A DNA stretch of 62,021 nucleotides, the filler included, from Stramenopiles sp. TOSAG23-3 (taxonomy: Eukaryota), in NCBI GenBank assembly GCA_900128585.1. It is 2 parts of 2 records of this genome, joined end to end, with 100 filler letters (N's around TTAATTAATTAA, not from the genome) between each part and the next. Parts side by side here need not be neighbours in the genome. Positions count along the whole stretch, not along the records: positions 1 to 31,008 come from LT642223.1; 1 more part is not named here. One strand, written 5' to 3'. Positions within the stretch are counted from its first letter, which is position 1. Each line of letters starts with the position of its first letter. Position numbers and translations under genes: made by a program. Under the pieces are notes generated by a model, which did not search any database, had not been told where the DNA came from, and worked only from the letters and a program-made list of their open reading frames with translations. Positions 1-62,021 of the stretch are shown piece after piece.

Positions 1-10324: not shown

Positions 10325-11551
10325 TCAAAATTCACCACAGTACCGGTTCCATTCAACCTGTGCCAGTGTGGCCTTGATGACCTGTCGCTGGACTACATCA
10401 CCCTCCCCGAGGGTTCGTTGCGACTTTTCAAACACCTTTGGGTCTGGTTTGAAGCAGGCTTTCGGAAGAGGCACGGTTTGGTTCTCAAATTTTTGCCACT
10501 TGATATCGTCAAGAAACGGGTGGTCGAATATCGCCGCCCCCCGGGGGGCATTAGTGTTGCCCCAGACGACGCGCCGGCGCACGGACGGGTCCACGGTAAG
10601 CAAATCGTCAACGAATGCCTTCGCGTGGGGGTGCTCTCTGGAGGCGTTGACGAACTTGGGTAGTGTGCTATCACGGCACATTACCCTCGCGTAAATGTCC
10701 ATGGGGTTTTCGCTGTAAAACGGAGTATACCCTTCGTGAATTTCAAACACAATCACGCCTAAACTCCACCAGTCCACCACGTGCGCGTGCCCAGTCCCGC
10801 TGATGGTCTCCGGCGCGCAGTACTCCGGCGCCCCGCACAACGTGTAGGTTTTCTCCCGTCGATGCAACACTTTTGCATTTCCAAAGTCGATCAATTTCAA
10901 ATAGCCGTTCCATGCCAACATAATGTTCTCTGGCCGCAAGTCCCGAAACGCTATGCCTTTGCGGTGAAGGTATAGCAACGCAACGACCAGCTGGGGCACG
11001 TAAAATCTTACTTGGGCCTCGTTCAGCATTTTCCCCTTTGCTTCGTCTATCTGTTCGAACAGGTCAGACCCCGGGATGGGTTCCTGGATCAGGTACAGGT
11101 TCGCCTTGTCCTGAAACGTCCCAACGAGCCGGGCAACGTACGGGTGATCCGCCATTCGTAAGCTTTTCACTTCGTAGCTTGTGCGCCGAATGCTTTGCAG
11201 GTTGGCCTGCTCCATCTTGTTCAGAACCTTGATGGCGTAATAAAACGTTGTCCTCGTGTGCTGCACAAGGTAGACTTTTGAAAATGTCCCCGAGCCCAAG
11301 ACGTGCAGAAACTTGTACTTTCCTATTTCGGTTTGCGCCTGAGTGAAACCCAGGTGTCTTGACAAGTTCAACGGTGCCACTTTCACCGCTCGGTTCAATC
11401 GTTTCGATACCGTCAGACACTTTCCCCTCTCCGCCGCACTCAAAAATCGAAACGCCAGCCGAAACGCCGACGAACGTATCAACAACAAACGGCCCTGCCC
11501 CGACTCGCCGCCCCCAGCCTCTTCTCCGTCACCAACTTTACTAGAAGACAT
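10325..11551 (-). CDS. AGC-group (PKA catalytic subunit-like) Ser/Thr kinase with N-terminal F-box-like motif
   Basis: LGSGTFSKV, YAIKVL, FRDLRPEN, DFG, TYTLCGAPEYCAPE, DWWSLG. Ends in Phe (CGEF), as PKA-C does. First ATG is at 11551; the ORF track starts at an upstream GTG. Confidence 0.9.
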   Translation of the reverse strand: MSSSKVGDGEEAGGGESGQGRLLLIRSSAFRLAFRFLSAAERGKCLTVSKRLNRAVKVAPLNLSRHLGFTQAQTEIGKYKFLHVLGSGTFSKVYLVQHTRTTFYYAIKVLNKMEQANLQSIRRTSYEVKSLRMADHPYVARLVGTFQDKANLYLIQEPIPGSDLFEQIDEAKGKMLNEAQVRFYVPQLVVALLYLHRKGIAFRDLRPENIMLAWNGYLKLIDFGNAKVLHRREKTYTLCGAPEYCAPETISGTGHAHVVDWWSLGVIVFEIHEGYTPFYSENPMDIYARVMCRDSTLPKFVNASREHPHAKAFVDDLLTVDPSVRRRVVWGNTNAPRGAAIFDHPFLDDIKWQKFENQTVPLPKACFKPDPKVFEKSQRTLGEGDVVQRQVIKATLAQVEWNRYCGEF

Positions 11552-11950
11552 TTCTCTCCTGCTGCGACCCACACGAAAGTGAACAATGTATTGTATACAC
11601 GATATAAAATGTATACAGCAAGGGACGGGAGGGACGGGCGGAACAAACGGGCAGGGGGATGCGATGCAATCAATGGAATTGAATTGGTGGATATATTCGC
11701 GTTTCTCTTATCCCTAAATGCAATGCAATGCAATTAATGCATTTCTTGATTATCATCATACTATAATAAATTTGAATTATTTGAATGAAGAATTAATTAT
11801 ATTTATTATTCAAACAAAAAACAACTCTATAAAAAAGTAATCATCTCTTTCCTCTTCTTCTTCTTCCTATTTCCCTATTATTATATTAGATCGGGGGGGG
11901 TTGGTCTTTCTTTCTTCTTCTTCTTCTTTCTTCTTCTTCCATTTAAAAAA

Positions 11951-12039
11951 TTGAATTGAATTGAATTGAATTGACACTCCACTCCTTTTTGACACATTGA
12001 ATTGAATTGACACTCCACTCCTTTTTGACACATTGAATT
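11951..12039. repeat. 36-bp tandem duplication with TTGAA microsatellite
   Basis: ttgaattgaattgacactccactcctttttgacaca at 11961-11996 and 11997-12032. Confidence 0.92.
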
Positions 12040-12313
12040 TGTCTCGATTGTATTGTATAAAAACATTCACACCATCAACGAACAAACGATCCACCCGACT
12101 TTCGTCTCTTGTTTATTACCCGAAGAAGGAACGGAACGGACGAACGAAACGGAATACAATTAATTACAGGCAGGCGTCTTTTCTGTTTTCTGTTTTCTGC
12201 CCTTGCTTGTTTGGCTTGGCCGGCTGCCTTTCTTCTTTCTCTCTGAAAACAAAAGTGTTCGTGTGCATAGATAGCTTCTTATTTTCCTTCCCTCTATAAC
12301 GAAGCACAACAGC

Positions 12314-13330
12314 ATGGTACCTGCTAAGCATGGGACATTTGGCCATGGGTATTGTGGTTATTATCAGCATTGCCAAGGCAATGGAAACTACCACCACCAA
12401 CTCCTGGCGCCGAGCTATCACGCCGCCACCCAGCAGCGCATTTTGGCCACCAGCTCTTCTTCGGGTAAACGACGGACGGAGTTAACAACGTTGGAAACCG
12501 TTGGTGCTGGGGCGACTGCTGGTCTGATTGAATTGCTGTGCCTCTTCCCTTTGGACGTGGTGAAGACCAGGATGCAGCTGGTGACGGGGAACACCAAGGG
12601 CCTTGGCATTTTTGCGTCCCTAAACTCCTTGGTGGAGGAGGGAGGCGTGCGACGTTTATATCGTGGAATGTTGGCACCCGCGATCCAGGAGCCAATAAAG
12701 CGGTCTGTCAAGTTCACGGGCAACAGCATCTATTCAAAGTTTCTGCCCGACCAGAACTACCACTCTAGGTTTATCTGCGGGGGCATGGCGGGCATGACAG
12801 AGGCCATCTCTATTGCCCCGTTCGAAGTAGTAAAAATTCGGATGCAGGCGGCCAACCGCTTGCAAATGTACAACAGCAGCTTCCACTGCGCCAAGTCCAT
12901 TTTCAAAGAGGAAGGGGCAAGGGGGTTTGCGCTCGGGTTGGAGACTGCTCTGTGGCGGAGCGGAATGTGGAATGCCAATTACTTTGGTGCAATATGGTAC
13001 CTAAAATCTCACGCGCTGAAGCTTGACGACGACGCGGGAAAGGTCAAAACGATTGCCAGGAACTTTCTCTGTGGTTTAATTGGCGGAACCATAGGGACCG
13101 TCGCTAACAACCCGTTTGATGTGGTTGTGTCTCGCATGAGAAATGTTGTGCCGGGGGAATCGACGCCGTATCGATACGCGCTGCCGTCCTTGGTGCACAT
13201 TGTACGGCACGAAGGGGTGGGCGCCCTCTACAAGGGTTTTTTAGCCAAAGTCGCACGCCTTGGACCGGGTGGGGGGATCATGATCATGGCCTTCGATTTT
13301 GCCAAACAAATACTGTTGGACGACGACTGA
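12314..13330 (+). CDS. Mitochondrial carrier (SLC25), most like the 2-oxodicarboxylate carrier ODC/SLC25A21
   Basis: Three PxDxxKxR-type signatures (PLDVVKTR, PFEVVKIR, PFDVVVSR), plus EPIKRSVKF, YFG and RLGPGGGI. Confidence 0.9.
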   Translation: MVPAKHGTFGHGYCGYYQHCQGNGNYHHQLLAPSYHAATQQRILATSSSSGKRRTELTTLETVGAGATAGLIELLCLFPLDVVKTRMQLVTGNTKGLGIFASLNSLVEEGGVRRLYRGMLAPAIQEPIKRSVKFTGNSIYSKFLPDQNYHSRFICGGMAGMTEAISIAPFEVVKIRMQAANRLQMYNSSFHCAKSIFKEEGARGFALGLETALWRSGMWNANYFGAIWYLKSHALKLDDDAGKVKTIARNFLCGLIGGTIGTVANNPFDVVVSRMRNVVPGESTPYRYALPSLVHIVRHEGVGALYKGFLAKVARLGPGGGIMIMAFDFAKQILLDDD

Positions 13331-13357
13331 TGATGTTCGGAGATATGATATGGTAGA

Positions 13358-13390
<33 letters not shown>

Positions 13391-14438
13391 CACCCATCCC
13401 CCACCAGCCAGCCATGATGAAAGAAAGAGTGGTGGGTGGGAAAGGGCACTAATTGGTTTTAATTGCAGAGAGTAGAAGCGTATCATTAAAATGTATTTGC
13501 AATTTTGTCAGCAATTACTCCCTCCCCGTATGAACACTCCACTCCGTTCCTTCCCAACACACCACACCTACCTTCCTCCATTTCATGCCTTTCCCCCCTC
13601 TCTCCTGATGTCCAATTGTCTCTATTCCCTGGCGATTCCGCAAGGTGTGGTGTGTAATAATCTTCTATATATAGTGTTTCAATTAGGGTATATATATTAT
13701 TACATTTTTTTGATAAGTTAATCATTAATTACATATAAATAAACATTATTAACTGTAAAACTAAGTTTAAATAGTCATAATACATAATACAATATAAAAA
13801 ATAAAACTATAAATTTTTACATAATTTACTTTTTTTATAAGCTAATACTTTATAATTGCGGTAAAAAGTCCATTTAAATGGCTAAAATATATTATTTATT
13901 TATTATATATTTTAGGGTTTATTGTTATAATTTATTCACTATTTAGGGTTTATGTATTAAAAATTAGTATTAAAAAATATAATTAAGCCTTGAAATAAAT
14001 TATTTAGCCTTAAAATAATAACCCTATTTTTAAACACCACATTAGATTTGGGCTTGGCAGGGGAAGGGAAGGGAAGAAGAAGGCGGAGGGGGGGGGAGGA
14101 TCGGACGGATCCTTTGTCAGCGCTATATATATATAGCAGGCTCCTCAGGCAAACCAACCACCAACCTCCCTTGCTATGTGATGCTGCGACGGTGGGCATA
14201 ACAGATAATGGTGAGTGCCTTTTTTTGCTCCTCTCCTGCTCTGCTACCGGTAGTACCGTCATCATTATTCGATCACATCAAAAATCTTGCTGCACTTTTT
14301 TCCGCCGTCGGATCAGTCTGTCTTTTGTCTTCTACGGTTCTTCCAAGCACAATTTCTTGAAGAAAAAAGGAATCCTCTCATAAAAGTGCAATAAAATAAC
14401 TGACACGTGTACATAGGTATTGAAAATCTTGTTCGACC

Positions 14439-15329
14439 ATGAGTAGGATCATTTCCAATATCGCGTCGTTCTCTCTCTTTGTTCTGCTGCGATGTTGTTG
14501 TTGCTCGGCACTGGTCACCGCCGTCCCAAGCTGCCCGAAGTGGCTTCAGCCAGTCTGTACGTCATCGTGTGTTATTAAAAATTGCTTGCCGCCTTTATTT
14601 AAGTGCTTGGAGGATTCAACTTGCCGGGGCAACCTTGAAAAGATGGGGCCCTGCATGGCGACGTTAAAGCCTACTGACCCGAGGTACCCGTATGCCTGCA
14701 TGGTGCCGGACAACAAGCTACGGAACGACTTCTTGCACTGCGTCATCCAAGAACACAAGTGCGCGCCAATACTGCCAGGCCCTAAGTATCCTTCCTGCCG
14801 CATGGCGGACGTAGTCCCAAAGGGGGACATTCATGGCGACAAATATTTTAAGATCTCCGATTTGAAAGGAAAATGGCACAAGGTTCGGGCGTGGAAGCTT
14901 GGCGAACCATTTGAATGTTTAGGCTGCCAAAGTGCCGAGTTCACTCAGACAACAGCTGGGGAGGTTGCGTTCCAGTCGAATTGGACGGAGGACGACATTA
15001 AGAACACCCCGACTCCGATGAGTGTTGTTTCGCACATGAAAGCTCGGCCATCGGGCGGACCTGGCGCCCTTGAAAATAGTGGGTCGATGTTTGGCTTGAA
15101 CTATGTAGAGCCCTACCTTGTCGTAAAGGACGCAAGCGTGAGCTCGGAACCGTTTCTATTTTTTTACGTGTGCGGGAGCACTATGCAGGGAAACTACACG
15201 ACTGCCTTTGTCCTTGGCAAAACGCCAACTCTAAGCGCTGAAGCAGAAAAAGCGGCGTCGCTTGTTGCCGAGAGCATTGGGCTTAAATGGTCTGATTTTT
15301 GTGTGAACAACAACACATGCTTTAATTAA
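14439..15329 (+). CDS. Violaxanthin de-epoxidase-like (VDL/VDR-type) Cys-rich lipocalin with signal peptide
   Basis: Cys-rich region CVIKNC..LFKCLEDSTC..N...GPC...C...NDFLHCVIQEHKC, then lipocalin motif DLKGKWHKV, FECLGCQ and terminal DFCVNNNTC. Confidence 0.72.
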   Translation: MSRIISNIASFSLFVLLRCCCCSALVTAVPSCPKWLQPVCTSSCVIKNCLPPLFKCLEDSTCRGNLEKMGPCMATLKPTDPRYPYACMVPDNKLRNDFLHCVIQEHKCAPILPGPKYPSCRMADVVPKGDIHGDKYFKISDLKGKWHKVRAWKLGEPFECLGCQSAEFTQTTAGEVAFQSNWTEDDIKNTPTPMSVVSHMKARPSGGPGALENSGSMFGLNYVEPYLVVKDASVSSEPFLFFYVCGSTMQGNYTTAFVLGKTPTLSAEAEKAASLVAESIGLKWSDFCVNNNTCFN

Positions 15330-15589
15330 AAGGGTCATTTGGTGGTTTTTTTAAATACTGTGTACGAACGAGTAAATGAAATTAAAGACTCTAAAAATTG
15401 TGCCGTCCCCCCCCCACACACACACACCACCACTCACTATGCGATGAAGGAAGTAAAACTTTTTACTTGACACATATAAAATTTTAAATATTACTTAAAT
15501 GGCAGCACAGCCATTATTTTGTTCCTGGTGTAATGCATTAATTCTCGCATTTATCTAAATGTTAACGTTTAATGTGCCAATAAACTCCC

Positions 15590-16333
15590 TCACCGTTTTG
15601 GAAACAGTCCGACGGACAGGGCTTTCCCAGCAACCAGGTGTATTTTGGGGGAACCTTGCACAGCCGCCGCCGATTCCACTGCATCCAACCGAACACTATC
15701 TTCCAACCCCATAACAAACGTTTGCGCAGCACCGCTGCTGCCACTGTCCGCCTCCACTTCTACGCGAGTATCATCTTCCACTGCAATAACAAAAATGGTC
15801 TCAGCGTCGTCGGGCGATTGCCAAGTTGACGATAGCCCTGGTGCCACGCCTAGGCAACGCACTTCTGCGCCGTACCTAGAACGATCGACCATGCAGTTCA
15901 AATCCAGCCCTGTTGATGATCCAACGGTCGCCTCAGTGGTAACATCTCCAGGAAATTGGAATGGATCGTGCAGCTTTAACCCGACGGGTGGCTCTTCGTT
16001 TACCGACAGCGCCACGCCTGTCCCCTCCAAGAGCACTATCGTCCTGTCGACCCCAGGTATCCTACTAAAAGCTCCCCCGGGGGACCGCAACTCGGCCATC
16101 GACAGACGCCAGTCAAAGGGCGCCTTTGGCTCGCTACTACTCCCATCGCTGTCCTTAATGGCTATTTCATGGGTTACCCCCAACCCATTTTTCCATGGTT
16201 GCGCGGCGTACTCTTTTCTTCGCAGAAGGCTGGGCAGGTAAGAAGCCGCCGACACCGCCGGGGAAGCGCTGCAGCAGTACCCACGACGCGACAACCCTTT
16301 TCCTAAATGTAATAGTGGCAAAGGGTAGCACAT
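15590..16333 (-). CDS. hutD: HutD/Ves family bicupin protein with possible organellar presequence
   Basis: PWKNGLGVTHEIA, FDWRLSMA, FSRIPGVDRTIVLLEG, PFQFPGD, DLNCM. First ATG at 16333. Confidence 0.9.
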   Translation of the reverse strand: MCYPLPLLHLGKGLSRRGYCCSASPAVSAASYLPSLLRRKEYAAQPWKNGLGVTHEIAIKDSDGSSSEPKAPFDWRLSMAELRSPGGAFSRIPGVDRTIVLLEGTGVALSVNEEPPVGLKLHDPFQFPGDVTTEATVGSSTGLDLNCMVDRSRYGAEVRCLGVAPGLSSTWQSPDDAETIFVIAVEDDTRVEVEADSGSSGAAQTFVMGLEDSVRLDAVESAAAVQGSPKIHLVAGKALSVGLFPKR

Positions 16334-16644
16334 AGTGAATAAAGGGAGAAAAGTAAACGACCCTGGCAGAACCGATATGTAGGTAGAACGAGAGAGAGAT
16401 GAATGGATCTTTTTTCTGTGAAACAATAAATAAATTAAATTAAATACAGGTTAACAAAACAATAAATAGTTCAATTTCAAATAATATAGAAGAAGAGGTG
16501 CTGATCATCTGGATTGGATCATCGAGATGCGGCGATCAATGGATTACCAAAGGTGGTATTATTTGAATGTGAATGAATGAAGGAGGATTAGATATTTTAC
16601 TTCAAATTCTTCATCATTTTAATAATTCTTCTTCTATCATCTTC

Positions 16645-16735
16645 CAGAAGAAAGAAGAAAGAAGAAGAAGGGAAGAAGAAGAAGAAGAAGAAGAAAGAAG
16701 AAAGAAGAAGAAGGGAAGAAGAGAGAAGAAGAAGA
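16645..16735. repeat. GAA tract in divergent spacer
   Basis: Seen directly. Confidence 0.9.
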
Positions 16736-17427
16736 CAAATTTTAATAAAATGATGACAACCACCTGAAAAAGAAAGAAAGAAGAAAGAAAAGAAAACAAC
16801 ACACAATTAAAACAATAATATTATAAAAAAATAGTAGAAAAAGACCTTTCTTCCATTCTATCCCCTTCCTATCTCTAGAAGACTAGTCGTTCTATAATAT
16901 AAAATAAAACAACTAATTTTATGTTGTTCGTTAATGTTAATATAAACACAGCATAAGGTATAATAATAAATATTATATAGAAAGAAACAACAATCCAAAT
17001 ACATATGAATAGCACAGAGATCGTACTCCATCCTTTCCTTTCTTCTTCGTCGATCATCATCTTCTTCTTCGTCGATCTTCTTCTTTCTTCTTTCTTCTTC
17101 TCTTTTTTATTATTTTTATTAATATTACCACAGCAGGCAGGAGAAGGAGGGTGTTGTAATTTTTTAAAAATTATTTTATTGTTTTTTTCTCTTCTTTGTG
17201 GTTTATTTGTGAGATGATTTTTATTTAATAAAAGAAAGAAAGAAGAATATATATACATAGAGAGAAAAAGAAATTTAGTTCATTGAAACAAACAACCGTC
17301 TTCTTTCGTTTGTGGGATCGATCGATTTACTCACTAGCTCATTCACACACACACACACACACACACATACTCACTACAATACTTATACCCACCGTCGTTT
17401 TTCACAAGAACAGGGTATTATATTACT

Positions 17428-19938
17428 ATGGGGGCGGGAGGTTCCGTTGGTCAGCGTGGGCCTCTGGAAGAAGTAAGCCGGATTCTTGAAGCTGGGGGCT
17501 TTGGGGCCCCGCAGGGGGATGGGAGTGCACAGGAGGAACAATTGATTCAATTCTTAAAACTGGTGAACGCTGCTGGGCTATCCACTGTCCCTGTCGTAAA
17601 GGCCGAAATAGACCAGATGGAACTGCCCCCTGGCGCGCTGGCCGGTGGAACTGGGGAATTTGCGGCGGAAGAGGCAGCCCCTGTAGCAATCAACAACGCG
17701 GGGGAGAAGCTTGCCCGATTTCAGGCCTTTTTGAAAGAGAAATTGGCCAACGAAGGCGACCTTTTTTCGGACGCGCACTTTGTCGCGAACGAGAATGCCA
17801 TGTGCATACACGGGGTGGAGCAAGACCAGGCCGTCCCGTGGAAGCGCATGAAGCACGTCTACGACCGTCCGGCGGCAGAAAACGCCACCAACCCGTTGGA
17901 GCTGTTTCCCGCCAACGAGCCATCGAGTGGGTCCGTTGTCCAAAGTTCGCACTTGGGCGATTGCTACTTTATCGCTGCGTTGAGTGTGCTTGCAGAACGG
18001 CCAGAATACGTGCGCAGGCTATTCAGGGCTAGCGACCAGACCACATACCCCGCCGATGGTCGCTTCGTTTTGAACTTGCACAATTGTGGCCAGTGGCGGG
18101 AGATAAGCTTGGACGATCTCCTGCCCACAGCGGTTGTGGGAGGGACCGATCGGCCGTATTTCTGTCGAAACGAGCCAGGGCATGGGTATTGGGCCCCACT
18201 GTTGGAAAAGGCGTACGCGAAAATCTATGGTTCGTACGGGGCCATCAACGGAGGAGACATTGCCGAGGCCCTGCGGGACTTGACGGGCTCCCCAGTAATT
18301 TCCCACCGCATCGACCATGGAGAAGGAGAAAAGCTAGTGAAGAGCGGCGCAATGTGGACAGAAATGGAGTCCAGAATTAGGCATGGCCACCTCATGGCAT
18401 GCGGTTGGTGTGGAAACGAGAAAGAGATCAAAGCCTACCTTGGCCAAAGAAAAAAAAAGGGGAAGATCGGCCACCCACTTTATTCTGAGATCATTCCCAA
18501 CCATGCCTACTCCATCTTGGACTGCAAGGAGGAAAAGGGGAAGAAACTTGTAGAGGTCCGGAACCCCCATGCGACCTGGGGGGACTACAGTTCCGACGAG
18601 GGGAACCAAAAAGTGGAAAGGAGCAACGATGGTCGAGTTTGGGTCCCATTTCAAATGTGGACCAAGAGTTTCAACGCCCTGTACATATGCGCACTGCACC
18701 ACTCCACGTTGCTGAAAGACGACCCGGCCTGCCTCGTGTCCCCGAGTCTGGTGGCAGTTCAGGGCCGGTGGGCGAAGGGCTCGGCGGGCGGGTGCTCTCA
18801 GTTTAGCGGGTGGCGCGACAACCCCCAGTACTCCCTGCGGGCCAAAAGTGAAGGGAAAGTGTACATTACCATTTCCCAGCCGGATAAAAGACAGGGGCGG
18901 GAAAAGGTTGTGTCCGTGGACCAGTTTGAAAAACTGAGTTACAACCAAATTGGCGTCGAAATTGTGAAGATACAGGAGGGGAATTTTGGGCCAGAGTTGG
19001 TGTCAGGGAAGTACAGTGTGTTGCAGAAGACCTCGTTCTGGAACAAGAGGGACGTGTCGCTGGAACTGCAGATTACGAAAGAATTGGTCGGCACCGACAT
19101 CGTCCTCATTCCAAGCACATTTTATCCAAACCAGGAAGGATCTTTTACGTTGACAGCAGAGTGGGACGAAGAGTTGAGAGCAAAGGCAGAAAAGGGCACG
19201 GGCAAAACCGACCCAGGCCTCACGCTGACACGCCGCTCATTTGGGTCTAGTGGAAACGTCCCTTTAGAATCGGGTAATTCCAACAGTGCAGAAACGGGGC
19301 ACTCCTTTGAGTTTTTGTACACGTTTGACGGCGAATGGGACGCAAAAACTTCCGGCGGCCCTCCGCACAACAACCGATTCCATCTGAACCCGCAGTACCA
19401 GCTGAACGTAGGGTGCGATACCGACGTGATCGTTTTTGTCAGGCGCGTGGAGACCAATGGCAAGAAGAACGGGAAGCAACAGAAGAAACTTGGCATCGGA
19501 ATTCACGCGTACGCTGCCGTAGAATGTTTGGACCAGCCAAGCACAGTCGAAGTTTTATGCTTCGGCAAGCACCCCATTGGCAAACCCGTACTAATGAAAG
19601 CTCCTGAAATCTCCAAGGCGATCTCGGTTACCACCAACCAAAACCCAATTTTGATAGTCCCTTGCGTTGAAAAAGGAGGCAAGAGCAAGTTCCAGGTTCA
19701 TGTTCTAACTTCTCGACCGGTTGACATTCAGCCAGCAACTAAAAAGCCTAGCAAAGCTCAGGTGGACCTCATCAAAATTGAGTTGGAAGAGAAACAAGAG
19801 GAGCACGCTGCAGCCTCGGCCTCGAAAAAGGCAAAGAAGAAGAAAAAAGGCCCAAAGAAAGAAAGCGGGGGCATGTCTTTCGGGAAGGCACGGGCAGGGA
19901 TGATGGGGATGAGCATGGACTACGGAAATTTGGAGTGA
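17428..19938 (+). CDS. Calpain-family cysteine protease: CysPc + two C2-like domain III modules, N-myristoylation motif
   Basis: Starts MGAGGS. QSSHLGDCYFIAAL (Cys), LLEKAYAK, NHAYSI (His), RNPH (Asn). GRW..GSAGGC...NPQY...IPSTF and a second GEW..TSGG...NPQY. Confidence 0.93.
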   Translation: MGAGGSVGQRGPLEEVSRILEAGGFGAPQGDGSAQEEQLIQFLKLVNAAGLSTVPVVKAEIDQMELPPGALAGGTGEFAAEEAAPVAINNAGEKLARFQAFLKEKLANEGDLFSDAHFVANENAMCIHGVEQDQAVPWKRMKHVYDRPAAENATNPLELFPANEPSSGSVVQSSHLGDCYFIAALSVLAERPEYVRRLFRASDQTTYPADGRFVLNLHNCGQWREISLDDLLPTAVVGGTDRPYFCRNEPGHGYWAPLLEKAYAKIYGSYGAINGGDIAEALRDLTGSPVISHRIDHGEGEKLVKSGAMWTEMESRIRHGHLMACGWCGNEKEIKAYLGQRKKKGKIGHPLYSEIIPNHAYSILDCKEEKGKKLVEVRNPHATWGDYSSDEGNQKVERSNDGRVWVPFQMWTKSFNALYICALHHSTLLKDDPACLVSPSLVAVQGRWAKGSAGGCSQFSGWRDNPQYSLRAKSEGKVYITISQPDKRQGREKVVSVDQFEKLSYNQIGVEIVKIQEGNFGPELVSGKYSVLQKTSFWNKRDVSLELQITKELVGTDIVLIPSTFYPNQEGSFTLTAEWDEELRAKAEKGTGKTDPGLTLTRRSFGSSGNVPLESGNSNSAETGHSFEFLYTFDGEWDAKTSGGPPHNNRFHLNPQYQLNVGCDTDVIVFVRRVETNGKKNGKQQKKLGIGIHAYAAVECLDQPSTVEVLCFGKHPIGKPVLMKAPEISKAISVTTNQNPILIVPCVEKGGKSKFQVHVLTSRPVDIQPATKKPSKAQVDLIKIELEEKQEEHAAASASKKAKKKKKGPKKESGGMSFGKARAGMMGMSMDYGNLE

Positions 19939-20208
19939 AGGGGGAGTACCAGAATCCCCCCCATATACTACTAGGGTGGTACATTCTTCGGTTAAATTAG
20001 TAGTGACACATCTCGACAGAGAAAAAGTGTGCGGGTCAAATAAACAAATTGGTAAAAAAACGCAATTTTCAATATTTTGCTTGACCGCATAAATGTACGT
20101 AAATATTTCCTGTAACTCTTATGAAATGAATAATACGCAGTGGAAATTTTTACTATATGCTAAAATTAAAAAAATGGTCTCTTACTCAATCCGCTGTTTA
20201 CCAGATTG

Positions 20209-23200
20209 TCATTCCGAATCCTTTGTGGCAAAGAAAACATACAGACCCGTGTTCCTCAGCCGTTTCGGCTGAAGGGCTTCTTGGTGCAAACACGTAAATG
20301 CAAAACCACGATCTTTCATTTTTTGAAAGAATAGCCGTTCGCGATCGGCGTGTCGCATCCGGTATACAATGATCAAAATGCCACTGGATGCCAAAACTTT
20401 ATCAAACGCCAAAAGCAATCCCTCGTAATGCTTTGGTTCATACAAACAGTCAGACGCCAGTACCACGTCAAACCCATGCTGTGGCACCCAGCTGTTTTTT
20501 GAGTCGTCGGCGCCGTCTTCGAGGAGGGCACACCAATCAAAATGCTCGGCCACAATTGAATTGGATGCAGAAATAAAATTGCATGCGATGGCTCCCTGAA
20601 CATTTTCATTCACCAATGGCATTATTTCAGTCACGTCCGTCAAGACAACGTGGGCGGCAGAACATTTTGCGCTTGCTACAATCCCACAAAAACCGGTCCC
20701 ACAGCCGAGGTCAATAACGCTTCTTCGCGTCAAAAAACTGCTTGGCAAGTCTTGCAACAAAGCACTTAGTACCAGCCCACAATCCCATACGACTGCGCCC
20801 AGGCCCAAGTCTAGCCGTTGTCGAACTGGAAGCACCGATTTGTCTTTCATCTCGACCTCGAACACCTTCTTGTTTGCTTTGACAAAGTTTACACCCAGGG
20901 TTGGGGTTTCCTTGGAAGCGTTGGCGAAGATTCTCTCCCAACCAGCAACGGTTCGGAAAGGAAGGTCCCACCTGTCCACGCGCTGCCCATGCTTCATTTT
21001 GTTCACCATAGATTTGATACAAAACCCCGTTTTCTGGAGCAAAAGGCCCTCCCCGTATATTGGGGGGGGATGAGAGCTTTGCGAAACGAATTGTAGCCGG
21101 GGCAAATTAACGATGCCATCCGGTGGGCGAACGCACAGACCCTCTGACAAAACGATTGCGTGGAACACGGCCGTTTCCTCAGCAGTCTTTAACTTTTGCA
21201 ACAACGACAAAATCAGGCTGTGGTCCTTTCCATTCAAAAAATCTTCAGGGATGGCCCGCAAAGCACGGCAACACGCCCGCGCCAATTCCCACGCATGGGG
21301 GGCCAGCATGCCAGGGCAGAATGAGCAGGTCTTTTCAAAAAAGGAAAGAATCGAGAGGAGTCGTTTCCGGACCGGGGACCTGCTAGCCAGGAGTTCTTTT
21401 CGGCTTCTGGTACTGCCGTCTGCGTCGGCATTCTGGTTCACAGCGCGCAAATCTTCAAGGCTGACCGACGTTTTTGCACTCCACAGTTGCGATAAACTGC
21501 TTAGCATTTCCCGCTTCAGAATTGGCCACAGTTTTTTAGTAAACCGAGCTTGTATAAACTGCGAACAGAGTTCGCACAATGTAGACATGCAGCCCAACGC
21601 CGAGCAGAAAACAGGGAGTTCCGGGGCCCGGCACATGGCGGCGATCGTATCCCAAGACTGCGCCACGGCCGGCAACAAGTCGTTTTCTACCAGCGCCAAC
21701 ACTTTGAATCCCGAACGCATAGTTTCCAAAACTTTGCATCGCATGATTACTGGCCCCCCTGGTAAAAAATGGCGCACTTTTGTCAACAGGGTCTTCGCGG
21801 CTTCCCTTTCGTGCAGGCAGGGGGCAGCAGCACTGGGGTCTTCTTCGCCCACAATTTCCTCCGCGTCGTCGGCTGCGCTTTCTTCTTTCAAAGTGGGCGG
21901 CGCTCGAATGTCAACGTCGTCTTGGGCATCGATGCTGGTCAAGTGGCGGTCCCATTCGACGATCTCGTCGATGAGAACTTCCATACTACTTCTTGGTCTT
22001 TTTCGAGCAAAGGTGCGCTTTCCCCGAAGAGGAACACCTTCCGCGACGAGAACTTTTTGAACGTGCTCTTCCAAGGCAGCCATGAGATCGTGCACGGCCA
22101 TCATTAGCGTAACCAGGTGTTTCGAAGAGGCATAAAAACCGCCGTTGGCGTTGGATATTTCACTGTCTATGCTCCGAAGAAGGGTGTTGACCACTTCGTG
22201 AAGGAGCGCCCCGGTCGTGTCGTAATTTGCAGCGTGAACAACGATGCCGCGGATCACCCGAGGGGTAAAGGGGTAGTCCTCTAGAAATGTCAACCGAAGA
22301 CAAATATTGTCAATCAAATAGTCCACATTGTCCTCTATGAGTGCGTCAATGCCGGTGTATTCGCACGCGTTCGATATCCGCAAGAGGGACGCAAGGGCAG
22401 CCTGGACCACAATCAGCCCGGGGTCTCCCAACTTTTCTAGCAAGGGGTATACCAGGTCCATCAAGCACGATTTGAAGGCGCCTTGTCTTACTTCGCTGGC
22501 ATGCGCCAAGCGAGACAACAGCAAAGACACCGCCACCTCGCTCTCAAACCTTTCTTCGAAGCTTCGGACGGGTCCTTTCACACGAAGGGCTTCGCTGTCA
22601 TTGTATGGGGCCGAGGCTGCGTTCGCAGTACCCGATGCATTATTCCACTCGTGGCACCTGACGGTATCCTGCAAGAACGTGCACACAAAGTCCTCGGTTA
22701 AGTCTGCCAAGGCACCAGCAAAAATGGCGTTGGTCATAAATACACACTCGCATCTCCTCGATATCCGCCAGTCCTGCGCGGTCTCATCCGTCAGGTAACT
22801 CAGCACGTCGACAGAATCCGTATACCGACCAACACTTTCCAAAAGCAACCCAACCGAGGTTCGGCATGCCTTTGAGCGCACGTACTTGAATGGTACGTCA
22901 TAATAAGCCGCAGTAAGTTGGGTGCTCCGCGGGCCGCCAGCTTGGTCCCGGTTGAAATACGTCCGGTAAACGAGGGGGCCGCGGTGCTGCTCTGTGATGG
23001 CGGACCGGTCTAAAGCCAAAGCTTGCGCTATGAACCTGCACAGTTTTGGGGTCTCGTCGATACTAAAAACGTTGCCCAGGCGGGTTTGCAGCAGCCGTGC
23101 GTAGCCAGTCGCGGTCAACAGGGCAGAATGAAGATGCTGATCGTCTCCCCCCCGAGCTGTACGCGACAGCGACACGAGCAGGTTTCGAAAGCGAACATCC

Positions 23201-24282
23201 AGCCGGGACCAAACTTGCTCCACGAACCTAGCCTTGCTCGTTTCCAACAGTCTTTCTGAAGCTGCGACAATGTCATCATTCGCTTGGTCCAAAGTGAAAA
23301 GAATCAGCATTTCTATTAGGTCATCCATGCACGACGCTGTCATCGTCCGAGAGCACCCAAGAAGGATCTTTTCCGCAAACTGGATACCCGCAAGGCGAAC
23401 TTTCCATCTGTTCTGACTGTTCAAGCCGATCTGTTTGATGCTTCCGATGGCATTTTTTATCAACATAGAGATGCGGGCGGTCGTTTCGTACAACCAGTTT
23501 TGATCCCGGCTGACCCGAATGTCCATGTGGTTTTTGCTGGCACCCCCCGAAATGGTCCCTTGCCCCACTGTTCCTGTGATCGACGACCTCGTCGTGGCGT
23601 CCTTCTCTTTGCCCGCGCCCGAAAGCACGCCGTGGCCTTCTAAGACGCCTTTCATTTGAAGAATGGCAGACTGGGGCGCCCCCCCATGCGCGGTCCGCGA
23701 GTCTGCCCCTCCCCGAAAGTTACGCAAGAGGTCCTTGCTGACGTCATCCCCGATTGCGCCAAACAAGAGAGTTCCCCAGACATCCAGGGCTAGGCAAGGC
23801 AGGGCGTGCCCCCGCTTGAAATCCCCGCAGACAATCTTGCAAACCCCAGTGCTTATCCCCGGCAGAAAGCAAGACAGCGTGTCTGCGCTCTTGACGGTGG
23901 AGCATACTTTTTGCAAAACTTGGAGCGACAGCTCGGCATTTTTCCTATTTTTCTCTTCTTTTCCAACTGCTAGTAAAATCGCCACAAAATGGCCCAGGAG
24001 TGCGCGTCGCTTCGGGTTTGAAAATATCGTGCCCACAGTCGGCGTGAATATCGTGTTCAATATTTCGAGCGCGTAAGCCCGCGCCTCCTCGCTACTGGAG
24101 GAGTTGAACTCCCCCTTGGGTGTGCCTATGGCGGAGACCGAGTGGTGAAACACCAATGTCCACTGGGTCGGAAAGTCGTCAAAGTAAAACCTGGGCTTTC
24201 CCTTCACTTCCGAAAGCAACACCCCCAAGGCGTTCTCGCCAAGGGCACCAGACTGTTCGCCGGAAGGTGGGAGGTTACTCAT
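20209..24282 (-). CDS. TTI1: TELO2-interacting protein 1 (TTI1, HEAT/ARM) fused to a C-terminal METTL21/Methyltransf_16-type lysine methyltransferase
   Basis: TTI1-like motifs: CFLPGIST, LVYPLLEKLG, DNVDYLID, LLPAVAQSW, FIQARF. MTase motifs: GAVVWDCGLVL, VIDLGCGTG, VVLTD, FDW, FDVVLASDCLY, YRMR. First ATG at 24282. Confidence 0.85.
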   Translation of the reverse strand: MSNLPPSGEQSGALGENALGVLLSEVKGKPRFYFDDFPTQWTLVFHHSVSAIGTPKGEFNSSSSEEARAYALEILNTIFTPTVGTIFSNPKRRALLGHFVAILLAVGKEEKNRKNAELSLQVLQKVCSTVKSADTLSCFLPGISTGVCKIVCGDFKRGHALPCLALDVWGTLLFGAIGDDVSKDLLRNFRGGADSRTAHGGAPQSAILQMKGVLEGHGVLSGAGKEKDATTRSSITGTVGQGTISGGASKNHMDIRVSRDQNWLYETTARISMLIKNAIGSIKQIGLNSQNRWKVRLAGIQFAEKILLGCSRTMTASCMDDLIEMLILFTLDQANDDIVAASERLLETSKARFVEQVWSRLDVRFRNLLVSLSRTARGGDDQHLHSALLTATGYARLLQTRLGNVFSIDETPKLCRFIAQALALDRSAITEQHRGPLVYRTYFNRDQAGGPRSTQLTAAYYDVPFKYVRSKACRTSVGLLLESVGRYTDSVDVLSYLTDETAQDWRISRRCECVFMTNAIFAGALADLTEDFVCTFLQDTVRCHEWNNASGTANAASAPYNDSEALRVKGPVRSFEERFESEVAVSLLLSRLAHASEVRQGAFKSCLMDLVYPLLEKLGDPGLIVVQAALASLLRISNACEYTGIDALIEDNVDYLIDNICLRLTFLEDYPFTPRVIRGIVVHAANYDTTGALLHEVVNTLLRSIDSEISNANGGFYASSKHLVTLMMAVHDLMAALEEHVQKVLVAEGVPLRGKRTFARKRPRSSMEVLIDEIVEWDRHLTSIDAQDDVDIRAPPTLKEESAADDAEEIVGEEDPSAAAPCLHEREAAKTLLTKVRHFLPGGPVIMRCKVLETMRSGFKVLALVENDLLPAVAQSWDTIAAMCRAPELPVFCSALGCMSTLCELCSQFIQARFTKKLWPILKREMLSSLSQLWSAKTSVSLEDLRAVNQNADADGSTRSRKELLASRSPVRKRLLSILSFFEKTCSFCPGMLAPHAWELARACCRALRAIPEDFLNGKDHSLILSLLQKLKTAEETAVFHAIVLSEGLCVRPPDGIVNLPRLQFVSQSSHPPPIYGEGLLLQKTGFCIKSMVNKMKHGQRVDRWDLPFRTVAGWERIFANASKETPTLGVNFVKANKKVFEVEMKDKSVLPVRQRLDLGLGAVVWDCGLVLSALLQDLPSSFLTRRSVIDLGCGTGFCGIVASAKCSAAHVVLTDVTEIMPLVNENVQGAIACNFISASNSIVAEHFDWCALLEDGADDSKNSWVPQHGFDVVLASDCLYEPKHYEGLLLAFDKVLASSGILIIVYRMRHADRERLFFQKMKDRGFAFTCLHQEALQPKRLRNTGLYVFFATKDSE

Positions 24283-24819
24283 ACCTCTGGTAAGTAGGCA
24301 ACAAGACAAGGCAGGTAAATACGACGACACACAGGATACTGGTTCTACAAATTCAAATGAACATCCTTCTTCCGGGGAGTTCTTCCTTCACTCACGAAAC
24401 CGTGGTACGAATAAAGTGCGTTGTAGTTAGTTAATTGTATCTCGGAAAGTAAATGAGAAGATATTAAATTTCACTCTAACTATATGTATGCATACAGTCT
24501 AGTTTGTAGCTTATATATTGCATTATATATAATTAAAAATCCGAATCAAAACATTTCATCGATCGAAATAATAATCGAAATCGAAATCGAAATTTTAATT
24601 ATTGAAAAAAAAGAGAAGAAAGAAGAAAAAAGAAAGAAGAAGAAGAAGAAAAGATGATATTTTATTCTTTTTTTAATCAATTTTGATAGAGAGAGAGAGA
24701 GTAGAAACGAAGACACAACAACTACAAAAAAGAAAATAAATAATTATAAATTCTTCCTTATACATATACAGTTTACTCTGCTTGGATAATATTGACCTGT
24801 CTATAAATTTCTTTCTTCT

Positions 24820-25240
24820 CATATCTTCTTCTTTCTTCTTCTTTCTTCTTCTTTTATCTTCTTCTTTCTCTTTCTTCTTCTTCTTCTTCTTCTTCTTCTT
24901 CTTCTTCTTTCTTCTTCTTCTTCTTCTTTTTCTTCTTTCTTCTTTCTTCTTTCTTCTTTCTTCTTTCTTCTTCTTCTTCTTTCTTCTTTCTTCTTTCTTC
25001 TTTCTTCTTTCTTCTTCTTCTTCTTCTTTCTCTTTCTCTTTCTCTTTCTATTTCTATTTCTCTTTCTTCTTCTTCTTCTTCTTCTTCTTCTTTTTCTTCT
25101 TCTTCTTCTTCTTCTTCTTCTTCTTTTTCTTCTTCTNNNNNNNTCTTCTTCTTCTTCTTCTTCTTCTTCTTCTTCTTCTTCTTCTTCTTCTTCTTTTTCT
25201 TCTTCTTCTTCTTCTTCTTCTTTTTCTTTCTCTTTTCATC
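24820..25240. repeat. Long TTC/TTTC tract in divergent spacer
   Basis: Seen directly. Confidence 0.95.
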
Positions 25241-25470
25241 ATATTTATTACTCTCAGAGAAGGATCAATTTATATAAAGTATATATATCTACTAGTAATA
25301 AGTTCTTAAGATTTTACAAAACAAAAGAATAGACTATGGTTTGTTGAGTTATTAAAAAGGTAGTCACTCTTTGTCTTGGCTTGTTGTTTGGGTTTATTAT
25401 TTAAAACGGACATCTAATATATACATATATATAGTTCTCCAGTTCACGGCGACGACGGACGGTCAGAAGT

Positions 25471-27756
25471 ATGGCGACGCAACCACCCGACACTTTTCTG
25501 GAACGGCTAGACCGTTGGGCCACCGAGCAGCCGAAAAAAGAAGCCTTCTCCTTTGTGGATGATAGCGGGAAAGAAACTACTGTATTGTCGTACGAAGAGC
25601 TGTACGCGAAGACGGCAAGCATTGCCCGTTCAATGCGGAAAGACAAGGCGTCTGGCGGGTGGGGGATCCAAGCGAAGGACAGAGTGTTGTTAGTGTACCC
25701 TCCGTCGCTCGACTTTATAATAGCGTACATAGCCTGCCTTCGCGCCGGCGTCGTCGCCGTGCCAGTGTTCCCACCGCACCCGGGAAAACTGCGAAAGGAT
25801 TTGCAGCACTTTGCGAGCATTCACAAGAGCAGCGGGGCGCAGGTCGCGCTGACTAATAACGCGTACAACTGGGCAAAGAAGGTGGCGGGGATAAAGAAAT
25901 CGTTCTCAAAGTCGAAGCAAGAGTGGCCGGACGTGCAGTGGATCTTGACGGACGGCAAGTTGCCCGTCAAGCCCGGGGAAGCCGCCGGCGCGTTGGGAGA
26001 AGACGCGGTCGAGCGGACAGACCTTGCGTTTTTGCAGTACACGTCTGGGTCGACCTCAGAGCCAAAGGGCGTCATGATTTCCCATGCCAATTTGGGCCAC
26101 AACCTGTCGACCATTGTGGCAGCGTTGCAGGCGTCGCAGGACACCGTAGTGTGCGCCTGGCTCCCGCAGTACCACGACATGGGCCTGATCGGCTCGTACC
26201 TCGGGGCCCTGTACTGCGGGGGGTCTGGGGTATACATGTCGCCTTTGTCATTCATCAAGAATCCACCGCTTTGGATTAAAATGTGCAGCAAGTACAAAGC
26301 AACGCACACCCAGGCCCCCAATTTTGCCTACAAATTGACGGCGCGAAAGTTTAACGCGCTGCCGAGCAGCAAGAAGCCTGCCGAGTTGGACTTGGGTTCG
26401 ATGCAGCACATGTTTAATGCCGCCGAGCCCGTCACAGCAGATTCGATCGACGCGTTTTACGATACATTTGAACAGTTCGGGCTCAGCCGCAACGCTATCG
26501 TTCCTGGTTACGGATTAGCAGAGCAGACGGTGTACGTGTGCGACGGGGGGTCTCAGCGCCTAACGTTGGACAAGAACGCCCTGAAGGAAAACAAAGTTGT
26601 CACGCTGCCGGAGACCGCCGATGAGAGCGTAAAAAAACACTTGATTGGCTGCGGGAAGCCGCGGCGCGAGGAGCACGGGATCGATCTCCGAATAGTGGAC
26701 ATAGAATCTCGCGCCGAGTTGGCAGAGGATCAAATTGGAGAAGTCTGGGTCAACAGTCCCTCGAAAGCGGGGGGGTACTTTGGGCAAGAGGACACGTCCG
26801 CCGAAGCGTTCAACGCAGCCCTGTCGTCTTCCCTCGAAGGCAAGGACGGTGCCGAGGACGGGACGACCTACCTGCGCACTGGCGATTTAGGCTTTTTGCA
26901 CAACGGCGAGCTGTTCATATGCGGACGGGACAAAGACTTGATCATCATCCGTGGCGGCAATCACTACCCGCAAGATATCGAACAGGTCGTAGAGAGCGAC
27001 GACAGAGTGCGGCCAGGCTGCAGCGCAGCCTTTTCTGTGACGGTTGATGACGAAGAAGTTTTGGTAGTGGTTGCCGAGTTGAGGAATGCCAAAGATTCTG
27101 CGGTACAAGAAATTGCCCGGGACGCTCGGCAGCGAGTGACCCAAGAGCATGGGGTTCAGGTCCACACGCTCGTAATGATCAAGCCCAGGACCGCCGAGAA
27201 GACCAGCAGCGGTAAAATAGCGCGCCGGTGGGCGCGCAAAGCCTACCTTGCAGGGTCCTTAAACGTGGTTCTGAAGAGTTCCGGCGGTGGATTGGGCCGC
27301 AAGGCGGCCGCGGGAATCGGGGCGAAGACGAAGACCCCGAAGAAGAAGGCTGCAAACGGTGGCGGGTCCAACAAAGAGCGCTTCCTAGACGAGGTCAGCA
27401 ATTTGACCGAGATAGACCCGGATGATTTGGCGTTAGATGTTCCGCTTCAAGAAATGGGGCTGGATAGTATGGTGATCGAGCAAATGCGTGGTATGATTAG
27501 TGGTGAATTTGGGGTAGAGATAGAGGTTGAAGAATTGTTCGACGAGGAGTGCACACTGAGCAAAATTATCAGAAAGATTGATGGGGACGACGATGTGGGC
27601 ACCCCAAAGAAGGATGGAGACGCAGTGGTAGTACCCATCGATGGGGATAACTCTGGGGCGTCCCGGGCAGCCAACGCGAAGAAGAAGGCCCCGTCTACGT
27701 TTGAAGTAATTTTCTGTTTTTGCTGCCGTGGGAATAAAAACGGCACCAAGCAGTAA
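25471..27756 (+). CDS. Fatty acyl-AMP ligase (FAAL) fused to an acyl carrier protein, with Cys-rich tail
   Basis: AFLQYTSGSTSEPKGV, WLPQYHDMGLIG, APNFAY, NAAEP, YGLAE, FAAL-type insertion before LIGCG, LRTGDLG, GRDKDLIII, KTSSGKI. ACP motif LQEMGLDSM. Tail FCFCC. Confidence 0.92.
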   Translation: MATQPPDTFLERLDRWATEQPKKEAFSFVDDSGKETTVLSYEELYAKTASIARSMRKDKASGGWGIQAKDRVLLVYPPSLDFIIAYIACLRAGVVAVPVFPPHPGKLRKDLQHFASIHKSSGAQVALTNNAYNWAKKVAGIKKSFSKSKQEWPDVQWILTDGKLPVKPGEAAGALGEDAVERTDLAFLQYTSGSTSEPKGVMISHANLGHNLSTIVAALQASQDTVVCAWLPQYHDMGLIGSYLGALYCGGSGVYMSPLSFIKNPPLWIKMCSKYKATHTQAPNFAYKLTARKFNALPSSKKPAELDLGSMQHMFNAAEPVTADSIDAFYDTFEQFGLSRNAIVPGYGLAEQTVYVCDGGSQRLTLDKNALKENKVVTLPETADESVKKHLIGCGKPRREEHGIDLRIVDIESRAELAEDQIGEVWVNSPSKAGGYFGQEDTSAEAFNAALSSSLEGKDGAEDGTTYLRTGDLGFLHNGELFICGRDKDLIIIRGGNHYPQDIEQVVESDDRVRPGCSAAFSVTVDDEEVLVVVAELRNAKDSAVQEIARDARQRVTQEHGVQVHTLVMIKPRTAEKTSSGKIARRWARKAYLAGSLNVVLKSSGGGLGRKAAAGIGAKTKTPKKKAANGGGSNKERFLDEVSNLTEIDPDDLALDVPLQEMGLDSMVIEQMRGMISGEFGVEIEVEELFDEECTLSKIIRKIDGDDDVGTPKKDGDAVVVPIDGDNSGASRAANAKKKAPSTFEVIFCFCCRGNKNGTKQ

Positions 27757-28177
27757 TATAATACAAAGGTGGCGGAGCTTTTATCCACATGCATAGTACG
27801 ATCCTTGGTGCATTCATAAATAAAAAAAACCTAAGTTATCATGCACAGCCAATTTTTCGTTCTTATATGTTTTATGATAGTGATTCATGAGAAGACAAAA
27901 GAGTGACTGAACATGTTTTATGTATTTCTTCAGATTTTCTTGTCAATGGAAAAAGTGAGTGCAGTGCAGTGCCTGGGTACAGAGTATCATAGCGTTTTTT
28001 TTGCAGGGCGCTCAGAAGGGTCATCAGATAGGACATATACAAGTACGATTTTTATCATAGTGTCCTATCTTAAAGGGCACTCGTGGCCACTCCAGTAGCC
28101 TATGCTATGTGCCTATATTATTTCGAGGAAAATCGAGGTGGCTCTAGCCGAAAAACGGGCTTGTAAACTGCTATTAT

Positions 28178-28634
28178 ACTCTGATGCTCAGGTTTCTACA
28201 ATGTACTTTTTCTTCATCGTTTTTGGATTGCGTTGTTTTAATTGACGCTACTCTGATGCTCTGATGCTCTGATGCTGAGGTTTCTACAATGTACTTTTTC
28301 TTCATCGTTTTTGGATTGCGTTTGTTTTAAAATTCTACTAACTCTCTAAACTCTCATTCCGTAGTACATTAATTTTAATTACTAAAGTTAATTCTACTAC
28401 AATCAGTAGNNNNNNNNNNNNNNNNNNNNNNNNNNNNNNNGTGTTATTAGTGGTGACTACAATCATGCTTACTTGAATTGTCTTTGTTTGATAGACCACC
28501 AGTAGCTACCAACCAGTACATTGCAACAGAAAGATGATTTAATTTTAAACTTAATTGACGCTACTCTGATGCTCTGATGCCGAGGTTTCTATAATGTACT
28601 TTTTCTTCATCGTTTTTGGATTGCGTTGTTTTAA
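28178..28634. repeat. Three copies of an approximately 62-85 bp repeat with nested (CTCTGATG)n
   Basis: ctctgatgc..aggtttcta.aatgtactttttcttcatcgtttttggattgcgttgttttaa at about 28178-28241, 28250-28330 and 28551-28634. Confidence 0.92.
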
Positions 28635-28797
28635 CTGTAGCAGTTATCCTAATATTTAAAAAAAAAGAATTTAGGTAAAAAAATATAAATAATAGGAAAT
28701 TCGTATTTGTATTGTCTCTTAGATATCCAAGAAAGCAACATCCAAAACTTGTTTTTCTACTACCCTTTGTAGTTTATAGCAGTTACAATTATATAAA

Positions 28798-29879
28798 TTA
28801 GCATATATTAGATAGGGAAAACAAAATTCGTCTTTTTTCTGCTCGTTCAGAAAACTTGTTTTCTTCGGGCACTTCTGCGGAGAAAACAAATTCATTGTCC
28901 AAAAACGCAAGCATTTCCTCCGGGCAATCGCCCATCGACCATATATCAAGGCGGTCACATGTTTGGTGGTTATGGTATGCTGTTGTCTCCCCTACTTTTT
29001 CCTCGGGCTTCTTGAGAAGGCACCTACAGCAATTTTTAAGCAGCCTGCCGTGCATTTCGCACACACGGTACGTTTTGTGCGGTGTTTTTGAGTTTGGATA
29101 ATTGCGAACGATTCCATAGTGCCCATTGGTCTTCCGTACCTGTTTAATCTAACAGTCAACCGTTCTCGCTCTTCAGCGTTGGCGACCCCTTGCTTGCAAA
29201 TCTTACACTTGGAACTATCAATTCCGTGGAGGAGGCATACCCCAACCCACCTACCCCCCACCCGTTTCTGGATACCTGCTCCCGTTGCGTTTAGTCGGAA
29301 TTGGTGCCTGGGGTTCTCCTCGCCCAGCTGCTGTAGTCGACGCGCGACGGCTGATCCTTTCCCCGCGCTCGTTGAACTGCACTTGCGGCACGATGCTACT
29401 GGGTAACCATGCTCAAGGCACACCTGCCAGTTTTTCTTCCCGTCCGCGCTATGTTCTAGGATTGCCCACTCGCCCTCGATTTTTGCCGGGGACACAGACC
29501 ATTTTCTCTTGGGGTACTTCTGCTGCAGCGCTGCCAACACCTTCAGCGATGCAAAGAGGTCAGCGAAATCGGAATGGCGATAGGGCTTTAAAGGAATTTT
29601 TGCGTCCGTGGGGTGTTTGCAAGTTATGTGGTATCTAAGACCACTGCGGCTTTTGTACAGCTTCGTCCTGGGGCAATACGGGCACTTGTATTGTTGTCTC
29701 GAGCTGCACTCTTTGCATCCGCTTGCCGGCACGCCGTGCTCAGCGCAAATAGTTTTCCACGTGGATTTATGCCACATTTCAATGGAATCGTTCCCGTTTG
29801 ATGCTCGTAGTTGCAAGTTCGGATAAAGCTTTGCCAGGAAGTTGAGACACGCTGAGGGCGGAAAGTCTACGGAGTCCAT
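28798..29879 (-). CDS. Zinc-binding repeat protein (C-x2-HG-x5-C-x2-C repeats + one C2H2 finger), frameshifted near 29140; possible pseudogene
   Basis: ORF 28992-29879 has ICAEHGVPASGCKEC, VCLEHGYPVASCRKC, VCLLHGIDSSKCKIC and CPYC..HITCKH. A fourth unit, VCEMHGRLLKNCCRC, is in the frame ending at 28798. Confidence 0.7.
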
Positions 29880-30212
29880 GTTCCCTTCTTTTTTGTTCTG
29901 ATTTCGTGAAAAATTTGAGAATTAAAAGGCCTGCAAATAAGAATATTGTCTTTAGGCAAAAATATTGTATTTCTTTAACCGGCAAAACTCGATTGGTTTT
30001 ACGCACGTAAACTATTTTCCTTCCATTGTGGNNNNNNNNNNNNNNNNNNNNNNNNNNNNNNNNNNNNNNNNNNNNNNNNNNNNNNNNNNNNNNNNNNNNN
30101 NNNNNNNNNNNNNNNNNNNNNNNNNNNNNNNNNNNNNNNNNNNNNNNNNNNNNNNNNNNNNNNNNNNNNNNNNNNNNNNNNNNNNNNNNNNNNNNNNNNN
30201 NNNNNNNNNNNN

Positions 30213-30291
30213 GCCTCTCCTTTGCTACGGTACGGCACCTAAGTACGAGGCGCGTGCCTCTCCTTTGCTACGGTACGGCACCTAAGTACGA
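30213..30291. repeat. 43-bp tandem repeat (about 1.8 visible copies) abutting an N-gap
   Basis: gcctctcctttgctacggtacggcacctaagtacga at 30213 and 30256. Confidence 0.9.
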
Positions 30292-41163: not shown

Positions 41164-42450
41164 ATGGGAAAGGCTCGTCTCCTTGGATGCGGAGGCTGCT
41201 GCCTCTTCATGGGTCTTGTCCTCGTCGTGTTCGCGGCAGGGGCTGGCGAGTGGTTTGTAAAGACTGCAGCAAGGGCCATGCTGAAAAAGGTCTTAATGCC
41301 CGACTTTGCCACAATGAAGGACAACGCGGCTGAATGTGCGGCGTACAAGGACGCTTGGTCTTACGACAAATTTACAGACGGAAAACGAAGGTTTGACCAG
41401 AAAGACTTTAAGGACTGCATCGGCGCGTCCAAGCACTACTACCTTTACCACGTGACTAACCCAGACGCTGTTGAAACCGGAACTGCCCCCATCGTCGAGA
41501 AAAGGGGGCCTTGGGTGTTCAAAACGGAATTCAGAAACTATGCAATGTTTCACAACGAAAAGGACGATAGCGTGTCGTCCATTAGCAGCTCGTGGCAGTT
41601 GATTGACGATGAGGAAACAAAAAAACTTTGCCCGAAGTGCGCAACTGATAAACTTTGCGCATCCTGGCCCAACACTGCAACGAAAGATGAAACGCCCACG
41701 GAATGCACCAAAGGAACTATCAATCACACCTCATCCAACGCCGAGTACAACACAATCACACACGCTAACCAGGGCTACCTTGGTTTGATGAATGCCCTCG
41801 ATGTTTACAAGCCCGTCGGCGGGGTCGATGAAAAGTTCATACAACACCAGCTTGGCTCAGCCACAGCGGGTGCCCTGATGGGACCCGAGAGCGTTTGGGT
41901 AGGTCTGACTTCCACGCTTTCAAACGCAGCTTTGGTTGAGATGCAATTTGGGGCGGGGACTCTTGCATTCCAGAAATTGGCCACCACTTTGACAAATGGG
42001 CTCAGCAACTTTGAAACGAAATTTAGAGCGAAAGATGCAGCGGCATTGTTCTTCCAGATGAAAACTGTTATTGGGGTTCCAGATGGAACCACCAGTGGAA
42101 TCGGAGCCAATGCGTTTAAAAAGTTGTTCCCCAACCCCTATGCTGGTGAAGACGGCAAAATCCTTGGGAGGTGGGACGTGTCATTAACATCAATCGTAGG
42201 GTTTGGCTTTTGGATATCTGAAATGGGTGCTGGCCGCCGAGGACTGTCCCCTATGCAGTCCCCCGCAGACAGCCGTATCGCTTCGCCAAATTATGTCTCA
42301 GGAACAGAGCGAATCCAGGGGGAGGGCGAGGAGAAGAAGGCGTGGAACCCCGAAAGTACGCCCACCGTCTCCCGGGATAGAAGGGTGGGATCCTCCCGCT
42401 CAAGATTTGTCCGACCTTCGGGCGGCATCTTTGAGGGCCATGTCCACTGA
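41164..42450 (+). CDS. CD36/scavenger receptor class B-like protein (N-terminal part; truncated or frameshifted near 42200)
   Basis: N-terminal TM, then YYLYHVTNPDAVETGTAPIVEKRGPWVF (CD36 signature). The 3' part overlaps the next ORF in another frame. Confidence 0.7.
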   Translation: MGKARLLGCGGCCLFMGLVLVVFAAGAGEWFVKTAARAMLKKVLMPDFATMKDNAAECAAYKDAWSYDKFTDGKRRFDQKDFKDCIGASKHYYLYHVTNPDAVETGTAPIVEKRGPWVFKTEFRNYAMFHNEKDDSVSSISSSWQLIDDEETKKLCPKCATDKLCASWPNTATKDETPTECTKGTINHTSSNAEYNTITHANQGYLGLMNALDVYKPVGGVDEKFIQHQLGSATAGALMGPESVWVGLTSTLSNAALVEMQFGAGTLAFQKLATTLTNGLSNFETKFRAKDAAALFFQMKTVIGVPDGTTSGIGANAFKKLFPNPYAGEDGKILGRWDVSLTSIVGFGFWISEMGAGRRGLSPMQSPADSRIASPNYVSGTERIQGEGEEKKAWNPESTPTVSRDRRVGSSRSRFVRPSGGIFEGHVH

Positions 42451-44092
42451 TTCATCCCCGCCGGCCTCATCGAAGTCACCAAAATCAGAAACCAGGCCTT
42501 CGCGCCGAAAAGGATCACGGGCTTCCACGCCCAAAAAAGACGGTTCGATCCGGGCGGGAACACCGAAACTTAGAAATCGGCCCAGACAACACCAGAAGCA
42601 CCGAGCGGGAAAATTTAAATTGAGCGTGGAGGAAGAGAAAACAGCCCTGGTGCCCAGTATTACAAACGAAGGGGACAGTGACTTGTCCGAATCGGTCGAC
42701 AGGGCAGCGCCGGCGCTGTCGGATCGGCCCAAGGCTCCGTCGACAGAACCGCCTGCAAACACAGGCCTTCCTGGAGGCAGCGGAACGTTTGACGATCCCG
42801 TGACAGCTGGGTTTGAACCCCCATCCCCCGCTGCTGTGGCTTCGGTGACGCCATTTCCCGAGGACCTCCCGTCTCAGAGGCTGTCGGAAGTTAAATGTCC
42901 GAATCGAGACGTGCAAGAGATCGGGCGACTGCTGTCCCTCGGCGCCCGCCTGTGCCGGGCAATCCCATTCGTCGTGCAGGAGAGAAAATCTATACAGAAC
43001 AAAGGGTTCGTTCAGAAGGTAAAAGATATGTGGACAATGCTGAAAAGCGGAATTTCTGGGTTGTCTCCGGAAGATCAAACTAGCGTGTTTCAAAAAATGC
43101 AAGTAACGACCGCAGAGGTAATCAGCGAGTTGGGAAAAGTAGACCAGCGGCTCTCCGCGGACTTCTTACAGCCTTGGGTTCGTGGCAACGAACTCCTGTA
43201 CGACGAGGACGAGATGAAGGAAAGGGCAGAGTTGCTGTCGAACAACAGGACAATATCCCAACTGTTCCAAGAAATATGGGGTCGGGTGACCGCTGGTGTC
43301 GACGGGAGTGGGCACTTGACGGAAAATGGCTACGGTGCGGTGTTTTCCAGGATAAGCGGTGTGCTACAGAAGGAGTTTTCCTTCTCTGAAACTGTCCCTG
43401 AAATAAAGAAAGAGTACGAGATTCGCGCCCGAAGGTGCGGAGGACATGTCGATATTTTCGCCTTCCGTGACTCCATATTCGAGCTCGTAAACATCTGGTG
43501 CCAAGAAACGTCGCAGCGCGCCTTTCAACAGTTTTTTTCTTTCATCCTGGACGTTACCCCCGAAGGTGGCATAGCCACGGCAATAGCCCTGTACGACTCT
43601 GCCGCCGGGGGCAACAAGCAGGCACTTTACCAGTACGAGAAAGTTTCAAAAAAATTGACCAAGAAGCTTGCCTATTTGTCACCGGCGGCGTCGCCTGTGG
43701 CGCAGACCGACCAAAAGAAGCTGGCCAATACTACGGGAAAGAGGCAGTTTGGCAAAGACCGGAGGCGCCAACGCCAGCGGAACAATTTTGGTGCAATGTC
43801 TCTGCCTTCCATGCAAGAAACAGACGAGGAACCCTACGGGAATGGGATTGGTCCGTCATCCCCGCTGTCGAACAATTCTGCCAGCAACGCAAGCTTTGGT
43901 CGCAGGGCCCCCGCATCCCCCCAACAACAAAAGACCCGACTGAAGCTGGATTCAGACTTTCTGAACAATTTGAGCGAATCTTCGTCCGATTCGGATTCTG
44001 ATTCAAGCGATGGCGAAGAGGGCCAATTTGTTGGAGACTCAATGAAATATTCCAACGTTTCAGGATCGTGCATGTGGTGGAGGGAAAAATAA
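42293..44092 (+). CDS. Hypothetical protein with degenerate EF-hand-like domain and disordered termini
   Basis: Frame open from 42200, first ATG 42293. GVDGSGHLTENGY and GGHVDIFAFRDSIFELVNIW are EF-hand-like. Confidence 0.65.
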   Translation: MSQEQSESRGRARRRRRGTPKVRPPSPGIEGWDPPAQDLSDLRAASLRAMSTDSSPPASSKSPKSETRPSRRKGSRASTPKKDGSIRAGTPKLRNRPRQHQKHRAGKFKLSVEEEKTALVPSITNEGDSDLSESVDRAAPALSDRPKAPSTEPPANTGLPGGSGTFDDPVTAGFEPPSPAAVASVTPFPEDLPSQRLSEVKCPNRDVQEIGRLLSLGARLCRAIPFVVQERKSIQNKGFVQKVKDMWTMLKSGISGLSPEDQTSVFQKMQVTTAEVISELGKVDQRLSADFLQPWVRGNELLYDEDEMKERAELLSNNRTISQLFQEIWGRVTAGVDGSGHLTENGYGAVFSRISGVLQKEFSFSETVPEIKKEYEIRARRCGGHVDIFAFRDSIFELVNIWCQETSQRAFQQFFSFILDVTPEGGIATAIALYDSAAGGNKQALYQYEKVSKKLTKKLAYLSPAASPVAQTDQKKLANTTGKRQFGKDRRRQRQRNNFGAMSLPSMQETDEEPYGNGIGPSSPLSNNSASNASFGRRAPASPQQQKTRLKLDSDFLNNLSESSSDSDSDSSDGEEGQFVGDSMKYSNVSGSCMWWREK

Positions 44093-44958
44093 ATCGGCTG
44101 AGGACAAGCTGTTTTGTTATTTTTCATTTTTTCGTTTGTTATTTAATATTATTATTATATAAAAACCTGCTGATGTATTTGCAATGCTATGTCTATATAT
44201 AAAATTAATACAACACAGACCTCGTCATCGCCTTGTTATTTACCTGTTATTTCATCACTTTTTAAAAATTTCTCTCTCTGGTAGAAAGCCATTTTTTTTT
44301 ACGAAATTCTCTTTAGTATGCCGCTGGTAAATTTTCTTGCACTTCGGCTTGGCGCGAATAAAAATCCGACACGATTTTCAAAGTATGTTAGCATTTTGAT
44401 AGAAAACGACAATTGGAAGCAAGGAGGGCTTCTATCTGCATAAGTTTAGATCAGGCTATCGTTCCACTTACGATGTTTGGCTTCCAACGAACATTTATTA
44501 ATTGTTTGCCCTAAATTGACTTGGAATTGCGGTTCCTAGGGACAATTTTCTTGGAAATGAACGATTTGGACAAAACGCCACCTGAACAAACACGTATTAA
44601 TTTGTATGTTTTAGAAAAATGAAACAGACGCCCCTAATTTTATGCATCTAAAAACACTTTTGAGGCTTTGAAATTCAAAAAAATATTCTTTTTTCATGAA
44701 GATCTCTTTGTTTCAAATAGTTAAGACAAAGTCGGTTGCACTTTTTCAATTCCGCGCCAAAGATACTCGTCAATCGCAAAAAAAAAGTATAAAGTAATTA
44801 TCATGCTGTGTTTATATTAAAAAATAACAGCTACACAGCACAGTGCTGACCTCCTCCATTTTCGATATTTTTATTTTATTTATTTAGACGACTACGCGTA
44901 GTTATTTCTTGGTAAAATGTTTTTGGTGCGTGCGGTCAAGGACTGTGCCTACAAAAAA

Positions 44959-46509
44959 CTATTGCTGAGCAAGCCTGGCCTGTGAGGCATCGATGATCTT
45001 GTCCCACTCTGAGTTCAGGTAAAAGTATATCGTAAACAGGGTGATCACTAAGTACCCAATGATTATTCCAATCCACAGACCAATGAGCCCGTACCCCAAC
45101 GTGAATGCAAAAATGTACGCCATGGGGATCGATACGAACCAAGCGCCAACAAGGAATGAAATGGACAATTCCGTCGCCCGAGCCTGCCCCTCGAGTGCAG
45201 CCATCGACACAAAGAACGCGCACAGAAGAATGTAACTTGGACCAATTAGCCAGCACTCTTCGCTAGTCAGGTGCCATATCGTCGGAGCAGAGGAGAATAT
45301 TTTTCCGATTTCGTTGCGAAATAAAATGAAACCGGCGCAGCACCCAGTGCCGAAAATGAAGCTCAAATAGAAAGCGTACTTGATGGTCTCGATCGCCCTG
45401 TCCTTGTCCTTCGCCCCTACGTAGTTTCCAACTTTAACCGTTGTTGCGGACATAATTCCATAATTAACGGATGTTAGCAGCAGAAACACACTTATTATTC
45501 CACTAAACGCCGAAAGAGGGGCTTCTCCAAGAGCGCCCGCCATAAAAAGAATGATCTGGATTTGCCATTCTTCCACAGTCCCGCCAATCGAGAGGGGAAC
45601 CGCTTGGGAAAGGTACTGGCACAGCGCGCTGGATTTTTTCGGCCCCGTCCCCTCGTCCAGCGCTCCCGCCTCCCCGCTTCGTCCAAAAACCCACCGAGCG
45701 CATCGCTCCCCAGTGAAAACTCGAGCAAATCGAAAAGGTCTTGTCCTGAAAAAGTAAATTGAAACTAAGAGCAAAGCAATACAGGGCGAACCCACCGTCG
45801 CGAGCGCGCTGCCACGAAACCCGTAGCCGCCCACATTTCCAATGCCGTAGATCAACAAGTAGTTAAGAAAAATGTTCGCGAACATCGTAAAAAAGTCAAT
45901 GCACAACAGCGGGAGCACTATATTTTGGGCAGAAAAGTAAGCAGAGACACATGCGTAAAGCGCTCGTGGGGGCAAAGCAGGGATCAATCGTCGCGAGTAA
46001 ACTTCAATTATGTTTCCACACAGTTCGTTGCACCCCCCGCTCTCTGGCAGAAGGGCCTGTATGACGCTCCTGGAAAAATAGTAGCACGTCCCGATGGGGA
46101 TACATGCAGCGAGAGTAGTTGCAGCCCCAACGCGCAGCCACGTGTCCACGCCTCGCTCGTCGTTTGCACCAAACGCTTGAGAGCACAGGACTGAGATCGC
46201 ATTTGCTGTTCCGTAGAAAATAATAATATTGGTCGCGGCGAACCAGCTGAAAGTCAACGCCGACGCTGCCAAGAAATCTGTCGAGTCGGCTTGAGGGAAT
46301 TCGGAAGACGCTTGCAGGTGCCCCAAAAACGCAGTCGCAACCATGCCAAGACTCGACCTGCAAAATGACGAGAGGGAACCAGGAATTACCAGTTTAATCC
46401 AAGAACGAAAGGGAGTGTCATGATCCTGCACCAACCCCGCCGTCAGGTCCTCTCCTGTGCCTTCGTTCAATAACAAAAGGCTGTCGTCTTTGTCGAGAGC
46501 ACCGTACAT
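44959..46509 (-). CDS. MATE family efflux transporter
   Basis: AFLGHL, LCSQAFGA, NIFLNYLLIY, GYGFRGSALAT, VKVGNYVGA, LEGQAR, GLIGLWIG. Multiple TMs. Confidence 0.95.
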   Translation of the reverse strand: MYGALDKDDSLLLLNEGTGEDLTAGLVQDHDTPFRSWIKLVIPGSLSSFCRSSLGMVATAFLGHLQASSEFPQADSTDFLAASALTFSWFAATNIIIFYGTANAISVLCSQAFGANDERGVDTWLRVGAATTLAACIPIGTCYYFSRSVIQALLPESGGCNELCGNIIEVYSRRLIPALPPRALYACVSAYFSAQNIVLPLLCIDFFTMFANIFLNYLLIYGIGNVGGYGFRGSALATVGSPCIALLLVSIYFFRTRPFRFARVFTGERCARWVFGRSGEAGALDEGTGPKKSSALCQYLSQAVPLSIGGTVEEWQIQIILFMAGALGEAPLSAFSGIISVFLLLTSVNYGIMSATTVKVGNYVGAKDKDRAIETIKYAFYLSFIFGTGCCAGFILFRNEIGKIFSSAPTIWHLTSEECWLIGPSYILLCAFFVSMAALEGQARATELSISFLVGAWFVSIPMAYIFAFTLGYGLIGLWIGIIIGYLVITLFTIYFYLNSEWDKIIDASQARLAQQ

Positions 46510-46789
46510 TGTACTATTTCAACAAGGTTTACCTTTCCATTTCTTCCAGCCTTCCAAACCCTGTCGAATAAAAAACAAACAAGAAGGAGATGGAGCAAGT
46601 TGTGTTCAACAGTGTTTTAACAATTATGTATATTTAGATCCCCAAAAGGAAGAAAAGAATTTAAATAATAAATACTACTGTCATGAGTCAACCATCTGTT
46701 CTCTGGAGGAATAATAATACAACACGGTGATTTATAAAAAATACCGGCAGGTATCTAAATTATATTTATTAGAAGAAGAAAAAAAAAGA

Positions 46790-46791
<2 letters not shown>

Positions 46792-46822
<31 letters not shown>

Positions 46823-46879
46823 CTTCTTCTTCTTCTTCTCTCTTCTTCTTCTTCTTCTTCTTCTTCTTCTTTTCTTCTT
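46792..46879. repeat. TTC tract in divergent spacer
   Basis: Seen directly. Confidence 0.93.
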
Positions 46880-47443
46880 GAATAAATAGTACTTTAAGTT
46901 ATTGGCCAGCAGAGCTGGGCAAGAGCAGCAGTATTATTATATTTAATAAATAATAGTTATAAAAATAATGATTTGAAAAACAAAAAAATAAAGGACGGAA
47001 GAAGCGGAAGCACAGAACATTGTCACTTCTCTCGCGAAGAAAATATACTCGTAGTCTTTTTTTATTAGAATATTATTTAAATAATAATAAGCTCTACTAT
47101 TTTTATATATACTCGTACATAGTCTAGTGTATTATGAGGAATCCTCGTACAGTATAACGAAGTTGGTGATATATAAAAAGTGTACGAGGACACAGTATTG
47201 GAAAAAAAAGGTTTTTTCTTCTTCTTCTTCTTTTAAATTTTTTATTTATTATTATTTGTTTATTTTTTATTTATTATTTGTTTTTTATTAATTGGTTATT
47301 GCTTATTATTATTAATTGATTGATTAACCTTGATACCAATGATCTTGGACGAACGACAAAAAACAAAATAGAAAACAATAATTGTTTGAAGAAAAGAAAG
47401 AAGTTAGATACTTTTATAAGAGAAGCAGAACGGCAGCCTCCCA

Positions 47444-48533
47444 TTGAAGGAACCGTTGGTGAAAATTCTGGAGGTTTTGGAGTCCACACTGTATCTGATG
47501 CGCTTTGCTTTGGGGGCCGGATTTCTTCTGGTGACGGTCCCGTTCGTTTTTCTCTTGTCTCAGAATTTGCGGACTAATTACAAAATCGTGGAGATGTTGT
47601 ATAAAGAGCATTTCAGAATGGAACAAAACCCCCACCCTAGTTCTGACCGGTCTTGCGGCAATCTTTAGTATTTGCTCTCGCTCTATCTCTGGCCTTTCGT
47701 ATTTCGAAAACAGCGAAGAGGCCAATGTTTGCCTGTACAAACTCTTGAATTCGTACGGGCTTGGCGCCGAAGGTGGTGGAGCAAGTAATGCTCTTAGTAG
47801 TAAGGGAGAAAGCACGGCCATCTCTGGAGTGGAGGGCGAAGACGATATTTTGAGCTGGATCCTGGCCATCCTGGCGTTGTACAAAGGAAAGAAGCTTCGA
47901 GAAGCTCAACTATCCCTGCTGACGAAAACAGTGTTGGAAGTGCTCTCCACTCGATTGGACAATCCGGATCTCGTGGCCGCGGGATTGACAGCAATTTCGA
48001 ATTTGACACATTCCTTTGCGGGCGTAAGAAAAATTGCAGTGGACCACGGGCTCGTCCAGATCTCCACGAGCGCCCTGTTTAAACACCAAGGGGCCGTCCG
48101 TATCACTCTGCCTGCGGCCACGGCACTAAACGGTAGACGAACGATAGCATTGATGGTGGAACAGTTGAAACTGTCCGATAAGTTGCTGCAGCAGGCAGTG
48201 TTGAATTTTATAAGCACCGTGGGGGAAACAAGTGGGAGCGTTCGAACTATCCTTAAACAGGTTGGCGCGAAAGCGCTGGTAGATCCCTTGCTCTCTGAAG
48301 TTTCCAAAAACGACGATGCGGCCAGGGGAAGGATAAAACGCGCATTGGCTGTGCTAAAGAAGGAGGAAACACTCGCACAGCCTCTCGAATTGAACGTCAT
48401 GAGCGACAAAGACGAGGTGGCAGAAAGCACGAAAGCCAGGGAAGAAGCTGAGTACGAATGGTACAGGGAGGAGTTTACGGGACGAAGGATGCTTGTTGGG
48501 ATGAATGCGAGAAAGAAAGGGCTAGGGGTGTGA
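47444..48533 (+). pseudogene. ARM/HEAT-repeat-like gene with an apparent +1 frameshift at a C5 run (47629-47633); 5' end unclear
   Basis: The frame ending at 48533 is open from at least 47634 but has no early ATG. Joining the frames gives EQNPTLVLTGLAAIFSI, matching the later repeat LDNPDLVAAGLTAISNL. Confidence 0.55.
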
Positions 48534-48669
48534 ACACTGCCGTTACGCTCACTTTAGTTGACATTTCGCGCAGCTCGCAGTTGACGCCCCCGTCTCTATA
48601 TAATCGTTTATCACACAATGTGACGTAATAATACTATTATGATATTTATTTCCGTTCTTTTGCTTCACT

Positions 48670-49422
48670 TCAATGCAGGGCATCTTCCTTTTGATCGTCG
48701 ACCTTTTCTCCCTCCACGGGATCAGCACATTCAATAGATATTTTCCACCCAAAGTTACATGCTATTGCGTGACACACGGGAGACAAACCAAGGCGATCAA
48801 GGGTCATCCTAGAGCCATTTTCAATCAGCAATTTTGCAATTTTTTCGTGCCCGTTCCTGCAAGCTTTGTGGAGCGCCGTCTCCATTTCCGTGGGATCGGT
48901 GCAATTAATGTCGGCGTTGGCCCCGATAAGATATTTACATGTAGCGTAGTGCCCGGCGTTCGATGCAAGGAGCAATGGCGTCCATTTATCGCTCGTAAGC
49001 GCGTTGACGTCGGCTCCAAATTCTAGTAATTGAGAGACAAGTTTGGCATGCCCCTTTGAAGCACTTAAATGCAAAGGCGTCCAATTGCAGTCTTCTGTCT
49101 TTGCGTTGACATCTGCCCCATCGTCAATTAGTAATTTACATATTCTCTGCGACCCAGCATCTGCTGCAAAATGTAATGCCGTCCATTTTCCGGAGTCTAC
49201 TGCGTTGACATCGATCCCTCGGCCCAACAACAATCGGACCATTTTCACATCCCCCAGATCACTTGCCGTATGCAAAAAGGTTCTTCCTAAACGCGAGACT
49301 TCCAGCACATCCTTTTGTGGAAGGTCGTTTAAGAGTTGCTTGACATACACGGGGTTCCCCGAAGCAATTGCATGCCCAAGCGTCGACGTTCCATGTTGTG
49401 TATTATACGTCGATTTAAACAT
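48670..49422 (-). CDS. Ankyrin repeat protein (about 6 repeats)
   Basis: TFLHTAS, TALHFAA, TPLHLSA, TPLLLAS, TALHKAC with GADVN linkers. Confidence 0.96.
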   Translation of the reverse strand: MFKSTYNTQHGTSTLGHAIASGNPVYVKQLLNDLPQKDVLEVSRLGRTFLHTASDLGDVKMVRLLLGRGIDVNAVDSGKWTALHFAADAGSQRICKLLIDDGADVNAKTEDCNWTPLHLSASKGHAKLVSQLLEFGADVNALTSDKWTPLLLASNAGHYATCKYLIGANADINCTDPTEMETALHKACRNGHEKIAKLLIENGSRMTLDRLGLSPVCHAIACNFGWKISIECADPVEGEKVDDQKEDALH

Positions 49423-49787
49423 TTCTTTCCCGTTCCTGTCTATTTTTTCTCATTGAAAAATGGAAACCTGCTTTAAAAACAACTACTCCATTTGTTTTTG
49501 CTTCTTTATATAAATGGGGAATCCATTTCATTTGAAATGTTTTCGTTATAAATTCATACAGTTTTTGTTTCAAATAGTCATCAGTCATATTTTATTTACG
49601 TCGTATTAATAATAGGATAAAAGATTACATACAGCTAATAACAACAATGTCACAGCATTGAATAAATAATAATATTCTGAATAATTTAAAAATATTTTTT
49701 GATTACTAGTACAGGTACCGTACTACGGTACCGGTACCTGTAACAACTCCTCGTACAACAAGCTGATCAAATTACCAGGTATACGAT

Positions 49788-50522
49788 CTACTGTTGTTTC
49801 ACAGAAGCAGTGGCGGATTTTTTAGCAATCATTTCTGGAGCAAACTCCCCACGTTTTTCATAGGAAGTGTAAACACTTAAAAGTTTCGGTGGAGGCCTTG
49901 CACGCTTTGGCAATGGCCCATCGAACTTCTCTGGTTTTAGCAAAACACGAAGGCCCAACCTATTGTAGTATACGCTAGTGATGGTCCCCCCACACTTTTC
50001 TATTGAATCGATGGCACTTTGCGATGCCCGGGTCACCTCAATGTCGACCTTCTGGTCAAAAGTGTCAGAGCCGTTTCCTAGCAGTTTCACGCCGTGATTG
50101 ATCTTTCCAACCATTCCACTATCGTATATGTGCTTCATCGTAATGGTTTTCGAAGCGTCCAGTCTCCCGTTCTCAATGTACTTTTGCAGTTTTCCCATGT
50201 TCAAGGGTTCCAAAGGCATCGCAAACTTGTTCTTGAAACCACGTTTCGGTAGCCTTCGGTAGAGTGGGGTTTGGCCACCCTCGAAGCCTATCCGTATCCC
50301 ACCGTTGTTTCTTGCTTTCTGGCCTTTGTGCCCCCGCCCGGCTGTCTTGCCTAGACCAGACCCAGGCCCTCGCCCTTTTCGTTTCTTTTGCTTACGAGCA
50401 CCCCGATGATCTTGGATACTGTTCAACGTTGTTACCGAAAACGACCGTTGTGCAAATCTCGTCGCAGAGCCTGTTCCTACACCCCCCGCGACACCGCGAG
50501 CGAATACGTTCCGAAGCAACAT
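49788..50522 (-). CDS. MRPL15: Mitochondrial ribosomal protein uL15m
   Basis: Arg-rich presequence. [48 protein letters not shown]. Confidence 0.96.
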
Positions 50523-51039
50523 GGTAATTCTCCTGAAACAGTTCCCTTTCGCAAACAGTTAAAATGTAAGTCTTACAAACAAAAAATTATCTAGCACAGA
50601 AAGGAAGAAAACATTAATTAAACAATGTGCGTGACTTCATACATCTGCTCGATCGCAGTTTATAACTCTATTAATCTTTCTTTCTATAGACGACTACAAT
50701 ATATCATAAGTTAGTCATGTAATTCATTCTCCATTCCTCCGTCGTCGTCGACCTGTCCTCTCTCCTCCATCAATCGATCGATCGATCGATCATTTTCTTT
50801 CGGCCCGTCTGATCTGATTCGATAATAATTTAAATAGGTAATTATATTATAAAACATTACAAATTAATTTACTATAATTATAATCAATAGTAATTTCATG
50901 CTGAATGAAGCGAAGCACAACAGCACAACAACAACAACAAAGGAAAAAATGCTTCGAAGCCCAAAGCCCTGCCCTTTTCTATACCTTTGTTAATAATAAT
51001 AGGAACCTACCGTAGACTAGTCATTAATATAATATAGAA

Positions 51040-51210
51040 GGAAGAGAGAAAAAAAAAAAGAAAAAAAAAAAAAAGAAGAGAAAGAAAAGAAGAATAAAAA
51101 GAAGAATAAAAAGAAGAAGAATAAAAAGAAGAAGAAGAATAAAAAGAAGAAGAAGAATAAAAAAAAGAAGAATAAAAAGAAGAAAAAAGAAGAAAGAAGA
51201 AAAAAAAGAA
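51040..51210. repeat. A/GAA tract in divergent spacer
   Basis: Seen directly. Confidence 0.9.
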
Positions 51211-51462
51211 ATTGATGAGGAGGACAATATATTAATACACACAGCAGGAGGATGAGGAGGAGGCCAAATAAATATCACTATTAATCTTCAGAAATTTAGA
51301 AGACAAGAATTATAGAATAGATTGTTACATTTTGAAAGAAGGGAATTAATAATTTGATAGAGAGAAAGATAGCGAAGAATCACGTTCTTTGTTTTGTTTC
51401 GTCATATAGGGCATAGAATAGTAGCACTTGGAAAAGGAAGGGGGAAAAATACACGAAAGAAA

Positions 51463-51957
51463 ATGGGTTTTGAAGATTTGTTAGTCCGTGCAGACCCTTA
51501 TCGGAGACCCGACAAAGAGGTCATGCCTCCATACCCAGGGGCTATATTTTATTTTCACTGGTTGATGAATGGAGTAGAAGCAGGTGCAGTAGTTGGTTTC
51601 CTCGCTTCACTTCCTACAAAGAATGGCACCAAGATGCAGAACTGGTCGAGGTATAGTAGGAACGGCTGCATGCTAGGGGGTGGACTGGCAACTTTGGGGT
51701 TTTTGGGAATGCTTGCCACCGACGATTCTTATAACGAGGAAAAAATTAAGAACGAGGCAGATGAAATGTTTTTGAACCAAGATATTCGTAGAAAAGATAT
51801 CATGGTGTCTGTCTTAGGATCGTTTGGAGCAGCCGCAGGTTATTCTGGCAGGAAAATGGATGCGGGGAAAGGCGGTGCCGTAGGGATTTTCGGAGGCTGC
51901 GTACTCTTCGGGGCTCAGAAGTTCCTGACGAAGTTTTTGCCGAAGAAAGGAGAATAA
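51463..51957 (+). CDS. Small Gly-rich membrane protein (glycine-zipper-type TMs), function unknown
   Basis: 164-aa ATG-initiated ORF with 3-4 GxxxG-rich hydrophobic segments. Confidence 0.75.
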   Translation: MGFEDLLVRADPYRRPDKEVMPPYPGAIFYFHWLMNGVEAGAVVGFLASLPTKNGTKMQNWSRYSRNGCMLGGGLATLGFLGMLATDDSYNEEKIKNEADEMFLNQDIRRKDIMVSVLGSFGAAAGYSGRKMDAGKGGAVGIFGGCVLFGAQKFLTKFLPKKGE

Positions 51958-52478
51958 GGGGGAGGACACACCTCCTGCGGTTGTCACATGCCGTGGCAGG
52001 GGGAGGGGATTAGGGAGCACAGGGGGGAGAGATGGATTTTTCTTCTGGTTTCCCAATTTGATCAGTCTTGCCTTTCCATGTTTACTTTGTAATACCAAGT
52101 TACCGGTAGCTGCTAAAATAAAGATCACAAACGAATTGAATTAGACTATTCTCTATTATGTTTTTATATTTTTTATCTTCTTCTCTTCTTCTTCTTTCTT
52201 CTTCTTCTTCTTCTTCTTCTTCTTTCTTCTTCTTCTTCTTCTTCTCACTTCTTAATTTTAAATAAACATAAAAACAAGAAAATTGGCTGTTATTTAAGTA
52301 GACTAATAATTAAATTTAGCTTCCAAATAAACATACTAGTACTACTATAAAAATAATAATTTTATTATTATACGACTACAAAGATTTTAGTTTTCCTTAA
52401 TTTTGTTTCTGGGGATCACAGATTCGTAATCATCATATATCATTTATTTTATTATAGTGAAGGATTTTAATATGTTTT

Positions 52479-53681
52479 TTAAAAGCTGTAATCCTCGTCT
52501 TCCTCTTCGCTGCTGTCGTCCCAACTATCATCATCTTCGACATCATCTGCCGGAGCAAAGTCAACGCGTTTGTCAAATTCGTAATTCTCGTCCCCTGGCT
52601 TGACCCTGTTTTTAATAAAATCGGTGTCCATGGCGGCCTTGGCAGCCTTTAAATCCGCTTGGGAGACACGGTTCAAATTAATTGTACCGTCGATCGCCAC
52701 TGTTGCTTTTGGCTGTTTTTCTTCCTCCTCTTCACTGCTATCGTCCGCATCGAACGTTTCTACCTCGGTTGGTGACTCTTTCTTCACCTCAATTGGTGCA
52801 GTCTCTACAGGGGCCGTGGCCGGCTCCTCTTCTTCCCCTTCAAAATCATCTTCAAAATCGTCTTCAAAGTCCGAGTAGTTGTCCTCGTCCTCTTCTTCTG
52901 CGCTTTCGCTCGCTGGCAACGCTGCCTTGGCCGGGGAGACTGTTTTTTCCGGGGACATTTCCCGAGCGACCGGGGATGCCATCTGCGCTTTCGGAGACAT
53001 TTGTTTTACTGGTGACAGCTGCTTCTTGGGCGACCGCGACGCACGGGGGGATGCTACTTTCATGGGAGACGGTGGTTTAATGGGAGAGGAGGGGGCTTCT
53101 GGGACACGCGAGGCTGTTTCCTCGTCATCTACCGCCGCGGCATCTTCCCCTTCACCGCTCGCAGGGCCCTCGTTGTGGTTCACATTGTCAAGCGTTCGGG
53201 CCAGGCTGCTTCTCTTCACTGCTTGCGGGCTATTGGTCTGTTGGTTCTCCAAGTTCTTATTTTCACTATTGTTGTTGCTGCTGCTTCGTGCACTCTTTGC
53301 AGAGCTACCGGAGACGTTAACGATATCTTCATCATCGCAGGGAATATTCTTTATCAAGCGCGTAACCAGGCGTTGAAGCTGTTCTGTAGCGACAAGATCA
53401 GGCGACAGGTATTCCTTGCACTTGATCTGAAGGTTCTTCGTCACTTTCCTGGGGTCCGAGTCCGGCTTGAGCTTTTTGATCGTGAAACGGCGCATGTAAA
53501 GCTTGCTCCCCTTTTGAGAATCTTTGAACTCCAGAATAATTGTGGGTGGATCCTTTTTGAGCGCGAACCGTTGAGGCTCAATTTTTCTCACCCCCTCGGT
53601 CTTTCGCTCGCTGCTGGCCGCCACGTCACCAAACATTTTTTGCGACTCGTGGCCCGAGCCCATATGTTTCCGAAGCATCAT
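52479..53681 (-). CDS. CEP19: Centrosomal protein CEP19-like with a large disordered insertion
   Basis: EPQRFALKKDPPTIILEF...KLYMRRF...QLQRLV. C-terminal NLNRVSQADLKAAKAAMDTDFIKNRVKPGDENYEFDKRVDF...SWD. First ATG 53681. Confidence 0.87.
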   Translation of the reverse strand: MMLRKHMGSGHESQKMFGDVAASSERKTEGVRKIEPQRFALKKDPPTIILEFKDSQKGSKLYMRRFTIKKLKPDSDPRKVTKNLQIKCKEYLSPDLVATEQLQRLVTRLIKNIPCDDEDIVNVSGSSAKSARSSSNNNSENKNLENQQTNSPQAVKRSSLARTLDNVNHNEGPASGEGEDAAAVDDEETASRVPEAPSSPIKPPSPMKVASPRASRSPKKQLSPVKQMSPKAQMASPVAREMSPEKTVSPAKAALPASESAEEEDEDNYSDFEDDFEDDFEGEEEEPATAPVETAPIEVKKESPTEVETFDADDSSEEEEEKQPKATVAIDGTINLNRVSQADLKAAKAAMDTDFIKNRVKPGDENYEFDKRVDFAPADDVEDDDSWDDSSEEEDEDYSF

Positions 53682-54126
53682 GGTTGCACTGAGATAATAA
53701 TATACTTGACGAGTAAAAATGAAAACACTCACACGGTTGTGAAAAATGTAGCCTTTTGCACGTAAATAGGAACAATTTATTTTCCTTTACTTCTCTCTTT
53801 TAATTTTTCTTCTTTTTCTTCTTCTTCATAAACAGAAATTCTTCTACAAAATAATTCAATTCACAAAAAAAATTATTGATAAAAAATATATATAATAATA
53901 ATAATAATCATTTTTAATAATTAGAAGAAGAAGGATCAGTCAGTTCCAGTACATTATATTAGCTGTCACCACACCACCGGTATTAATATTATATAGCTAG
54001 TCATAATATTAAAAGTTAAAAGAAGAAGAATACAGATGATGTGATCATATTAATAAAAAAAAATGATGATGATGACATGGGCAAGAAGAAGAAGAAGCGT
54101 TTTTTATTCATCATCGTATCCCCGGC

Positions 54127-54262
54127 TTCTCTCTTCTCTCTTCTCTTCTTCTCTCTTCTCTCTTCTTCCCTTCTTTCTTCTCTCTTCTCTTCTTCTCTCT
54201 TCTCTCTACTCTTCTTCTCTCTTCTCTCTTCTCTCTTCTTCTCTTCTCTCTTCTTCTCTCTT
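54127..54262. repeat. TTCTC tract in divergent spacer
   Basis: Seen directly. Confidence 0.92.
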
Positions 54263-54967
54263 TAAAAAAAAATGAACGTTGAGAGTTGGTTCCTTTTAAT
54301 TATAATTAGTATTGTTTAGTATATAGTATAGTATAGTTATATAATGTAATATGATATAGATAAATAAAATAATAATAATACTGTATAAGTACTAAATGTT
54401 ATTGTATATAATTATAATTAAATACTATTAATAGATTAAGAAGAGTATACAATACAATACATTCCTTTTTCTTTACGTTGCACAACAAACAAGAAGAAAA
54501 AATAATAAAAAAACGGATGTCTATATATTAATAATAATGATGGTATTTCTATGTTATAGAAAGAAATATGAGATAAACGTAATAGAAATAAAATATAATT
54601 TAATGAGATTTTGTATATGAGCACAGTACGGGGTACGGGTGTATAGAATTATAGTAAATGGCTGTAATGAGTTATTGTTCAGTGTGGTGTTGGTGTTACT
54701 TATATATATATACAAGCAAGATAGAAGAAATACTATTTTGTAATCTCATTTTATTGTAGTAAGACAGTGCATTCATTCATTGCATTAGGCATTGTGATAC
54801 AAAAGAAAATAGGAAAGTGTATATGTGACGATGGTTTGATTGAAAAAAGGACGTGAAAATCATCATCAAAACCACAAGTTATTGAAACGGAAAATTGTGT
54901 ATCGATTAAGGATCAAATCCTTTTTTCTCTTTTGTACAAACTAAAACGCACATATATACTCTTCAGA

Positions 54968-55444
54968 ATGGCAAGTGGAGGTTTCGGTGGAAGGAACGAC
55001 ATGATATCGTCGAAGTTCGATGCCGTCTCTAGAGATTTCATCATGAGGGAAATGTTGAAACGTGAAAACGCGTGCATGAAGATTAGTGAAAACTTTAACC
55101 TGAACCCCAAGACACTGGAGCTCAACACATATCCCTTAAAACCGTCTCAAATGGATCCGTATAAACTTCAGCAGTTGCTCAGGAATACAAACGCAGATGA
55201 CGATTGTACAGACCCGGAATTGAAAGAAAAATTACAAAGGGCGAGCATGATGCCCCAGGAAAAGAATAAATTCCCCATGACAGCCAGCCAAACTGTCGGG
55301 TGGTTCTGGAAAGAGGGGCGCGAAGACAGAAAGAAAGACATGAAGTGGTTCCAACCATTGAACCGCAGCGAGGAAGTTAAATACGCCGAAGCGTATGTCA
55401 TGATGACAGGAAAGTCACCGTATGCAAACACTGGCGCGAAGTGA
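54968..55444 (+). CDS. CFAP144: Cilia/flagella-associated protein FAM183/CFAP144-like
   Basis: IMREMLKRE...ENFNLNP, PQEKNKFPMTASQTVGW, SEEVKYAEAY...GKSPY. First ATG 54968. Confidence 0.8.
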   Translation: MASGGFGGRNDMISSKFDAVSRDFIMREMLKRENACMKISENFNLNPKTLELNTYPLKPSQMDPYKLQQLLRNTNADDDCTDPELKEKLQRASMMPQEKNKFPMTASQTVGWFWKEGREDRKKDMKWFQPLNRSEEVKYAEAYVMMTGKSPYANTGAK

Positions 55445-55673
55445 AAAAATTAAGTTCTTAAAAACAGTTATGCTAAGATAGCTATTTACAAAAACTCACA
55501 GACTAAAAAAAATGTAAAAATTACTTTTTACGAAGAGTACAAACTTTCTAAAATTGAAGAAGAGAGGCAAACTTAAGATTTGGGAACACAGTGTGTACAC
55601 TCTCTATAAAAAATTTCCTTTGGTCTACCCCCCTTCTCAAAACTCCTCACGCACGGACCAGCTGTGCACCCCA

Positions 55674-58031
55674 CTAATCTTCTCCCGAGTCTATGTCAAT
55701 CTCAGCGTCGTCATCTTCCGTCGCTTGCTGAAAGGACAAAGTAGTGGACGCAGCAGTTCCAGGTTTGCTTAGGACGGGTTCTTCAGGCTCCACGTTTCGG
55801 ACAGTGCTCAGAAAACTCGCCTTGGCAGTCCGTTGAATACGGAGCATCTCTTTGAACGTATCTTCGTCTCCATGCTGGATCTCAAACTCGCGCCAGTATT
55901 TCCAAAAGGACAGCTCAACCCGGGGGTCGCAGACTTGAGAAGCGTGCGCCAATATGGCGCGAGCGCGAGGAACATCGTTCAGTTCCATTTCCATTTCTGC
56001 AAACTTAATGCCGACGTTCTTGATGTCCTCGTTCGCCAGCGTTGCCATTGCGCTTTCGTAGATATCTCGGGTTCTGGCAGGACCGTGCATCTCGTGCACG
56101 TACTCGATGTACTCAAGGTATGTGTCGTACTTATCGCTGTTTTGTACCACGCGGGTAGCACGATCATAGACTTCCATGGCGTGTCGATCTAAACCATACT
56201 GCCGCTCAAAGTTTGCGTACATGCTGAAGATGGTCTTCGCATCTTCCGCGGGAACCGTTTCACAGCACTCTTCGAACAGATCCCTGGTTCTTTCTATTTT
56301 GGAGTCCCCGTACCTTTCCACAAAGGCAAGCAAATAGTTAATCCATATGGGCAGCACATGGGGGAACGAAAACAGGGCAACGCCTTTCTCGTATGCGCGG
56401 AAGGAGTCTTCGAAGTACTTCTTCTCCGCAAGCATTCTTGCGTAGTTGATTATCGTGACGGGGGAGACTACTTTGAGGGCAATTGCACGGTCGTACGCGG
56501 CTCGGGTCGTGTCCAAGGTTCCGCAGTTTTCCTCCAAGTCCAAGTAAAGACTCCAGATCAATGGGTTTTTTGAGAGACGGCGACGGCAGATGGTAGCGCC
56601 CTTTTGGCCCCCTTTGCCCAACGGGGTGGTCCCCACCTGCGCAAGCTTATACGCCCCCGCAGCGTTGCCGGATCTAATTTCAAACTCTACATTTTCACAC
56701 CAAACACGACTCAACTCTTCAGTTAGACGGTACTCTACGAGCCGCGCCCGCTCGTACACTTTTCTTACCTTTTCGCAATCTTTCCCGCCCTGTTCCACAT
56801 ACTTTGCATAGCTTATCCACAACGTGCTCAAATGCCCGTTGCAAGCTTCAAGGGGCTCAATGCTTTTCACAGCATCCTCAAAGACTTTCACGGTCTTCTG
56901 AGGGTTCTCCCGCAGCAGCTCGGTCTGCGCCAACCAATCCCCAACATTGTTCTTGTCGCGCCTCACAAGGACGCGGTTCATTAAGAGCTCTCTACTGTCC
57001 AGAAGTGCCTGCAAACGATCCATGCGAGAATCGACGCTGTCTCCCCCGCCTTCCTCCTCGTCCTCTTCCTCGTCTTCTTCGTCGTCCTCGTCCATAAACT
57101 CTAGTTCCGCATTTATGACACTCTCATGAAAATTAGTGAATGCGTCAAACACTAAGCTAAAATCTTGCGCGGTCGAGACGGTGTTGCATGCCTCGTCAAA
57201 AATCTTTTCGGCTTTGTCAAATTCGCCCAAACGAGTGTAATAATTAGCTTTGGAGACCCACAGACGCCCTACGTTGTCCACGGATTGCTGAAAACCGTGA
57301 GAAAGTATGTTTTCGACATCTATCCTGTCGTCATTGGCGAGCTTGTCTGCGTGCTTCCCGATGATATCTGCCAAGCTCTCCCACATACTCTCCTTGCTCC
57401 GGCCGTTCGGCGACACGTAGTCTTTGCTCATGACCATTTTAAACAGTCTGGCCACATACTCCTTCCAGTTTTTTATTTGCTTTAAAATGTCCAAGAATTC
57501 CTCCGACGCAGAGGGCGTAAATTTTAAATATCGGTTGTAAACACTGACCGCCGTATGGCTGCACTTGGAGCCTTTCGCAAAACCTAGGAATGCCTCCCAC
57601 ACGCGGTAGTGGAGGGTGACCGGAAGCGCTTTCAAGGCACGGTCGTACACGCGCCTGGTCCTAGTGACCAGCCCTTGCGCAGCCAAAAATTTGGTATAAT
57701 TGAACCAAAGCCGTGGCATTGCGCTCAGCGGCACGAGCGCGCGCTCATACAGCTCGTTAATCTTTTCATACGCAGGACTGTCCAAGGGAAGGTTTCGGGC
57801 GCGCTTTGTTCGTTCTTCCAAGTACGCAACCCATAGCTTGTAGCTACCGGGCATTATCAGAAGGGCGCGCTCGAAAAGTTGAAAAATCTCAACGGTACTT
57901 TGAGCATTATTCTCATTAACAGTGTTGCTAAGTTTCCCCTTTATCAATTTCCACCAAAGCTTGAAGTCGTATGGAGTCCTTTGCAACTGTTCTTCAAACT
58001 GTACGTCCCCCGCCGGTATGGTGTACACCAT
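55674..58031 (-). CDS. SYF1: Pre-mRNA splicing factor SYF1/XAB2 (HAT repeats)
   Basis: FEEQLQRTPY, FERAL..MPGSYKLW, MPRLW, IWSLYLDLEE, ERTRDLFE, CDPR...FW..W..FEIQHG.EDTFKEMLRIQR. Confidence 0.95.
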   Translation of the reverse strand: MVYTIPAGDVQFEEQLQRTPYDFKLWWKLIKGKLSNTVNENNAQSTVEIFQLFERALLIMPGSYKLWVAYLEERTKRARNLPLDSPAYEKINELYERALVPLSAMPRLWFNYTKFLAAQGLVTRTRRVYDRALKALPVTLHYRVWEAFLGFAKGSKCSHTAVSVYNRYLKFTPSASEEFLDILKQIKNWKEYVARLFKMVMSKDYVSPNGRSKESMWESLADIIGKHADKLANDDRIDVENILSHGFQQSVDNVGRLWVSKANYYTRLGEFDKAEKIFDEACNTVSTAQDFSLVFDAFTNFHESVINAELEFMDEDDEEDEEEDEEEGGGDSVDSRMDRLQALLDSRELLMNRVLVRRDKNNVGDWLAQTELLRENPQKTVKVFEDAVKSIEPLEACNGHLSTLWISYAKYVEQGGKDCEKVRKVYERARLVEYRLTEELSRVWCENVEFEIRSGNAAGAYKLAQVGTTPLGKGGQKGATICRRRLSKNPLIWSLYLDLEENCGTLDTTRAAYDRAIALKVVSPVTIINYARMLAEKKYFEDSFRAYEKGVALFSFPHVLPIWINYLLAFVERYGDSKIERTRDLFEECCETVPAEDAKTIFSMYANFERQYGLDRHAMEVYDRATRVVQNSDKYDTYLEYIEYVHEMHGPARTRDIYESAMATLANEDIKNVGIKFAEMEMELNDVPRARAILAHASQVCDPRVELSFWKYWREFEIQHGDEDTFKEMLRIQRTAKASFLSTVRNVEPEEPVLSKPGTAASTTLSFQQATEDDDAEIDIDSGED

Positions 58032-58419
58032 CGTTCTCGTCGATCGTTCGAACCCTACAACAACTACAGAAGGAAAAAAAAAGCCGTACGCACAAATCCT
58101 GTCTCTAAGCGATGGTTTGATTTTACAACTTTCAAATACTTCGTCGCATGCACTTCCTAGGCCATAATAAATTTAAATTTATAACTAGATGCAAAAAGAT
58201 ACCAATAAGTAATTGAATACTCCATCCAATATAATACCTTTTGGCCACACTAACCAACTGGTGGTTAGGGGAGGAGTTGTGATAGATTACTTAATATCGA
58301 GTAAATATACTAATATGAGATAGGATGTATTGTAAAATTATTAATGTTACTTAATATTAATATATAAATTATATATACTTAATACACCTATATGAAGTAT
58401 ATTAATTGGTGTGTTGTTC

Positions 58420-59844
58420 TTAATCGCCCTCTCTGTCGGTTTGCATCGCTGCAGAAGCATCAAGCTTGGCTTGACGCATTTTCTCACGACGCTCTTCTCT
58501 TTCCTTTCGCTGTTGTTGCAATTGCATTTCGTACTTCTCTCTTTCCGCTTGCTCGTTGTACTCTCGCACTTCTTCTACATACGCCTCCAGGTTATCGGCA
58601 TCGACATCTGCGTACTTTTCTCTGAACTGTTTAAGGTATTCTTCTTGCTCCCGCTTTTGCTCGTTCTGTACATCTTGGACCAAATCACTGAAAGAACTTC
58701 TTTCCCAAAACGACTTCGTTTTCCTCTTCCCATCTGGTGTATAAAATGCGCCTGGACCTTCTATCAACCCCTCTTTCATCGAACCGTTGTACTTAAAACC
58801 AGCAGAATTGGTGAATGTGCCCCATCCATGCTTCTTGTTCTCGGCCCAACCTCCATCGTAGACTTGACCGCCCGGGTAACGAATCACCCCCTTGCCGTGG
58901 CGTTTACCGTTGGCCCAGTCCCCTGTATATTTTACCCCACTTTTAAATGTCATCGTACCCTTTCCGTGAAACTTATCGTTTGCCCACATACCGTCATACA
59001 CATGCCCAGCTTTGTACTTGGATATACCGGGCCCGTGTCTTCTATTGCTTTTCCAAACCCCGTTGTGCGTTGACCCGTCCACGAAACACATCGTGCCCCT
59101 CCCGTTCAGCTTCCCATTTTTCCAGCTTCCAGAGTAGTTAAAGTATACATGATTTCCTCGGCTATGCAAATGTTTCTTTACAGCCTTATGAAGCCCGGGA
59201 GGCGCCACTACATCGGGCTCGAATATTAATCTCTGTTTTGGAAGGTTAACGTCCATGGGCTTGGTAGGAGTCTTTCTGATGAGCGCTAAAGTCTGCTCTT
59301 TGGGGCTAAGCATGTTCAAACGTTTAGGTTCAAGAAGTTCCTTCACTTCTTCCTCAACAACATCTTCTAACTTTTTGGGTGGGAGCCAATGGTAATATTT
59401 ATCATGGGTTCTTTCGCCCGAGATTTCATCATAAAGCCTAGTGCTGAGTTTTCCCATTTTAAACTCTGACAGTTTCCCCTCTCGGGGCATGTTTTCAACG
59501 TGCGCTCGCGAAATTCCAGCTTTTCGAAGAAGTTTTCTGTACAGCGCACCTTTGGGATCAGCTTTATCAAGTTTCCTATAGTATTTCTCCAAAGGTTTTG
59601 TGGGCGAGTCTTCCTTCTTATAGTCATAATGCGTGTACTTCGAGTAAATGGTTTCCCCGCTGGAATCACTATCGTACGATCGTGCCGTCTCAGGCTTTTT
59701 TGTCGTTGCCAAAAGTTTTGCAGCTTCCATTTTCGCAGCATCTAGGTCTTTTTTGACTGCCTCCGCATGCTCCGCCGCATTGTCCAACTTGTCGAGCTTG
59801 TCCCGGGCTGAGTCAGGCGCGTCCCACTCATCATCATCCGCCAT
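58420..59844 (-). CDS. MORN repeat protein with C-terminal coiled coil
   Basis: Six Y.G.W...K.HG.G-type repeats. Confidence 0.92.
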   Translation of the reverse strand: MADDDEWDAPDSARDKLDKLDNAAEHAEAVKKDLDAAKMEAAKLLATTKKPETARSYDSDSSGETIYSKYTHYDYKKEDSPTKPLEKYYRKLDKADPKGALYRKLLRKAGISRAHVENMPREGKLSEFKMGKLSTRLYDEISGERTHDKYYHWLPPKKLEDVVEEEVKELLEPKRLNMLSPKEQTLALIRKTPTKPMDVNLPKQRLIFEPDVVAPPGLHKAVKKHLHSRGNHVYFNYSGSWKNGKLNGRGTMCFVDGSTHNGVWKSNRRHGPGISKYKAGHVYDGMWANDKFHGKGTMTFKSGVKYTGDWANGKRHGKGVIRYPGGQVYDGGWAENKKHGWGTFTNSAGFKYNGSMKEGLIEGPGAFYTPDGKRKTKSFWERSSFSDLVQDVQNEQKREQEEYLKQFREKYADVDADNLEAYVEEVREYNEQAEREKYEMQLQQQRKEREERREKMRQAKLDASAAMQTDREGD

Positions 59845-60419
59845 TGTGATTAAATATTACGGATTGCAACTTACAAAAGATCCACTGCACAAATGTCAGC
59901 TTTCATCAATTTAACGCGATTGCGGAGTAATAATTTGACATGTTCGAACGAGCATTTTTCCGTGAGATTTTAGGGGTCTTTGTTTACTTACGCAAGGAGT
60001 GAGTGTATTTTATTTATTCTAATTCTTCTTCTTAATTATTATTATTATTATTATAACGGCTGCTGCTATTGTACATTATATATGCTTCTTCCACCATCCT
60101 TCTCATCATCATCCTCCTGCTGTTCTGCTGTTGGCTGTTGCATGTTGATACGAATAATTATTAGACGCCTACGTACCCTACGATACGTACTACGAGTTAA
60201 AATTATAGCAGTTTTCTTTGTTGTTGTTTAAGCATTTTTAATTCCAGTTTCTATTTCACATATTATACTATATTTTATGCAAGGGAAATACTCTAGTGTA
60301 TATCTATGCAAGAGAAATACTCTACTGTATATTATATCTAATTATACTAAATAGTTAATTATAAAAACCTTAATGAGTTTTCTTTTCAATCCACCAATAG
60401 GACAACAGCAGTCGTCGGC

Positions 60420-60660
60420 TTCTCTTCTTTTTCTTTTTTCTTTTTCTTTTTCTTTTTCTTTTTCTTCTTTTTCTTTTTCTTTTTCTTTTTTCTTTTTTTT
60501 TCTTTTTCTTTTTCTTCTTTTTCTTTTTCTTTTTCTTTTCCTTTTTCTTTTTCTTTTTCTTCTTCTTCTTCTTCTTCTTCTTCTTCTTCTTCTTCTTCTT
60601 CTTCTTCTTCTTCTTCTTCTTTTTTTTTTATTATTCATCCATCTTCTTCTTCTTCTTGTT
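60420..60660. repeat. TTTTTC/TTC tract in divergent spacer
   Basis: Seen directly. Confidence 0.93.
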
Positions 60661-60832
60661 GAGATAATTATTGTCATTGTTGATGATTACAAATTGCCAA
60701 GCTCAAATTACTCTGTACGATGCACTTCTCGCTGTAACAGAATTATGAAACCGAATTAACCAAATTCTTTTCATTCGTAGAATTTCTCGGCCTGTTTTAA
60801 CCCGTATATTGATTACCTGCCCTTCGTTGCCC

Positions 60833-61540
60833 ATGATAATTACAATGAGATCTACTCTGTGGGTATGTTTAGTGTTCGTCTTCGAGTTAATGCAGCTGAA
60901 CACGTCTGACGCGAACTGTCCCAAAAAATTAGTTGCCGATACTCTGCGAGTTGACGTAGAAGATATTGACCTTTACTGCGACCCAGACGGTTGGTTTCAC
61001 GAAAGAATAAATAGACACATTCGTTTGAAGAATTTTTGCGGTTGCGAAGGAGAATTTAACCACGACGTTTACTGCACTGTTCACAGTGAAGTGGAGGTGG
61101 AAAACAACTTGGATTGCGAAGGACTTCCCCTTCCGCCACCTTCTCTTCGTTTGATAGAGATCAGAGAAAAGCGGATGCTGGAACAGAGACAAAAGGAAAA
61201 AGTGAAGGAGCGCCTTGAAGAAGCGGAGAAAGCTGAAGAAAGCAACAAGCACGAACAGAGTAAAAAACACCTCGAAGAGCAGGACGAAAAGCGAATGAAA
61301 ATTTTAAAGGCGGAGGAGCAGGAAGAAAAACGTCGGGTAAAATACGAAGAGGAAGAAAAAAAATATATCGCAGAGGTAATGGACAACGACCCCAATGCGC
61401 AGGTAGCAAAGTTTTTGGAAGGAGATCATTTAGACGACGCGCCAACAGATTCTAACGGGGTTCAAAGCGTTGCCGAAACACAGGATTCTATGGAAATAAA
61501 AAAAAACCTGGAACGGTTAGAGACAGAAGATGGGCTGTAA
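60833..61540 (+). CDS. Hypothetical secreted protein: small Cys domain + E/K-rich coiled coil
   Basis: Signal-peptide-like MRSTLWVCLVFVFELM..SDA, six Cys, then a charged helix. ATG at 60833 or 60845. Confidence 0.72.
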   Translation: MIITMRSTLWVCLVFVFELMQLNTSDANCPKKLVADTLRVDVEDIDLYCDPDGWFHERINRHIRLKNFCGCEGEFNHDVYCTVHSEVEVENNLDCEGLPLPPPSLRLIEIREKRMLEQRQKEKVKERLEEAEKAEESNKHEQSKKHLEEQDEKRMKILKAEEQEEKRRVKYEEEEKKYIAEVMDNDPNAQVAKFLEGDHLDDAPTDSNGVQSVAETQDSMEIKKNLERLETEDGL

Positions 61541-61804
61541 GGCCAACGGTTTTTTGAAGCTAACTGCACGAGAGTGTGAAGTGATACACTCTTAATACAA
61601 TTTAAGAAGAAAATCAGCTCCTATGATACCAAAAGTAGTTCGTAAAACGATGCCAAAACATTATAAATACACAGGTTAAAATATTAAAATTATATTATAT
61701 TTTTTTAAAAAAAATGCAGTTCTACAATTTGGGATAATCTTGAGAGTCTTAAAACATACTATATCATTAGTTTAAAAAAAAAATGCGAAGTGCAACCCAC
61801 CTGC

Positions 61805-62021
61805 TTAATAGTCAAGGCCTTCGGGGCGCGTTCGTTTTGTACTGCTTCCAGCCGCACTTGTGGGCGCCCTCTGCCCTCTTCCCCTAACTTTTACCTTTCT
61901 TCGCCGCCCTTCATAAGATTCAATATCGTCGTCATCATCGTAAGAATAGTCATCAAGTGCTCCATCTCCTTGCATCATGTCTTGCATAAAGGCTGCCATC
62001 ATCGCCTCCTCCAAGCCACCA
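61805..62021 (-). CDS. 3' end of a gene running off the window
   Basis: Frame open to the window edge (..LEEAMMAAFMQDMMQG..), coding-like composition, stop at 61805. Confidence 0.6.
   Translation of the reverse strand, partial: GGLEEAMMAAFMQDMMQGDGALDDYSYDDDDDIESYEGRRRKVKVRGRGQRAPTSAAGSSTKRTRPEGLDY

Follow-up and report, generated by a model that had tools for sequence, protein, structure and literature searches.

TTI1 (Tti1), or TELO2-interacting protein 1, is the scaffold of the TELO2-TTI1-TTI2 (TTT) complex, a co-chaperone of PIKKs, and the TTT/R2TP/HSP90 pathway matures TOR, ATM, ATR and other PIKKs. Human TTI1 is 1089 aa long, and the protein is known as a pure scaffold. According to PMC8278493, which also mentions a construct of residues 468-1089, TTI2 is bound in the human complex by the C-terminal half of TTI1, RUVBL1-RUVBL2 receives TTT at its DII face, and the TOR kinase region is contacted by TTI1-TTI2. 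A review (PMC10238732) names METTL21A and VCP-KMT as the only lysine methyltransferases of family 16 that have been established to target chaperones, and also describes the Post II motif as group-specific. The lysine cage of METTL21D consists of Val38, Trp43 and Tyr147 (PMC9942839).

In the window, by which we mean the whole 62,021-nt stretch of Stramenopiles sp. TOSAG23-3 DNA that was analysed, the initial annotation had proposed that a TTI1 homologue is fused in frame to a METTL21-type lysine methyltransferase (KMT) within one stop-free open reading frame. Both the frame and the fusion were reproduced with sequence and structure tools, and the features are as follows.

20209..24282, minus strand: complete TTI1-KMT fusion gene from ATG to stop (1357 aa; stop codon at 20209-20211)
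21028..24282, minus strand: TTI1 module, residues 1-1085 (four Pfam TTI1 models and human TTI1 structures)
23287..24123, minus strand: TPR_TTI1_N, residues 54-332 (Pfam 4.9e-31, 108.3 bits, cut-off 27)
22183..22449, minus strand: central TTI1 domain PF21547, residues 612-700 (Pfam 8.2e-20, 70.9 bits against a cut-off of 27)
21499..21930, minus strand: TPR_TTI1_C, residues 785-928 (Pfam 7.3e-20, 72.2 bits, cut-off 27)
21028..21498, minus strand: TTI1 C-terminal tail, residues 929-1085 (AF2 model and conservation among fused lineages)
20956..21027, minus strand: variable linker, about residues 1086-1109 (length comparison, codon score and AF2)
20212..20955, minus strand: lysine methyltransferase module, residues 1110-1357 (alignment of stand-alone homologues and fold match)
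20311..20847, minus strand: Methyltransf_16 domain, residues 1146-1324 (Pfam 4.8e-26, 92 bits, cut-off 21)
20776..20793, minus strand: VVWDCG, residues 1164-1169, in which W1166 aligns with the METTL21D cage residue Trp43
20692..20712, minus strand: SAM-binding motif I DLGCGTG, residues 1191-1197, aligning with METTL21A ELGAGTG and METTL21D ELGSGTG
20440..20451, minus strand: Post II motif D-C-L-Y, residues 1278-1281 (alignment to METTL21D)

The open frame itself covers 20209..24330 on the minus strand and would give 1373 aa if counted from a GTG; its first ATG lies at 24282, from which 1357 aa follow with no internal stop. Every motif string quoted in the initial annotation is present in the translation, with IYGEGLLL at residues 1075-1082, LTD at 1214-1216 and ASDCLY at 1276-1281.

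The TTI1 assignment is supported by four Pfam models and by solved human TTI1 structures. TPR_TTI1_N, TPR_TTI1_2nd (residues 364-525; 2.7e-11, 43.9 bits against a cut-off of 27), TTI1 and TPR_TTI1_C, followed by Methyltransf_16, are all above their cut-offs, and the four TTI1 domains occur in the order typical of TTI1. The chain 7ole_H is matched at 6.2e-38 with the single sequence and at 7e-58 with a profile, the alignment spanning chain residues 268-962; further matches are 9wjs_A (7.3e-32) and 7f4u_B (1.9e-23). The PF21547 region (YPLLEKLGD...DYLID) is the most conserved block and holds invariant columns in the alignment of fused sequences. The module resembles human TTI1 in length as well (about 1085 aa), and the modelled part is predicted to consist entirely of helical repeats. 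In contrast to human TTI1, the protein described here continues into a C-terminal enzyme domain, which none of the matched solved human chains carries, and the last ~157 residues of its TTI1 module have no detectable sequence similarity to the human protein.

These last residues had been called a TTI1-like tail, a description that needs qualifying. The profile alignment to human TTI1 ends at human residue 962 (query ~927), leaving residues 929-1085 without a sequence match to the human C-terminus, and when the tail was searched by itself, AcrIIC3 chance matches (E 0.018) were all that came up. However, the tail is conserved in the fused lineages, with L1060, P1061, L1063, P1074, L1081, L1082 and K1084 invariant, and AF2 predicts helical repeats to about residue 1046 (helices to model residue 267). 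A low-confidence hairpin (pLDDT <50, model residues 275-290) follows, and then the conserved P-I-Y-G-E..LL.K end. In length and in its helical model, the tail could pass for the end of a TTI1 protein.

The second half is of METTL21 type, as proposed: it matches Methyltransf_16 over profile positions 2-173 of 174, and METTL21A and METTL21D are its best matches in both sequence and fold. The best sequence matches are 4lec (1.3e-14) and 4lg1 (5.1e-13), and the E-value order runs METTL21A 1.3e-14, METTL21D 5.1e-13, METTL21B 4.3e-08 and METTL21C 1.4e-04. The AF2 model of the module has pLDDT mostly >90; its best fold matches are METTL21D 7oat_C (TM 0.83 on target) and METTL21A 4lec_B (0.86), and the top 9 Foldseek matches are METTL21D, METTL21A and the 7oas entry (E 2e-12 to 7e-10). 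We do not place its start at ~20880, where it had been put, but at about residue 1110 (nt 20955), because stand-alone homologues align already from 'W..IF ... LGVNF' (query position 182-185). The N-terminal extension 'W..IF ... LGVNFVKANK' is common to the stand-alone stramenopile homologues.

DLGCGTG conforms to motif I (D/E-x-G-x-G-x-G), and D1216 is the acidic residue of Post I. Motif I is invariant in 18 fused sequences, VVLTD (Post I) aligns with the corresponding motifs of METTL21A and METTL21D, and G1193, G1195, G1197 and D1216 are invariant among the fused sequences. D1278-Y1281 is the Post II motif, which follows the consensus D-x-x-Y/F and closes beta-4; its D1278 and Y1281 correspond in the alignment to METTL21D D144 and Y147, the latter being the lysine-cage residue Tyr147, and L1161 aligns with cage Val38. 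The cage residues L1161, W1166 and Y1281, together with D1278, are invariant in 18 fused sequences. Cofactor and lysine-cage residues are both intact, and we infer that the fused methyltransferase is active.

The likeness to METTL21D and METTL21A extends over Methyltransf_16, the modelled fold (TM 0.82-0.87 on target), and, by alignment, motif I, the Post I acidic residue, Post II D-x-x-Y and the cage positions. The differences are that identity is only 24-27%, that the N-terminal extension ('W..IF ... LGVNF') common to the stramenopile orthogroup does not align to the human enzymes, and that the module is covalently attached to a scaffold, whereas METTL21D requires the adaptor ASPL for its buried lysine (PMC9942839). 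The module belongs to a separate stramenopile orthogroup, and its ranking against the human paralogues is by order of E-values.

Between the halves lies a linker of ~25-45 residues across the fused proteins. The four lineages vary in the spacing from K1084 to G1130 (45, 39, 57 and 57 residues), with the frame kept in all. AF2 gives the linker pLDDT 57-67, falling below 50 at model residues 319-325, and its identity between P0004 and P0005 is 56% (18/32), close to the 67% of the whole protein. By composition and codon usage, the junction is coding-like. In-frame codon log-odds for residues 1076-1125 are +0.01 to +0.23 per codon (gene mean 0.156, sd 0.137), and the lowest GC in any 100-nt window over 20850-21150 is 0.47, whereas 21/21 gaps between other ORFs of at least 250 aa reach a GC minimum of 0.32 or less; the remark that the junction has no AT-rich spacer is thereby borne out. 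Two of the inter-ORF gaps have a GC of 0.00, where we suspect N runs.

The same domain order was sought elsewhere and recurs in three more diverged clusters from independent assemblies, 48, 35 and 36% identical to the window protein. All four clusters matched by a search with residues 930-1357 (proteins of 746-2375 aa) carry the fusion, as do all four matches to a methyltransferase profile (proteins of 640-2000 aa). JGI/IMG, ENA, EukProt and NCBI-derived records all contain full-length copies, the four fused lineages can be aligned both at M1 and at the C-terminal end, an NCBI model (P0026) crosses the junction, and one cluster includes a EukProt protein labelled MAST-4. The fusion is known only from predicted proteins of uncultured organisms. 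No unfused close paralogue or fission product was seen in the protein-cluster and profile searches made, although the same organism may also encode a separate TTI1 or methyltransferase. A literature search found no description of a TTI1-methyltransferase fusion, and the combination is apparently undescribed.

Since the source organism is uncultured and the window contains 485 N, one might suspect a chimeric assembly, or the loss of a stop between two adjacent genes through a sequencing error. We consider such an artefact extremely improbable. Four cluster members have exactly this 1357-aa protein, on independently assembled contigs of up to 49,014 bp from two sources, and the same junction, with differing linker lengths, is found in three diverged lineages. 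In one of these (L003, genome ~28% GC) the fusion was checked at the DNA level and is a single 1470-aa ORF; its 53-codon linker has 0 stops in frame, where the two alternative frames have 3 and 2, and the chance of staying open is ~0.02 for the linker and ~9e-7 for the 157-codon junction. RNA-library contigs on the gene in the window are at least 99% identical to it, with no indels and no splice joints.

Both components exist separately elsewhere: the methyltransferase alone in ochrophytes and oomycetes, and TTI1 in the matched solved human chains, which lack a methyltransferase. The stand-alone relatives are P0044 from Pseudopedinella elastica, P0048 from Lagenidium giganteum, P0050 from Pythium insidiosum, P0045 from Thraustotheca clavata and P0040 (partial) from Ectocarpus. 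They share 27-38% identity, the N-terminal motif and the catalytic motifs with the fused module and adjoin the fused clade in the tree, but they are 231-285 aa long, start at or just before 'W..IF' and have no TTI1 part. The four fused modules form one clade (SH-aLRT 99), nearest to which by path length are the stand-alone Ectocarpus (partial) and Pseudopedinella homologues, with the oomycete homologues in a neighbouring clade. Since the fused modules are one clade and their nearest relatives stand alone, the tree points to a single fusion event, since retained, that recruited a methyltransferase which other stramenopiles encode as a separate protein.

Transcripts across the junction had been suggested as a check. 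RNA contigs cover both halves, but none bridges them in four runs of low-depth contigs (not raw reads), and 21010-21164 is covered by none of the 26 RNA pieces listed, out of 27, from all four runs. Contig ends from two studies pile up at 21001-21009, at the ATG of M1092 (X1 at 21009; X2 at 21001/21003; no loose end), and a Logan-derived gene call (P0010) also begins at M1092. These ends hint weakly that an RNA 5' end lies inside the gene, at 21001-21009. It could reflect two products, with an internal start at ~21010-21030 giving a ~266-aa stand-alone methyltransferase from M1092 beside the fusion protein. The ATGs anticipated near 21009 and 20997 are indeed present and in frame within the linker (M1092 and M1096), and in each lineage at least one Met lies no more than ~50 residues upstream of the methyltransferase module. 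However, the candidate Met does not keep its position between lineages, and in the P0003 lineage the linker itself contains none. The region upstream of 21009 has 49-56% GC, unlike the AT-rich promoter-holding intergenic regions (21/21). RNA ends cannot be read from contigs. The runs cover 23, 16, 11 and 9 of 30 bins, so that about 1 all-empty ORF bin is expected by chance. Because 21010 falls on the last position of a Ser codon, a graph-breaking polymorphism explains the contig ends equally well. With no stop codon, a full-length mRNA translated from M1 must yield the fusion. We regard two products as quite unlikely, and a variant in which the methyltransferase replaces the fusion protein altogether as less likely still.

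The reading we favour, and judge rather probable, is that this is a genuine, retained TTI1-KMT fusion of a MAST-4-like marine stramenopile, whose active, TTI1-tethered enzyme acts in PIKK maturation. The evidence above documents the domain order, the fact that four diverged lineages conserve it, the one-time origin and the intact cofactor and cage residues; to these the reading adds a role. A single mRNA-length ORF encodes a TTI1 HEAT/TPR scaffold (1-1085), a short variable linker and a complete family-16 seven-beta-strand methyltransferase (1110-1357). The enzyme would sit on the C-terminal end of TTI1, corresponding to the TTI2-binding half in human TTT. So placed, it would be within reach of the proteins that meet TTT, namely TTI2, TELO2, the RUVBL1/2 ring, HSP90/HSP70 and the PIKK kinase region, and would methylate a lysine on one TTT-contacting protein during PIKK maturation; which protein this might be is a guess. 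The suggestion that the fusion tethers methylation to PIKK assembly, put forward with caution in the initial annotation, is plausible as a hypothesis.

The fusion could instead be real but functionally unconnected to TTT, with the enzyme keeping an ancestral substrate such as a translation factor or general HSP70, and the fusion only coupling expression or persisting as re-splitting is hard. The nearest solved relatives do vary in substrate (HSP70 for METTL21A, VCP for METTL21D, eEF1A for METTL21B), stand-alone orthologues in other stramenopiles work without TTI1, and the linker, being variable and partly low-confidence, indicates no fixed docking. Yet the fusion has been kept in lineages diverged to 35-48% identity, with no fission product or unfused close paralogue in the searches made, and by the Rosetta-stone principle retained fusions usually link proteins that act together. 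We hold this alternative to be possible but unlikely.

If the enzyme does act on TTT partners, a scaffold that bears an enzyme in four diverged lineages would physically and functionally link an uncharacterised family-16 orthogroup to the TTT/R2TP/HSP90 pathway, adding a layer of post-translational control to PIKK biogenesis; if not, the fusion is a domain-architecture curiosity. The host group is among the most abundant uncultured bacterivores of the ocean, and for uncultured protists a retained fusion is one of few functional clues. One could go further and propose, tentatively, that PIKK maturation in stramenopiles includes lysine methylation as an integral step, a core TTT-R2TP-HSP90 partner or the nascent PIKK being methylated. 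The RUVBL1/2 AAA+ ring may be the most attractive candidate substrate; the case would parallel that of METTL21D, whose substrate VCP is likewise an AAA+ protein. The stand-alone orthologues of oomycetes, brown algae and dictyochophytes would then do the same job in trans, and the fusion would be the Rosetta stone that gives the whole orthogroup a function. The predicted link to the TTT/R2TP/HSP90 pathway is directly testable in culturable relatives. The stand-alone relatives listed above are all annotated as 'hypothetical protein'.

TTI1-KMT is carried by a single minus-strand open frame at window positions 20209..24330. Its first ATG, at 24282, gives 1357 residues and a stop at 20209-20211, and all homologues found can be aligned at both the start Met and the C terminus. 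The initial annotation had proposed one stop-free ORF running over TTI1 and a methyltransferase, which this frame bears out; the strings it quoted (VVWDCG, DLGCGTG, LTD, ASDCLY and IYGEGLLL) and its in-frame ATGs at 21009 and 20997 could all be located. With no stop in frame, translation of a full-length mRNA from M1 necessarily yields the fusion. The following Pfam models match the protein, each well above its gathering score:

Residues 54-332: TPR_TTI1_N
Residues 364-525: TPR_TTI1_2nd
Residues 612-700: TTI1
Residues 785-928: TPR_TTI1_C
Residues 1146-1324: Methyltransf_16, after the four TTI1 models (canonical order)

Among solved structures, the TTI1 part best matches human TTI1 chains (7ole_H, 6.2e-38, improving to 7e-58 when a profile built on 18 fused sequences is used). 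The C-terminal part best matches METTL21A (1.3e-14) and METTL21D (5.1e-13), with METTL21B, EEF2KMT, METTL18 and METTL21C ranking behind. Tests of domain content, homology, fold and motifs place TTI1-KMT in both TTI1 and methyltransferase family 16. The methyltransferase is assigned at family level and not to a single human METTL21 paralogue; it belongs to a stramenopile orthogroup distinguished by an N-terminal motif.

The stretch ahead of the enzyme had been read as a TTI1-like tail. Its length and fold are plausible, as helical repeats are modelled with high confidence to residue ~1046, but a sequence match with solved TTI1 did not materialize: the alignment to human TTI1 ends at human residue 962 (query residue ~927), and searches detected no match to solved TTI1 for residues 929-1085. 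A search of residues 900-1110 against the PDB returned AcrIIC3 alone (E 0.018), which we take as chance. In an AlphaFold2 model of residues 780-1357, built from a 31-row alignment (mean pLDDT 83.3, pTM 0.60), the repeats are followed by a low-confidence hairpin (pLDDT <50 at model residues 275-290), a stretch of moderate confidence surrounding the conserved 'IYGEGLLLQK', a weak helix and break (pLDDT <50 at model residues 319-325), and a Rossmann-type domain from ~1110 with pLDDT mostly >90. Given the modest pTM, the model does not define how the TTI1 and methyltransferase domains are placed relative to each other.

Where the enzyme begins can be read from its stand-alone relatives. An exhaustive HMMER scan of residues 930-1357 against 1.84 billion representatives gave 3191 matches at E <=0.001. 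Among the best 150 of these, the TTI1 tail aligned solely in the window protein's own cluster; in all the others the best stretch started from query position 176 or later, that is, at least residue ~1105. The best non-fragment matches among these 150 are 231-365 aa long and start at or just before a common motif, 'W..(I/L)F ... LG(V/I)N(F/Y)(V/I).A'; the named stand-alone homologues come from Pseudopedinella elastica, Thraustotheca clavata, Lagenidium giganteum, Pythium insidiosum and Ectocarpus (partial). Since these homologues begin at or just before the motif, the enzyme module starts at ~residue 1110, which leaves a real linker of ~25 residues in the window protein. The initial annotation, which saw a METTL21-type methyltransferase, was right on the family, but the start it gave has to be moved to this position.

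At the nucleotide level the junction resembles coding sequence. The initial annotation had remarked that it lacks an AT-rich spacer, and the GC minimum over 20850-21150 is indeed 0.47, against <=0.32 for a 100-nt window in 21/21 gaps between other ORFs of at least 250 aa; genome composition is sharply bimodal, and two of the 21 gaps read GC 0.00, where we suspect N runs. With the window's other 22 long ORFs as reference, residues 1076-1125 have positive in-frame codon scores (+0.01 to +0.23 per codon; gene-wide mean 0.156, sd 0.137), and GC3 there is 0.56-0.72. An intron at the junction was rejected, as the region is kept as protein and the RNA contigs of four runs show no splice joint. Upstream of the TTI1-KMT start, an AT-rich region holds a ~500-nt near-pure C/T tract (24782-25309; GC skew -1.0, AT skew ~-1), whose translation contains a short X run that we take as N.

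The strongest evidence for a translated junction is comparative. When residues 930-1357 were compared with proteins of 746-2375 aa, four clusters emerged from 7998 scored candidates, all four with TTI1 and Methyltransf_16 domains; a profile of the methyltransferase module run against proteins of 640-2000 aa recovered the identical four clusters and nothing more. Searches of this kind are weak evidence of absence according to the tool's own warning. As the protein searches are word-seeded or list the best 150 matches, fused forms may also exist in other eukaryotes. Aligned over their whole length, the window protein and the three other clusters share 48, 35 and 36% identity. In the window protein the invariant K1084 and G1130 enclose 45 residues, compared with 39, 57 and 57 in those clusters; these differing lengths mean that indels kept the frame. 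Within the two closer pairs the linker is conserved as protein, with 18/32 identical positions (56%, vs 67% overall) between the fused lineages P0004 and P0005, and 6/15 (40%, vs 48% overall) between the window lineage P0001 and the fused lineage P0003. On L003, a DNA contig of ~28% GC that carries the gene of one fused lineage, a single ORF encodes 1470 aa, and the two other frames are interrupted by 132 and 188 stops; within the 53-codon linker the coding frame has none, vs 3 and 2 out of frame. Composition alone would leave the frame open on L003 with a probability of ~0.02 over the linker and ~9e-7 over the 157-codon junction region.

An assembly artefact or chimera was excluded: several contigs from JGI/IMG and ENA, assembled independently, hold full-length fused copies, and gene models cross the junction in EukProt (P0017, 1364 aa) and in an NCBI-derived entry (P0026, 587 aa, corresponding to P0005 residues 884-1470). 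We regard the fusion protein as very probably real. In a 50%-identity library, P0002 was the sole full-length fused representative listed, and that search yielded no further fused lineage. Among partial sequences, P0038 (262 aa) comes from a P0003-like gene, and P0039 seems to be a piece of a P0004/P0005-like gene, although it has just one exact 12-mer in common with P0005. P0015, P0021 and P0023 (184-221 aa), listed in the 90% cluster of P0003, share 0 12-mers with it and were set aside as unrelated; their presence there may stem from an artefact of clustering or from overlapping gene calls. P0017 lacks ~125 residues of the single-ORF form of the P0003-type gene and runs ~220 residues past the end of its exact-match mapping to P0003, near the P0003 C-terminus, which suggests predicted introns and run-on into downstream sequence in the gene model. 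Around L004, another contig with a distant 47-residue TTI1-like match, tblastn found no further exons or methyltransferase. The ESM Atlas, queried with residues 900-1357, returned generic Methyltransf_16 clusters alone, with scores <=0.85 that serve as leads only, and no fused cluster. None of 19 long Methyltransf_16 matches (365-1923 aa) had a TTI1 domain; they include several proteins with tandem methyltransferases, among them the unusual arrays P0085 (1923 aa, six Methyltransf_16 domains) and P0105 (1303 aa, three).

A quick maximum-likelihood tree of 66 rows, comprising the four fused modules and 62 matches of 180-420 aa from P0040 and P0042-P0129 (without P0041, the P0038 and P0039 fragments, and any match outside this length range), placed the four fused modules in one clade (SH-aLRT 99). 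The nearest rows by path length are Ectocarpus and Pseudopedinella, and oomycete proteins form part of a neighbouring clade; many deeper forks are unresolved in this quick search. In the simplest history, a stand-alone methyltransferase gene of a stramenopile would have joined the 3' end of TTI1 once and been retained in fused form since. The only taxonomic label is that of the EukProt member of the P0003 cluster, 'Stramenopile-MAST_4_protein_606', and on this one named record we base the description MAST-4-like. The literature describes four MAST-4 species, substantially diverged from one another (PMC8237690).

RNA evidence covers both halves of the gene. TTI1-KMT or part of it was present in 20 of the 24 runs listed, and 15 of those 20 are on record as RNA. 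Four runs from four studies were aligned to the gene as Logan contigs of 151-758 nt and depth 2-10, which at this length and depth cannot show RNA ends or strand. Contigs at least 99% identical to the gene cover both halves, also in the oligo-dT library X8 (20271-20624 and 22285-24292). The contigs of the four runs contain no joints, indels or loose ends, and so give no sign of an intron. No contig piece from these low-depth runs covers 21010-21164. Contigs end at 21009 in run X1 and at 21001 and 21003 in run X2, and pieces resume at 21165 (run X5), 21208 (X1) and 21220 (X2). The X1 and X2 ends, from two studies, fall at the codon of M1092, which is the linker's first in-frame ATG and also the start of P0010, a Logan-derived gene call. 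This coincidence could reflect an internal RNA 5' end, which would fit an unlikely reading with two products, one of them a separate methyltransferase. Yet with 23, 16, 11 and 9 of 30 bins covered in the individual runs, about one all-empty bin in the ORF is expected by chance anyway, and for this reason the RNA contigs neither support nor refute a single transcript; the ends at 21001-21009 could equally stem from a polymorphism at 21010, a third codon position, breaking the assembly graph. Two products would in any case leave the fusion protein in place, because there is no stop codon.

The nine best Foldseek matches of the model in the PDB are METTL21D and METTL21A chains and entry 7oas (apparently the Arabidopsis enzyme), with E 2.4e-12 to 6.9e-10 and target TM-scores of 0.80-0.87. 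In HMMER alignments DLGCGTG, VVLTD and ASDCLY match motif I, Post I and Post II (the last with a D-x-x-Y consensus) of METTL21A and METTL21D. W1166, Y1281 and L1161 align with Trp43, Tyr147 and Val38 (8hl6 numbering), and motif and cage residues are invariant in 18/18 full-length fused sequences. Trp43, Tyr147 and Val38 are described as a hydrophobic cage around the target lysine (PMC9942839). Judging by these motifs and cage residues, the module is probably an active lysine methyltransferase.

What the tether might accomplish is suggested by the human TTT complex (TELO2-TTI1-TTI2, a co-chaperone of PIKKs), in which TTI1 uses its C-terminal half to bind the N-terminal part of TTI2, TTT is seated on the DII face of RUVBL1-RUVBL2, and TTI1-TTI2 directly help bind the kinase region of TOR (PMC8278493). 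Because of these contacts, an enzyme tethered flexibly, by 25-45 residues, at the C-terminal end of TTI1 would work near TTI2 and TELO2 and close to the RUVBL ring and the bound client. Of the characterised enzymes, the closest ones methylate ATP-driven chaperones, METTL21A HSP70 and METTL21D the AAA+ protein VCP (PMC10238732). METTL21D needs the adaptor ASPL for exposing its target lysine (PMC9942839), whereas in TTI1-KMT a covalent scaffold tether would be an alternative way to unite enzyme and substrate. We lean, with some reserve, towards a scaffold-tethered lysine methyltransferase that would modify a TTT partner or client, although which protein is a guess; that the substrate lies within the TTT/R2TP/PIKK network we consider close to an even call. 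A substrate that has nothing to do with TTT seems rather improbable, but it keeps this weight because, within the family, PMC10238732 treats chaperone targeting as convincingly shown for METTL21A and METTL21D alone.

We regard the domain architecture of TTI1-KMT, conserved and assembled from two known families, as new. The initial annotation knew of no such architecture, and we likewise found no description of a TTI1-methyltransferase fusion in searchable full texts (most subscription journals and supplements lie outside these), nor, in the same literature, a relevant paper combining RUVBL, lysine methylation, methyltransferase and PIKK. Supplementary tables of the MAST-4 genome papers PMC5778133 and PMC8237690 may include the gene without remark.

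Other ORFs of the window include the following:

14439-15329, plus strand: 296-aa ORF with a VDE lipocalin domain (violaxanthin de-epoxidase family, 6.4e-28)
17428-19938, plus strand: convergent neighbour, a calpain (Peptidase_C2 and Calpain_III)
25471-27756, plus strand: divergent neighbour of 761 aa with AMP-binding, DIP2-like and phosphopantetheine carrier domains
41164-42450 and 42293-44092, plus strand: two long ORFs overlapping by ~160 nt in different frames

Neither the convergent nor the divergent neighbour is evidently linked to TTT. A VDE lipocalin ORF would not be expected in a plastid-less heterotrophic flagellate, if that is what the organism is. The two overlapping ORFs, the first of which has a weak CD36-family match, look like one gene with a frameshift or short intron.
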